Positions 1-64,000 of a DNA stretch of 64,000 nucleotides are shown here, one piece after another; position 1 is the first letter of the stretch, and every line of letters begins with the position of its first letter. The DNA is taken from NCBI GenBank assembly GCA_963753345.1, contig CAVWBU010000019.1:32001-96000 (forward strand). Reading direction: 5' to 3'. The notes under the pieces are model-generated. The model had not been told where the DNA came from, made no database searches, and was given only the letters and a program-made list of their open reading frames with translations. This DNA comes from an uncultured Fibrobacterota bacterium (GTDB taxonomy: Bacteria > Fibrobacterota > Chitinivibrionia > Chitinivibrionales > FEN-1185). A program made the position numbers and the translations under genes.

Positions 1-966
1 TCGAACAACCTTTTTAACATTCTGGACCTGGGAGCCGGCGTTTCGTTTCAAAGGCTGATGTCGGTCAACGAGTTGCTTACGACTCCCCACACGGGGGATA
101 GTGTTTCATATCTTGACCAGAATGCGCAGACACAATACTATACGTTTGCATCCACCAAAATCATGGGTCGCGCCGCGATCAGTCCTCTCAGGTTCGTACC
201 GCAATTCAAGATTCCGCCTTCCTTTATTTTCGGCGAGCATTCGTTCTTCGGAAAGCAGGATCTTAAGGTCTATGGCGAGGTCGCGGTCCTGGGCACGCAA
301 GACTATGTGAAATACGGTTCTTTTGCCCGGGTAGGCTCCATAGACCCAAACACGGGCGACTCCGTTTACACAAACGTGCCTGGAACCGGAACTCCGCTGC
401 CGGATTCCCTCAATTTTTATAACAATATCAAAGACAGAATGCCAATGATGCTCGGCATTGATTTGCCCACAACCCCGCTGCTGGCCTATGGCGTTCTTCC
501 TTTTCTCCTCACCAAATGGCTTTACGATGAAACTGGTTCGGACATCCGGCAACTTGCATGGGTGACGCTCGTTCCCGCGCTCGCAAGCGGTGTGGCCGAG
601 CATTTCCTGGGCTGGGACATGGGGCTCGACGAATTCTCGCTGGAATTCGAATGGTTCAGCCAGAAATATACCAACAGCGACAGGCATCAAATAAACCCGG
701 AGGATGGGGGAGGTCATGGCGGCATACCGATACCTTATACCAACGACACATGGAATGCGGCCAATTTGGGCAAGGCGGAACCGACAAAGTATTCCTTGTA
801 TTTCAAGAAGGCGTTCCTCGACAGATTCGCGATTTCCGGAATTGTCGGGCGGGACCATATGCGTCCGGCATCAGTAGGCGTTCCGCCATCCATCCAGCAG
901 ACCGACGATTTTCTGAAGACGAGGGAGAACTGGTACTGGATGCTCAGACTGTCGTCTAATTTCTGA
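1..966 (+). CDS. Hypothetical protein, 5'-truncated by window edge; possibly outer-membrane
   Basis: Frame is open from base 1 to the stop at 966. Aromatic-rich C-terminus ending in Phe (WYWMLRLSSNF), followed by a terminator. Confidence 0.6.
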   Translation, partial: SNNLFNILDLGAGVSFQRLMSVNELLTTPHTGDSVSYLDQNAQTQYYTFASTKIMGRAAISPLRFVPQFKIPPSFIFGEHSFFGKQDLKVYGEVAVLGTQDYVKYGSFARVGSIDPNTGDSVYTNVPGTGTPLPDSLNFYNNIKDRMPMMLGIDLPTTPLLAYGVLPFLLTKWLYDETGSDIRQLAWVTLVPALASGVAEHFLGWDMGLDEFSLEFEWFSQKYTNSDRHQINPEDGGGHGGIPIPYTNDTWNAANLGKAEPTKYSLYFKKAFLDRFAISGIVGRDHMRPASVGVPPSIQQTDDFLKTRENWYWMLRLSSNF

Positions 967-1030
967 CCGGAACAAACTTTGCGCCGGGAAGCGACCAGGC
1001 GGACCGGTGCTCCCCCGTGCAATAGTTCAA

Positions 1031-1064
1031 AGGCCGGCATCAATCAGCCGGCCTTTTTTATTTT
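1031..1064 (+). terminator. Rho-independent terminator
   Basis: AGGCCGGC-atcaatca-GCCGGCCT hairpin followed by a T tract. Confidence 0.75.
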
Positions 1065-1356
1065 CAGAGCGTGCGGCGGATCATTCGCGCCCACGGCACT
1101 CATTTATTTCCAGCTACCACGAATGAAGATTCGTAGCTGTGCCTACGGCCGTGATTTTAAGAGAAACCCCCGCCTATGGCGGGGGAGCTGGACGGCTACG
1201 TAACGGCACAGGTGCCGTTTCTTTTTTTCGCGGCCTTATGGGCCGCTTCAAAAAAGCCACCGCCTATGGCGGTGGTCGTTTACTATTTTGTAACGGGGAA
1301 ACACGTACGCCATAAGACTCTGTTTCTGGAATCGTCACGAAAGGATCCTTTCGATC

Positions 1357-3123
1357 GTGGATAGGAAAGGCATAACCGCAAGGGCGGAAGAATACGTTCG
1401 GCTCGAACAAGACCCTTTCTTCCGGAACCAGGTGGAAGCCCTCCTTGCGAAAAAGGACTTTATTGAGCTTTCCGACCGGTTCTACATCGACCTCGAGTTC
1501 GGCACGGGCGGCATACGCGGGGTTATCGGCGGCGGATACAACCGGCTTAACCCGCTTGTCATACGCAAAACCACGCAGGGACTTGCCAACTACATCAAGA
1601 AAACCGTTGCGCCGGACAATGCGTCGGTCGCCATCGCCTACGATTCCCGCAACTATTCCGACGCATTCGCGCTCGATGCGGCGCTGGTGCTGGCAGCGAG
1701 TGGCATCAGAGCGTATCTGTACACGTCGCTCCGGTCCACGCCGCAGTTGTCCTTTACGGTGCGCAAGCTCGGGGCAACGGCCGGCATCGTGATCACGGCG
1801 AGCCACAATCCGGCCGAGTACAACGGTTACAAAGTGTACTGGAGCGACGGCGGGCAGATTGTTCCGCCGCACGACACGGGCATCGTGAACGAGGTCCGCG
1901 CGGTGCGCGGACCGGGAATCGCCTGTTTGACAAAAGACGAAGCGCTTGCAAAGGGGCTCCTGGTTCCGATCGACAGGGACATGGATGTCGCATTCATCGG
2001 CATGGTCAAGGCGTGCGTGCTGCGGCCCGAACTGGTGCGTGCGCAGGGGGCGCGGCTCAAGGTGGTCTACACGCCGCTGCATGGAACCGGCGCGATCCCG
2101 GTGGCACAGGCGCTTTCGGACATGGGAATTGTCGTGACGTTTGTTGAGCAGCAGCGGAAGCCGGACGGCAATTTCCCCACCGTGGCGTTTCCCAACCCCG
2201 AAGAGGCCGCGGCCATGAAGCTGGCGCTCGACCTTGCGAAAAGTGAAAAGGCCCACCTGGTGCTGGCCACCGATCCTGACGCCGACCGCCTGGGAATTGC
2301 CGTGCCCGACGGCTCGGGCGGTTTCACGCTCCTTTCGGGCAACCAGCTCGGCGCGCTCCTGCTCGACTACATTCTCTTGAGCCGCCGGGAGCTGGGCACC
2401 CTGCCGGCCCGGGGCGCATATGTAAAGTCGATCGTCACCACGGAACTCGGCCGGCTCATCGCCGAGGACCATGGCGTGGCATGCTTCGACGTGCTCACCG
2501 GCTTCAAGTACATCGGCGAGAAGATGCGCGAATTCGAATCACAAAACGACGGTTACCGTTACGTTTTCGGCACCGAGGAGAGCTACGGGTTTCTCGTCAA
2601 CACGAGCGTGCGCGACAAGGACGCGGTGTCGGCCGCGGTCGTCACGGCCGAGATGACCCTGTACCACCTGTCGCAAGGCAGATCGCTGCTCGACAGGCTT
2701 TCCATGCTCTACGAACAATACGGCTTTTTCCAGGAGACGCAGGTGTCGCGGTATTTCAAGGGCGAGTCCGGCCTTTCGACAATGGCCGCGCTCATGGCGC
2801 GGCTGCGCAAAGCGCCGCCCGCGGCAATCGGCGGCGGGAAAGTCGGTTTTGTAAAGGACTACCGCGACGGCACGGTGCTCGACACGGCCAGCGGGGAGAG
2901 AAAGAAGTCGATTGGCCTTCCGTCGTCCGATGTCGTGCAGTTCGTGTGCGACGACGGGTCGGTTGTCACGGCGCGGCCCTCGGGCACCGAGCCGAAGATC
3001 AAGTTCTACGCCTCGTGCCGGGGCGCGGCCGGCGTCCCGCTTGCGCAGTCCCGGCCGCAAACGGCCGCGAAGATCGAGGCCATCCGCGCCCAACTAACCA
3101 CCCTTGTCGACGGAGGCAACTGA
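1357..3123 (+). CDS. pgm: Phosphoglucomutase/phosphomannomutase
   Basis: FGTGGIRG, TASHNP phosphoserine loop, DPDADR metal site, GTEES, RPSGTEPKIK. Confidence 0.93.
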   Translation: MDRKGITARAEEYVRLEQDPFFRNQVEALLAKKDFIELSDRFYIDLEFGTGGIRGVIGGGYNRLNPLVIRKTTQGLANYIKKTVAPDNASVAIAYDSRNYSDAFALDAALVLAASGIRAYLYTSLRSTPQLSFTVRKLGATAGIVITASHNPAEYNGYKVYWSDGGQIVPPHDTGIVNEVRAVRGPGIACLTKDEALAKGLLVPIDRDMDVAFIGMVKACVLRPELVRAQGARLKVVYTPLHGTGAIPVAQALSDMGIVVTFVEQQRKPDGNFPTVAFPNPEEAAAMKLALDLAKSEKAHLVLATDPDADRLGIAVPDGSGGFTLLSGNQLGALLLDYILLSRRELGTLPARGAYVKSIVTTELGRLIAEDHGVACFDVLTGFKYIGEKMREFESQNDGYRYVFGTEESYGFLVNTSVRDKDAVSAAVVTAEMTLYHLSQGRSLLDRLSMLYEQYGFFQETQVSRYFKGESGLSTMAALMARLRKAPPAAIGGGKVGFVKDYRDGTVLDTASGERKKSIGLPSSDVVQFVCDDGSVVTARPSGTEPKIKFYASCRGAAGVPLAQSRPQTAAKIEAIRAQLTTLVDGGN

Positions 3124-4763
3124 TGCCCGACACCAGAAAAATTCCCGCGGTTACTGCACCGGCGGAATCGTCGGCGGCCCAAGCCGACCCGTTCGTGGGG
3201 TCCACCATCGGCAACTGCCAGATCATCGAGAAGATCAACGAGGGCGGCACCGCGTTCATTTACAAAGCGCACAACATTCCCTTCGACCTCGACAGGGTGG
3301 TGAAAATTCTCAAACCGTCGCTCAAGGACGAAGAGGACTTCTTCATCCGCTTCCGGCAGGAGGCGCAGCTCACCGCGAGGCTCGACCATCCCAACGTCCT
3401 TCGCGTGTTCGACACGGGCGAGGTCAACGGCTATTTCTACATGGAGATGGAGTACATCACCGGCCAGACCCTGCGCGAGTTCATGATCTCCAACTCCAAG
3501 ATCGGCGAGCGCGACATCCTGTCGATCGCGCTGCAGATCACCAAGGCCCTCGAATACGCGCACGGCGTCGAGATGACTGGCCCTTCCGGCGAAATCATCC
3601 ACGGCATCCTGCACCGCGACATCAAGCCGGAGAACATCATGATCACGCCGGGGAAGCTGGTGAAGCTCATGGACTTCGGCGCGGCGCGGCCCCTCAACAT
3701 CACGAGCGACACCATGCAGGGGATGATCGTGGGGACGTTCCATTATATGTCGCCTGAACAGTTGTCGGGCGGCAAGCTTGACGTGCGCAGCGACTTCTTC
3801 TCGCTTGGCATCGTGATGTACGAGCTGTGCACCAACCGGAAGCCGTTTATGGGCGAGAACCTCACCGCTCTCATCCAGTCCATCAACGACTGCCGCTACA
3901 CCCCGGTGAAGAAGCTGCGGCAGTCGACGTCCTCGCTCACCGAGGAGCTCATCGACAAACTGCTTTCCAAAGACCCGGATCACCGGCCGTCAACGGAAAA
4001 GGAGATCATCGAGGACCTGCAGGTCTGCATCCAGTCATACTCGACCTGGGGCATCGGCAAAAAGATGAAAGTGCCGTTTTCGTTCAAGCGGCAGTTCGGC
4101 ACGATCGCCTTTGTGGTTTCACTGGTTGCGCTTGCGCTGTCGGCGCTTGCGTTTTACCGCGTCTTTTTTACCGATTTGTCCGCACCGCGGTTCTCGCAGT
4201 CGGCCGCCGTGCCGCTTCTCGAACGGGGAAAGCTTGACGAACGGGAGGGCCGGTGGGACGAGGCCGCCGCCGCGTACCGGATGGTGCCGTCGCTGGATAA
4301 CGGCGGGCTGGCAAACGAATACCTCGAAGCGCAGATCCGTCTTGCCGCCATCTATCTCAAGCACACCAAGCAGTACGACCGCGCCCGCAGGATGCTCGAG
4401 CGCCTGCGCATGCAGTTTTCCGATCCCGCAATCGACGCGTATCTGGGCGAGGCGTACTACTGGCTCGGCATGTTCGACGAAGCGAAGCTGCGCTTCGAGG
4501 CGTCGCTCGGCTCGCAGGCTGGCTCGGTGATCCTTCTGAACCAGGATTTCAAACGCGAAGTCCTCTTCTTTCAGGCCTCCGCGCTCGACAAGAAGGCCGG
4601 CCTTAATAACTATGTACCCGCCGCGCTCATGGAGGCCCAGAAGGCGTGGAACTACTACGTGGAGTACTCCGGCTGCGCAACACGGCCCGGCGACGACCAG
4701 TGCGCCTACGCGAGAAAGCGGCTCAATGATCTTGACAAAATCGACCACGACCGCGCGCGGTAG
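3123..4763 (+). CDS. Hanks-type Ser/Thr protein kinase with TM helix and C-terminal TPR-like region
   Basis: ATG overlaps the pgm stop (TGATG). VVKIL, HRDIKPEN, DFG and GTFHYMSPEQ motifs; hydrophobic segment IAFVVSLVALALSALAFY; then helical TPR-like repeats. Confidence 0.9.
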   Translation: MPDTRKIPAVTAPAESSAAQADPFVGSTIGNCQIIEKINEGGTAFIYKAHNIPFDLDRVVKILKPSLKDEEDFFIRFRQEAQLTARLDHPNVLRVFDTGEVNGYFYMEMEYITGQTLREFMISNSKIGERDILSIALQITKALEYAHGVEMTGPSGEIIHGILHRDIKPENIMITPGKLVKLMDFGAARPLNITSDTMQGMIVGTFHYMSPEQLSGGKLDVRSDFFSLGIVMYELCTNRKPFMGENLTALIQSINDCRYTPVKKLRQSTSSLTEELIDKLLSKDPDHRPSTEKEIIEDLQVCIQSYSTWGIGKKMKVPFSFKRQFGTIAFVVSLVALALSALAFYRVFFTDLSAPRFSQSAAVPLLERGKLDEREGRWDEAAAAYRMVPSLDNGGLANEYLEAQIRLAAIYLKHTKQYDRARRMLERLRMQFSDPAIDAYLGEAYYWLGMFDEAKLRFEASLGSQAGSVILLNQDFKREVLFFQASALDKKAGLNNYVPAALMEAQKAWNYYVEYSGCATRPGDDQCAYARKRLNDLDKIDHDRAR

Positions 4764-4772
4764 CGCCCTCGC

Positions 4773-5606
4773 ATGAAGACCGTTGCGGTGCTCAACCACA
4801 AGGGCGGCGTGGGCAAGACCACGTTTGCGGGCTGCACCGCGCAGGCGCTGTCGCTGGTGGGGTTCCGGGTGCTTGCCGTCGACAACGACAGCCAGCACAA
4901 CCTTTCCACCATGCTCGGCACGGGCGCCTGCTCTCCCTCCATCCGCGACGTGTACCGCGGCCCGGTGGAAACCGCGCCGGCGATGTTCCTGCGCGCCATC
5001 CGCCAGACCGGTCTTCCGAACCTGCACATCGTCACCTCATCACGCGAGCTGTGCGACGCCGATGTGCCCAACGTGCGCTTCATGCGGCAGGTTCTTGACG
5101 CATGCGACCTTGGCCGCTTCTACGATTACGTTCTTGTCGACAACGCGCCGGGCATGGACCGGCTCCAGATGTCCTCGGTGTATGCGTGCTCCGAGATCTT
5201 TGTTCCCACCGAGCTCGGGCAGTTCGCCGTTGACGGCATCGTCGAAATGGCGAAAATGCTTGCCACCGAGCACCCGTTCGGCGGCAGAATAACCAGGATA
5301 ATCCCGAATTTCTACCGCGACACCAGACGCCACAACAGTTTCCTTGCCGCTCTGCGCCGCCTTTTTCCCGGCATGGTGACGCAGACGGCTATCCCCGCGG
5401 ACCCGGTGTTCGACGAGCTTGTCACCGAGGGAAAAATCCTGTTTCTCCACCGCCTGGCCTCGCGCGGGGCCGCGTACTACCTCAAATTGATTCATGAGTT
5501 GTTTGACCTGAGCGAAGAGAAAGTGTGGAGCATGGTGCTTGCGAAAAGGGATGAGAAGAGGAGTGAGGAGGCGCGGTCGCGGTTTAAGGGGTTTCAAAAA
5601 TCGTGA
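4773..5606 (+). CDS. ParA/Soj family ATPase (no parB nearby)
   Basis: Deviant Walker A KGGVGKTT; DNDSQ; YDYVLVDNAP. Confidence 0.88.
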   Translation: MKTVAVLNHKGGVGKTTFAGCTAQALSLVGFRVLAVDNDSQHNLSTMLGTGACSPSIRDVYRGPVETAPAMFLRAIRQTGLPNLHIVTSSRELCDADVPNVRFMRQVLDACDLGRFYDYVLVDNAPGMDRLQMSSVYACSEIFVPTELGQFAVDGIVEMAKMLATEHPFGGRITRIIPNFYRDTRRHNSFLAALRRLFPGMVTQTAIPADPVFDELVTEGKILFLHRLASRGAAYYLKLIHELFDLSEEKVWSMVLAKRDEKRSEEARSRFKGFQKS

Positions 5607-5720
5607 GGAAGCCGACCACCTGACCCGGCCGGTTACGCAAATTCCAGTGAACCTTTCCCCCTGTTTCCGCGACTATCCCTTTGGAATCGGAGAGACGATT
5701 CCCTGTAAAATGGTTGGGAA

Positions 5721-5755
5721 GGGCTGCCGTGGTGGATGGCGGCCCTTTCTTGTTT
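5721..5755 (+). terminator. Probable terminator
   Basis: GGGCTGCCGT-ggtgg-ATGGCGGCCC hairpin followed by TTTCTTGTTTT. Confidence 0.55.
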
Positions 5756-5787
5756 TGCGGATAAAGCGGAAAACCCCGCGCGAAGGA

Positions 5788-5816
5788 TTGACAAGAAGAC
5801 CGATACGCCTTATTTT
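5788..5816 (+). promoter_or_regulatory. Sigma70-type promoter
   Basis: TTGACA-17 nt-TATTTT upstream of the small ORF at 5894. Confidence 0.5.
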
Positions 5817-5893
5817 TGAAGGGTGGCGGTTCCGGAGAGAAGTGGCGGGCGGCAAAGGGTTCATCAACAGGTCGGTACGACAAAAGGGGCATC

Positions 5894-6167
5894 ATGAGCG
5901 ACAACGAATTAAGAGAACACCTGACCAATCTTCATCAGGAACTCAAGAACGTCGAAGTTGTTGATGAAGAATCACAGAAACTTCTCGAAACTATCCATTC
6001 AGATGTGCAGATGCTGCTGGCGCATAACGGCAGCGCGCCCTCCGAACACCACGCACCGGCGCGGGACCGCCTCGCCGAATCGGCGCGCCATTTCGACATT
6101 TCGCACCCGCAAGCTGGCAGCCACCATCCGCACCGTTGTCCACACGCTCAACAACATGGGGATCTAA
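5894..6167 (+). CDS. DUF4404-like small helical protein (apparent +1 frameshift near 6110)
   Basis: MSDNELREHLTNLHQEL...FDISHP continues in the +1 frame as KLAATIRTVVHTLNNMGI, the typical family C-terminus. Confidence 0.75.
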
Positions 6168-6356
6168 AGCACCCTGCTTGGAATCGTGCTCGGACCATCG
6201 GATTAGTTTGAGTACCTGTCGCGCCGATTGCCGGCATGGGCGCGAAATATCTCCTGTCGAATTGCATTATAAGTATTGAAATAATACCTCTTTCTTCGTA
6301 AATTATAAGGTGAGGGGCGGGCTGCTGCTTGGTGTACCATTAACCGGAGGCGCCTG

Positions 6357-7490
6357 ATGAGAAATGCGGGAGCAGGAATTGTTGGGGTTTTCGCATGTGC
6401 TTTGCTGTTTTCGCAGGCTGTTTTTGCTGCGGAGAATGCGGTGAAGGTGGTCACGCCGAAGAAAGGCATTGCCGCGGCCAAGTTCGGCCCCGACAAGATC
6501 GCTACGGCGGATGCGAGCTGGTACTACGACTGGAGGAACACTCCGAATTCGGGGACAGCTCCCGCGGGAAAACCGGTGGAGTACGTGCCCATGCTGTCCA
6601 ACGCGGGCGCGGTTACCACTCAGAACATTGCTGCGCTGACAACCGCAAAGAACAACGGCACCTACAAATATCTGCTTGGCTTCAACGAGCCGGATCTTGG
6701 AAGCCAGGCGAACATGACCGTGGCACAGGCCATAAACCTGTGGCCCCAGCTTATGGCCACAGGACTCACCCTCGGCAGTCCTGCGCCTTCGTACCCAAAC
6801 GCTTGGTTCGACAGCTTTATGACCCAGGCTGCCGCCAAAAAGTACACGGTAGACTTTATTTGCCTCCACTACTATGCGCCGCCCAATGCGGCGAACGCGG
6901 TGTCGGCCCTTCAGACGTTTCTCACCAACGCCTATGCCAAGTACAAGAAACCAATCTGGCTCACCGAGTTCGGCGCGCCGGACTGCAAAACGCTCGGTTG
7001 GTGCGGAAGCAATGCAGCGGCGCTCACCCAGGCGCAGGTCGACGCCTTTGTGCCGCAGGTCATTGCCATGCTCGAAGACCTTGCCTGCGTCCAGAGGTAT
7101 GCGTGGTTCGTGGACGCGTCACAGGCGGGTTTTGAACTGTCGGCCGTCTTTAACAGTGATGGTTCCCTCACGCAGACCGGCATAGACCTGCGTGACGCGC
7201 ACGGCACCGCGTCCGTGCAGACCTACAGCCCTGTATTCACGCGGGCGGCCGCAAGCCCCATCGTGCGCATCCGGGCCGACAAAAAAATCGCCGGCGTCCT
7301 TCCTGCAAATCCGACTTCGTACCGCTTCAGCCTTTACAACCCGGCAGGACGGCTCGTCGCCTCGTCCGCAGGCACCGGCTCGGGCGAGACTGTTTTCGAC
7401 CCTTCCGCGGCAAGATTGACAAGAGGTACATTCATCGCCAGGCTGGAATACGGCGGCATTGCGAGGCAGGCGAGGGTCGTGGTGGAGTAA
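6357..7490 (+). CDS. Secreted GH128-like glycoside hydrolase (beta-1,3-glucanase family) with C-terminal sorting-type tail
   Basis: Signal peptide; WYYDW, GFNEPD and KPIWLTEFG catalytic motifs; tail FSLYNPAGRLV...GTFIARL. Confidence 0.85.
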   Translation: MRNAGAGIVGVFACALLFSQAVFAAENAVKVVTPKKGIAAAKFGPDKIATADASWYYDWRNTPNSGTAPAGKPVEYVPMLSNAGAVTTQNIAALTTAKNNGTYKYLLGFNEPDLGSQANMTVAQAINLWPQLMATGLTLGSPAPSYPNAWFDSFMTQAAAKKYTVDFICLHYYAPPNAANAVSALQTFLTNAYAKYKKPIWLTEFGAPDCKTLGWCGSNAAALTQAQVDAFVPQVIAMLEDLACVQRYAWFVDASQAGFELSAVFNSDGSLTQTGIDLRDAHGTASVQTYSPVFTRAAASPIVRIRADKKIAGVLPANPTSYRFSLYNPAGRLVASSAGTGSGETVFDPSAARLTRGTFIARLEYGGIARQARVVVE

Positions 7491-7513
7491 CGAGAAGCAG
7501 TTTGATACGAAAT

Positions 7514-7550
7514 GACGGTCGCTCGGTATAAGGCGGCCGTTTTTTTTATT
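7514..7550 (+). terminator. Terminator between convergent genes
   Basis: GACGGTCGC...GCGGCCGTT hairpin followed by a T tract. Confidence 0.6.
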
Positions 7551-7633
7551 TGCGAATGCGGCAGATCGGGAGTGTCCCGACTCTGCGCTTTGTTGCATTC
7601 CTTTCTGTGAAGTGAACTGAATTTGCCGTGCTC

Positions 7634-8452
7634 CTACTCCCAATCCCGCGTCTTCTCGGACAGCTCCACCAACCGCGGCACGTTCCTTATGAACTCCTTC
7701 ACCGGAATTGTATTGTCCGCGTCGCAGAGCGCCTTGTCCGGGTGCGGGTGAATTTCGAAGAAAAGTCCGTCTACGCCCATGCACACGGCCGCGCGGGCGA
7801 GCGGCATTGCAAGGTCGCGGTTTCCGGATGAGCGCCCCTTTGCGCCGCCCGGCATCTGCACGCTGTGGGTAGCGTCGAAAATCACGGGCACGCCGAAGCT
7901 CTTTAGCACCGGGATGCCGGAGAAATCCACCACAAGCCTGTTGTAGCCGAACACGGTTCCACGTTCGGTGAGCCAGGCCTTTTTGCCCGCTTTTTCCAGC
8001 GAATATTTCATGTCGTGCGGGGCCATGAACTGTCCTTTCTTGACATTCACGAATTTCCCCGTGCGTGCCGCGGCGACCAGCAGGTCGGTCTGCCTGCACA
8101 AAAACGCTGGAATCTGGAGAATGTCCACGACTTGGGCCGCCTCTTTTGCCTCGGCCGGAGAATGAATGTCCGTTAAAATCGGCAGGCCTGTTTTCGATTT
8201 CACCTTTTCCAGAATTGCGAGACCCTTTTTCATTCCCAGGCCCCTGAACGACGAGCGCGAGGTGCGGTTCGCCTTGTCGTAGGAGGCCTTGAAGATGATT
8301 ACGGCATTCTCCTGTGAGGCCAGCGTTGCCAGCGTTTCCGCAATGTCAAGGCAGAGGCGTTCGGACTCGATGACACAGGGGCCGGCGACGAAGAAGAGGT
8401 TTTTCTTGGTAGATGGGCCGGATTTGAAGGGATAGGAGAGGGGAAGAGGCAT
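7634..8452 (-). CDS. kdsA: KDO 8-phosphate synthase
   Basis: AGPCVIES, KASYDKANRTS, QIPAFLCRQTDL, KKGQF and DATHSVQ motifs. Confidence 0.95.
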   Translation of the reverse strand: MPLPLSYPFKSGPSTKKNLFFVAGPCVIESERLCLDIAETLATLASQENAVIIFKASYDKANRTSRSSFRGLGMKKGLAILEKVKSKTGLPILTDIHSPAEAKEAAQVVDILQIPAFLCRQTDLLVAAARTGKFVNVKKGQFMAPHDMKYSLEKAGKKAWLTERGTVFGYNRLVVDFSGIPVLKSFGVPVIFDATHSVQMPGGAKGRSSGNRDLAMPLARAAVCMGVDGLFFEIHPHPDKALCDADNTIPVKEFIRNVPRLVELSEKTRDWE

Positions 8453-8465
8453 GTTAGATCCCTGG

Positions 8466-8493
8466 TTGAAAGTTAAAAGTTGAAAGTTGAAAG
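8466..8493 (+). repeat. Heptamer tandem repeat (AGTTGAA)n
   Basis: gttgaa agttaaa agttgaa agttgaa. Confidence 0.7.
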
Positions 8494-8521
8494 GATAAAC
8501 ATTGAGTTTGTTTGTTTACGC

Positions 8522-8775
8522 AATGCGACCTCACCCCTGCCCCTCTCCGCTAGGAGAGGGGGCTTTAAGTAGAAAGCTGCGATCCTTCAAGTGCCTTTGC
8601 ATTTCTTGTCTCGATTCCACTTCCGCTCGTGGGTGCCGCCACAACAATGTATGGTCTTGCAGCTGCTTTATCAAGGCGGCCACCCAGGAGGGGGTAGCGG
8701 AGGAACGGACGCGCATTAGGGATGCTGGTTTGTAAACCGGCGCGGCCGGGCCGCAGCGAGGGGGATACTTCCCCC
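8522..8775 (+). repeat. Composite dispersed repeat: module E (REP-like CCCTCTCC..GGAGAGGG) + spacer + module A
   Basis: Colinear with 38318-38584. Module A core GGGTGCC..CACCCAGGAGGGGGTAGCGGAGGA..GCGAGGGGGA..TTCCCCC recurs at 26.5, 38.4, 53.9 and 57.5 kb. Confidence 0.85.
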
Positions 8776-8835
8776 TTTAACAAATTCTTTTCTAGAAAAA
8801 ATTCACAAAGAACCGAGGCATTAAAGCCCGAAAAC

Positions 8836-8865
8836 TTGACTGTCCAATCTCAGCCAAAGTATATT
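8836..8865 (+). promoter_or_regulatory. Probable gap operon promoter
   Basis: TTGACT-18 nt-TATATT. Confidence 0.5.
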
Positions 8866-8971
8866 TTGTAGCCTTCTTTGGAAAGCAAAAAGCACTGCAA
8901 ATTCATCCGCTTTCCAGAATACAAAATAGCTAATTCGAAACAGACAGAACACATAACTTTTAACCTTCTAG

Positions 8972-10048
<1,077 letters not shown>

Positions 10049-10121
10049 ACGGCGCATTGCCACGTTACACATTTACGGGAACGGAAAAAACTCCGTTCCC
10101 GCATGCTTTCGGGAGGAACAA

Positions 10122-11390
10122 ATGGGGATTTCGAAAAAGACGCTGAGAGACATTGACGTAACAGGAAAGCGCGTGCTCATGCGCGTGGACTTCAACGTTC
10201 CGATGAAAGACGGCGTGGTGCAGGACGACACCCGCATCAAGGCTGCGCTTCCCTCAATCAAGTACGTGCTTGAAAAAGGCTGCAAGAGTCTTGTCCTGAT
10301 GTCCCACCTCGGCGATCCGAAAAAAGACATGAAAAAGGCAAAGGAAAAGGCCGAGAAGGACGGCAAACCGTTTGACGAAAAGAAATACATAGAAGGCAAG
10401 CACCGTATGAAGCCCGTGGCCGAATACCTTGCCAAGTTGCTTGGCAAAGAGGTGAAGTTCGCGCCCGCGTGCATGGGGCCGGAGACCGATGCCATTGTAA
10501 ACGCGCTCCCGCAGGGCGGCATCTGCATGCTCGAGAACACGAGGTTCCACAAGGAGGAAACGTCCAAGGAAGAGTCAGAGCGCGAGGTTCTGGCTACGGC
10601 GCTTGCTAAATACGGCGACGTGTACGTGAACGACGCGTTCGGCACGGCCCATCGGCCGCACGCCTCCACCGAGACCGTCGCGCATCACCTGCCCGCGGTC
10701 GCAGGGTTTCTCATGGAAAAAGAGCTTGAGTATCTTCAGGAAAAGATCGTCAAGAATCCGGCCAAGCCGTTTGTGGCGGTGATCGGCGGGGCAAAGGTGT
10801 CGAGCAAAATCGCGGTGCTCGAAAGCCTGCTTTCCAAGGTGAACACCATCATCATCGGCGGCGGCATGGCGTATACGTTCCTGAAATCGAAGGGCGTTTC
10901 CATCGGCAAGTCGCTTGTCGAGGACGAGATGGTGGAAACGGCGAAAGGCGTTCTTGCCAAGGCCGCGGAAAAGAAAGTCGCGCTTCTGTTGCCGGTCGAT
11001 CACGTCGTGACCCAGCAATTCGCCGCTGATGCTCCTTCAAAGGTGTCCTCCGGCGATGCAATCGAAGATGGCTGGATGGGCATGGACATCGGGCCGAAGA
11101 CCATAGAGAAGTTCAAGGCCGCGCTTGCCGGCGCAAAGACCGTTTTCTGGAACGGCCCCATGGGGGTGTTCGAATTCCCGAAATTCGGCGAGGGCACCAA
11201 AGCCGTGGCCACTATGCTTGCCGGACTTACCGGCGCCACCACCGTTATCGGCGGCGGCGATTCGGTCTCTGCGGTCAACAAGCTGGGCCTTTCTGCCAAA
11301 ATGTCCCATATTTCAACGGGTGGCGGCGCGTCCCTGGAGCTTGTCGAGGGCAAAGAGCTGCCCGGCGTGAAAGCTTTGATGGACAGATAG
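10122..11390 (+). CDS. pgk: Phosphoglycerate kinase
   Basis: RVDFNVP, NDAFGTAHR, GGAKVSSKI, WNGPMGVFE, STGGGASLE; GGAGG RBS. Confidence 0.97.
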   Translation: MGISKKTLRDIDVTGKRVLMRVDFNVPMKDGVVQDDTRIKAALPSIKYVLEKGCKSLVLMSHLGDPKKDMKKAKEKAEKDGKPFDEKKYIEGKHRMKPVAEYLAKLLGKEVKFAPACMGPETDAIVNALPQGGICMLENTRFHKEETSKEESEREVLATALAKYGDVYVNDAFGTAHRPHASTETVAHHLPAVAGFLMEKELEYLQEKIVKNPAKPFVAVIGGAKVSSKIAVLESLLSKVNTIIIGGGMAYTFLKSKGVSIGKSLVEDEMVETAKGVLAKAAEKKVALLLPVDHVVTQQFAADAPSKVSSGDAIEDGWMGMDIGPKTIEKFKAALAGAKTVFWNGPMGVFEFPKFGEGTKAVATMLAGLTGATTVIGGGDSVSAVNKLGLSAKMSHISTGGGASLELVEGKELPGVKALMDR

Positions 11391-11430
11391 TCATAACGTA
11401 TTTTACAAGCCCTAAGGAGAGAAAACCATC

Positions 11431-12186
11431 ATGGCCCGAAAAAAGTTTATAGCAGGCAACTGGAAAATGAATACCACGATTGACGAGGCTGTCATCCTCG
11501 CAAAAGCAGTGGTGGAGAAAATGGGAAAGGTCACCGACGTGGACATCGCTGTGTGCCCGCCCTACATAAGCCTCAAGGCTGTGGCCAGAGCGCTAAAAGA
11601 CTCATCGGTCAAGCTCGGCGCGCAGGACGTTCATTGGGAGGCCAAGGGCGCATTCACCGGCAAGGTGAGCTGCGCGATGCTCAAGAGCGTCGGCGTGGAA
11701 TATGTGATAATCGGCCATTCGGAACAGCGACAGTATTTCCACGAGACAAACGAAACCGTCAATAAAAAAGTAATCGCCGCGCTGGCGGCTGGACTTCTGC
11801 CCATTGTGTGCGTGGGAGAGACGCTTGACGAACGCAAAACAGGAAAGCTGTTTTCTATTGTGGAAGCGCAGACGAAAGGCGCTTTTGCGGGCGTTTCCAA
11901 AGCCGACGCCCTTACATGCACCATCGCTTATGAACCGGTATGGGCCATCGGCACGGGTGAAGTCGCGACGCCCGAACAGGCCAACGAGATGCACGTGTTC
12001 ATCCGTAAGCAGATTTCGTCGATATACGATACCGATACGGCCGCCGCCATGCGCATCCAGTACGGCGGCAGCATGAAGCCCGACAACGCTAAAGCACTGC
12101 TCGCGCTTTCGGACGTGGACGGCGGGCTCATCGGCGGCGCCGCTCTCAAGGCAGACGATTTCTTCGGGATTGTCAAACCTACATAA
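11431..12186 (+). CDS. tpiA: Triosephosphate isomerase
   Basis: AGNWKMN, GHSE, AYEPVWAIGTG, YGGS. Confidence 0.97.
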   Translation: MARKKFIAGNWKMNTTIDEAVILAKAVVEKMGKVTDVDIAVCPPYISLKAVARALKDSSVKLGAQDVHWEAKGAFTGKVSCAMLKSVGVEYVIIGHSEQRQYFHETNETVNKKVIAALAAGLLPIVCVGETLDERKTGKLFSIVEAQTKGAFAGVSKADALTCTIAYEPVWAIGTGEVATPEQANEMHVFIRKQISSIYDTDTAAAMRIQYGGSMKPDNAKALLALSDVDGGLIGGAALKADDFFGIVKPT

Positions 12187-12208
12187 AGGGTAGTAAGGCC
12201 GGGTAGTT

Positions 12209-12715
12209 ATGCTGTTTGGAATCGGACTTGTCATTTTCGTGATCATCTGCGTTTTCCTTTGCCTGCTCATCCTTATTCAGTCGGACAAGGGTGGCGGTAT
12301 ATCGGGCGCGCTCGGCGGCGGGTTTTCCAGTGCGACCAACCTGCTGGGTTCGCAGGACACGGCAAACATCCTCACGCGCGCAACCGCGATTTCGGCCGGG
12401 ATATACTTGGGGCTGTGCCTTCTCCTGTCGATTTTCCTGTCCCATCCTTCGGGCGCGCAGGTGAAGTCCGCGCTCAAGGAACGGGCCGAAAAGCAGGGCA
12501 ATTATTCTCCTGCATCCGCGCTGCAGGGGCAGCAGGGACTCCCCATCGGCAATCCCGGCGGCGGAGCAGCTCTCCCGCCGGGCGGCCTACCTGCGCCGCA
12601 GGGGGTTCCCGCTCCGCAGGGTAGCGTGCCGCAGACGACGCCGGCACAGGGCGGACAGGCACAGTCACCGCTTACGGTGCCGAAGGTGCCCGCGCCGTCC
12701 AAGGGGAACAAGTAA
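12209..12715 (+). CDS. secG: Preprotein translocase SecG with Pro/Gln-rich tail
   Basis: Two TM helices with a LIQSDKGGG glycine linker; conserved tpiA-secG-tRNA-Leu order. Confidence 0.9.
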   Translation: MLFGIGLVIFVIICVFLCLLILIQSDKGGGISGALGGGFSSATNLLGSQDTANILTRATAISAGIYLGLCLLLSIFLSHPSGAQVKSALKERAEKQGNYSPASALQGQQGLPIGNPGGGAALPPGGLPAPQGVPAPQGSVPQTTPAQGGQAQSPLTVPKVPAPSKGNK

Positions 12716-12731
12716 GTAGCATTTGTTACGT

Positions 12732-12818
12732 GCGGTCGTGGTGGAATTGGTAGACACGCATGTTTGAGGGGCATGTGGGAGTAATCCTGTGTCGGTTCAA
12801 ATCCGACCGACCGCACCA
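12732..12818 (+). tRNA. tRNA-Leu(GAG)
   Basis: GCGGTCG/CGACCGC acceptor stem, CATGT-TTGAGGG-GCATG anticodon arm, long variable arm, GGTTCAAATCC T-loop, encoded CCA. Confidence 0.95.
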
Positions 12819-12843
12819 TCGTTGAGATATCCTCTTTGTCAAT

Positions 12844-12869
12844 GGCTCCGCGAAAGCGGGGCCTTTTTT
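12844..12869 (+). terminator. Rho-independent terminator after tRNA
   Basis: GGCTCCGC-GAAA-GCGGGGCC then TTTTTT. Confidence 0.85.
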
Positions 12870-13030
12870 CTTGGACGGTTTTCCCGTCGTCTCACTCCGC
12901 CCTATAGATACCCGCTCTGCGCAGAGTAAGAGTAGCTGGTTGCGTCGCATCGGAGAATAAATGATCGTGGCGGGTATTCGTTGCAGGAGAATTATATTTT
13001 ATAAACAAACGTTCCTGCCCGAGGTAATGA

Positions 13031-13315
13031 ATGCCTTTAGATAAAACGCAAATTCTTTCGTTCCTGAGGAGTAACACCCGACTCTTTTCCGAACAGTACA
13101 ACGTACGGCGTATTGGACTTTTCGGTTCTTATGCCCGTGCCCGGCAAAGGCCGGAGAGTGATATTGATATTCTTGTCGAAGGAGAGAACATCGGTGAGTC
13201 GGAATTACGGGAACTTCTTGAGAAGAAGTTCGAAAAGAAGGTTGACATAGTCAAAGAAAACTCTCTTTTCAATTTCATGAAATACATCATTCATAAAGAG
13301 ACGGAATATGCTTGA
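13031..13315 (+). CDS. MNT (MntA-like) nucleotidyltransferase antitoxin
   Basis: FGSYAR...SDIDILV motif, about 94 aa, overlaps the HEPN gene. Confidence 0.9.
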   Translation: MPLDKTQILSFLRSNTRLFSEQYNVRRIGLFGSYARARQRPESDIDILVEGENIGESELRELLEKKFEKKVDIVKENSLFNFMKYIIHKETEYA

Positions 13316-13733
13316 AGCCAAGGATGCGGGTTACCTGCTTGCCATGCTCAAGATGTGTGACGATATCGAATCATACAAGTCAGAATTCGAGACGATTGAG
13401 GCTGCCCTGGAAAAAAGGATCTGGATAAATGCCGTTTTAATGAACCTGTCGCAGATAGGAGAATACGCGGGAAGAATAAGCGAGTCAACCACCGGGAAAT
13501 ACGGCTCGGTCGACTGGAAACGGATCAAAGGCCTGAGAAACATCATTGTTCATGATTATTTCGGAGTTGATCTTGAGAGAGTCCGCTCAATTGTTCAGGA
13601 ATATGTGCCATCCTTGACAAAGGAACTAACCAGGATCATTTGCCAGAGCGTCGCTGACGGAGAAATGGATAGGGGATTGGTGGATGCGGCGAATTCTGAC
13701 ATGAGAGCCATTAAGATCGTTTTACCTTCCTGA
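13308..13733 (+). CDS. HEPN/DUF86 (HepT-like) RNase toxin
   Basis: RNIIVHDY = RX4HXY motif. Confidence 0.9.
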   Translation: MLEAKDAGYLLAMLKMCDDIESYKSEFETIEAALEKRIWINAVLMNLSQIGEYAGRISESTTGKYGSVDWKRIKGLRNIIVHDYFGVDLERVRSIVQEYVPSLTKELTRIICQSVADGEMDRGLVDAANSDMRAIKIVLPS

Positions 13734-13812
13734 ACATCGTGTCTCTTGTACCCTTGACTATCATTGTTACCCACATTTCTGCAATGTCATTTCATACTAA
13801 CGTCTTCTGACC

Positions 13813-14856
13813 ATGGTAAAACCCAACCTTAAAGACCTCCCCCTGTCTTCCCTCGCCGAAGCAATGGCCTCTTTGGGCCAGCCTTCATTCCGTGCCCGCC
13901 AGGTGACGAAATGGCTGTATCAAAAACGCGTCGATTCCTTCGATGCAATGGCGAACATATCAAAGGAAGCGCGGAGATTGTTCGCCGAGAACTTCACCAT
14001 TGGGAAATTGCCCCTGACGGCAGTAATCGCGTCGGAAGAAGGCGATGCAATCAAGTTCGGGTTCGGGCTTGCGGATTCGGAATACCTCGTGGAGAGCGTG
14101 CTCCTTGTCGAAGGGGAACGCCGCACCGCGTGCCTGTCGAGCCAGCTCGGCTGCGGGCTCGGCTGCGTGTTCTGCGCGACCGGCGCCATGGGGTTTGTGC
14201 GCAACCTGACCCAGGCCGAGATTCTGGGACAGCTTATCGGCATCAACGACTATCAGGCGTCAAGGAGCGACAAACTCGTCACCAACATCGTGTTTATGGG
14301 CATGGGCGAGGCGCTGTCGAATTTCGACAATTTCCTTTCGTCGATTCGGATCATCAATGCCGAAGACGCCTTTACCATCGGCAGCCGGCGCATCACGGTG
14401 TCCACGGCCGGTGTGATCCCGTCGATCCGCAGGCTCATGCAGCAGGACCTGCCCGTGGGGCTGGCAATCTCGCTCAACGCGCACGACAACGCGATCCGCA
14501 GCAGGATAATGCCCGTGAACAGGACCTATCCCATTGAGGATCTTGTGAAGATCGCGGGCGAGTACTTTGACAAGACCGGAAGGCCGGTAACGTTCGAATA
14601 CATCCTTGTCGAAGGCGAAAACGACGGAGCGGAGGCGGTGAGCGCGCTCGCCGCGTTGTTGAACAAGATCGTTTGCAAGGTAAACGTTATTTCGCTTAAC
14701 CCGGCCGGATCTGGAGTCTCTAGGGGACCCGGTGAAGAAAAGGTGGGGCGGTTTGTGCAGGCGCTATTTGACAAAGGCCTTAATGCGACGATCCGGCGGA
14801 GCAAGGGGAGGGATATAAGCGGGGCGTGCGGGCAATTAGGGGGCAGAAAGAGATAG
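13813..14856 (+). CDS. rlmN: 23S rRNA/tRNA m2A radical SAM methyltransferase
   Basis: SSQLGCGLGCVFCATG, MGMGE, GRDISGACGQL. Confidence 0.95.
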   Translation: MVKPNLKDLPLSSLAEAMASLGQPSFRARQVTKWLYQKRVDSFDAMANISKEARRLFAENFTIGKLPLTAVIASEEGDAIKFGFGLADSEYLVESVLLVEGERRTACLSSQLGCGLGCVFCATGAMGFVRNLTQAEILGQLIGINDYQASRSDKLVTNIVFMGMGEALSNFDNFLSSIRIINAEDAFTIGSRRITVSTAGVIPSIRRLMQQDLPVGLAISLNAHDNAIRSRIMPVNRTYPIEDLVKIAGEYFDKTGRPVTFEYILVEGENDGAEAVSALAALLNKIVCKVNVISLNPAGSGVSRGPGEEKVGRFVQALFDKGLNATIRRSKGRDISGACGQLGGRKR

Positions 14857-14864
14857 GAAAAGAC

Positions 14865-15046
14865 TTGGGCGTTCCCCGCGCCGAAGGCGCGGGTCGGTTC
14901 TCCCTCCGGTCTCGGGCTCGCCCTCGGGCCGCCTCGGCCCTATGCATTTTGTGGAGACGTAGCGTGGTACGTCTCCACAAAATGCCGGGTCCGGACGGCA
15001 CCGCTCTCTAGAGCGGCCTCCGGTCGCCCCTAACGCGCGGCATAAG
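14865..15046 (+). repeat. Dispersed repeat module B carrying a perfect 18-bp palindrome (14944-14985)
   Basis: TTGGGCG..TCCGGTCTCGG..GGGCCGCCTCGGCCCTATGC..GGGTCCGG.CGGCACC shared with copies at 26.8, 47.5, 48.0, 53.6 and 60.4 kb. Confidence 0.85.
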
Positions 15047-15107
15047 TTGGCATCCGCAAATCACATGTGCGCTTCGCAATAAATACAGAACTTCTCGGGG
15101 AACAGTT

Positions 15108-15144
15108 CCCCCTCTCCTGGAGGAGAGGGGGTCAGGGGGTGAGG
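15108..15144 (-). repeat. Module E REP-like hairpin
   Basis: Reverse complement of the CCTCACCCC..CCCTCTCC..GGAGAGGG unit at 8529 and 38325. Confidence 0.75.
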
Positions 15145-15159
15145 CCTTCCACAATGGTT

Positions 15160-15321
15160 GCGTTGCGAAGGGACGACGCTTCGCGAGCGTCAGCGAGTGA
15201 ACTCGCGCGGCCCTTCGCAGGAGGGGGTGTGCCCCCGGATCGCCGCCGCGTTTGAAAGGATGTTATAGTTGACGCGGCGGAAGCCGGGGGCCAGGGGGAA
15301 ACGCGAAGCGGTGCCCCCACC
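15160..15321 (+). repeat. Dispersed repeat module C
   Basis: GGATCGCCGCCGC..GCGGCGGAAGCCGGGGGCCAGGGGGAAACGCGAAGCGGTGCCCCCACC; inverse copies at 42695 and 62140. Confidence 0.85.
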
Positions 15322-15334
15322 AGGTATTGATAAA

Positions 15335-18146
15335 TTAAAATTGAAATTCTATCCCCAGCGCCGGGCGGGTGATGTCGGAAATGAACTGCTTCTCGGTGTA
15401 GTCGTAGTTCCAGAAATACCCCCCGGTTTCCGGGCTCTTGTAGCCGTAACCGAAGAGATTGCTCAGGTTGGTCACGTCGAGGTAGATGTCCCAGATCCAG
15501 TTCTTAAAGATAAACTTTCTCTCGTACCGCATGTCAAGCGAGAAGAACGGGTCCATGCGCGCCGAATTGGTCGCGCCGTACAGCGGAACGTACGAACGGC
15601 TGGTGGCGTCGAACCACTTGACGCCGAGCACCGGCGTGGTGGGGTCGCCGGTGACGTAACGGACCCGGGCGCCCAGCTCCCTGTTTCCCTTGAACCTGAA
15701 GCTTCCCACAAGCTGAAGGTTGTGGGTCTCGTCCTTGCCGAACAGGTCCCACTTCTGCTCGTCGAAATTGTAGCGCTCGCTTCTTGACAAAGAGTATGCT
15801 ATCCAGCCGAAGAAGTGTTTCCCCTGGTCGTGGCGGATCATGACCTCCAGCCCGTACATGCGCCCCAAACCGTCGCCGTAGTATTTCTCCACGTCGGTCG
15901 GATCGGCCGCGAGATCGGCGGCGGTCGGCGTGCGGGCGAGGTCCCACTGGCGGTTGTAATAAACCTGAACATCCGCGTTGACGAGGTCGGTCGCCTGCCA
16001 TTCGTACCCCAGAACGTACTGGCTCCCCTTTTCCGCGGGCAGGTTGGGATTGCCCCACACCTTGTCGATTGACTCGCCCATGGGCTGGGGCGTCTCGTTG
16101 TAGGTCCCGAGCGATCCCTTTATGGTGTGGTTCTTGACAAGCTCATATTTCGCCGCAAGCCTCAGCGACGGCTCTCCGGACGTGGGCTGGCTGTTGCTCA
16201 TGTTGTAGTCCCAGAATTCCGGGATAAACGCCCCGTGGTAGTTCCTGAGTTCCGGATAGTAGTCGTACCGCAGGCCGGGCATTAAAAGCAGCTTTTTAAT
16301 GGGACGCCATTCCGCGTTGACATACGCGCCGATGGGCCCGAACGTGTACTGCGACGTGTCCTTCACGATGCTGTTCTGCGCGTTCGGAATGAGGAGCGTG
16401 AGCTGGTAGGGGACAATCGACATGTCGGCGCCGAAGTTGATCTTCAGGCGGTCGGAAAGGGACCATGCAAGCTGGTCGCGGAAGTAATGGGCGAGCTCGT
16501 CTCCCTGCATGTTCAAGAACCCGAACGCAGTAATTCCGGTTACATACTTGGTGAGCGAATAGCGCATTTCGTTTTTCAGCGAGGGATCGATGTCCCAGTC
16601 CCAGCCAAGAATTCCCATGTCGAAATACTGCTCGCTCGAGAGTTCGTTGGTGGCGCTGGTAATGTCCGAGCTTCCGCCCCGGACCTGGCCCGTAATGAGG
16701 TCGAGCCTGTCCTTCGAGCCGAACAGCGTGAGGTAGAAATGCATGTCCTTGTTGGGCTTGTAGTCGGTCCGGAAGATGTAGTCCCAGTAAAACGGCACCG
16801 CGGTAAAGAAGAGATTTTCGTGGAGCACGTCGGTAAGCACGAAGTTAAGCACATTGGCGATGTAACTCCGCCGCAGTGTGAGCAGGAAGGAAAGCTGGTT
16901 GGTGATGGGACCTTCGACGAACACCGACGCGTCGAAGAGGTTGCCGTCGAGGTAGCCGTGGAGCCTGTCGGTCTTCGGTTCGCGGCCCTTGATTTCGACG
17001 ATGCCGCCGAGCGCGCCGCCGTACCGCGTGCCCCAGCCGCCGGGATACAGGTCAACCGTGGCGAGCGCGTCGGAATTGTAGGTGGATTTGAGCCCGCCGA
17101 AATGAAACAGGAGCGGCAGGGAAACGCCGTCGAGAAAATACCGCGTGTCTCCCGTTCCGGACCCGCGCACGATGATGCCCGCCGCGTCGAAGGCCGACCG
17201 CGCCACGCCCGGAAGCGCCAGCACCACCTTGACGGCGTCGCCGCCCAGGCCCGGCACTTTCTTGACTTCGTTGAGCGTGAGGGTGTATTGCTCGACCTCT
17301 TTCTTCTCGGTCTTTCCGTACACCACGATTTCGTATTCGCTGTACGAAAATCTCTGGATGTGGTAGGTGATTACCTTTACCATCCCCCGCTGAATCGATT
17401 CGTTTTCGACAAGCTGCTCGTAGCCGGGGCACACCACCTTTATGGTGATGGGGCCGCAGGGGAGCGAAGAGAAGCTGAAGTTGCCCGCCGAGTCGGTGAG
17501 CGTCACGACGGCGTTTTCCTCGCAGTGCTGGTTGCCGAATTTGCAGATTTTCTTCAGGTACGCGCCGAACGGAACGCTCAGCGAAGAATCCGCCGTGGTG
17601 TCGCGATAACTCACAATGACGGTCGCGTCGCGAACAGGCGCGCGCGTGCCGCGTTCGAGCAGCCGGCCCTTGAGGTTAACGTATTGTTCGATTTTTTCGG
17701 CGACTTCCTGAAGGGAGAACCGGTAGACATATTGCAGGATAACCGGGACCGGCCTGCCGCCCGCCTTTGCGGGCGCGAAACTGAACCGCTTTGCCGCCGC
17801 CGCTGCGCTTGAGTCGAGCAGCGGATAAAACCCCCGCACGATCGCCACCGAATCGACCCTGCCGAGCGTGTCCACCACGAGGTCGAGCACCACCGCGCCC
17901 TCGACGCCTTTTTTGACAAGATCTGGCGGATACTCTGCCTTGACAAATTCAAGAAGCCGCGGCATGGAGTCGATGGCCGGGAGGCTGTCCTGCGCCGCGG
18001 CGCGGGAGGTGTCTGCCGGTGCGGAAGAGGAAGGGGACGGCCTGATGAGGTGCGCTTGTGGTGACCTGGGCGAATGCGAGCGCGGACGCACAACCGATAA
18101 CGAAGCACCCCAGGCGAACCTTTGCGCTGCAAACCGGCAATCGCAT
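15335..18146 (-). CDS. TonB-dependent receptor with N-terminal TonB-C and carboxypeptidase-regulatory-like domains (apparent +1 frameshift near 18040)
   Basis: Signal peptide from the ATG at 18146, just after the tonB stop, shifts into the long ORF. YPPDLVKKGVEGAVVLDLVVDTLGRV (TonB-C); plug motifs LPGV, IVRGSG and YPGGWGTRYGG; terminal Phe. Confidence 0.85.
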
Positions 18147-18148
18147 CG

Positions 18149-18940
18149 TCACTCCTGCAGAAGCACGTATCGGATCGAGAAGGTTATCCACGTCGCAACC
18201 GGTTTGCCGTCTCGCATGGCCGGGTCGAATTCAAGTTTCAAAAATAACTCACGGGCGCTCTCGCGTGTCCCGTACCCGAGGTCGTTGAGGATCTTCACTT
18301 CCTTCACTTTTCCGTCGCCTCCCACGAGCAGTTCGGCCCGGACCACGCCCTGCACCTTGGCGTCGATCATTTCCTTGGTGTATTCGGGTTTGATCTCCTT
18401 CCTGAGGCGGGGCGCCGTGGCCACCGTGGTGATCGACACAAGCGGTCCGGAAAGGTCCTTCCTGGTCGCCGTCACGGTGTCTACGTCTTTGTCAAGCGTG
18501 TTCCCGAGCTTGCCGATCACGGCCTCCGACACCGACCCGCCCGCGCCGATGCCCATGGAATAGACGCGCCGCAGGCCGAACACCGGGCGCGCCGCGTCCT
18601 TTGCCTGCACCGGGGCGTTCTGCACGGGCGCGGTGAAATCCTGCTTCTGGTTGAGCAGCGGCGCCTTGGTGAGGTCAACGGGTTTTTCTTCGGGGGAAAC
18701 GGGCTTGGGTTTGGGGGCAGGCGGTTTTTTCTTTTCGGGAACCACGAATTGCGTGGTGACGGAAATCACCCGTTTCTCCTCGTAGCTCACCGGAAGCGGC
18801 TTGACGGTCCTCAGGTACAGACCCGCGCCGAAGAAAAGGAGAAGCGTGACGCAAAGGACGACGCCGAACAGGTTGTCGTGCGACCGCCGGGGCGGCGCCG
18901 ACAGGAGTTCGAGGGTGGCGTTGTCCATGACTGCCGCCAT
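18149..18940 (-). CDS. tonB: TonB energy transducer
   Basis: N-terminal TM, Pro/Lys-rich linker, KPEYT...VQGVV...FDPA C-domain. Confidence 0.85.
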   Translation of the reverse strand: MAAVMDNATLELLSAPPRRSHDNLFGVVLCVTLLLFFGAGLYLRTVKPLPVSYEEKRVISVTTQFVVPEKKKPPAPKPKPVSPEEKPVDLTKAPLLNQKQDFTAPVQNAPVQAKDAARPVFGLRRVYSMGIGAGGSVSEAVIGKLGNTLDKDVDTVTATRKDLSGPLVSITTVATAPRLRKEIKPEYTKEMIDAKVQGVVRAELLVGGDGKVKEVKILNDLGYGTRESARELFLKLEFDPAMRDGKPVATWITFSIRYVLLQE

Positions 18941-18943
18941 AGG

Positions 18944-19399
18944 CTAGTCCTCAATGACAAGCACCGAAAAATCGGTAAAGCCCGCCTTGCTGCAGGTGTA
19001 CATGACGCGCTTGACAATGTTGAATTCCAGGTCCCGGTCGCACTGGATAATGATCCGCTTCGATTCGCCGGTCTTCCTCCGGGTGAGCCACTCGTACACG
19101 CCGCCGACGAGCAGATCGGGCGACGCGGCGAACGACGCGTTGGCCGCGAGCTTTCTGCCGTCGGCAACGACCGCGTCCCGCGTGATCTCCACCATCAGGC
19201 TGGGACTCGGCTGCTGCTTGGAGGACGACAGGGGCAGGGTGAGGTCCGACGACGGCGTGACGAGCGTGCCTTCGGCGTTGAAGCTCTGGATGAGAAAGAC
19301 AAGGAGGAGCGTGAGAATGTCGATGAGGGAGGTCATCTGCGGCTTGATGAGGTCGCCGATGCCTTCCGCCGGGGAGAATTTCTTTTTGTGCAGGTTCAT
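18944..19399 (-). CDS. exbD: ExbD/TolR family protein
   Basis: MTSLIDILTLLLVFL TM with the conserved Asp; IIQCDRDLEF. Confidence 0.88.
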   Translation of the reverse strand: MNLHKKKFSPAEGIGDLIKPQMTSLIDILTLLLVFLIQSFNAEGTLVTPSSDLTLPLSSSKQQPSPSLMVEITRDAVVADGRKLAANASFAASPDLLVGGVYEWLTRRKTGESKRIIIQCDRDLEFNIVKRVMYTCSKAGFTDFSVLVIED

Positions 19400-19911
19400 C
19401 GTGCACTTACCGGAGCGCCGGCCGGGTTTTCCGTCGCGCTGGCGAGGCTCACTTTTTCGAACCCGGTCTTCTTGCATGCGTCCATGATGCGCACCACGTA
19501 CCGGAAATGGATGCCGTCGCGCGGGGCCACGATAACCTCGTCCTTGACGTCTGCGCCGGCGCGGCGGACCTGCAGCTTGGAAGCGAGCACCTCGTAGGGA
19601 TATTCGTCGCCCGTGCGGGGAATGGAATCGAGCAACGATTCGCCCAAGGTAATGAGACAGTACGATTGCGCAACAAGAACGGTAATCTTTACTTTCGGTT
19701 TTTCGTTCGCGGCGCCCGGCGCGGCCGCCGCGGTCACGTTGGGCGGCAGCGACATGTCGATGACCGCGAGGTTCGTGTACACCGCCACCGACACGAGAAA
19801 GGGGATAAGGATGATGAGGACATTCATGATCGGCTTGACGTCGACGTCTATTTCCGCCTCGATGACCTCGGACGGAAGAAACCCCTTTTTCCCCACCGAC
19901 AGCGTTTTCAC
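19396..19911 (-). CDS. exbD: ExbD/TolR family protein (TM Asp replaced by Asn)
   Basis: PIMNVLIILIPFL TM; VVRIMDACKKTGF. Confidence 0.85.
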   Translation of the reverse strand: MKTLSVGKKGFLPSEVIEAEIDVDVKPIMNVLIILIPFLVSVAVYTNLAVIDMSLPPNVTAAAAPGAANEKPKVKITVLVAQSYCLITLGESLLDSIPRTGDEYPYEVLASKLQVRRAGADVKDEVIVAPRDGIHFRYVVRIMDACKKTGFEKVSLASATENPAGAPVSAR

Positions 19912-20540
19912 GGCTTGAGCTTCTTCATGAAGTTGAGGGTCTTTACCACCGAATCGTCGATCATTTTTGTCAACTGCGTCTGCTTGTTGTAGAGTGCGGT
20001 GTACGCCACCATGCAGGGCACCGCCACCATGAGGCCGAAGGCGGTGCAGTTCATGGCCTCGGCGATGCCGGCTGCGAGCATGGTCGCCTTCTTCGACGCC
20101 TCCACCGAGGCGAGCGACGAAAACGACGCCTGCAGGCCCGAGATGGTGCCGAGCAGTCCGAGCAGCGTGGCGATGTTCGCGAACAGGGAGAGATAGTTGA
20201 GCCGCTGGATGAGCTTCGGCATCTCGATGATGGCCGTCTCTTCAATGCCCTCCTCGATGTCGTGCACGCTCATGCCGGCGCTAAAGCGGTCCACCGCGGT
20301 GCGCAGCATGGCGATGAGCGGCGCGCCGCCCTTCGCAACGACCTTCTTCGCTTCTTCGGCATTGCCGCTGCGGAGCGCCGAGGCGATTCTGGAAACCAGA
20401 ACGGGCCCGCTTGCCCTGCAGACGATAAAGTAGAAGAAGACCCGTTCGAGCACCACCGCCGTCGAAATCGCAAGCACGGTCAAAATGACCCACATGAAGG
20501 GGCCGCCGGAATTGAAAAACGTAGCGACTGCATGAATCAT
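19908..20540 (-). CDS. exbB: MotA/TolQ/ExbB proton channel
   Basis: ATLLGLLGTISG and GIAEAMNCTAFGL. Confidence 0.92.
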   Translation of the reverse strand: MIHAVATFFNSGGPFMWVILTVLAISTAVVLERVFFYFIVCRASGPVLVSRIASALRSGNAEEAKKVVAKGGAPLIAMLRTAVDRFSAGMSVHDIEEGIEETAIIEMPKLIQRLNYLSLFANIATLLGLLGTISGLQASFSSLASVEASKKATMLAAGIAEAMNCTAFGLMVAVPCMVAYTALYNKQTQLTKMIDDSVVKTLNFMKKLKP

Positions 20541-20752
20541 GGAGTATTCGCTCCTTGTAAATGAAGGATTCTGGGTGTTTGTCCGGGAATTGAAAGCACG
20601 CGGACTCCGGCCGCGCGGACGCCATAGCGGAAAGGCCGCGACGAAGACCGACGTTGAAAATTACAACTGGCCGCCGTATCTGCGCCCTTATTTCCGCGAA
20701 TTGCACCGGCGGTCGGTGAAAAGCACGGCCGCAGCGTTGCGTTCTTTTCCCT

Positions 20753-22453
20753 CTAATGGTGGGCGCTGGTGTAAATCGCCAGAATCGTTGAAATGGTCAC
20801 CGCAATGGCCGACAGAATGGGAATGGCGACCAGGGTGAGGAACTTGTACTGTTGGGAATCGGGCACGACGATGACGTCCCCTTCCTCCAGGACGCCGGTT
20901 TCCTTCACCTGTCTCACGGAGCCGTAATAGGTGACGACGACCGAATTGGTCCTGTCGGCCTTTGAGGAATACCCGCCCGCCAACCTGATGTAGTGGTCTT
21001 TGGTGCAGCCCGCCTCGTAGGGATACGCGCCCGGCCGTCGCACGCTCCCGCTCACGTAAACGCTGTACTCCTTTTTCGGCACCACGATTTCGTCGTCGGG
21101 CTCGAGCATGATGCCGCTGTCGTTGTCGGAGAATCGAAGGACCGTAAAGTCGTTCGAGAAGCTCATATGGTTGAGCCCCGAGTTTATCTCCGGCCGTACC
21201 GAATTGTCCAGCACGCTTACACTCACCGCAGATTTTGCCGTGCTGTTGCCCTGCCGTTCGTCGGCGAACATTTTCTTGCGCCGTATCACGTAGGTCCTGT
21301 CCGGGTTGCCGAGCGCCGTGGCGCCGCCGGCCTGGCTCATCACGTCGGCGGCCTTGGTCACGTTCCTCACCAGGGGATACACGCCCGGTCGCACGATTTC
21401 CCCCCGCAGCGACACGGTTGCCACCTGCGGGTAGTTCTCCTTTTCCGCTACAATGACAAGGTCGCGGTCACGGAGGGTGAAGGACCCCGAATCACGTATC
21501 GAGACGATTTTCGTGTACGCTGTCCGGTCGGGATTGGTGCGCTGTATGATGATGTGGTCCGAGTCGGCCGACGCGTCGAGCGAAAACAGGGAAAGAAAAT
21601 CGGCAAGCCGTTCGTCTTGACGTATGGGAACCAGTCCGCTCACCTGCGCCCTGATAGATCCGGCAATCATCGCGCGGCGCCGGGCGAGCGAGAGCCTGAT
21701 GTTGTCGCCGGGATACAGGTAGGGGTTTTCCGACAGGTCGGCGGCAAGCAGGTATTTGAACAGGTCGAACACGCGCGACGAATCACGGTTCCGGCACTCT
21801 ATCTCGCGGTAGTTGTACTCATTGAGCGAGGGGACCACGCCGTTGTTCGCCGCCTTTATTGCGTCGAAGAGCCGGAACGTGCCGGAGAGCCTGTAGCTCC
21901 CGGGACTCGACACCGCGCCAGACACGCTTACCACCGCCATCTTGGTCTTTGCAAGAGAGACATACACGTCGAATTTCTTCTTCAGCCTGGAGGAGACGAA
22001 TTCGGCGATAATCTGCTTGGCCTGCACCAGACTGGTCTTCCCGATCTTTATGATGCCGAGCTCCGGGATGTACACGTCGCAATTTTCGTTTACGGTCCCC
22101 GTGTACTGGATGGAAGGCAATTCGACCACCGAGATCTGAAACACGTCCCCGCCGCCGATAATGTACGCTTCGGGGATGATGGAGTTGTCCGCAAGCTGGT
22201 CGGTTGAACGGATCAGCTCTTCGGTCTGTGCGCCGGGGAGCAGCTTCGAATAGGCCTTGAGGTCCGAGGGCGAAGGGTCCAGTGCGCTGGAAGGCGCCGC
22301 GAGGAGCACCGCGACGAAAGCGGCACCGAGAACGATCCGGCTTGACGACAGTGACGTATTCAGAGTGCCGAGCTCCTGGTGATCGGTGAAGCGCCCGACC
22401 TCGACCGGTCGGGCGCGGGGAAATCCCCGCTCAGCCGGCAGGGGCAACCCCAT
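20753..22453 (-). CDS. Polysaccharide export protein with SLBB repeats (Wza/KpsD-like); true start probably nearer 22360
   Basis: YIIGGGDVF Poly_export motif; repeated V-x-G-x-V-x-x-PG-x-Y SLBB units; C-terminal helix. Confidence 0.8.
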   Translation of the reverse strand: MGLPLPAERGFPRARPVEVGRFTDHQELGTLNTSLSSSRIVLGAAFVAVLLAAPSSALDPSPSDLKAYSKLLPGAQTEELIRSTDQLADNSIIPEAYIIGGGDVFQISVVELPSIQYTGTVNENCDVYIPELGIIKIGKTSLVQAKQIIAEFVSSRLKKKFDVYVSLAKTKMAVVSVSGAVSSPGSYRLSGTFRLFDAIKAANNGVVPSLNEYNYREIECRNRDSSRVFDLFKYLLAADLSENPYLYPGDNIRLSLARRRAMIAGSIRAQVSGLVPIRQDERLADFLSLFSLDASADSDHIIIQRTNPDRTAYTKIVSIRDSGSFTLRDRDLVIVAEKENYPQVATVSLRGEIVRPGVYPLVRNVTKAADVMSQAGGATALGNPDRTYVIRRKKMFADERQGNSTAKSAVSVSVLDNSVRPEINSGLNHMSFSNDFTVLRFSDNDSGIMLEPDDEIVVPKKEYSVYVSGSVRRPGAYPYEAGCTKDHYIRLAGGYSSKADRTNSVVVTYYGSVRQVKETGVLEEGDVIVVPDSQQYKFLTLVAIPILSAIAVTISTILAIYTSAHH

Positions 22454-22582
22454 TCTGTCAAACAGTGAAAATACTATCCAGACGCTCTGCGCGCATAAAA
22501 AATGGGGCGGAAAGCAAGCTCATAAACTAATTTATGAATGGAAAACCCCATGGCCTGCTTTGCAAAGACAAGTTTACGAGCG

Positions 22583-23371
22583 ATGAAACAGTTTATTGCA
22601 GAAATCGTGTCTCACGGTCCCGTGTCCGACTGCTTTTTCGAGCTTGTGTTCGCATGGGACACGGCAGCAGGCGTGCCCGGCCCGGGCCAGTTTTGCACCC
22701 TTCGGGTGTCGCCGTACACGGCGCCGCTGCTCCGGCGGCCGTTTGCCTTCTCGGCATTCGACCAACAGGCGAAAACGGCGTCGATCGTCTACAAGAAGCG
22801 GGGACCAGCCACCGAACTCCTTTCGGGCAGGCAGGCGGGAAGCACCATCGACGTGATCGGCCCGCTGGGCAACGGCTTTCTGGGCTTTGCCGCCGGCTGC
22901 CGCGGCCCTTTCCTTCTCGCGGCCGGCGGCACGGGCCTGGGCCCCATCGCGTTCCTCGCGAATCATTTCGCAAAAAGCAATAGTGCATGCACGGTCGTCC
23001 TCGGATGCAGGACGCGGTCCCAGCTTCCGCGCCTGTCCATGCCTTCATCGGTAAAGGTGATTACCTGCACCGACGACGGCACCGACGGCATCCGGGGCAC
23101 TCCGCTCACGTATCTTGAGGCTCTCACGCCATTGCAATGCCGCGGCCTCACCGTCTTTTCCTGCGGGCCTGCACCGCTCCTTGCGGGCTGTTACCGCTGG
23201 GCGCAGGGGCATGGGCTGGGCTGTTATGTGGCCATGGAACAGGTGATGGCCTGCGGCGTAGGCGCGTGCATGGGCTGCGCGGTGAGAGTGACGGACGGCG
23301 GTGCAAACGGCTTCGCGCGCGCCTGCACCGAAGGTCCTGTGTTCGACGCCGGGAGGATCGCGTGGACCTGA
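22583..23371 (+). CDS. pyrK: Dihydroorotate dehydrogenase electron transfer subunit
   Basis: PGQF, LRRPF, GPLGNGF, MACGVGACMGC..C 2Fe-2S motif. Confidence 0.92.
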   Translation: MKQFIAEIVSHGPVSDCFFELVFAWDTAAGVPGPGQFCTLRVSPYTAPLLRRPFAFSAFDQQAKTASIVYKKRGPATELLSGRQAGSTIDVIGPLGNGFLGFAAGCRGPFLLAAGGTGLGPIAFLANHFAKSNSACTVVLGCRTRSQLPRLSMPSSVKVITCTDDGTDGIRGTPLTYLEALTPLQCRGLTVFSCGPAPLLAGCYRWAQGHGLGCYVAMEQVMACGVGACMGCAVRVTDGGANGFARACTEGPVFDAGRIAWT

Positions 23372-24270
23372 GTGTCGCAATCGGCACCAAAAAACTCCCG
23401 AACCCCGTGGGTGTCGCCTCGGGCACGTTCGGCTACGGCGGCGAATACGAGAAGTTGGTCGATTTTTCGGCCATCGGTGCGCTGTACACCAAAGCGGTTA
23501 CAATTGCTCCGCGTCCCGGCAACGACATCCCGCGCATCATTGAAACGCCTTCGGGACTTCTCAATTCCATCGGGCTCGCCAACGTGGGTGTTGACCGGTT
23601 TATTTCAGAGAAGATGCCGTACCTGAGGGGCCTGCCGTGCGCGGTGATCGTCAATATTGCCGGCTCCGACGCGGACGAATACGCCGCAGTGCTCGAAAAA
23701 CTGGAAGGGTGCGCCGCAGGCATCTGGGGCTACGAGATCAACGTGTCGTGCCCCAATGTCAAGCACGGCGGCATGGCCTTCGGCACCGATCCCGCGCAGG
23801 TGGAGCGGCTCACCGCGGGCCTGCGCAGGCGCACCAGGAATCCGCTCATTGTAAAGCTCACGCCGAATGTCACCGACATCCGCAGCATCGCCAAGGCGGC
23901 GCAGGAAGGCGGCGCCGACGCGGTCTCGTGCATCAACACGCTGGTCGGGATGGTGGTCGACACCGCCGCAAAGAAGCCTGTGCTGCCCTCGACCGCGGGC
24001 GGACTTTCGGGTCCCGCAATCCGGCCCGTGGGCGTGGCCGCCACCTACGCGGTGAGCAGGGCGGTGAGTATCCCCGTCGTCGGCATGGGCGGCATTACAA
24101 ATGCGAACGACGCACTGCAATACCTTCTGGCCGGCGCATCCGCCATCCAGATCGGCACGGCCAACTTCGTTGATCCTTCAACGGCCTCGAACGTGCTTTC
24201 CGGTATTTGCGAATTCTGCGATAAGGAAAAGATTTCCCACATAGAAGATCTGCACCGGTTTATCCCCTGA
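23362..24270 (+). CDS. pyrD: Dihydroorotate dehydrogenase class 1B catalytic subunit
   Basis: GTG start with GGAGG RBS; ASGTFG, NSIGLAN, EINVSCPN, KLTPNV, GGLSG. Confidence 0.93.
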   Translation: MDLSVAIGTKKLPNPVGVASGTFGYGGEYEKLVDFSAIGALYTKAVTIAPRPGNDIPRIIETPSGLLNSIGLANVGVDRFISEKMPYLRGLPCAVIVNIAGSDADEYAAVLEKLEGCAAGIWGYEINVSCPNVKHGGMAFGTDPAQVERLTAGLRRRTRNPLIVKLTPNVTDIRSIAKAAQEGGADAVSCINTLVGMVVDTAAKKPVLPSTAGGLSGPAIRPVGVAATYAVSRAVSIPVVGMGGITNANDALQYLLAGASAIQIGTANFVDPSTASNVLSGICEFCDKEKISHIEDLHRFIP

Positions 24271-24386
24271 TTGTCCCTGCATTTATCGAGTGAACGTTTA
24301 AGCGATCCTGAACCATCAGCCATTCCGCGCCACACGTTCGCTTGCCGCCGCTACACATTATGCACGTGTTATGATACAATGATTGC

Positions 24387-24834
24387 ATGACGTACGCTCG
24401 GGCAACACCATTCTCCGGTAATAACCGCAGAACCTGGCTGTTTATTCATCTTATGCATTGTTGGTCTGATCGCCGCGGTTTTGATTTCAGGCTGCGCGTC
24501 GTCAATTCCGCGTCCGCGAAATCCGGCGCGCGGAACGGATTTCGGCCCGCATGAGGGAATGGCCAGCTTTTACGGGCGGGAATTCAACGGAAGAAAAACG
24601 GCGAGCGGCGAGCGCTTCGACAAAAACGCCCTCACGGCTGCGCACCGCACGCTTCCCTTCGGTACAATGCTGCGGGTGACCAATCTTGCCAACGGGAAAT
24701 CAACGGTCGTGCGCGTCAACGACCGCGGGCCTTTTAAGCGGCAACGAATCATCGACCTTTCGCCTGCGGCTGCAAGGGCAATAGGTCTTGACGTCGCGGG
24801 AACCACGAAGGTGAGGATCGAGGCAGTGAAGTAA
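24387..24834 (+). CDS. rlpA: RlpA lipoprotein (possible +1 frameshift in signal peptide near 24441)
   Basis: GMASFYG, TAAHRTLPFGT, VNDRGP, IIDLS; lipobox ISG|C. The 5' end is uncertain. Confidence 0.85.
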
Positions 24835-24835
24835 A

Positions 24836-24964
24836 AATGTAGATTGTAGAATTTAGAATGTAGATTGAAATACAAGAGAGGTTTCTAACCGGCGACAATG
24901 CGCAGCCGCAGCTGAATAAGTCTTTTTTTTTAAATTCTACATTCTACAATCTACATTCTACAAT
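24836..24964. repeat. Inverted pair of heptamer arrays (AWTGTAG)n...(CTACAWT)n
   Basis: Five units at 24836-24870 and five reverse-complement units at 24930-24964. Confidence 0.85.
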
Positions 24965-24981
24965 TAGGTATTTTTCCCGCC

Positions 24982-25962
24982 ATGAGAATCCTGCCACCCG
25001 CCCAGTATCTCCCCACGCTCAAGGGACTCGCTCACAATGTAATAAACCATGAGGCGGTGTTTCCCTTCTATGCCTCGTTCAAGCTCACCTCGCGCTGTCA
25101 TTTCGGCTGCCCGTTCTGCAACGTAAAGAACGACCGTGCGCCGGACCTCTCCACGGCCCAGGTGATGGCGGTTCTCGACAACCTTTCCCGCTCGTCCGTG
25201 CTCATGACGAGCTTCGAGGGCGGCGAGCCGCTCCTGAGGCAGGACATCGGCGAACTGCTGCAGTACGCGCGGAACCAATGCAGGTTTTACCTGCTGTTCA
25301 CCACGAGCGTGAAAAACGTTCTGGAGTACCCGCTTGAAGAATACGGGCGGAACATTGACTTTTTCCACATATCGATTGACGAAGGCCACAACAACCTCGA
25401 GCTGTTCGACGCCCTGCCCGCGCTGGTGCGCAGGGTGGAAAGCCAGGTATCGGTACAGGTGGTGGTGACGCGGCAGACCGTTGCCGCGCTTGAGGACAAG
25501 GTGAGGCGCGCACGCCTGGCGGGAGCAAACGTCGTTATCATCCCCGCCACCCATATGGACAACACCGACGACTGTTTCCCCGACATTGCCGCGCTCGAAA
25601 AGGTAGTGACCGGGCTCAGAAAAAAATATCCGTCCACGATCCACACGCCCGGCGGGTACTTCCGCGCTTTTCGCAAGGGCCGGTGCTCCTCGGCTTCCGT
25701 CATCATCGCGCCCGACGGCCGGCTGTACTATCCGTGCCACATTCTCGGGACCAAGGGCCCCGATCTCACCGTGGTGCAGCTTTCGAAATGGCTCGTGTCG
25801 TACGAGGCGAAAACCATGCGCGACACCATGCGGCGGTGCGAAAGGAACTGCGGATGGTACCAGTACTATTCGATTGATTCTTATACGTCAATAGGCTCGG
25901 TGTTTGAGGCGCTCGGGCCCATGCTGCGGCAGGGGAGACGGAACAGGGAGGTTGTGAAATAA
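24982..25962 (+). CDS. Radical SAM protein with SPASM/twitch-like C-terminus
   Basis: CHFGCPFC, GGEPLL, ISID, C..IAPDGRLYYPC..CERNC. Confidence 0.85.
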   Translation: MRILPPAQYLPTLKGLAHNVINHEAVFPFYASFKLTSRCHFGCPFCNVKNDRAPDLSTAQVMAVLDNLSRSSVLMTSFEGGEPLLRQDIGELLQYARNQCRFYLLFTTSVKNVLEYPLEEYGRNIDFFHISIDEGHNNLELFDALPALVRRVESQVSVQVVVTRQTVAALEDKVRRARLAGANVVIIPATHMDNTDDCFPDIAALEKVVTGLRKKYPSTIHTPGGYFRAFRKGRCSSASVIIAPDGRLYYPCHILGTKGPDLTVVQLSKWLVSYEAKTMRDTMRRCERNCGWYQYYSIDSYTSIGSVFEALGPMLRQGRRNREVVK

Positions 25963-25968
25963 AAGAGA

Positions 25969-26349
25969 TTAACGCCGGAGAATCTGCAGCACATTCTTCA
26001 GTTCCTGGGCCACTTCCTCGATCAGGGGACCGTTCGGCGAGGTCGCGTTGTTGGTGCCGGCCGGATGCGTCGTGAGGTCGAGTTGCATCTGGCCCGGCAT
26101 GTCGAATTCTTTGGTCTCTGCGAGCTTCTTCTTCGCGCCCGGGATGGTGTATTGCTCTTCGTAAAGCAGGTACTTGATGTACCTGACGATTTCGATGTCC
26201 TTGTCCCGGTAGGCGCGGTTACCCGCCCGGTTCTTCTTGGGCCTCAACTGCGCGAATTCGCTTTCCCAGTACCGCAGCACATGGGGTTCGAGCGCGGTTG
26301 CGGCGCACACCTCGCTGATGGAATAGTATGTTTTCCCTTTGTCAAGCAT
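25969..26349 (-). CDS. MerR-family HTH regulator
   Basis: YYSISEV..PHVLRYWESEF..KNRAGNRAY. Confidence 0.9.
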   Translation of the reverse strand: MLDKGKTYYSISEVCAATALEPHVLRYWESEFAQLRPKKNRAGNRAYRDKDIEIVRYIKYLLYEEQYTIPGAKKKLAETKEFDMPGQMQLDLTTHPAGTNNATSPNGPLIEEVAQELKNVLQILRR

Positions 26350-26494
26350 CAATGCGCCCCGTAATGGATTAGAAGGACGCCAGTTAGGACGTTTGTTTGA
26401 CGTTTATTCTTAAGACCAATTTATTATACAATATGACAAGAGACAGTGCACGTCTTTTTATCAAGAAGGCAGAATCAGGATAAAACGCGTCTAT

Positions 26495-26898
26495 GGGGGG
26501 AGGTCTACCCCGTCGGGTACTTCCAGGGGTCGTCCCTCTCGCTCCGGCCGCCTCAGTCGGCGTCCTCCGCTACCCCCTCCTGGGTGCACCCCAAGTGGAA
26601 GCAGTTGCAGAACCAGACACCTATGTGGGGGCACCCTTGGAGAGCAGTTGAAAAGTTGATGAGTCGAGAGTTTGAGAAGTTGACACGTTTACGTATGCGT
26701 CCTTTGGATACCGATTGGCGCGAGAAGAGATAATTGACTGATAAGATTTCTGTTGCCGCGCGCAAGGGCGGACTGAAGAGTGCGCTGGAGCGCATTGCCG
26801 CCTGATCCCTAGCCGAAGGCGGTTGGGACAGGCGGCAACGAGGCCGTTAGGCCGAGCTCGTAAGGAGGCCCGCCGCCGCAACGCGGCGGGGCGCCCAA
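26495..26898 (-). repeat. Composite repeat B + spacer + A (module D at the A end)
   Basis: Same order and homologous spacer as 53609-54014. Confidence 0.8.
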
Positions 26899-26940
26899 GT
26901 CTTTTCTATGAAACTGGAAGATGAAGATATAGAGTAACTA

Positions 26941-27957
26941 TCACCACCGCTCCGGCTTTGACTCCCGCAGCATCAGATCACGGAGCGCGTCTCTCACCGA
27001 TTTCCCCTCGAACAGCGTTTTGTAAACCTGGGTGGTGATGGGCATCTCTATGCCGTATTTCTGCGCGAGCGCATAGGCCGACCTCGCGGTTTCCACTCCC
27101 TCCGCAACCATAACGCTCTTTGCAAGAGCATCCTTGAGCGGCACGCCGGACGCGATGAGCTCGCCCAGGTTGCGGTTGCGCGAATGCCTGCTGATGCAGG
27201 TGGTGATAAGGTCGCCGATGCCGGTAAGGCCGAAAAAGGTCTGCTCCTGGGCGCCCATTTTTTCGCCCAGGCGCACGATTTCGGCCATGCCGCGGGTGAG
27301 TAGTGTGCCCTTGGTGTTGTCGCCGAGCCCGAGGCCGTCGCTGATGCCGGCCGCAAGCGCAATAACGTTCTTGACACTTGCGCCAAGCTCCACGCCCACC
27401 ACGTCGGTGTTGGTGTAAATGCGGAACGTATCGGTGGAGAATTCCTTCTGGATTTGCACGGCCAGGTCGAGGTTTTTCGACGCCGCGACCACGGTGGTGG
27501 GGATGCCGCGCGAAACTTCTGCGGCAAGCGACGGCCCCGAAAGCACCACGAGCCTCTTTTGCGACAGTCCAGGAATCTCGTCGGCAAGCACCTCGGTCAT
27601 GAGCTTGAGCGTGCCGCACTCGATCCCCTTTGCTGCAATCACCCAGCCCTGTACTTTGTCAATCGATTTCCGGTCGAGCGCGGCCACAAGGGTTTTGCAG
27701 GTGGGCCTCATGGTCTGCGACGGTACCACGCAGAGCACCAATTCGGCCGACGCCATGGCGTCGCGGATGTCGCTTGAAATAGCGACCTCGGGCGGGATCT
27801 TTATTCCCGGAAGTTTCTGCGGGTGCTCGCGCCGGCTCCTGAGCATGTCGGCGTCTTTCGGGTTGAACTCCCACATCCGCACGCCGTGCTTCTTTCCCGT
27901 CAGCATGACCGCAAGGGCGATGCCCCAGCTTCCTCCGCCGAGAATGGTGACGTTCAT
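26941..27957 (-). CDS. gpsA: NAD(P)H-dependent glycerol-3-phosphate dehydrogenase
   Basis: GGGSWG, SGPS, KNVIALAAG, GDLITTC, SRN. Confidence 0.95.
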   Translation of the reverse strand: MNVTILGGGSWGIALAVMLTGKKHGVRMWEFNPKDADMLRSRREHPQKLPGIKIPPEVAISSDIRDAMASAELVLCVVPSQTMRPTCKTLVAALDRKSIDKVQGWVIAAKGIECGTLKLMTEVLADEIPGLSQKRLVVLSGPSLAAEVSRGIPTTVVAASKNLDLAVQIQKEFSTDTFRIYTNTDVVGVELGASVKNVIALAAGISDGLGLGDNTKGTLLTRGMAEIVRLGEKMGAQEQTFFGLTGIGDLITTCISRHSRNRNLGELIASGVPLKDALAKSVMVAEGVETARSAYALAQKYGIEMPITTQVYKTLFEGKSVRDALRDLMLRESKPERW

Positions 27958-29351
27958 GGGACAGGCTCTCCTTTCGGTGACCGGGGTTCCAAGCCTTGTG
28001 CGGCTGCGTACGAGCGTTTACGGATGGGAACAAAATCGACCACCACAGGGCACCCGTCGAAATCAAAGGCCTCGTAGAGCTTGTTGACAAGGAATCTTTT
28101 GTACGACGCCACGGCGCTGCGCGGGTTGGTGGACACCACGTGAAACAGCGGGAACGGCGCATCAGCCTGGACGCACGAGACAATTTCGACATGCCTGTTC
28201 TCGCTTATCGGGTGCGGGTGGGCGGTGGTCCACTCCGCAACAAGGTCGCGGAGCTTTGCCGCGTCGACGCGCGTGTGCATGCGGCGCCGGATGTCCAGCG
28301 TCTTGTCGAGCACCGCCGTCACGCGCTGGCCCGTGATTGCCGAGGTCGACACCATGGGCGCGCGCGCAAGCTCCATGCTGCCCCTGCGGGTGCGCGCCAC
28401 AAGATGGTCGAAGGTCGTGTGGGTCTTGGCCACAAGATCCCATTTGTTCCAGCACACCAGAACGCCCTTGTGCAGGTCGCGGATTTTCCGCACGATGCGA
28501 AGGTCCTGCTCGTGAATGCCCTGCACCGCGTCAACGATGAGCGCTGCAACGTCGCAACGTCCTATGCTGTCGATGGCGCGCAGGTTGCAGTAGTACTCGA
28601 GGTCCTCTTTCACGTTCGCCTTCTTGCGCAGCCCGGCCGTGTCGATAAGGACCACGTCGTTGCCCTGGTAGGCGAGGCGCGAGTCTATGGAATCGCGGGT
28701 GGTGCCGGGGTCGGGACGGACGATCATGCGGCTCGCGCCGAGCAGCTTGTTGACAAGCGACGATTTTCCCGCGTTGGGCCTGCCGACCACGGCGATTTTG
28801 AGCGCGTCGCGGTCGTCAATGAAGGCGGACGATTTCGGTTCCTTGTTGCCGGTGCGCTTGAGCACGCTGCATACCGCGTCGAGCAGGTCGCCCACGCCGT
28901 AGCCGTGCAGCGCCGACACCGGATGGCCTTCGCCGAGCCCCAGTGCGACGAATGAGCCAAGATCGTACGGCGCGGCCTTGTGTTCCGATTTGTTAACAAC
29001 GAGAACGACGTTGTCCCTGCCTTGCTTGCGGAGGGAATGCGCCACGCGCCGGTCGATGTCGGTGATGCCGTCGCGCGCGTCCACGACGAACAGGATGACG
29101 CCGGCTTCTCCGCACGCGATGTTCACCTGCCGCTCCACGTCCGCCGCCATGCCGTCGCTTGACGAAGGGATAAGTCCGCCGGTGTCGGCGAGCGAGAAGG
29201 CGCACCCGTTCCACACCATGGGCCGGTAGTTCCTGTCGCGCGTGACGCCGGGCATGTCGTCCACCACGGCCACTTTCTTTCCGAGAATCCTGTTGAAAAG
29301 GCTGGATTTTCCCACGTTGGGCCTTCCAACGATGGATACGACGGGAAGCAC
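27954..29351 (-). CDS. der: Ribosome biogenesis GTPase Der/EngA
   Basis: GTG start with AAGGAG RBS; two GTPase domains (GRPNVGKS/DTGG/NKSE and GRPNAGKS/DTAG/NKWD). Confidence 0.95.
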   Translation of the reverse strand: MLPVVSIVGRPNVGKSSLFNRILGKKVAVVDDMPGVTRDRNYRPMVWNGCAFSLADTGGLIPSSSDGMAADVERQVNIACGEAGVILFVVDARDGITDIDRRVAHSLRKQGRDNVVLVVNKSEHKAAPYDLGSFVALGLGEGHPVSALHGYGVGDLLDAVCSVLKRTGNKEPKSSAFIDDRDALKIAVVGRPNAGKSSLVNKLLGASRMIVRPDPGTTRDSIDSRLAYQGNDVVLIDTAGLRKKANVKEDLEYYCNLRAIDSIGRCDVAALIVDAVQGIHEQDLRIVRKIRDLHKGVLVCWNKWDLVAKTHTTFDHLVARTRRGSMELARAPMVSTSAITGQRVTAVLDKTLDIRRRMHTRVDAAKLRDLVAEWTTAHPHPISENRHVEIVSCVQADAPFPLFHVVSTNPRSAVASYKRFLVNKLYEAFDFDGCPVVVDFVPIRKRSYAAAQGLEPRSPKGEPVP

Positions 29352-29376
29352 GGCGCGGCTCTCCTTTGTTTCGATG

Positions 29377-30384
29377 CTAACAGATTCTGGGCAAAAGCTC
29401 GCCCGGCGGCATTTCGAGGGGTCTGGTTCCGCCGATGGCAGTCCTGAGCAGGACCGGGAATTTTCCGGCCTTGGCAACAACGCCGATGACGCACGCGTCC
29501 CTGCCTTCGGGATGGGCGCGCAGCGCGGCAACGGCGGCGTCGGCGTTTTCCGGGGGAACGATGGCGACAAACCGGCCTTCGTTTGCAATGTGCAGGGGGT
29601 CCATGCCGAGAAATGCGCACGCGCCGCGCACCACAGGCGGCACGGGCACGGCCGGTTCGTTGAGAATAATGCTCGCCTTGGAGGCCTGGGCGATCTCGTT
29701 GACCACCGCAGCAAGGCCGCCGCGCGTCGCGTCGCGGAGCGTGCGGGTGAGCGGCACGGCCGAAAGAAGCGCATCGGACAGGGCGAACAGCGGCGCGCAA
29801 TCGGACACGGCCGACGACGCGAAGCCAAGGTTTGCGCGTTGCGACAGCACGGTGATGCCGTGCAGGCCGATGCCGCCGCTCACGATCACCGCGTCGCCCG
29901 GCCTGGCGTTGGCGGCCGACAGCGATATGCCCACCTTGACGATGCCGATGCCCGCGGTGTTGATGAACATGCGGTCGGCTTTGCCCTTTTCAACGACCTT
30001 GGTGTCTCCGCACGCGATGCGCACGCCCTGCGCCGCGCACACGGCATAGAGCGACTTGAGCATCTTTGACAAAAGCGAACAGTCGAGCCCTTCCTCGAGG
30101 ATGAGCGACACCGAGAGGAGGATGGGCTTTGCCGCCATCATGGAAAGGTCGTTGATGGTGCCGCATGCCGCGAGCTTGCCGATGTCGCCGCCGGGAAATT
30201 CCAGCGGAGACACCACAAAGGAATCGGTGGAGAACGCGAAGCGGCGTCCCGGGATGTCGAAGATGAACGCGTCTTCCAGCGTTCCCACGCCGCCGGGGTG
30301 CAGCGCGGGGAACACCACGGTCTCGAGGAGCTCCTGGTTGCCTTTCCCGGAGCCGTGCGACATGCGGACGGTTGCGTTTGCCAT
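29377..30384 (-). CDS. hypE: Hydrogenase maturation protein HypE
   Basis: HGSG, FPGGDIGKLA, DATRGG, terminal PRIC. Confidence 0.96.
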   Translation of the reverse strand: MANATVRMSHGSGKGNQELLETVVFPALHPGGVGTLEDAFIFDIPGRRFAFSTDSFVVSPLEFPGGDIGKLAACGTINDLSMMAAKPILLSVSLILEEGLDCSLLSKMLKSLYAVCAAQGVRIACGDTKVVEKGKADRMFINTAGIGIVKVGISLSAANARPGDAVIVSGGIGLHGITVLSQRANLGFASSAVSDCAPLFALSDALLSAVPLTRTLRDATRGGLAAVVNEIAQASKASIILNEPAVPVPPVVRGACAFLGMDPLHIANEGRFVAIVPPENADAAVAALRAHPEGRDACVIGVVAKAGKFPVLLRTAIGGTRPLEMPPGELLPRIC

Positions 30385-30388
30385 GTTG

Positions 30389-31477
30389 TTAAGCCCCGTA
30401 CCTGAAATAGGCCGCGCACGATCCTTCGCTCGACACCATGCACGGGCCCACGGGATGCGCGGGCGTGCACGATGTTCCGAACAGCGGGCATTGATTCGGC
30501 CGCAGCCTGCCCTTGAGCACGTCCCCGCACGAACATTTGTCGGGCATGTCGGCGGGGCCGCCGCCGTCCTGGATGCCGAACCGTTGCGCCGCATCGAGCG
30601 TCGCGTACTCGGTCCTGAGGGCAAGGCCGCTTCCGGGCACCATGCCGATGCCGCGCCATATCGTGTCCGTCACGTCGAAAACTTTGTACATTGCGTCAAC
30701 CGCCCGCGGGTTTCCGTCCATTTTCACCACGCGCTGATACGCGTTGAGCACCGCCGCCTTTTTGTGGATGAGCATGTCGCATGCCATGGCGATGGCGCTG
30801 AGGATGTCGAGCGGTTCGAAGCCGGTTATCACCGAAGGAATGCCGAATTGCGAAAGGGGAAGATACGGCCGTTCGCCGATGACGGCGCTCACGTGGCCGG
30901 GGAGCAGGAAGCACGAGATGCCGAGCGCCGTGTCGGCGACAAGGGCCCCAAGCGCGGGCGGTACGGTCTTGTGCGACACGAGGAACGAGAGGTTCTTGAG
31001 ACCTTCCTGCTGGGCCATGACAACGGCCCGTGCCGTTGCCGGCGCCGTGGTCTCAAACCCCACGGCCAGAAAGACCGCCTGCTCGGCCGGGTGCCGCCGT
31101 GCGATATCGAGGGCGTGCAGGGGCGAGGTGACCACGTCGATCGCGGCGCCACTGGATTTCGCTTCGTCAAGCGACGTGCGCAGACCGGGCACCCTCACCA
31201 TGTCGCCGAAGGTGATGATCCTGGTGTTCTTCGACCGGGCAAAGGCCGCGGCCGCGTCGATGTATGCACCGGGCGTCACGCACACCGGACAGCCGGGTCC
31301 GGAAACGAGCTCGATGTTTTTGGGCAGCAGGGAACGGAGGCCGAGCCGGCCTATTTCCATGGTATGCGTGCCGCACACCTCCATGATGCGGACGCTGCCG
31401 AGCGAATCAGCGGCGCGCGAGATCCTGGCGAGCACGAGCTGTGCGGTTGATGGATCGGAAAAATCAACGAGGCCCAT
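30389..31477 (-). CDS. hypD: Hydrogenase maturation protein HypD
   Basis: MEVCGTHT, GPGCPVC, GFETT, PGHVS, GPCMVSSEGSC. Confidence 0.96.
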   Translation of the reverse strand: MGLVDFSDPSTAQLVLARISRAADSLGSVRIMEVCGTHTMEIGRLGLRSLLPKNIELVSGPGCPVCVTPGAYIDAAAAFARSKNTRIITFGDMVRVPGLRTSLDEAKSSGAAIDVVTSPLHALDIARRHPAEQAVFLAVGFETTAPATARAVVMAQQEGLKNLSFLVSHKTVPPALGALVADTALGISCFLLPGHVSAVIGERPYLPLSQFGIPSVITGFEPLDILSAIAMACDMLIHKKAAVLNAYQRVVKMDGNPRAVDAMYKVFDVTDTIWRGIGMVPGSGLALRTEYATLDAAQRFGIQDGGGPADMPDKCSCGDVLKGRLRPNQCPLFGTSCTPAHPVGPCMVSSEGSCAAYFRYGA

Positions 31478-31700
31478 TTTCGTCCGCCGTTTGAACGAGT
31501 TCCTTTAATAGCTCGAGCGTTATCTTCGCCTCCTTCTCGTCGTATTTCTGGATGGCGAGGCCCGCATGGACCATCACGTAATCTCCCACCCCGGCTTTTT
31601 CCAGGAGCGAAATGTCGGCCGTGGTCGTATTGCCGAGCATGTCGACCGTGGCCAAAGGCCCGGAAATGGAAACGATTTTCGCAGGGACGGCGAGGCACAT
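31464..31700 (-). CDS. hypC: Hydrogenase chaperone HypC
   Basis: MCLAVP start; VGDYVMVHAGLA. Confidence 0.95.
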   Translation of the reverse strand: MCLAVPAKIVSISGPLATVDMLGNTTTADISLLEKAGVGDYVMVHAGLAIQKYDEKEAKITLELLKELVQTADENGPR

Positions 31701-31818
31701 GGTGGCGTCTGGCTTTCCGGTGATGGTGAGGGGTAAAAATACTACGTCCCTGGGGCGGGCTGAGGATTTTTTAGGGAGGGCTAGGAGCGGTCTGAGGTGA
31801 GGATGCGCCGTCCTAAAA

Positions 31819-34470
31819 TTAAAACCTGAGGTGTATCCGTGCTCCAAGGTGAACGTAATACAGAAAATTCAAATTGTCGGTTGTTTTTCCGTCTGGATCG
31901 TAAAAAAGGTTCTTCAGATCGGAGAAGAGAACGTACACATCATATTGCATGAGCGTTCTGTTTTCCGGAACCGGTTCGCACAATTGGAACTTTAGGTCAA
32001 CGCGGTCGTAATTCTCTTTTCTTTTGGCCTCCTCATCCCACGACAATCCTTCACTGGAAGTGATTACATCATGATAGGGCAGGCCTGCATAGAAATTGCC
32101 GATGAGAAATGCAGTCAGCATAGTATCGATCAAGGAATAAGAGATAATAGTCTTATTCGTCCAGGGCATATCCCACTCGTAGGGTTCCTGATTACCATGA
32201 GACAACAGTACCGATTTTGATATTGACTGGACGCACCGCATATTAATTCTTTTGCCGAGATTGGCCGTGATCTCCGCATTAATTCCTACGGAAAAGAATT
32301 GATCATTGGTGTTCTCGTCCCATACCGGCATGCGCGGATTTTGACTGTAGACGAGTTGATATGGTCGGTACTTGACAAACTCCTCAAGGGATCCCTCAAG
32401 CCAAGACAGCGGCTTCAGGTGGACTTGGGAACTGGCATTGTAGGTCTGGACTAATTTCTGTTCAATTGCCTGCGAAGGCATGCCGCGTATATCTGGTTGT
32501 GACGTAATGATTCCTGCGGAAGCCTTGAATGAGTTCTTTCCAAAAGGGAACAGGAGCCAGAGGCCGGGATCGATATACCATTTTTCCCTGGGGAAACAAA
32601 GCCCTTCGCACACATTGAGTCCGAACTGAAGATTGCCCGCCATCCTCCCGTAACTTTGGCCCGCTCTTATCTCGCCCTGGTACCCTGTTGCAATGATGCT
32701 GTCGGCGTTGAGCGTCAAGATGCCGGTGGATTCCTGCGGAAGCAGCACGTGGCCCGTCCAGGGGACAAATTGCATCAAGAGGCTCGTGGTAACCCGGCCC
32801 GAGCCTGCAAAGAACGCCGGCCCCTCCGCAGACAACGCCATGCTTTTGCGCTCCACATCCTTGCTGTACGCGGCAACCCCCGATTCGCTCTCAAACCAGT
32901 GTTGCAAAGCCCCGCCTACCGCAAGGCTCCTGCACCACGGCACCGGCAGGCTGTCCAGAGAGACGATGCAAATTCCCCACGGAATTTCCTTTTGTCGATC
33001 GAGCGCACTATCGGCATAGACATCCTCGGAGAGCCAAACGAGCTGCCTCATTCTTGCTCCGAAAACTTTTTGGGAGCCAAGAAATTGGACGTCCGTGTAG
33101 GTTGATGGCGCGGAATAACCAGCAGGAAGATTGTTGTCCACGATCTTGTATTCGTTCAGGAACCAAAGCGCGTACTTGTCGGATGGCCGGTAGGAAATCT
33201 GGTACAAATCCTCGCCCCTTCTCATCGGGACGGAGAGTGTCAGGTCCGCGCCGAGAGTTCCATAGTTGATAAGAAGCTCCGGGCGGGCCACGTGTATCGG
33301 ATCGTGAATTATCCCGGGATCGATCCGCAAAACCGAACCGGAACCTCCGCTGTACAATCCGCTGATGCCGGTGGTGAGAAGTTCAATGTCGAGCGGCGTT
33401 CCAAGGGAGAATATGCTTCTGTCAAAATAGGAAACACCCGCAAAATGCGACGGAATAAAAATGGGAATGCCGCGAAGCATGAAGCAGTTGTCGTACGGGC
33501 CGTCGCCGTTGACAAGAAGAAGCGACTGGGCGTTTGGGGCCGATGCGACTCCCGATTGGGTCGTGAGGAGGTTGTTCAGGTCGTCGGTCCGTCCGTATAT
33601 CTTTTCCTCCTTTGCAACGTCAATCTTCTTTTGAGTCAGGTGTCCGTAGGCAACGATTTCATTCTGCGCTCCGGGCGATTCTTCCAGCCAATACGTGGTT
33701 TTCGTGACTTCGCCGCATCGAATCACAACGCTGTCACACCGTGTCCTGAATCCCAGCCTTCCCATTCTCATCAGCACTTTGCATGATGGTATTGATTTGA
33801 AAGAGAATCTTCCCAGAGAATCTGTTTCTGTAATGAGACGACCGTTTTCAAGATGCTGTCCGTGAAAGGTGCCTATCTTGTCAAGATATGATCGTATCGG
33901 GACTGCGGGGTCTGTTTCACAAAGTGAATCAAGAAGTGACACCTCTATCGCGACTCCCGAAAGCGGCTTGTGTGTTTGCTCCTCACGAATAAAGCCGACA
34001 AGATTTTCGAAGGCTTGGATGGAGTCAAGAATTTGTCTCAACGCGAAATGATATTGAAATCGGAGCGTCACGGCAACTGGTTTGTGGTGCGCCAGTCCGG
34101 GGGAAAAGACGAACTTCAGCGCGGCCGCCTTTGCTGCCGAGTCAAGTTGAGGCGAGACGCCATTGGCCACGGCAACACTGTCCACAAGGCCGCTCTCATT
34201 GACCAGAATGTTAAGCGCCACTGTTCCTTCAACGCCCTGCTTTGCCTGTTCTGCAGGGTACTGCGCTTGTACAAACCTGACAAGCTCCGGTTCCCTGTCA
34301 AGCAAAACCAGGGAATCTCCCGAAGTGCGGCGCGCGTCGGCGGATGATATGGTCGATGCAAAGGTGGAATCCACTGCGCAAAGCCGGAATGAAATGACAA
34401 GCAGCATCACCCACAAACCGCCAACAACAGGTGTCCGGCAACGGTTTGTGGAGAAGCCGTGCATTGTCAT
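31819..34470 (-). CDS. Second, divergent TonB-C-fused TonB-dependent receptor
   Basis: Signal peptide; YPAEQAKQGVEGTVALNILVNESG TonB-C; same domain order as 15335-18146; terminal Phe. Confidence 0.75.
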   Translation of the reverse strand: MTMHGFSTNRCRTPVVGGLWVMLLVISFRLCAVDSTFASTISSADARRTSGDSLVLLDREPELVRFVQAQYPAEQAKQGVEGTVALNILVNESGLVDSVAVANGVSPQLDSAAKAAALKFVFSPGLAHHKPVAVTLRFQYHFALRQILDSIQAFENLVGFIREEQTHKPLSGVAIEVSLLDSLCETDPAVPIRSYLDKIGTFHGQHLENGRLITETDSLGRFSFKSIPSCKVLMRMGRLGFRTRCDSVVIRCGEVTKTTYWLEESPGAQNEIVAYGHLTQKKIDVAKEEKIYGRTDDLNNLLTTQSGVASAPNAQSLLLVNGDGPYDNCFMLRGIPIFIPSHFAGVSYFDRSIFSLGTPLDIELLTTGISGLYSGGSGSVLRIDPGIIHDPIHVARPELLINYGTLGADLTLSVPMRRGEDLYQISYRPSDKYALWFLNEYKIVDNNLPAGYSAPSTYTDVQFLGSQKVFGARMRQLVWLSEDVYADSALDRQKEIPWGICIVSLDSLPVPWCRSLAVGGALQHWFESESGVAAYSKDVERKSMALSAEGPAFFAGSGRVTTSLLMQFVPWTGHVLLPQESTGILTLNADSIIATGYQGEIRAGQSYGRMAGNLQFGLNVCEGLCFPREKWYIDPGLWLLFPFGKNSFKASAGIITSQPDIRGMPSQAIEQKLVQTYNASSQVHLKPLSWLEGSLEEFVKYRPYQLVYSQNPRMPVWDENTNDQFFSVGINAEITANLGKRINMRCVQSISKSVLLSHGNQEPYEWDMPWTNKTIISYSLIDTMLTAFLIGNFYAGLPYHDVITSSEGLSWDEEAKRKENYDRVDLKFQLCEPVPENRTLMQYDVYVLFSDLKNLFYDPDGKTTDNLNFLYYVHLGARIHLRF

Positions 34471-34675
34471 AAGGTAATACTACGACTTTGCAAAAAAAAG
34501 ATTGCGGAAATGTGATGATCTAATTTGTCAATTGTATTTCTTGATGTGGTGATTGTGCCATAGCGCGGGCAGACGTCTTGTATTTGTGGACCTCTGAAAA
34601 GAAAGGAATCCTCTGTGTGGCCTGGATTCTGCGATCCAGGTCCTATAGTACCGTGACCAAATCTATTTTGAAAGC

Positions 34676-34975
34676 ATGAAGAAGAAAGTCTTCAGAAAAG
34701 GTCGGATTCCCAAAAACAGAGTCCCGACGCATCCCGGAGAGGTCCTGCTGGAGGAATTCTTGAAGCCTTCTGGCATGTCTCAGGTGGAACTGGCGCAAAA
34801 GCTTTCCGTTCCGGTACAGCGGCTGAATACGCTGATCAACGGGAAACGCGGAGTAACCGCGGAGACCGCGCTGTTATTGGCGCGCGAATTCAAGACTTCA
34901 CCGGAATTCTGGATGAATCTACAGGCTAATTTCGATCTGTATTATGCGCGGAAGAATCTTGAGTTGGCGGCATAG
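34676..34975 (+). CDS. higA: HigA-family antitoxin (orphan)
   Basis: PTHPGEVLLEEFL, INGKRGVTAETA, FWMNLQ. Confidence 0.9.
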   Translation: MKKKVFRKGRIPKNRVPTHPGEVLLEEFLKPSGMSQVELAQKLSVPVQRLNTLINGKRGVTAETALLLAREFKTSPEFWMNLQANFDLYYARKNLELAA

Positions 34976-34977
34976 CC

Positions 34978-37263
34978 TCAATCACCGGTCTCCAACGCCC
35001 TCTTCGCCCCGGCCACCACAAGCTGCCCATACGAAATACATTCGTCATTCGGCGGCGTGCGCCGGTGCAAAACAGGCGTAAGCCCCGCCTGCTTCAAAAG
35101 CGGTAACAGCCGTGTCACGAGCAATGCGTTCTGGAACACGCCGCCGCTCAGGCACACGTTGGTGCACCCGCATTGCTGTGCGGCAATGGCGGCGGCGGCC
35201 GCGGTTGCCTGTGCGATGCTCGTGTGGAACCGCGCCGCAATTTTCGGCACCGGCGTTCCGCTTTTAAGGTCCTCGTATACTTCGCACAGCAGAGCCGGCC
35301 CGTCGATGATGATTCCGTCCTCCTCGATTGACAGGGGCGAGCCGTACGAGCCGGCCTCCAGCGGATCGACCGCGCCTTCGAGCATGATCGCCGGCTGTCC
35401 CTCGTACGTTCTTTTCGAGCAGATGCCGAGCAGTGCCGACGCGGCATCGAACAGCCTGCCCATGCCGCTCGACCGAACGCAGTTGACGTTGGATTTCACC
35501 ATGTCAAGCACTGCTGATTTTTCCTCCTGCGGCATCTGCGGAAGGGCGCTTTCCGCTTTGTCGCCAAGAAGCCTAAACAGCGCGGCAAGCGCGATGCGGC
35601 CCGGGTTGCGAATCGCTTCGTCGCCGCCGGGTAGGGAAAGGTATGAGAGGTGCCCCAGCCTGCTATAGCCGGTGTAGGTCGCGTGCAGGATCTCGCCACC
35701 CCATATCGTGCCGTCCTCGCCGTATCCCGTGCCGTCGAAAACGGCAGCGAGCACCCCATCTGAAATCTCGTTTTCCGCCATGCAGGCGGCCGCATGCGCG
35801 TGATGGTGCTGGATCTTTACAACAGGCAAACCCGAAGACGTCGCGTGCGATCCGATAAGCGACTGCGGGTGCATGTCGCACACGTAAACGGCCGGGGTCA
35901 CGCCGAGCGCGGCCGCAAGGTGGTTTGTCGCAAAGGCCAGGCTGTCGAGCGCCTCAGTCGTATCGACCGTTCCTATATAATGGGACAGGTAGCAGTCATT
36001 TTTCCTGCCAGCGGCAACCGTGCTTTTCAGAACGCCGCCCAAAGCAACAAGGCCGGTCACATCTGCGGGAGACGGTAATGGTTCGGGGACGAATCCGCGC
36101 GACCGCCGCAGGATCACGGGCATGTCGGTAACGACGCGTACAATGGAATCGTCGTTGCGCATGTAAATGGCCCGGTCATGCGTGAGGAATGCGTCGGCAA
36201 TGCCGCCGAGGGTCGTATAGGCTTTGTCATCGCCGTGGATGATGGGTTCGTCGGCCAGATTCGCACTTGTCATGACAAGAGGAGGGATTCCATCGTCATG
36301 AAAAAGCAGGTGATGTAACGGTGCGTAGGGAAGCATGACGGCAAGCGTGGGCAGTCCCGGAGCAACTTCGTTTGCAATCCCCGGAGCTCCGCTCTTCTTT
36401 GCAAGCAGCACGATCGGGCGCTCCGGACTTTCGAGGATGTTCTGTTCGGCTGCGGATATCACCGCGCACCGGAGGGCCGCCGGCGCGTCCTTCACCATAA
36501 TCGCAAAAGGTTTCTCCTCGCGCTGTTTGCGCTTGCGAAGGACCGAGACGGCCGCTCCTGAATCGGCCCTGCAGGCAAGATGGAATCCGCCGATGCCTTT
36601 TATGGCCAGGATTTTCCCGCTGTTCAGCAGCTCGATTGCGGCGGTGATCGGATCATCTTTGTTGACGATAGTGCGTCTACTGTCCGTCAAGGCAAGTTTC
36701 GGTCCGCAATCGTGGCAGCAGATTGGCTGGGCATGAAATCGCCGGTTCGCGGGATCTTCATATTCCCTTTTACATTTATCGCACATGTCAAATGACGACA
36801 TGGTGGTGTTGGGCCGGTCGTACGGTAGCAGTTTGATGATGGTGTAACGCGGGCCGCAGTCGGTGCAGTTGATAAAAGGATGATGAAATCGGCGGTTTGA
36901 AGGATCAAACATTTCCTCCAGGCATGCCGGGCACACCGCGGTGTCGCGTGCGATATCGATTTCCGCGGATTCGCCTTTGTCACTTTGCGCGATGCTGAAG
37001 CCTGCAGGGACGTTTTCAACGGTTGTTTCCTTGATGGCGATTGATTTGATGTGCGCCAAAGGAGGAGCGGATTGTTTGATTGATTGTATAAATGCATCGA
37101 GATGATTTTTGTCGCCGAATGCTTTGATAGTCACTCCCGAGCTGTCATTTCGCACTTCGCCCCTGATTGAATGAATCTTTGCGATACGATAGACAAACGG
37201 CCTGAACCCGACGCCTTGAACCGTGCCTTTGATTGTGATAGTGAAACAGAGTTTTGGTTTCAT
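34978..37263 (-). CDS. hypF: Carbamoyltransferase HypF
   Basis: GTVQGVGFRPF, zinc fingers, KGIGGFHL, QHHHAH, FDGTGYG, NDECIS. Confidence 0.96.
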   Translation of the reverse strand: MKPKLCFTITIKGTVQGVGFRPFVYRIAKIHSIRGEVRNDSSGVTIKAFGDKNHLDAFIQSIKQSAPPLAHIKSIAIKETTVENVPAGFSIAQSDKGESAEIDIARDTAVCPACLEEMFDPSNRRFHHPFINCTDCGPRYTIIKLLPYDRPNTTMSSFDMCDKCKREYEDPANRRFHAQPICCHDCGPKLALTDSRRTIVNKDDPITAAIELLNSGKILAIKGIGGFHLACRADSGAAVSVLRKRKQREEKPFAIMVKDAPAALRCAVISAAEQNILESPERPIVLLAKKSGAPGIANEVAPGLPTLAVMLPYAPLHHLLFHDDGIPPLVMTSANLADEPIIHGDDKAYTTLGGIADAFLTHDRAIYMRNDDSIVRVVTDMPVILRRSRGFVPEPLPSPADVTGLVALGGVLKSTVAAGRKNDCYLSHYIGTVDTTEALDSLAFATNHLAAALGVTPAVYVCDMHPQSLIGSHATSSGLPVVKIQHHHAHAAACMAENEISDGVLAAVFDGTGYGEDGTIWGGEILHATYTGYSRLGHLSYLSLPGGDEAIRNPGRIALAALFRLLGDKAESALPQMPQEEKSAVLDMVKSNVNCVRSSGMGRLFDAASALLGICSKRTYEGQPAIMLEGAVDPLEAGSYGSPLSIEEDGIIIDGPALLCEVYEDLKSGTPVPKIAARFHTSIAQATAAAAAIAAQQCGCTNVCLSGGVFQNALLVTRLLPLLKQAGLTPVLHRRTPPNDECISYGQLVVAGAKRALETGD

Positions 37264-37303
37264 GAGGGTGCGGCTGTGCGCGGCTTCGGGCCACCGGGCA
37301 TTT

Positions 37304-37961
37304 TCAGGGGCGACCGTGGGATTTGAGGCCTTCCAGGTACGCGGCGAGCGCGTCCACTCCTTCGCCCGTGGTGCACGACACCCGGAATATCTCGGCGTCG
37401 TTATCTGAGCTTCCGGATGTCGGCAATGGCGCGCTCGACGTCGAACTTCACATACGGGAGCAGGTCGATCTTGTTGATCACCACGGCCGCGGCGCGGACA
37501 AAGAGGCCCGGGTACTTGATGGGTTTCTCGTCGCCCTCGGCCACCGACAACACCGCCAGTTTTTCGTCCTCGCCGAGGTCGTACGACGATGGGCACACGA
37601 GGTTTCCCACGTTTTCGATCACCAGCAGCCGTACACCGGCAAAAGACTGTTGTTTGACGACCTCGTGTATCATGTGCGCCGTAAGATGGCAGGAGCCCCT
37701 GGTTTCAATCTGGATCGCCTGCGCGCCCGCTTTTTCCAGTCTTTCTTTGTCAAGCTGCGTCTGGATGTCGCCGGTGATCACCAGAAGGGAGCGTCCCATC
37801 CGGCCGGCAAGCGCCTCGAGGATAGACGTCTTGCCCGAGCCGGGCGAGCTTATCATGTTGACAACCGCGATGCCCGCTTTCCGGAACAGGTCCCTGTTGT
37901 GAGCGGCCACCGCATCGTTGATCGCATGCGCGCTTTTTTCGAGCCGTATTGTTTCAGGCAT
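37304..37961 (-). CDS. hypB: Nickel-insertion GTPase HypB (apparent +1 frameshift near 37407)
   Basis: SSPGSGKT, CHL, ENVGNLVCP, NKID; the C-terminus NDAEIFRVSCTTGEG continues in the +1 frame. Confidence 0.92.
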
Positions 37962-38289
37962 CCTCGACCTCAATGCTTTCCACCATGCAGTCCTGGCCCG
38001 CGGTAACGGTCCTGGCGTATTCGCCGCACTTCGGGCAGGCGGAAGCCATGGTTCGTGCCGTGTACTGTTCGCCGCACGAGCAGGTGAATGCCGCCGGCAC
38101 CTCTTTAAATTCGATTTTCACGTTGTTCATGCCCATGTCCGGGAGGACGAGTTCAAGGTACATGGTGAGCGATTCGGTAAATATACCACTCAGCGCGCCG
38201 ACGGCGAGCGTGATTTGCCGCACCGGGCGGCCCTGCGCCGTTTGCTTGACAAGAGCGGCTATTTCGCAGGCGACCGAATATTCGTGCAT
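37954..38289 (-). CDS. hypA: Nickel metallochaperone HypA
   Basis: MHE start; CSCG..CPKCG zinc site. Confidence 0.95.
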   Translation of the reverse strand: MHEYSVACEIAALVKQTAQGRPVRQITLAVGALSGIFTESLTMYLELVLPDMGMNNVKIEFKEVPAAFTCSCGEQYTARTMASACPKCGEYARTVTAGQDCMVESIEVEDA

Positions 38290-38317
38290 GGTTGATTCCC
38301 GAAAAATGATGATCGCA

Positions 38318-38584
38318 AATGCGACCTCACCCCGTCCCCCTCTCCGCCAGGAGAGGGGCTCAAATCGAAAGCCGCTGTTCTTTTGACTCTTGGCAAGAAC
38401 CTTTGGGTTCCTTTTGTTATTCCAATGTCGCTCGTGGGTGCCCCCGCACAGGTGCTTGATTCTTGCAACCGGCCCCACTTGGGGTGCACCCAGGAGGGGG
38501 TAGCGCAGGACCGGCCGCAAATATTCTGAATTCTAGTTTATGAAGTACGCGGCCGGGCCGGAGCGAGGGGGAACCTTCCCCCCC
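38318..38584 (+). repeat. Composite repeat E + spacer + A inside the hydrogenase operon
   Basis: Colinear with 8522-8775. Confidence 0.85.
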
Positions 38585-38608
38585 GTTATAAAACTTTTTA
38601 CCGTTCTT

Positions 38609-39886
38609 TTAATGCGTCGAACAGGAAATGCACGGGTCGTATGCCCGCACGAGCATCTCGAGCAGAAGCTGGAGCTCGTCCTTGCCCCTTTCCTTGAACT
38701 GCGGGACAAGCTTGTCCATGTCAAGCTGGATGTTGGCATGGTTCTGGTTGGTGGGAATGATGCAGTTCGCCTTTACGCATTTCCCCTTTGTGTCGTAGGT
38801 GTAATCGTGGAACAAAATACCGCGCGGCACGTCGACCGCGCCCACGCCGCGGCCCTCGCGTGGCGTAAAGGAGACGGGCTCGGCGGCAAGCTTACCATCA
38901 AGCAATGCGTCGATATGATGAATGGTGCGCTCCGTAAAGTAAACGCATTCCACGAGCTGGGCCACGGTATTGAAATAGGGGTTGAAGCACGGCCCCTTCA
39001 TCCCGAAGTCTGCGGCGATCGCGGTAGACAGCGGCGAAAGCTGTTTGTAATTGTTGTTGTACCGGGCAAGCGCGCCTGCCATATAGGCGTCGCGGTTGAA
39101 CTTCGCCCATTTGGCGGTGGAATGCGGCGTCATGTATTCGTTGGTGACGCGCAGGTAATCCTTCACAGGTATTGGTTCTTCAACATCGGTCGACTTGATC
39201 TGGCCGTCGTAGCTGGCGTATTCCGACGGGTCGGTGAGCGACACATATTCGGTCTCGCGGGTAAAATTCGGCAGGCCGCCGGCCAAGGATTTCACCACGC
39301 CCGCAAGTGTCTGCAAATCCTTGAGCGCTTCCACATGCTTTGTCTTAAGAGCGGCGAGGTCTTTCTTTATCGGGACCTTGGTGAACCCGCCGATGCACGT
39401 GCGGATTGGGTGCGTGGTGCGTCCGCCCACCACGTCGCAGGTCTCGTTTGCGAGTCGGTGAAGCTTGACAACAAGGAGGACCGCGTCCTTGTGCGTCGTC
39501 GCCAGAGGGATAACGCTTCCCACTTTCAGAAGGTCGGGGAGCGCAAGGTACCCGATGTGGAGAATATGGCTTTGCAGGTTTTCGCCGTGGTTGAGGATCT
39601 CGCGGAGGTGGCGCGTCTGCTCGGAGATCTGAATGCCGAACGCGGCCTCGGTGGCCTTGAGCGACGCAAACGTATGGCCTATGGAGCAGATGCCGCAGAT
39701 GCGCGAGGTGATGCCCGCGACTTCGGTGCAGTCCCTGCCCACCACCATGGCCTCGAAGAACCGCGGCGCCTCGGGCACGCTCCATTGCACGGACTTGATT
39801 TCGCCTTTGTCTATGTCGACATGGATATTGCCGTGGCCCTCAACCCGGGTGACCGACCGGACGTCTATATGGATCGACGAGTTCAT
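38609..39886 (-). CDS. hydA: Group 3b [NiFe]-hydrogenase large (alpha) subunit
   Basis: TRVEGHG, SRICGIC (L1), PRG, DPCISCSTH (L2) followed directly by the stop. Confidence 0.93.
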   Translation of the reverse strand: MNSSIHIDVRSVTRVEGHGNIHVDIDKGEIKSVQWSVPEAPRFFEAMVVGRDCTEVAGITSRICGICSIGHTFASLKATEAAFGIQISEQTRHLREILNHGENLQSHILHIGYLALPDLLKVGSVIPLATTHKDAVLLVVKLHRLANETCDVVGGRTTHPIRTCIGGFTKVPIKKDLAALKTKHVEALKDLQTLAGVVKSLAGGLPNFTRETEYVSLTDPSEYASYDGQIKSTDVEEPIPVKDYLRVTNEYMTPHSTAKWAKFNRDAYMAGALARYNNNYKQLSPLSTAIAADFGMKGPCFNPYFNTVAQLVECVYFTERTIHHIDALLDGKLAAEPVSFTPREGRGVGAVDVPRGILFHDYTYDTKGKCVKANCIIPTNQNHANIQLDMDKLVPQFKERGKDELQLLLEMLVRAYDPCISCSTH

Positions 39887-40629
39887 TTGGTGGCCTCCGG
39901 CTCTATCGCAAACATGGTGAACTGCCGCATGATGTCTTCGGCCGTCAATTTGTTCTTGGTAAGGACTTCCTGCATGGCGTTCTTGTTCGGGTTGGGGACG
40001 GTGCCCCGGCAGCCTTCGCACGGGGAGTTGTTGCTTGGGCATATCGCGTTGCACCCGGCCCGGGTGATGGGGCCGATGCAGACCTGGCCCTTGTCGTACA
40101 TGCATTCGTTGCCCCGCGCCTTGCACTCCACGCACACCGGGTATTCGGGAATGTCGGGCGTGGTGCCGAACACCAGCGCTTTCACCACTTTTAGAAACTC
40201 GGATCGCGTTATGGGACATCCGTGTATCTTGTAATCAACAGGCACCACCTCGTGCACTGCCTTGGTGGGGTAGGTGTCGAGGTGCGGCATGGCAAAGTCT
40301 TTGCCGTACACTTCCTTCTTTACTTTGTCGATATTCCCCCACAGGTTCTTTATCTTGTTCACCCCGCCCGTGGTTGCGCATGCGCCGAACGCCACAAGCA
40401 CCTTTGCGCGGTTGCGGATGTCCTTGATGCGCTCCTCGTCGGCGGGACGCGAAATGGAACCCTCGATAAATGCGATGTCGTAGCTTGGGGCCTTGCCCGT
40501 GTACACTTCGCGGAACTCGACGATCTCGACGAGGTTGAGCACCGCGAGCAGGTCCTCCTCGAGGTTGGCTATCTGGAGCTGGCAGCCTTCGCAGCAGGTG
40601 AAATCGAAGAATGCGACTTTGGGTTTCAT
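39883..40629 (-). CDS. hydD: Group 3b hydrogenase small (delta) subunit
   Basis: CCEGC, GACA, GCP, VCVEC..C..C FeS motifs. Confidence 0.9.
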   Translation of the reverse strand: MKPKVAFFDFTCCEGCQLQIANLEEDLLAVLNLVEIVEFREVYTGKAPSYDIAFIEGSISRPADEERIKDIRNRAKVLVAFGACATTGGVNKIKNLWGNIDKVKKEVYGKDFAMPHLDTYPTKAVHEVVPVDYKIHGCPITRSEFLKVVKALVFGTTPDIPEYPVCVECKARGNECMYDKGQVCIGPITRAGCNAICPSNNSPCEGCRGTVPNPNKNAMQEVLTKNKLTAEDIMRQFTMFAIEPEATK

Positions 40630-40630
40630 G

Positions 40631-41479
40631 TTACAGCGCCTCCACGAGGTGCGTTATGCCTTCGAGCGTGAACACGGGACCGTCCTGGCACACGTACACG
40701 CCGTCGATCTGGCAGTGGCCGCATTTTCCCACGCCGCATTTCATGCGGCGTTCCAGCGACACGATGACGTCGGCGTCCTTGAACCCCAGGGTGCGCAGCT
40801 CGAGGATCACGAATTTGTACATCACCGGCGGCCCCACGATGAAGGCCTTGGTGTTTTTCGGGTTGAGGCGGTCCTTGATTTTCGGGATAAGCGTGGTGAT
40901 GACGCCGGTATTGCCGTTCCACGACGGCGAGCCGCGGTCAACCGTTTCGAGAAATTCGATGGAGGTGTTCTTCTTCCACGAATCCATTTCATCGGTGAAA
41001 AGCCGCTGGGAAACGTCGGTGAAACCGCACAGCAGAAAGATCTTGCCGTAATCGGCGCGGTTGTCAAGCGCGTAGTTGATGGCCGAACGCAGCGGCACGA
41101 GCCCGATGCCCGCGCCGAAGAACAGGAGGTCCTTGCCCTTGAATTCGTCCATGGGGAAATGCGTGCCGTACGGGCCGCGTACCCCGAGGGTGTCGCCCGG
41201 CTTAAGGTCGTGGATCGCCGCCGTCACCTTGCCCACCTTGCGAATCACCATCTCGAAGCTGCCCTTCCTCGTGGGGGACGAGGAAACCGAGATGGGCGCC
41301 TCGCCGATTCCGGGAATGCAAAGTTCGGCGAACTGGCCGGGTTTGTGGCCAAGGTCTTTTCCGTCAAGTCTGAACTCGAAGTACCGGTCGCGCTCGGTCA
41401 TGGGGCTGGTCTTCACCACGGTAAGCATCTGGGGCATGTATATGGATTCGTGATTGCCGCATCCGCATGCTTCGCACAT
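40631..41479 (-). CDS. hydG: Group 3b hydrogenase FAD/NAD(P)-binding (gamma) subunit
   Basis: PGQF, GEAPIS, RGPYG, GPPVM, MKCGVGKCGHC..VCQDGP. Confidence 0.9.
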   Translation of the reverse strand: MCEACGCGNHESIYMPQMLTVVKTSPMTERDRYFEFRLDGKDLGHKPGQFAELCIPGIGEAPISVSSSPTRKGSFEMVIRKVGKVTAAIHDLKPGDTLGVRGPYGTHFPMDEFKGKDLLFFGAGIGLVPLRSAINYALDNRADYGKIFLLCGFTDVSQRLFTDEMDSWKKNTSIEFLETVDRGSPSWNGNTGVITTLIPKIKDRLNPKNTKAFIVGPPVMYKFVILELRTLGFKDADVIVSLERRMKCGVGKCGHCQIDGVYVCQDGPVFTLEGITHLVEAL

Positions 41480-41480
41480 G

Positions 41481-42512
41481 TCATGACTCCTTTTTCAGAA
41501 GATCAGCGTCGATGTCCGGAGGGTACGCGATGTCCGCCGTGCAAGCCTTTTTGCACCTGCCGCAGCCCACGCAGCCGGCAAGCCCGAGTTTTTCCAGAAG
41601 GTATTTCTGTTTTCGGTACAGCCGGTGCCGGATTCGGTCGGCGGCTTTTTTGCGGAAGTTATGGCCGCCCGCGCACACGGCAAAAGGCTCGAGCACGCAC
41701 GCGTCCCACGTGCGGAACCGCAGCCCGTAATTGAAGGAGAGGTCGAGTTCGTCGAGCATGTCGAAGCAGTAACAGGTGGGGCACACCGTGACGCAGGAAC
41801 CGCAGGAAAAGCATTGTGCGCCCCGCGTCTCCCATACCGGGTGGCGCTCCTTTCCGTCAAGAAAGGAGGGAAGCGCGTCGCGCTTCACCTGGAGCGTCAC
41901 CGTGTCCTTCACCGCGGTCTTGGCCTTCTCGGCCTTGGCCTTGATATCCGCGCCCGCCGGCGTTGCCGCGCTTGCGGAGAAGAATTCCTTGCCGCGGTCG
42001 GAAACGATTTCCACGGCATAGGAGGAGTCGCCCATGTCAACAAGAAAAGCGTCGGCCGCGAGATAGGGTTCTTCGGGCTTTATCATGGACGATGTAAAGC
42101 GGTATGCGCCTGGTTTTGTGGGATAAATCCCCACGAGCGTGGTCTTTTCCCTGCGCGTGCAGTAGTTCGCGTCGATGTTCCCCTCGGTAAATGCCTTGTC
42201 GAGCATGGCGATGGCGGCGAGGTCGCCGGGATGAATGCCGATAATTGCCTGGTCCTTCTCCGCGTACACGGGCTCGCACGAGGACGCGTCCTTGGGCGCG
42301 TAGGACAGCACAGGGTCCCTGGGCGGAAAAAGATATTGCTTCGGCGAGTACATGGTTTCGTCGAAGTCAAGCCTGAGGTCGGCGCCTGAAGCAAGCCTGT
42401 CGTACGTGAAACGGCCGTCTTTCTGCACCACGCCGAACAGGTCAAGGGGACCGGCGGCGAGCGTTCCCACAAAATCCAGGAATTCCTTTTTTGAGATCAG
42501 CAAAAGTTCCAT
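41481..42512 (-). CDS. hydB: Group 3b hydrogenase FeS (beta) subunit
   Basis: CFSCGSCVTVCPTCYC and CVGCGRCKKAC. Confidence 0.9.
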   Translation of the reverse strand: MELLLISKKEFLDFVGTLAAGPLDLFGVVQKDGRFTYDRLASGADLRLDFDETMYSPKQYLFPPRDPVLSYAPKDASSCEPVYAEKDQAIIGIHPGDLAAIAMLDKAFTEGNIDANYCTRREKTTLVGIYPTKPGAYRFTSSMIKPEEPYLAADAFLVDMGDSSYAVEIVSDRGKEFFSASAATPAGADIKAKAEKAKTAVKDTVTLQVKRDALPSFLDGKERHPVWETRGAQCFSCGSCVTVCPTCYCFDMLDELDLSFNYGLRFRTWDACVLEPFAVCAGGHNFRKKAADRIRHRLYRKQKYLLEKLGLAGCVGCGRCKKACTADIAYPPDIDADLLKKES

Positions 42513-42574
42513 AAATGGTTCTTTCCATTCTCATGTGGCAAATCGCGGGAACGATTCGGAAAGGGGTTGCTCTT

Positions 42575-42592
42575 GTGTGACTTCTTTCACAA
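42575..42592. promoter_or_regulatory. Rex- or CRP/FNR-family operator
   Basis: gTGTGA-cttctt-TCACAa about 60 bp upstream of hydB. Confidence 0.6.
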
Positions 42593-42694
42593 AACAAGGT
42601 CTAAGTAAAGAAAGCTCAAAATAATTCATTGCTGGATTTAGTTAAAGATAAAGAGGGATGCAAGACGAGATGAAGAATTAATACAAAAGAGTTC

Positions 42695-42895
42695 GGTGGG
42701 GGCACCGCTTCGCGTTTCCCCCTGGCCCCCGGCTTCCGCCGCACCTCAATTGCCACGTAACAATGCATCAAGCGGTGCGGCGGCGATCCGGGGCACACCC
42801 CCTCCAGCGGAAACACGCACGAGGCGCATCGCTTGCGCAATGCGCGTGTCGTGTTCCCGCAACGCCTTCTATAAGGTATGCCGCTTCGCGGCGAT
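42695..42895 (-). repeat. Dispersed repeat module C
   Basis: Near-identical reverse complement of the 15220-15321 part; shares its terminal portion with 62140-62317. Confidence 0.85.
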
Positions 42896-42986
42896 GAAAA
42901 CACACGCAGAGGACATCCATGTGAATTTATATTTACTAAAGGCAAAGAGATATTAAGCTCAAGCATATTTCTAAACTGAGGCGTTT

Positions 42987-45900
42987 GTGAATATCGCAGG
43001 TATTCTGACAAAAATCTCTTCCTGGGAAGAGTTCAGGCGGGAAGTGCGCGGCCTGAGCGACAAGGGAAAAGGCGACGCCTTTGAACTGCTCACCCAGTAT
43101 TACTTGAGGATTGAGCCGCGGTATGCCACAAAGCTTTCAAAAGTCTGGCGCCTTTCCGAAGTGCCGTTAAGGATCACGGAAAAACTCCGGCTGCCTCCGG
43201 CAGACAAGGGCATTGATCTAATCGCCGAGACAAAAGACGGTGAATACTGGGCTGTCCAGTGCAAATACCGCGAGGACCAGACACATTCGCTTACGTGGCG
43301 CGAGCTTTCCACCTTTACCGGCTTGGCCTTTACGGTCTGTAAAGGAATCTCCTTCGGCCTTGTCTGCACCAATACCGAACGATTCACCGGAGTTCTCAAA
43401 CATCAGGATAAAATCGGGTTCTGTACGCTCGATACCTGGATAGATCTGGATAAAACATTTTTCAGGAACATCCGGGCATTGCTGTACGCACCGTCCGGAA
43501 AAGATAACGCCCCTGCGGCCGCGTCCGCACCAGAAAAAAGCCATCACTGAAGCCTCCCGGCATTTTGCAAAGCGCCGCCAGAAACGCGGAAAACTCATAA
43601 TGCCCTGCGGCACGGGGAAAAGCCTTGCAGCATTCTGGATCGCCAGAAAACTAAAAGCCAGAAAAATCCTTATTGCAGTGCCCAGTCTTGCGCTTATCAG
43701 GCAGACCCTTAAAGTCTGGCTCAGGGAGGCAATTGCCCATAACCAGCCAATAGAATGGCTGTGTGTGTGCAGCGATGAAACCGCCGGAAAAATAGGGCAG
43801 GATGATGTGTCGGTGCTCAAGCAGGATCTCGGCGTACCGTGCTTTACAAATCCAAAAGAAATCGCGGCAAAGCTTAAAACACAAGCGCAGGGCCTTACTG
43901 TTGTTTTTACCACCTACCAGAGCGGCAAAGCCATTGCCGATGCTTCACGGAAGACCGGCTACTCATTCGACCTGGGCATAATGGACGAGGCGCATAAAAC
44001 CGTTGGCGCAAAAGACAAACTGTTCACGCATCTGCTTTACGACCGGAACATTACAATCCGCAAGCGGATTTTCATGACCGCAACGGAACGCCGGTACATA
44101 GGCCAGAGCGACGAAATCGCCAGCATGGAAGACGAGAAAATGTACGGCGACACCTTTTCCCTTCTGTCCTTCAAGGAAGCCCTTGAATACAAACCGCCCA
44201 TACTGAGCGATTACCGGATCATCACCATCGCGGTTTCGCGGGATGAGGTCGCAGACCTCATAAAAAAGAATCTGTTTGTAAGGCCCGACAAAGGCCCGTG
44301 GGACCGCGAAGTCGAGGCGGAAATGCTCGCCTCGCTTGTTGCGCTTCGCAAGGCAATGAAGAAATACCCCATCAGGCACGCGGTCTCCTTCCACAGCAGC
44401 ATACAACGGGCCAGGGTGTTCCAGGAAAACAGCGACGCATTTACAAAAGCGTTCCCCAAATACGGCAAGCTCGAAGCTTTCCATGTTTCCGGCAAAACGC
44501 CTACGGGCACGCGCGCAAGGACACTCGACGATTTTAAAAATGCCTCCCGCGCCCTGATCACCAATGCCCGGTGCCTCACGGAAGGCGTGGACGTGCCGGA
44601 CATAGACTGCGTTCTGTTCGCAGACCCGCGTAAAAGCACCATAGACATCGTGCAGGCAGTGGGCCGGGCGCTCAGACCGGCAAAGGGAAAAGCGCGGGGA
44701 TACGTTGTTATCCCGATTCTCCATGACTCGCGGATGAAAAGCGAGGAATTCCTTGAAAGCGAAGAGTTCAAGGAAGTGCTGACGACGCTACGGGCGCTGG
44801 CGTCGAATGATGACAGGATTATCGAGTTTTTCCGGGCAGTGAGCAAGGGAAGACGGGTTGGAAGGGGCGGGATTGTTGAGTTTGATGTTGATGAAAGATT
44901 GGGAAGAAAGATTAAGATTGATGAGTTTGTTAAGGCGGTGGAGTTGAAGTGCTGGAGCAGGTTAGCGAGGCTGAGTTGGAGGGAGTTTGAAGAGGCGAGG
45001 GGGTTTGTACATAAATTGAATCTCAAGAGCGAAGCCGAATGGCGTGCATATTGCAAAGGTCGGATTCAAGGTAAGCCTAGGAAACCCGATGATATTCCGG
45101 CACACCCAGGTCACATTTATCGCGGCAACGGTTGGGTTGGCATGGGCGACTGGTTAGGAACGGGAACCATTGCACCACGACTACGGGTATACCGTCCATT
45201 TAGGCAAGCACGAGCCTTTGTGCACGGTTTGAAACTTCACGACAGAAAGGAATGGAGCGCATATTGTAAAGGCCAGCTACGAGGCAAACGCAAGAAACCA
45301 AATGACATTCCAGCCAGTCCAGTTAAGACCTACTGGGGCAAAGGTTGGATTTCTATAGGTGATTGGCTGGGAACAGGAGCAATCGCCACATTCATGCGTA
45401 AATTCCGCGCCTTTAAGCTGAGCACGTTCGTTCTCGCGAGGTTTGGAACTCAAGAATGTAACCGAGTGGCATGCATATTGTGGAGGCCAGCTACAAGGCA
45501 AACGCCCAAAACCAATTGATATCCCGAGTAATCCGCAAAAAAGTTACGTGGGAAAAGGATGGGTGAATTGGGGTGATTGGTTAGGAACAGGAAATGTGGC
45601 AAATACATTACGGGTTTTTCAACCTTTCAAACGCGCCCACGCCTTTGCCCGCAGTTTGAAGCTAAAGAGCGAAGCTAAGTGGCGCTCATATTGTGAAAAT
45701 AAGTTACCGGGTAAACCAAAAAAGCCAGATGATATTCCGATCTATCCAGGAGATATATACCATGGGAAAGGTTGGGTTGGTATTGGCGACTGGCTAGGAA
45801 CAGGAACAATTCCGCCACGTTTACGCACATTTCGGCCATTCAAACAAGCCCATGCTTTTGCTCGCCGTTTGAAACTCAAGAGCGGAACTGAGTGGCGTGC

Positions 45901-46495
45901 ATATTGTAAAGGTCAGCTTAAAGGCAAACCTAAAAAACCCGATGATATTCCGGCTAATCCAGATAAGTATTACCGAGGTGAAGGTTGGGTTAGTAGGGGT
46001 GACTGGCTGGGTACAGGAAGAATTGCAGATCATTTACGCATCTACAGGCCGTTCAAACAAGCACGCGGCTTTGTGCGTGCTTTGAAACTAAAAAGTGGAG
46101 ATGAATGGAAGGCATATTGCAAAGGCCAATTACGAGGTAAAACAAAGAAACCAGATGATATTCCGGCTCATCCAGAAAGAACTTATTGCAGTAAAGGGTG
46201 GAATCGTATGGGCGACTGGCTGGGAACGGGCACCATTGCACCCGGTCTAAGGGTATATCGCTCCTTCATACAAGCTCGCGCTTTTGTCCATAGATTGAAA
46301 CTAAAAACCGGAGATGAGTGGAAAACCTATTGCAAGGGTCTGCTAGAAGGCAAACCAAGAAAACCTCATGATATTCCAATTGCCTCGGATCAGGTATATC
46401 GAGATAAAGGCTGGCGAGGTATGAAAGACTGGTTGGGAACTGAAAAACGTATTTTTTCAAAAAGAAAAAATAGAAATCAAAGTAAAGAACTTTAA
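42987..46495 (+). CDS. Mrr-type nuclease + SF2 DEAH helicase + seven 71-aa repeats; one gene split by two +1 frameshifts (about 43485 and 45421)
   Basis: GDAFE..DKGIDL..AVQCK nuclease; [29 protein letters not shown] and QAVGRALR helicase motifs; repeated W..YC..KP.DIP..P...Y...GW...GDWLGTG. Confidence 0.85.
44977..46441 (+). repeat. Intragenic tandem array, 7 x 213 bp
   Basis: DWLGT codons recur at about 45145, 45358, 45572, 45785, 45998, 46211 and 46424. Confidence 0.9.
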
Positions 46496-47064
46496 GCAAC
46501 GCCCCTTCCATGGCACTTTTTGTACTTCTTCCCGCTACCGCAAGGACAAGGATCGTTTCTGCCGACCCTGGGTAAGAGGGATTGGTTTTGTTTCATTTTT
46601 TCTTCGTGGCCTTTAACAAAGTCGATGCACTCTACGGACGGCATTCTAAAAGAAAAAACCGTCTGGCCGTCTTTATTTGTGACCGCAAAATCCCCGCTAT
46701 TTATTATGTCCATTCCTATGAGAACATCCGTTCCTGTCAAAACCCCCTGAGTGACTTGCAATATCGGAATCACAATCTTATTCGGTAATCCAATACTCAC
46801 ATAGTAGGTGGGAACCGTATCCGTACCGCTTGCAGTATGGACTCTTGCCATGCCGGTAGGCTTGAGATTGCAGGACTGGACAACATTTCTTGAAATTACT
46901 GTTCGTGTTGCTCCCGTGTCCCATATTGCCTTAAAGGGCTTGTGGTCGCCTTTAGGCGGAGGGGATTTAGGATCGAACGGGGAACCAATATGGGCAGGTG
47001 TTGCTAAGACATTGGCTATTTTGTCAAGACGTGCTGTAAAACCGAAGACCTTTACTTGGGGCAT
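46492..47064 (-). CDS. Retropepsin-like aspartic protease with C-terminal SEC-C motif
   Basis: [34 protein letters not shown]. Confidence 0.85.
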
Positions 47065-47075
47065 CTAGAAAAGGC

Positions 47076-47312
47076 CTATATAAAAGCAAAGCGTGAGTGG
47101 TAGGTCGCGGAAAACGACTCGTCTCCGGGCACACATTTTTGAACCAGAAAGGTACCGATTTCGCAATTTTCTTTTGTCTTGTTGATAGCTTCAAGTTCTG
47201 AGGAATAATCGCCAATTACTTGGCAATCCTTGATTACAATAAACCGGCCATTGTATTTCTGGACCAGTTCATTTTGATGATCAAGATAATATTGAAATTC
47301 TTTTTCTAACAT
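47076..47312 (-). CDS. Small protein (DUF5678-like) paired with the protease
   Basis: 78 aa, ELVQKYNGRFIVIKDCQVIG; GAGG RBS; 11 bp upstream of the protease gene. Confidence 0.7.
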   Translation of the reverse strand: MLEKEFQYYLDHQNELVQKYNGRFIVIKDCQVIGDYSSELEAINKTKENCEIGTFLVQKCVPGDESFSATYHSRFAFI

Positions 47313-47490
47313 GACCTCATCTCCCTAAATGGAAACGCTCTATCAACTCTTGCTCTATTTGTTATTTCGGTTGGTTCAACAAGATATTTAGCGGTGGTTT
47401 CAAATATAGTATAATTCTGTGGCCTCATATGATGAATTTCAAGATGCCCGCCATGCGCTTACGAATTTTCGATCACACTCCTGTTGTATG

Positions 47491-47634
47491 TCTTTCGCGC
47501 CAGGCCGGAACGTAGGCCGCGTTAGAACGCGGTGCCGCCCGGACACGCCGCGAAGCGGCCTAGTGCCGTGGCGGCCGGAGGCCGAAGGCCGAGACCGGAG
47601 CGAGGGCCGCCGCTGCAAAGCAGCGGGGCGCCCA
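47491..47634 (-). repeat. Dispersed repeat module B
   Basis: Reverse complement reads TGGGCGCCCC..TCCGGTCTCGGCC..TCCGGGCGGCACCGCG..CCTGGCGCG. Confidence 0.8.
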
Positions 47635-47875
47635 GAATTTTTATTCTGGTCGAGTATGGTATTTATTGATTCAATCCCTTCAAACATCTTCTTCAAGTTA
47701 TTTTACTCCTCAATAAAAACCATTACAAGAAATAGAACTTCACAAAATCACCAAGAAAGAACACCTATCACAACCTCTGCGGAATGCCGCTTCACGGCGA
47801 TTATTCAGTAGGACACAATCTCTTTCTTCAATTATTGTATGTCAATGAATTGTGAACATACAATCAAGCATTTGT

Positions 47876-48143
47876 CTTCTGCGCTTGCGCCAGGTTGGAC
47901 TGAAGGGGACGCCAGAGCGCATTGTCACTTCGTTCCCTAATGTATGGAAATAGCGCTTCGCGCTTCACAATTAAATTGTTTGCCTTATGCCGGCCGACGA
48001 CCCTTGGAAGCACCCGACGGGGTGCCCCGCCGACAGGCATAGGGGCGGACCGGCAACGAGGCGAACAGCCGAGCCCGGAAGGAAGACCCCGCCCAACAGG
48101 AAGGGCGGAGCAGGTTCCGCCGCCGTCTTCGGCGGGGCGCCCA
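47876..48143 (-). repeat. Expanded module B containing module D
   Basis: B ends and CCCTATGC core, with internal CGACCCTTGGAAGCACCCGACGGGGT matching 26507-26545 and 60550-60580. Confidence 0.7.
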
Positions 48144-48204
48144 TTATTTTCTTAATAACCAGAAAAAATCAAGAAACTTCATCAAGAAAGAACCAAATAC
48201 TCCC

Positions 48205-49881
48205 ATGCCCGAAAAATTCGTCTACTTCATGAACAGAATGACCAAGATCTTCCTTCCCAAAAAGGAAGTACTCAAGGAAATTTCTTTATCATTCTATTAT
48301 GGCGCCAAGATCGGGATCATCGGCATCAACGGCTCGGGCAAGAGCACGCTCATGCGCATCATGGCAGGCATCGACGCCGAATTTCTGGGCGAGGCATGGA
48401 TCGAGCAGGGCCGCACCGTGGGCTATCTGCCGCAGGAACCGGTGCTCGACGAGGCGCTTGACGTAAGGGGAAATGTCGAAAAGGCCGTTGCGCACAAGCG
48501 CGCCCTGCTCACGGAGTTCGAAGACATTTCGGCGAAGTTCGGCGAGCCGATGTCCGATGACGAAATGCAGAAACTGCTGGACAAACAGGCAAGGCTCCAG
48601 GACAAGATAGATACCGACAATTTATGGGAACTCGACCGGCACATGGAAATAGCCATGGACGCTTTGCGGCTGCCGCCGCCGGACACGGCGGTCACCACGC
48701 TGTCGGGCGGGGAAAAGCGGCGCGTTGCCCTGTGCCGGCTTCTGCTCGAAGAACCGGACCTCCTGCTTCTTGACGAACCGACCAACCACCTTGATGCGGA
48801 ATCCGTTGCCTGGCTCGAACGGCACCTCAAGGAATACAAAGGTTCGGTGATCCTCACCACGCACGACCGCTACTTTCTCGACAACGTGGTGGGCTGGATT
48901 CTCGAGCTTGACAGGGGGAGAGGCATCCCCTGGCAGGGAAACTACTCATCGTGGCTCGAACAGAAAACGCAGCGCATGGAACAGGAGGAGCGCGAGGAAA
49001 GTACCCGACGCGTGCGCCTCAAAAAGGAGCTCGATTGGATACACCTTTCGCAAAGGGCAAGGCAGGCAAAGGGCAAGGCGCGGCTCAATGCGTACGAGGA
49101 ACTGCGCAGCCAGGAAACGCCGGAAAAACTCACCACGGCAACCATTGTGATTCCGCAGGGCCCAAGGCTTGGCGACCTTGTGATCCGCGCGGAAAACTTG
49201 AGCAAGGCATACGGCGACAAGCTGCTGTTTGAAAACATGAACTTCAATTTGCCGCGCTCGGGCATCGTGGGGATCATAGGCCCGAACGGCGCGGGCAAGA
49301 CCACGCTGTGCAGGATCATCACGGGCCAGGAAAGGGCGGACGCGGGGAAGCTTGTCATCGGGGAATCAGTGCAGCTTTCCTACGTAGATCAGAACCGCGA
49401 CGCGCTCAACCCGGACAACACCATTTTCCAGGAGATCACGCGCGGCCTTGACATCATACGGCTTGGCAAACTGGAAATGAACTCGCGCGCCTACGTGGGC
49501 AGGTTCAATTTCTCCGGCTCTGACCAGCAGAAGCCCATCAGGGACTGCTCCGGCGGCGAGCGGAACCGCGTGCACCTTGCCAAGCTCCTTCAGACCGGCG
49601 GCAACGTCCTCTTGCTCGACGAACCCACCAACGACCTCGACGTGGAGACGCTCCAGGCGCTCGAACAGGCCATCCTCGATTTTTCCGGCTGCGTGGTGGT
49701 CATCACCCATGACCGGTGGTTCCTCAACCGCATCGCCACGCACGTCCTGGCGTTTGAAGGCGAAAGCCAGGTGCACTGGTACGAAGGGAACTTTGCCGAC
49801 TACGAAGAGGCGAGAAAGGTGAGACTCGGGATCGATGCGGAGCAACCGAAGAGGATTAAGTATAAAAAGCTGGTGAGGTGA
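48205..49881 (+). CDS. ettA: Energy-dependent translational throttle ABC-F ATPase
   Basis: Two ABC domains; LSFYYGAKIG, ARQAKGKAR, SGGERNRVHLAK. Confidence 0.93.
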   Translation: MPEKFVYFMNRMTKIFLPKKEVLKEISLSFYYGAKIGIIGINGSGKSTLMRIMAGIDAEFLGEAWIEQGRTVGYLPQEPVLDEALDVRGNVEKAVAHKRALLTEFEDISAKFGEPMSDDEMQKLLDKQARLQDKIDTDNLWELDRHMEIAMDALRLPPPDTAVTTLSGGEKRRVALCRLLLEEPDLLLLDEPTNHLDAESVAWLERHLKEYKGSVILTTHDRYFLDNVVGWILELDRGRGIPWQGNYSSWLEQKTQRMEQEEREESTRRVRLKKELDWIHLSQRARQAKGKARLNAYEELRSQETPEKLTTATIVIPQGPRLGDLVIRAENLSKAYGDKLLFENMNFNLPRSGIVGIIGPNGAGKTTLCRIITGQERADAGKLVIGESVQLSYVDQNRDALNPDNTIFQEITRGLDIIRLGKLEMNSRAYVGRFNFSGSDQQKPIRDCSGGERNRVHLAKLLQTGGNVLLLDEPTNDLDVETLQALEQAILDFSGCVVVITHDRWFLNRIATHVLAFEGESQVHWYEGNFADYEEARKVRLGIDAEQPKRIKYKKLVR

Positions 49882-49978
49882 GACAAGTGAACTGCGACCT
49901 TTGCAAGAGGGAGAAAGGGCGATTTGAATATAACAATCTCGCTTTCGAGTGCGAGAAGTAGAGGATTCTTAATCAACC

Positions 49979-51019
49979 TTAAGAATGTGATAGCACTCTA
50001 GTCAAGACGTCGACAAAGACTTTTGAATCGAGAAAGTAGTTCGGATATGCTCGGCGCAATGAATCCAAAGAATCAACCGACACAAGTACAGCATCAGTAG
50101 CAGGTCGATTTGTGTTGGACTGTTCCACTGATAAGTATTCTTCCGAAGCCTTATTAAGGTCTTCCTTTTTAAAACCGGCAACCTGAACGCGGTTATTAAC
50201 AGGGTCAAGGTTGAGAAGCAAATAATCTGCATTTTTCGCATTTTGTGTTTCCGAAACCTGTAATGCATACCCAAAACCTTCAAGGCGTCGTGCGACCTGA
50301 ATTCGATTTGCGTAATCGCGTAGCTCGTTTAGTAGTTCTGTCTTTTGAGTCGGGGTATCGGGGACAAGAGTAGTAGCTTCCTCATTAGCCATTACGCTGC
50401 CCATGAGAGAAAAAAAACGTTTCCAGTTTTCATCTCCAATGCTTGATTTTAATGCTTGGTTAGTAAGAGTACCAACCGTTTCAACTGTGGTGGCCCACGC
50501 GTGTTGAAGGAAAGTTCGGATTTGAATTTCGATCTTCAGGTCATTGTAGTGCTTATATTTTTTATCACTGTAGTAACGATAGACAAGATGGATACCACGA
50601 TAACCAGATGGTTTCGGGTTTCTGATATAGTCTTTCGCTCCAACTAATTTGTGTTTTAAGTGACCCTTCTTATACATACTCACGATCTTATCTACGCTCC
50701 TGATATCTTTCACAATGGCTCGACACCCGCCGATGTCCTGCATTTGAGGCAGCTTCATACTTGGTAGCAGCTCTAATTTTAACTTAATAGAATAGAGGCG
50801 TTTGATACGTTGGGCAATAAGCACATGTGGGTCAACTTGCCTTGCTTTTGAGCGAAGCCCATTTTGAAATACATTTAGAGGATAGTAATGGCATGCACGC
50901 CAATTGTTGATCACTTGGAGGGTTTCTTCAAGCAAAGCTGGCCGAGTATGCGGATTAACTAGCTCATCCCCAGCAGATTCTACCCGAGCTCTTGAATATT
51001 GTAGGGTTGCCCATTCCAT
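49979..51019 (-). CDS. Fused CapRel-like toxSAS (RelA/SpoT synthetase + C-terminal antitoxin domain)
   Basis: WRACH, QRIKR, MQDIGGCR, GYRGIHL, EIQIRTFLQHAWAT; C-terminal AYPNYF (YXXY). Confidence 0.8.
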   Translation of the reverse strand: MEWATLQYSRARVESAGDELVNPHTRPALLEETLQVINNWRACHYYPLNVFQNGLRSKARQVDPHVLIAQRIKRLYSIKLKLELLPSMKLPQMQDIGGCRAIVKDIRSVDKIVSMYKKGHLKHKLVGAKDYIRNPKPSGYRGIHLVYRYYSDKKYKHYNDLKIEIQIRTFLQHAWATTVETVGTLTNQALKSSIGDENWKRFFSLMGSVMANEEATTLVPDTPTQKTELLNELRDYANRIQVARRLEGFGYALQVSETQNAKNADYLLLNLDPVNNRVQVAGFKKEDLNKASEEYLSVEQSNTNRPATDAVLVSVDSLDSLRRAYPNYFLDSKVFVDVLTRVLSHS

Positions 51020-51171
51020 TCTTTGGCCTGTCAGCCTTTGCTGGTCTAAGAGATCTTTGTTACTCGGTCCCCGGCCTTGTATTTCGCACCATTCATTTCA
51101 TTCTCAATGGATAATATAGGTGCTACCGCTCCCCATTGTCAAAGCGGAAAATACGGCGGCGCGCCGTCAAC

Positions 51172-51507
51172 CTAATACACGCACGCATCGAGGATTGCCA
51201 GCACGTCGGCCAGAAGATGCGGCGGAGCCTTGTCGATGAACTTTGCGCTTCGCGCGACAAAATCCACCGACTTGACCTGGTCGACCATGACAAAACCGGT
51301 GAGGACGCAACTCTCGGGGACCTTGACATGAAAAGGGATTTTTCTGTCTGTGTTTGTAAGGGGACAGACCATGGCGAGGCCGGTTCGCTGATTAAAGAGA
51401 TCGTTACTGATGACGAGAGCTGGCCTACGGCCTCTTTGTTCGTGTCCCGACTGAGGATCAAATGTCAGAGCAACAAAGTCTCCTTTGCGAGGGGTGTAGT
51501 GCGGCAT
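51172..51507 (-). CDS. mazF: MazF/PemK endoribonuclease toxin
   Basis: FDPQSGHEQRGRRPALVIS; DQVKSVD; TGATG overlap with mazE. Confidence 0.92.
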   Translation of the reverse strand: MPHYTPRKGDFVALTFDPQSGHEQRGRRPALVISNDLFNQRTGLAMVCPLTNTDRKIPFHVKVPESCVLTGFVMVDQVKSVDFVARSAKFIDKAPPHLLADVLAILDACVY

Positions 51508-51755
51508 CACCAGGTCTCCCTGCCTCTTGGTTTGCCCCACTGTTCTTCCAAAGGTTTATGGCGGGCGGGCATCCTGGCAGCAAGGTCTTTAAGACGATAC
51601 CTGCGCCGGGGAGGGGTGGCGTGTTTTACGACAATTTCACCCTTTCGTACGGAAATGTCGACTTCCTCTCCGACTACGATGCAGGCTTTGCGAAGAACAT
51701 CGCGGGGGAAGCGGAGCCCCTGGCTGTTGCCCCATTTCTGAATTTTCGTGACCAT
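51507..51755 (-). CDS. mazE: MazE/AbrB-type antitoxin
   Basis: KIQKWGNSQGLR; C-terminal WGKPRGRETW. Confidence 0.92.
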   Translation of the reverse strand: MVTKIQKWGNSQGLRFPRDVLRKACIVVGEEVDISVRKGEIVVKHATPPRRRYRLKDLAARMPARHKPLEEQWGKPRGRETW

Positions 51756-51774
51756 CGAATGCCTCCATGACAGT

Positions 51775-51793
51775 GTTTATACCAAGTATATAC
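51775..51793. promoter_or_regulatory. Probable mazEF autorepression operator
   Basis: GTTTATAC-caa-GTATATAC inverted repeat 20 bp upstream of mazE. Confidence 0.55.
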
Positions 51794-51809
51794 GCTGCCG
51801 GGCGGGGAG

Positions 51810-52766
51810 TCAAGAACTACTGCTGGCCAAATACCGCCGTTCGTGTGTTGGAGGATAATACCGACAGGGAATTTCCTTTCTTCCGGCGCTCAGATGAGCA
51901 GGCGCGAAGCACGCAGGGGATATGTCGAATCTGCTCATACAATTCGCTGCGGCAATCGTGCGGGTCTGGTTGATGGAAAGCGACGCCACACCGAACGGTC
52001 CGGTGCATACGCTGTTAAGTTTCGCAACTATTGCAGTGAGACCTGTGGTGTCAACAAGGTTTAGGTACGGCGCATGAAGATAGCCGCATCCGTGTTTTTC
52101 AACCGACCGAATGACGCGGGTGACAGTCTCCCAGAACGGCCAGCTGTCCTGCCGCTCAAAGGGCCGGTGGCTGCAGCCGTAATGGCCGTATTGAACGAAC
52201 TCCACATCGCTCTGCACGCAGGATTCGAGAATTTCTTCGAGGCAATCCAGCCCGTCGCAACTTCCCACGATCGGACACAACCTGCGATACGCGATTCCCG
52301 AGCGCAGCAAGTTCCGGCGGAGGGTATAAATATCGGAGGAAGATTCAACCTTGGCCAGGAATACTGTTTCCCATTCGACAAGCGACCCGATGCCTGACAA
52401 TGCCGCAATGTCCTTCTCGAAATCAGCGGTGGCGGCCTGATTGATGCGGATGCAGTGCCCGCGGCCGTCGGGGGGGCGGCAGGTGAAAAACTGCACAAGC
52501 CGTGCTCGGGCCTGTTCCCGATCCGCCGCGATGCGGACGGATTCGAGGGGCGCTGAAAGATTGTCCTCAAGATCAAGCACCAGCACCCCTCCGGCCCGTG
52601 CAACCATGGAGCCAAGACGATCGATGGTGCTGGGAGTCGGGACAGGCGACCATTGGTACACGCGGCAACCGGCCATTAGAACAATCTCCCGGCGTTGATG
52701 GCAAAATCGTCTATCTGCTTGTGAAGCTGCTCTGCTGTTTGATAATATACTAAGCCCGTTTTGCAT
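51810..52766 (-). CDS. Divergent CitE/HpcH aldolase-citrate lyase family protein (start may be near 52676)
   Basis: VLDLED, IRIN and LAKVES motifs. Confidence 0.55.
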   Translation of the reverse strand: MQNGLSILSNSRAASQADRRFCHQRREIVLMAGCRVYQWSPVPTPSTIDRLGSMVARAGGVLVLDLEDNLSAPLESVRIAADREQARARLVQFFTCRPPDGRGHCIRINQAATADFEKDIAALSGIGSLVEWETVFLAKVESSSDIYTLRRNLLRSGIAYRRLCPIVGSCDGLDCLEEILESCVQSDVEFVQYGHYGCSHRPFERQDSWPFWETVTRVIRSVEKHGCGYLHAPYLNLVDTTGLTAIVAKLNSVCTGPFGVASLSINQTRTIAAANCMSRFDISPACFAPAHLSAGRKEIPCRYYPPTHERRYLASSSS

Positions 52767-53092
52767 GTCAACGAAGTCGAAAAGAAAAGGTTTTCTGGTA
52801 GAAAACGCTTTGTTCAGCGTGATGCAAATAACCGAGGAGCGTCACCAGTGCCGCCATTGTTTCTCAACCCCGACTGAACGACTTGATACCTCTGGACGAA
52901 GGCTTTTCCCCAGCGTATCTTAATTACTTGAGAGTCGGGGTTGATGACTACGGAATTGAAGAACCCCGCAGCACCGCGACTACGACAGCATACAACACTA
53001 CAGGAGTAGCCGCGACAGCGAACCTCCGGGGAATGCGCTCGCTGTGGGATTCACCGATAAGCAACGAATAAAGAACGGAAGGAGAAACTGCC

Positions 53093-53530
53093 ATGAACCC
53101 GGTCCAAAAGATTGCAGGGATTGATCCCGCAAAGAAAGCGTTTTCACTGGTTGATGAGTTCAAGGCGTTTGCCTTTAAAGGCAATGTCATCGACATGGCG
53201 GTGGGCATCATCATCGGCGCGGCATTCGGGAAAATTATTGATTCCTTTGTCAAGCATATCATCATGCCGCTCATAAGCCTGCTGCTGCCCGCACAGCAGG
53301 GATATCTCAACTGGAAGCTCGTCGTGGGCGTCAAGGAAGTGCCGTACGGCCTGTTCATCGGCGAGGTGGTGAATTTCCTGATCATCGCGGCGGTGCTGTT
53401 TATTTTCATCGTGAAATTCCTGGGGTTTCTCACCAAATCCAGACAGAAAGAAGCGGCTGCGCCCATAGTGATCACTCGGGAAGAGCAGCTTCTTACGGAA
53501 ATCCGCGATCTGTTGCAGAACAGGAAGTAG
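53093..53530 (+). CDS. mscL: Large-conductance mechanosensitive channel
   Basis: EFKAFAFKGNVIDMAVGIIIGAAF; LLTEIRDLL. Confidence 0.95.
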   Translation: MNPVQKIAGIDPAKKAFSLVDEFKAFAFKGNVIDMAVGIIIGAAFGKIIDSFVKHIIMPLISLLLPAQQGYLNWKLVVGVKEVPYGLFIGEVVNFLIIAAVLFIFIVKFLGFLTKSRQKEAAAPIVITREEQLLTEIRDLLQNRK

Positions 53531-53608
53531 TCCAAAGCAAACACAGAACTGAACCTGGATGGAACCAGGGCATTCTTCTCGCCTTCCTTAATAGACCAGG
53601 ATAAATAC

Positions 53609-54014
53609 TTGGGCGCCCCGCCGCTTTGCGGCGGCGGCCGTCCTTCCGGTCTCGGCCTCCGGCCTCGGGCCGCCTCGGCCCTATGCCGCGGTAGCGGCGG
53701 GTCCGGGCGGCACCACGCTTTGGCGCGGCCTCCAGTCCTGCCTGGCGCGCGGCAGAAGAAGTCTATTCAGTCCGGTTTGTTATTGCGCCAATCGGAATAC
53801 TCAATACAAACCAGGATCTTTTCCCCAATCCTGCTGCCAACTGTCAACTTTCAACTACTCTTCGCGGGTGCCCCCACAACCGAAGTGTGATTCTTGCAGC
53901 TGGCCTCTCAAGGGGTGCACCCAGGAGGGGGTAGCGGAGGACTGGCCGTGCATATTTGTGATGCTGGTTTGTAAACTTGCACGGCCGGGCCGGAGCGAGG
54001 GGGATACTTCCCCC
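53609..54014 (+). repeat. Composite repeat B + spacer + A
   Basis: Colinear with the reverse complement of 26495-26898. Confidence 0.85.
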
Positions 54015-54167
54015 ACCAGATATTTCATTTTTTAAATGGTCTTGAGAGACCTTAAAGGACGAGCCTTGTAATTCCCATCCCGCCTCTATATAATGTTAAT
54101 AGTAAACATAGAGGAATGTAACAACGCTGAGAGCAGGGAAATCGTGTCTTTCAAGAGTTCAATTTCA

Positions 54168-57098
54168 ATGAAATTGCTCAGGCGGCTGGCAAGAAGCCTG
54201 CTTATAGGCTCGGCCATGGGCGTCGGCGTGGCGCTGGCGACCAACTTCTTTGTAAAGGACCTGATCGACAGGCTCGAAAACCAGACCTACTACATGCGGT
54301 ACCGGTGGGAATTCAAGAACCTTGCCGCGGAAAAAAGCAGGGAAAAGGTCGACAACGACAACGGCATCTGCATTGTCGACATCGACGAGCGGAGCCAGCA
54401 CAAGCTCGGGAAATACTGGAACTGGGATCGGTCGTTCCACGCGGACATGATCAACGCGCTTGCAAAGCACGACCCTGCCGCCATCGCGTTCGACGTGATG
54501 TTCTTCGACCCGGACGACCGGAACTACGTCGCGCGCCTGGACAGCCTCATTGCCAAATGCAAAAGCGGGCCGGCTGCCTTCTCCATGCCTCAAAACCTTT
54601 ACAAACCGCTTGTGTCGGCCATAAACTATGATGAGCAATTCATTGAGGCCACGAAAAAGGCCGGGAACGTGTTCCATGCGGTGATGATGGCCGACTCCTC
54701 CGATTACCCCAGTTTCGCCCAGTCGCAGATCCAGCCGAGGACCACCATGGCATGGCACGATTCACTTCATCCGTCCTCGGCTGTTTTGCTTCGTCCGGCA
54801 GTCCGGCGTCAGGTTTACGAAACGAGACATGTGATCGACGGCATTTTTCCCGGGCTCGCGCAGGCCAGCCGGGACATCGGGTGCGTCAACATCCTGCCGA
54901 ACTCCGACGGCGTCATCCGGGCGGTGCCGGTGCTATACGGGTTCGGAGCCAACCCGCCGGTGTATCTGCCCATAAGCGTTCGAATGGTCGCGACGCTGTT
55001 TAAAACCCCCAACCGCGAAATCACGTACAAACCGGGCAGATACCTTGACATAGGGAAACCTTTCAAGGCGTTCAGGGACTCGGCGGGCGCACTCACCTTC
55101 TCCTACCCGAACGTCACCCCGCCGCTGGTGAGGGCCATACTCGGCGCGTCGCCCCGTATTCTGCATTGTGTTCGCGGCAGGCCCGTGGAAGTGAGTTCTC
55201 GTTTGAAAATAAGAAAGGATGCCGGCGGCACCTGTTTCATCGACATGGACTGCGGCTCGTTCCCGGGACCGGTGGCAAAGTCCCTTCTGGGCGCCGGCAC
55301 GAACAGAATTGTCGCTCTGGCCGAGAAGGACTCGCTCGCCATCGGCCCGCAGGTGTTGGTCAAGCGGACCTCCGGCGCCGAATGGACGCTTTCCGCGCCG
55401 CAGATCGACAGCGAATGGACCCTGTCGAGGCTTGATGTGGAGACCATCGGCCGAGTGGACAGCGCGGAGTTTGACGCACTTAAACCGGGCGAGTCGAAAC
55501 TCCTGTTCTATGCGTTTACGGTGAAGAATGTTGATGGAAGGCTCGTTTCGACCCTGCCGGTGATCAACGAGTCGGTGCTCCGCGATCTCTGCGCCACGCC
55601 GTGGAGTGCCATAACCTCGATGGCGCCCGGCGCACGAATGGATTTCGGCGCAACGGTACGAATACCGCTTGTCAAGGACGAAGCGAAGGAAGGCAGAGAC
55701 CTGCATATCGTGACCTATGCCGGGCCCAAGGCCTCGACCTTTGTCCGCTACAGCTACTGGGACGTCATGAAGGACCGGGTCAAGGGCGGGCTCGAAGGCA
55801 AGATCTTTCTCGTGGGCTCCACGGTGCAGGGGCTGTTCGACATCGTGTCCACGCCCATCGACGACCACTATCCCGGCGTGGAGGTGCATGCGTCGCTTGT
55901 CAATTCGTTCCTCACCAACACGTTTGTGCGAAGGCTCTCCGAATGGCAGGATTTCCTCATTTTGCTCCTTGTGGCGATGGTGATCGGCATCCTCACCTTC
56001 TTCCTCAAGCCGGTGTGGGGGGCCATAGTCGGCGCTGCCGCCATTTTCGCATACTTCCTTATCGCCATGACCGTGTTCACCGAAAGCCGCCTGTGGATCG
56101 AGATCGCGCGCCCCATCCTCGCCGTTGTGATCACCTTCAGCGGCGTTATGGTATTGCGCTACATCACCGAGGAAAAGGACCGCAAGTTCCTGCAGAGCAC
56201 GTTCAAGCAATACCTGTCGCCCGAGCTCATCGACATCATGTACAGTTCCAAGCAGCAGCCCAAGCTCGGCGGCGACGAGGGAATCCGCACCGCGTTTTTC
56301 ACCGACATCCAAGGTTTCTCCACCATCTCCGAGAAGCTCGGCTCGCCCTCGCGGCTCGTGGAACTCCTTAACGAGTACCTCACCGAGATGACCGACATCC
56401 TGCTCAGGCATTTCGGAACGCTTGACAAATACGAGGGCGACGCGATCCTCGCGTTCTTCGGCGCGCCCATGCCCATGGACGACCACGCGAAACAGGCCTG
56501 TCTCACCGCGCTCGACATGCAGGCGCGGCTCGCCGATCTGCGCAAAAAGTGGGCCTCCGAGGAGGACAAGTGGCCCGCCATCGTGCATGGGATGCGCATG
56601 CGCGTGGGCATCAACAGCGGGCCCATCGTGACCGGCAACATGGGGTCGAGGACGCGGCTTAACTACACCATGATGGGCGACACCGTCAACCTCGCGGCGC
56701 GGCTGGAAAGCGCGGCGAAGCAGTACGGCGTATTCATCATGATCAGCAACTTTACCTACGAGATGGTGAAGAACGACTTCGAAGTCCGGCAGCTCGACAA
56801 GATCACGGTCGTGGGAAAATCCGAGCCGGTCACGGTGTTCGAGCTGCTGGCGGCAAAGGGGAAGCTTTCGCCCGAACTCGTCGCCATGCGCGACCGGTAT
56901 GCAAAGGGCCTTGCATATTTTTACAAACAGGAATGGGACCAGGCCATGGAGGCGCTTGCCGAATCGGAAAAACTCGAACCGTACCGCGCGTTTGCAGCGA
57001 CCTCTCCGAGCGCGGAGTTCATACGATACTCCCGGAACTACAAGGCGAACCCGCCCGGAAAGGACTGGGACGGGGTTAATAGATTGACGGCGAAGTAG
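54168..57098 (+). CDS. CHASE2-domain class III adenylate cyclase
   Basis: IVDIDERS..AFDVMF..PGVEVHA CHASE2; three TM helices; FTDIQGFS, DKYEGDA, GDTVNLAARLES. Confidence 0.92.
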   Translation: MKLLRRLARSLLIGSAMGVGVALATNFFVKDLIDRLENQTYYMRYRWEFKNLAAEKSREKVDNDNGICIVDIDERSQHKLGKYWNWDRSFHADMINALAKHDPAAIAFDVMFFDPDDRNYVARLDSLIAKCKSGPAAFSMPQNLYKPLVSAINYDEQFIEATKKAGNVFHAVMMADSSDYPSFAQSQIQPRTTMAWHDSLHPSSAVLLRPAVRRQVYETRHVIDGIFPGLAQASRDIGCVNILPNSDGVIRAVPVLYGFGANPPVYLPISVRMVATLFKTPNREITYKPGRYLDIGKPFKAFRDSAGALTFSYPNVTPPLVRAILGASPRILHCVRGRPVEVSSRLKIRKDAGGTCFIDMDCGSFPGPVAKSLLGAGTNRIVALAEKDSLAIGPQVLVKRTSGAEWTLSAPQIDSEWTLSRLDVETIGRVDSAEFDALKPGESKLLFYAFTVKNVDGRLVSTLPVINESVLRDLCATPWSAITSMAPGARMDFGATVRIPLVKDEAKEGRDLHIVTYAGPKASTFVRYSYWDVMKDRVKGGLEGKIFLVGSTVQGLFDIVSTPIDDHYPGVEVHASLVNSFLTNTFVRRLSEWQDFLILLLVAMVIGILTFFLKPVWGAIVGAAAIFAYFLIAMTVFTESRLWIEIARPILAVVITFSGVMVLRYITEEKDRKFLQSTFKQYLSPELIDIMYSSKQQPKLGGDEGIRTAFFTDIQGFSTISEKLGSPSRLVELLNEYLTEMTDILLRHFGTLDKYEGDAILAFFGAPMPMDDHAKQACLTALDMQARLADLRKKWASEEDKWPAIVHGMRMRVGINSGPIVTGNMGSRTRLNYTMMGDTVNLAARLESAAKQYGVFIMISNFTYEMVKNDFEVRQLDKITVVGKSEPVTVFELLAAKGKLSPELVAMRDRYAKGLAYFYKQEWDQAMEALAESEKLEPYRAFAATSPSAEFIRYSRNYKANPPGKDWDGVNRLTAK

Positions 57099-57099
57099 A

Positions 57100-57165
57100 A
57101 AAGTTGACGGTTGTCAGTTGACAGTTGACGGAGAATGCAAGAAAAGAAGTTAAGAGTTAAGAGTG
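57100..57165 (+). repeat. Heptamer tandem repeats (AGTTGAC/AGTTAAG)
   Basis: agttgac ggttgtc agttgac agttgac ... agttaag agttaag. Confidence 0.65.
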
Positions 57166-57268
57166 ATCTCTGATTAGGGGCATAAAGCAGAATACTATAT
57201 TGATGGACAGCCGACAATCGGGCGGATAGCGGCGCGTAATCCTACTAGAAACCCAAAGGGGGTGCAAT

Positions 57269-57475
57269 ATGATCGAAAAAATTATTTTTTTGCCGTTCTG
57301 GGTGCTGAGAAGGGTCATAGGCCTTGTTCTCTTTGCCGTGCGGCTGGTCTTCGGCACCGGTGCGGGCGCGGTGCGGTTTGTTTTTTCCAGACGGCTGGGG
57401 ACGCTTGTATTGGTTACTCTGGCGTTCCTGGCGGGGAAGAAGTATCTGGAGGAGAATAAGAAGAAGGAAGCATAG
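57269..57475 (+). CDS. Small membrane protein, hypothetical
   Basis: 68 aa, hydrophobic helices, basic tail, GGGGG RBS. Confidence 0.55.
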   Translation: MIEKIIFLPFWVLRRVIGLVLFAVRLVFGTGAGAVRFVFSRRLGTLVLVTLAFLAGKKYLEENKKKEA

Positions 57476-57503
57476 AATAATTACAAGCAAGAGTATTCTA
57501 GTA

Positions 57504-57654
57504 GGGGAAGGATCTCCCTCGCTGCGAACCGGCGTGCTGCTCTTATTCATTGCTCATTTTAATCGCGCGCCGGTCCTCCGCTACCCCCTCCTGGGTAGCC
57601 CCCAAGTTGGGCCTGCTGCATGAAACAAACACCTGTGCGGGGGCACCCACGAGC
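57504..57654 (-). repeat. Dispersed repeat module A
   Basis: Reverse complement GCTCGTGGGTGCCCCCGCACAGGTG..ACCCAGGAGGGGGTAGCGGAGGACCGG. Confidence 0.85.
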
Positions 57655-57809
57655 AGTAGTTGCACTGAAGAATTAATCTCTTAATTCATTCACTGGCGTT
57701 TTTTAGTAATGCGCCGGAGTGAAGCGACAAAGCAATCTACTCTCGATGCTATTCATTTTTATTGTTCTCGCCAATTACCGCAAGTTCATTGCAAATGCTA
57801 CCGCTTTTT

Positions 57810-57890
57810 CGTGGTGCCCCTGCAGCTGAAGTTACTTTCCTGCAAATCAACTCTCTAGGGGGCTACCCACGAGGGGGCCAGGGGGGACAC
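57810..57890 (+). repeat. Degenerate A/C chimeric module
   Basis: GTGGTGCCCC..GGGGCTACCCAC stem followed by GGGGGCCAGGGGG. Confidence 0.5.
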
Positions 57891-57920
57891 TAATATATAT
57901 ATTTTTATAAATAATAATAT

Positions 57921-58751
57921 TCATCCCGGATTCGCATAACAATACATGCACCGGTGCAAGCACTTCTGCAAATACGACCCCACATCCCTGCTCTCAAAAC
58001 ACCCGCATCCTTTCCGCGTGGGCTTAAGGAAAAGTTTCGGGTGCACGCCGAACCGGTCTGTCTCGCGCAATAATTCATCGTCAATGCAATGCGCCTGCAA
58101 AATGTCCGGAACAAGGCCCAGGACTTCCGGGTTGCAGCAGTTGTAAAGCTTTATGCCCGCCTTCAGCGTTGCATACAGCAGTTCTTTTCCAAGCGCGGTC
58201 CTCTCCTGTTCATCAAAATCATCAAACAAAACGTCCCTTTTTTTCAACTTTGGATAGTGGCTCATGTACGAGAAATAACAGCGTTTCACGCCGGCCTTTT
58301 CAACGTGGGGTAATATGTCAAAGAAGGCTGAAAAATTGGTGACAACTTGGCCATCTTTCCTTCTGTATTTGCAAATCGGATCAAACCTCCACATCACCCG
58401 TTCCGGTCCCACAAGACCACATAAGCGTGCAAGAGTTTCAAGGCGATCTGTCAAGGGCGCGACATTGGGCTCCAGGTCAGCGCAATCGTTTATAGTGTAA
58501 TGGAAAACCGCATTGTTCTGCTCAATCAGCCTTTCAAAATGTGGGTGCTTGATAAAAGCGGAAAAGTCTTTTGACCAGAAAATATAGCCCAGAACATCAG
58601 CGGGTCTAAGCGAAAGCGTGTATGAGCGGCCGTAGCCCGCATCATAGCTGATTTCACCCTTCTGCCATGCGTCAAAAAACTCATTGAGAAAAAACCGCGG
58701 GACGTCGGTGCGGCGGGAGGCGGAGATGTAGATTGAATGATGAGAAAGCAT
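57921..58751 (-). CDS. DUF1848 family protein
   Basis: ISASRRTDVP, FWSK, WRFDPI, C-terminal CGC..DVG.Y..CLHRCMYCYA. Confidence 0.85.
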   Translation of the reverse strand: MLSHHSIYISASRRTDVPRFFLNEFFDAWQKGEISYDAGYGRSYTLSLRPADVLGYIFWSKDFSAFIKHPHFERLIEQNNAVFHYTINDCADLEPNVAPLTDRLETLARLCGLVGPERVMWRFDPICKYRRKDGQVVTNFSAFFDILPHVEKAGVKRCYFSYMSHYPKLKKRDVLFDDFDEQERTALGKELLYATLKAGIKLYNCCNPEVLGLVPDILQAHCIDDELLRETDRFGVHPKLFLKPTRKGCGCFESRDVGSYLQKCLHRCMYCYANPG

Positions 58752-58776
58752 TTAGAGAAAATATATCGGACAGAAA

Positions 58777-59598
58777 CTACTTCAGTTTTTCCATGAACCT
58801 CTCGTACGCTTTTCCTTCAAGACCTGCGGGTTTGCCTTTGAGAAGTTTGCGGACGGCGGCAATTTCACTTTTTGAAAAGCGCGCCGCATTGAGCACATGC
58901 TCGTCAAACGCGTCAAACGCAATGGGACACACCTTTGTGCTGATTGCATGCAGCACCTTTGCGTATTCACGGATCTCCAATTGCGCGTGCGCGTCGAGCC
59001 TGAGGGCGAGAAAGCGGAACAGGTTGTGCAAATCGATCTGCCAGTACCATTCGGTATAGAGCGACAGCGGCAAATTGATGCGTGCGAGTTCGCGCGCGAT
59101 GTTGTTGTCGAGCAGGTCTTCGTACGTGCCGTACAGTTCCTTCTGGTATTTGGTGAGGATCGCAAGGACCTTTTCCTGCATCGCGGCGGGCACGGTCTCG
59201 GTCGAGCGGCCCTGCTTGTTGCTTTCGCTCTGGAACGCGATGCTGCCTGTTGACGGAAGGTAAAACTCGGATTTCATCACGCTGTACCTGCCCGAAATCT
59301 CGTTGAGCCGCGCGGTGCGGTGCCGTATCCACTGACGCGCAACAAAGATGGGTAGCTTCACGTGGAACGTGAACACCACCTGCTCGAACGGCGAGGTATG
59401 GTCGTTGCGAAGGAGGTAATTGATAAGGCCCTTGTCTTCCCGGAAGGTTTTGGTTCCTTTCCCGTAGGACACCCGCGCGGCCTGTACAATGCGCGAGTCG
59501 TTGCCGAGGTAGTCAACAAGACGGATAAAGCCTTTGTCAAGGACCCTGAATTTCCTGTCGAGGACCTTCTCGGCGGCGGGGGAGATGCAATGCGACAT
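58777..59598 (-). CDS. thyX: FAD-dependent thymidylate synthase
   Basis: RHRTARLNEISGRY (RHRX7S); HAQLEIR. Confidence 0.96.
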   Translation of the reverse strand: MSHCISPAAEKVLDRKFRVLDKGFIRLVDYLGNDSRIVQAARVSYGKGTKTFREDKGLINYLLRNDHTSPFEQVVFTFHVKLPIFVARQWIRHRTARLNEISGRYSVMKSEFYLPSTGSIAFQSESNKQGRSTETVPAAMQEKVLAILTKYQKELYGTYEDLLDNNIARELARINLPLSLYTEWYWQIDLHNLFRFLALRLDAHAQLEIREYAKVLHAISTKVCPIAFDAFDEHVLNAARFSKSEIAAVRKLLKGKPAGLEGKAYERFMEKLK

Positions 59599-59720
59599 CG
59601 GTCTGGGTCTCCTGGTTTCATGATTCTGTCAGGACTGTGGAAACTGCGATTATGTGATGAAAATACGAGAAGCCTGCAAAAGAGTGAAGCGGGACGTGCT
59701 GGTCATCTATGGAGATGTTT

Positions 59721-60260
59721 TTAATTTCCGGCCATTGCCATCAGTGCGTTCACGGTTTTCCAATTTCTTGTTGTTGCGATGCAGGACAGTTTCTTTTCGA
59801 AGGCATTGTTGTTGAGTTTAGTCCTGCCGTAGCCGTGGGGAAGACAAAGGAAGATTTCTTTTTCAATGATCTTGAATTCCTCGTCTTTTTCTTTGGGCGT
59901 GACGAGAGAAGTGATGGTCTTCTTATCAGGCGTTTGAGCCAGGAAAGTCACATATAAATACTCGATTTTGGTATTGCCCGATAGAAATGGATTTTCACTC
60001 ACTATTGTTGATAAATCATTTCCGGTCCGTACCACGGCCGGGATTTTAAAACCGAATGTTTTCTGCAATCTTTTCTCAATCATGGATGTGATTTTTCCTG
60101 TTTCGCTTTCCGATGCGTCAAACACGATGTTCCCGCTCTGCACGTAGGTACGGACATCTTTGAATTTGAGGGACTCGAATGCAGAGACCAGGTCGGCCAT
60201 TTTAACTGGTGCTTTACCCCCTAAATTTATTCCGCGGAGTAGTGCTACGAAAGTAGGCAT
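59721..60260 (-). CDS. DUF1697 family protein
   Basis: VALLRGINLGG, TYVQSGN, TTRNWKT. Confidence 0.9.
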   Translation of the reverse strand: MPTFVALLRGINLGGKAPVKMADLVSAFESLKFKDVRTYVQSGNIVFDASESETGKITSMIEKRLQKTFGFKIPAVVRTGNDLSTIVSENPFLSGNTKIEYLYVTFLAQTPDKKTITSLVTPKEKDEEFKIIEKEIFLCLPHGYGRTKLNNNAFEKKLSCIATTRNWKTVNALMAMAGN

Positions 60261-60316
60261 TGTGAAATTGACCTCACAGACTATGCGAATGCGGAAGAAG
60301 ATATAAACGGCAGCAT

Positions 60317-60591
60317 CTCTGTTGCCGAGCGTTAGGCCGGACTGGAGGCCGCGCCAGAGCGCGGTGCCGCCCGGACCCGGCCGCGTACTCGCGGCATAGG
60401 GACGAGGCGGCCCGAGGGCGAGCCCGAGACCGGAAGGAGGGCCGACCCGAGCCTGAGCAACACCATGAGCGAAGTTGAAGGGCGAAGGCGAGGGGAACGC
60501 CCATATTCTTTGTTTGGATTACTATTGCAAGGAGGCCGAGGCCGGGGGAGACGACCCTTGGAAGTACCCGACGGGGTAAACTTCTCCCCCG
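60317..60591 (-). repeat. Module B (60317-60503, minus) with adjacent module D (60540-60591)
   Basis: High identity to the 14865 and 53609 copies; D = GACGACCCTTGGAAGTACCCGACGGGGTA. Confidence 0.85.
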
Positions 60592-60612
60592 CCTCTTTTT
60601 TCTTATGGATTA

Positions 60613-62043
<1,431 letters not shown>

Positions 62044-62139
62044 GATATGTGATCTCCTTGTTGATGGAAGTAAAATGCGAGGGGGAAAAATAGTTCATGC
62101 AGAGGGAAATTCAATACAATCAAGATGGGAAGAATATCT

Positions 62140-62317
62140 GGTGGGGACACCACTTCGTGGTTTCCCCTGGGGTGCAGCTTCCTTCCGCTGAAGATCAGCG
62201 GGAGGCGATCTGCACCCACACCCTTTCCAGCGGAAACGTGCGCGAGGCGCAACGCTTGCGCGTTGCGGGCGTCACGTTTCCGCAACGCCTTCCTGTAGGA
62301 ATGCCGCTACGCGGCAT
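62140..62317 (-). repeat. Dispersed repeat module C (divergent, covarying)
   Basis: Same framework as 42695-42895 with compensatory stem changes. Confidence 0.8.
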
Positions 62318-62448
62318 GGAAAACTAAAAAAGGTTCATCGCAGTATCCGGTTGTCTACAACGCGCGGCAGAGGAAATCTCTTCAGTCAAGGCATGTTGTT
62401 GCGCTATCCGGTGAGCGGGGGTGGGTTGCCCGGTCTGATGGATTTCTG

Positions 62449-62486
62449 CTGTCAACTTTCAACTCTCAACTCTCAACTTTTAACTC
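62449..62486 (-). repeat. Heptamer tandem repeat (TCAACTY)n
   Basis: tcaactt tcaactc tcaactc tcaactt ttaactc, overlapping the pfkA stop. Confidence 0.7.
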
Positions 62487-63799
62487 TTTAATAGCAGCGG
62501 CTGGCCGGTCCTGTCAATCACATCCCTCCATAGAGGGCTTTCCGGATCGACCCTGTTCCGCTTTGAGACCGCGAGCCGTATGGGCAGGTGGACGAAGTTG
62601 TTATTGACAAGAGAGATGAGCACCTCGGTCTTGCCGGCCATTGCCGCGTGCACGGCGTTGGACCCCAGCCGCGCGCAGTAGATGGAATCGGTGGTGATGG
62701 CGGGCGCGCTGCGGATCATGTAGCTCGGGTCGATGTACTTGACGCTCACCTCCACGCTCTTCTCGTCGAAGAACGCCTCCACGCGTTGCTTGAGAAACCC
62801 GCCGATGTCACCGAGCTTCTTGTTGCCCGACGCGTCGTGGCCGCCGGTCTCGCCCACAAGGTTCTGGCCCGCTCCCTCGGCAACGAGGATCACGGCGTGA
62901 TGCCGCGACTCGAGGCGTCTCGTGAGGGATGCAAGCAGGCCTTTTTCGCCGTCGAGTTCGAACGGGACCTCGGGAATGAGCACAAAATTGACATCGCCGG
63001 AAGCGAGCGCGGTGTGCGCGGCAATGAACCCGGAGTCGCGGCCCATCACTTTCACGATGCCGATGCCGTTCATCACGTCGTGCGCCTCAACGTGCGCGCT
63101 CTCCACCGCCTCCACCGCGAGCGACACTGCGGTCTCGAACCCGAAGCTCCGCTGGCAGAACGCGAGGTCGTTGTCGATGGTCTTGGGTACGCCGATCACG
63201 CCGAGCCTGGTGCCGCGCTTTTTTGCTTCCTCCGAAATGGCAAGCGCGCCTTTCATCGTGCCGTCGCCGCCGATGGCAAAGAGCATGTTGATGTTCATCT
63301 GTTCAACGGCGTCGACCATGAGCGGGATCTTTTCGCCGCCGCCGCGCGAAGAGCCGAGCAGGGTGCCGCCCATGGCGTGAAATCCGACAATGATGTCGGG
63401 CGAGAGGTCGATGGCGGGCACGCCGAATTCGGGCAGCAGGCCGCGGTAGCCGTAGCGGATGCCGGTTATCCTGCGCACGCCGTAGCGGTGCCACAGGCTC
63501 ATCACAATGGAATAGATTACGTCGTTGAGGCCGGGACACAGCCCGCCGCAGGTCACGATTGCCGCATTGACTTTTGCGGGATCGAAGAAGATCTTCTCGC
63601 GGGGCCCGGCCATTTCGAGCAGATTCTGCTTTGCAAACATGCCGGACGAAGATTGCGCAGTTGCGTTGATGTCGTATAATATGAACTGGTCGTCGGTGGC
63701 GAAATTCGCTATGAGGTCGTCCGGTTTCTTCGACAGCCTGATGGGCGACGGTATGTGCGGGGTGCCGAGCATGGGAATGGAAAAGTCGTATTGTTCCAT
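62480..63799 (-). CDS. pfkA: ATP-dependent 6-phosphofructokinase (clade X type)
   Basis: TCGGLCPG, GGDG, PKTIDND, MGRDSGF, YIDPSYMIRS. Confidence 0.92.
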   Translation of the reverse strand: MEQYDFSIPMLGTPHIPSPIRLSKKPDDLIANFATDDQFILYDINATAQSSSGMFAKQNLLEMAGPREKIFFDPAKVNAAIVTCGGLCPGLNDVIYSIVMSLWHRYGVRRITGIRYGYRGLLPEFGVPAIDLSPDIIVGFHAMGGTLLGSSRGGGEKIPLMVDAVEQMNINMLFAIGGDGTMKGALAISEEAKKRGTRLGVIGVPKTIDNDLAFCQRSFGFETAVSLAVEAVESAHVEAHDVMNGIGIVKVMGRDSGFIAAHTALASGDVNFVLIPEVPFELDGEKGLLASLTRRLESRHHAVILVAEGAGQNLVGETGGHDASGNKKLGDIGGFLKQRVEAFFDEKSVEVSVKYIDPSYMIRSAPAITTDSIYCARLGSNAVHAAMAGKTEVLISLVNNNFVHLPIRLAVSKRNRVDPESPLWRDVIDRTGQPLLLKS

Positions 63800-64000
63800 A
63801 ATATTATCTCCTTGAAAACTCCAATGTCTAATTATACAATAAGTCGCTGAAATGTACGTGGAAAAACCGGTGACGGGAATTCCGGCGCACGGTGATCCGG
63901 GTCACGTTTGCGCGGAAAGAAACGCCGCAGCGGAACAAACAGTGTATTTTGCCGGTCCAATTATTCATTGCCGGCATCGGAAAGAAAGCCCATTATGCGG

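Follow-up and report, generated by a model that had tools for sequence, protein, structure and literature searches.

The Type ISP enzymes LlaBIII and LlaGI (PDB 4xqk, 5ffj) consist of an Mrr nuclease, an SF2 ATPase and a further segment, in this order, with a variable C-terminal part on the conserved motor. Passages of PMC7049714 describe a methyltransferase-TRD unit that stimulates the ATPase as well as binding the target, passages of PMC2790903 report that double-strand breaks require two head-to-head sites and that the motors cut at random, distant sites, and the part of PMC2790908 that concerns LlaGI reports that cutting requires D74, D78 and K94. The gene described here, from a 64,000-nucleotide stretch of the genome of an uncultured Fibrobacterota bacterium (the window), resembles these enzymes over about 600 residues, with the domains in the same order and the catalytic residues kept, but its family has neither methyltransferase nor TRD and carries 6–17 tandem repeats in their place. 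Because the methyltransferase-TRD unit is absent, the gene is not a member of Type ISP; it probably works like a Type ISP enzyme with a different reader. As part of the overall reading that we favour, at slightly better than even, it would be a one-polypeptide nuclease-translocase derived from Type ISP, in which the repeats replaced the methyltransferase and TRD domains.

A motor-nuclease resembling Type ISP enzymes

As assembled, the gene opens on the plus strand with an ORF (42987..43550) that encodes an Mrr-family PD-(D/E)XK nuclease domain (Pfam Mrr_cat_2, E 7e-17) and is cut early by a frameshift. This is followed by an SF2 helicase-like ATPase and a helical segment (43600..44976, plus strand; ResIII, DEAD and Helicase_C), the latter aligning with the region of LlaBIII that directly follows its ATPase. 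Equivalents of LlaGI residues E38, D74, D78, Q92 and K94 are all present in the window nuclease. Within the family these E-D-D-Q-K residues are conserved in 74–78 of 79 aligned members (77–78 of 79 for the equivalents of D74, D78 and K94), and the Walker A/B and motif VI residues are invariant (79/79). The intact protein of a congener, L001, matched LlaBIII residues 31–649 (E 1.9e-57), and LlaBIII was also the best structural match to its predicted model (Foldseek E 7e-37), the next match after the ISP enzymes being the Type IV motor-nuclease SauUSI. The match to LlaBIII ends at residue 649 of 1578, and beyond that point repeats continue to the stop codon. No cognate methyltransferase was found nearby, as no DNA methyltransferase family was matched by any of the 96 ORFs scanned (95 of the 141 around 16 loci, several of them on short contigs, and one further ORF of the slot described below).

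Because of two additional bases, the window copy of the gene reads as three ORFs. One lies between nuclease and helicase (approximately 43484..43487, plus strand), where alignment with the L001 gene leaves a one-base gap, and the other, at about 45418-45424, is apparent from the spacing of the repeats (427 = 2x213+1) and breaks the reading frame inside repeat 3. The first-pass annotation described the array correctly but missed both frameshifts. The gene is a single ORF in L001, P0020 and most relatives; L001 and P0269 (about 98% identical) are in frame across the first break, and a base is likewise missing there from one 151-nt contig (depth 2) belonging to a relative, P0270 not being counted as independent support. 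The sequencing runs that were found contain 5–7% of the words and leave the second break uncovered. Elsewhere in the assembly 4 of 137 conserved orthologues look frameshifted, or about one per 43 kb, a figure obtained from seven multi-frame cases after removal of two tandem paralogues and one long insertion, with 12 flagged stops outside the count. Two frameshifts in 3.5 kb exceed this background, and local clustering is possible. The window copy has been broken twice, either by mutation, in which case it is a pseudogene, or by assembly error. Another gene of the window, a hypB-like gene at about 37400 on the minus strand, also carries one base more than its counterparts in three congeners and stops prematurely.

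The repeat array and its exchange at an accessory locus

The array (44977-46468) consists of seven 71-aa repeats with a period of 213 nt, all on the plus strand and delimited by alignment: repeat 1 at 44977..45189, repeat 2 at 45190..45402, repeat 3 at 45403..45616 (214 nt, including the second additional base), repeats 4, 5 and 6 at 45617..46255 (213 nt each), and repeat 7 with a basic tail and the stop codon at 46256..46495. Repeats 2–7 are 52–66% identical to repeat 1 in pairwise comparison. The near-invariant scaffold that had been noted earlier (F..A..F...L.L, W..YC, KP.DIP, GW, DWLGT) and all three variable patches were found, by eye, in the alignment. The array had also been described as AT-richer than the helicase part and well diverged at synonymous sites, and both descriptions were borne out: GC is 46.8% in the array and 53.2% in the helicase part (GC3 35–44% and 63%, with a genome GC of 55.9%), and pS between repeats is 0.69, near saturation.

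Helices are predicted at repeat positions 4–13, 19–26, 44–47 and 56–60, with a short turn at 67–69, and AlphaFold2 models repeats 4–7 with four short helices per repeat (mean pLDDT 94, pTM 0.67). On the predicted structure the patches fall at the start of helix 2 (18–20, 23), at the start of helix 3 (42–47) and in a linker (64–68). The repeats are strongly basic, with a mean net charge of +4.3 per repeat. A Foldseek search of the repeat model against the PDB gave no match at E 0.001, a search against solved folds gave a best VIA Z of only 2.6, and a profile search against PDB sequences gave no match; these outcomes establish neither a new fold nor the absence of relatives. PADLOC holds no family for the repeats, PHROGs gave only weak, unnamed matches, a plasmid search gave none and a phage search one weak match. 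A second array was not found in the same genome, and promoter and terminator scans gave hits at chance level only.

Comparison with relatives showed that arrays are exchanged whole. L001 carries the same motor at the same locus, its DNA being 90% identical to the window across the motor and both flanks, but its array is unrelated, comprising six shorter repeats of another subtype (GC 36.9%), and the similarity ends at 45012, in the first helix of repeat 1. Similarly, P0020 matches the window at 95% identity across 459 helicase residues, and of its nine repeats none exceeds 67% identity to a window repeat, though the last one ends like the last repeat of the window; P0036 and P0050 are 99.7% identical in the N-terminal part and have unrelated arrays. 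Whole repeats have been gained or lost within clusters formed at 90% (clusters 2, 5, 9 and 10), whereas arrays are stable in clusters 4, 6 and 8, and chimeric repeats change identity between conserved scaffold segments. Arrays were non-collinear in 7 of 8 pairs at a threshold of at least 90% and in 74 of 81 at a threshold of at least 80%, a biased tally, since identical arrays are merged into a single cluster.

The gene is accessory. A hydrogenase operon and an ABC-F gene flank the variable slot (42520..48200) in which it lies, and it is present in one of the five other genomes of the genus; among congeners the slot is empty in three, holds a 786-aa BNR/Vps10 ORF in one and the same motor with the other array in one. 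Convergent with the repeat gene, and absent from the L001 slot, is a gene for a retropepsin-like aspartyl protease with a SEC-C motif (46492-47064, minus strand). A GC-rich, partly palindromic intergenic element at 47494-48083 recurs in the window at 14865, 26706, 53635 and 60318, and also stands beside the repeat gene in L001. A second accessory slot (49979-51755, minus strand), unmatched in L001, holds a RelA_SpoT-domain ORF and, by eye, a small MazEF-like toxin-antitoxin gene pair. At four Verrucomicrobiota loci (L002, L003, L004 and L016) the repeat-helicase gene has a Fic-domain gene beside it or close by.

The repeat family and its fusion partners

The family search matched 2669 of 7405 candidates, and among the 120 relatives listed, a list that favours long arrays, there are 6–17 repeats per array; the variation in repeat number proposed in the first-pass annotation as a check was thus readily seen, and together with the array replacement and whole-repeat gain and loss above it upholds the description of the array as modular and swappable. 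In most relatives the ORF is long and intact and the catalytic residues are conserved. A profile search gave 5687 representatives at 50% clustering, and the 146 that were new among the 150 of these listed formed a second protein set: 51 were ISP-like, 60 consisted of an array only (many may be fragments) and 35 were of other kinds. Pfam PF14882 INT_rpt (Integrase repeat unit, formerly PHINT_rpt) matched the window repeats weakly (E about 1e-3, 19.2–19.9 bits against a gathering cut-off of 26.5), and its model has 55 positions whereas the window repeat has 71 residues. However, the cut-off was exceeded by 16 of the 30 homologues in a domain scan that took 28 of the 35 representatives of other kinds together with P0024 and P0121, and INT_rpt is annotated on 17–67% of the members of the nearest ESM Atlas clusters. 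On these profile scores the window repeat is best read as a divergent long form, or a relative, of INT_rpt. No paper was found on this architecture or on the function of PF14882 in a search of a largely open-access literature; in PMC8078820 the family appears only in a table of modelled repeats. The Type ISP motor and the INT_rpt repeat are each known, and their combination without a methyltransferase appeared in no paper found.

The fusion partners include an integrase, a GIY-YIG domain accompanied by a NUMOD-like module, SNF2 together with a methyltransferase, a Vsr-like nuclease, SAP and a treble-clef finger, and the majority of those identified act on DNA; ankyrin and PilZ/TPR domains also occur and count against a DNA reader. 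Five proteins (P0024, P0240, P0264, P0180 and P0212) have the mirror architecture, an N-terminal array followed by an SNF2-type helicase, and P0024 and P0240 also carry a methyltransferase. In the P0016 lineage (P0026, P0041 and P0283, named Chlamydiae-related) 10–12 repeats, about 64–85% identical between proteins, are kept in order, unlike most arrays of the family. At L019 two arrays on opposite strands are heavily frameshifted, probably through sequencing error. In P0239 and P0259 a GIY-YIG or Vsr-like nuclease stands mid-array with repeats on both sides, an arrangement like that of homing endonucleases.

A selfish, homing-type nuclease, whose array would recognise a long site present in alleles of its own locus that lack the gene, could account for the repeats of P0239 that flank GIY-YIG beside a NUMOD-like module, for the empty alleles in three congeners and for weak fold matches to giant-virus helicases (best named match E 1.4e-3). 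We consider it very improbable, as single-site homing should conserve the reader and one slot holds unrelated arrays in two congeners, and as ISP motors cut at random, distant sites. The array might instead sense phage proteins in the way of TPR, ankyrin or WD40 repeats and trigger the nuclease for abortive infection. NLR-like Avs systems join an effector, a STAND NTPase and variable repeats, and the same domain order, the fixed scaffold with variable patches, the accessory slot, the Fic, HicA or Phd neighbours at 5 of the 16 loci and the ankyrin or TPR fusions of some relatives would all fit such a sensor. Yet the NTPase here is a DNA-translocating SF2 DExH motor and not a STAND NTPase, the repeats are strongly basic, the patches are only 7% aromatic and 7% aliphatic, and most identified partners act on DNA, so a protein sensor seems to us decidedly unlikely. 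The position of the array in the protein, its net charge, the types of residue in the patches and the fusion partners are hints that the ligand may be DNA.

Patch positions and a possible DNA reader

The first-pass annotation had proposed that the hypervariable positions form a recognition code and had suggested per-site entropy and dN/dS as checks. In 641 homologous units the patches were indeed variable, but entropy did not single them out: patch positions 19, 20, 43, 45, 46 and 68 lie at 3.0–3.6 bits, a range that positions 5, 9, 24, 32, 35, 38, 54 and 71 also reach. For dN/dS, values of about 0.5–0.8 were obtained at the patches (Nei-Gojobori) and none above 1 was found among the sites listed; because synonymous sites are saturated the ratio is uninformative and makes no case for positive selection.

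The patches stand out by the pattern within as against between arrays, and not by entropy alone. In 628 units from 80 proteins, mean Fst was 0.075 at 11 patch positions and 0.245 at 35 other variable positions, the scaffold set having been picked after the entropy table had been seen and the statistics ignoring relatedness of positions and sequences; homogenisation within arrays was lowest at 67, 43, 45, 46, 23, 68, 19 and 42. Arrays thus homogenise scaffold positions and not patch positions. In the second set of 146 representatives the ten lowest values fell at 43, 46, 23, 19, 45, 47, 68, 67, 20 and 18, that is, at nine of the positions originally listed and at position 23, which was absent from that list and is patch-like, as is, more weakly, position 56. 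Position 29, outside the patches, had an Fst of 0.07 in this set, which counts against the pattern. In seven collinear arrays of one lineage (P0086 being excluded for an internal deletion) patch residues that differ between paralogous repeats persisted between orthologous ones, with a retention of 0.63 compared to 0.39 for 39 other variable positions; the p values of this comparison are overstated because neither positions nor sequences are independent.

Residue types were examined in 2214 units from 254 proteins, after 12 collinear or duplicate arrays had been dropped. R, N, Q, H, S, T, Y and D made up 64% of patch residues and 38% elsewhere, and K and E 12% compared to 33%; scaffold positions favour K, E and A. 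In the same units positions 19, 23, 43, 45, 46 and 56 covary within one repeat, and no patch-to-patch covariation was found between neighbouring repeats. Packing between repeats as a cause of patch variation was set aside because adjacent repeats showed no such covariation. A small recurring alphabet like that of TALE RVDs was not found, positions 42–47 showing 503 different 6-mers among 628 units. Thus, about ten positions per repeat, drawn from 18–20, 23, 42–47 and 64–68, show special evolutionary behaviour, and in these comparisons the patches show the pattern of specificity-determining positions. The earlier proposal of a nucleic-acid reader is therefore sustained as far as modularity, exchange and specificity-like patches are concerned; its recognition code is not, as neither dN/dS above 1, nor a small alphabet, nor a match to a solved fold was found.

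Two further explanations bear on these positions. Were the patches merely tolerant surface positions of a decaying array, the equal variability of other positions and the two frameshifts of the window copy would be expected. Such drift is scarcely credible given that the majority of relatives have long, uninterrupted ORFs and keep the catalytic residues and that in cluster 3, which belongs to the lineage of the retention test, the patches are less variable than the scaffold surface (43 of 127 columns segregate in the patches, compared to 104 of 165 in the scaffold). Alternatively, the array could bind DNA without reading its sequence, as a basic tether or sliding clamp, or could sense DNA structure or modification, with the patches tuning affinity or marking recombination boundaries. 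The high positive charge and the want of a dN/dS above 1 agree with this, as does cluster 7, where six alleles showed no patch effect (34 of 96 patch positions varying and 48 of 126 scaffold surface positions), although the arrays varied far more than the motor (28 of 659 sites). Sensing of modification would also suit the structural match to SauUSI and the neighbour ORFs free of methyltransferase matches, since a modification-dependent enzyme needs none. What a non-specific tether leaves unexplained is that in both protein sets the same ten positions escape homogenisation, that patches are retained between orthologous repeats, and that whole arrays are replaced on motors 95–99.7% identical; we regard this group of explanations as unlikely.

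On balance, it is somewhat probable that the array reads the sequence of double-stranded DNA and loads a methyltransferase-free, ISP-type motor-nuclease onto foreign DNA, the host being spared by absence of the site. The array occupies the position of the target-recognition unit of LlaBIII, which favours this reading; arrays of 14–17 repeats would imply very long sites, which counts against it. Beyond the architecture, we infer every step. Small basic four-helix repeats would align along double-stranded DNA, a few bases each being read by the linker and by helices 2 and 3 at their N-terminal ends, and the whole array would bind one long or composite site. Binding would switch on the ATPase, and translocation would bring the nuclease to cut, as in LlaBIII. 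In place of protection by a methyltransferase, the host would probably be spared because its DNA has no such long site, or no two sites in convergent orientation. Specificity would shift by swapping, duplication or deletion of repeats through conserved flanks, and the likely role would be defence against particular phages or mobile elements. If so, a Type ISP-like nuclease can run without a methyltransferase.

A bolder proposal, possible but doubtful, would make the INT_rpt-type repeats a new kind of programmable DNA reader, composed of 62–71-aa units that would each read a few bases by a largely portable code, possibly through 19/23, 43/45/46 and 64/67/68. By recombining such units, bacteria would then direct a methyltransferase-free motor-nuclease to new long foreign sequences, giving a protein-encoded target memory that integrases and homing-type nucleases would use too. 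To our knowledge, few natural protein repeats read DNA module by module. The family is large, folds confidently and had no solved-structure match in the searches run; its natural experiments, that is, motors 95–99.7% identical with different arrays and alleles with entire repeats added or missing, make the question of a code directly testable.

Several known systems share features with this array. STAR repeats are described in PMC11417379, where the passages searched do not name the PF14882 family. Like C2H2 zinc-finger, TALE and STAR arrays, the array is a tandem series of modules that keep one scaffold, vary at a few polar residues and differ in number and order; unlike them, its unit has 71 residues, four helices and three patches that comprise about ten variable positions, and it is fused to a motor-nuclease and lacks a small recurring alphabet. 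The unit differs from that of TALE and STAR arrays, which has 33–35 residues and one variable di-residue. With NUMOD-type homing endonuclease modules and HA-repeat (PF03457) helicases the array shares small helical modules on nucleases or SF2 helicases, although the window repeats matched no PF03457 or NUMOD profile at E 0.1. Of these systems, zinc-finger or homing-endonuclease modules resemble the pattern more closely than TALEs do.
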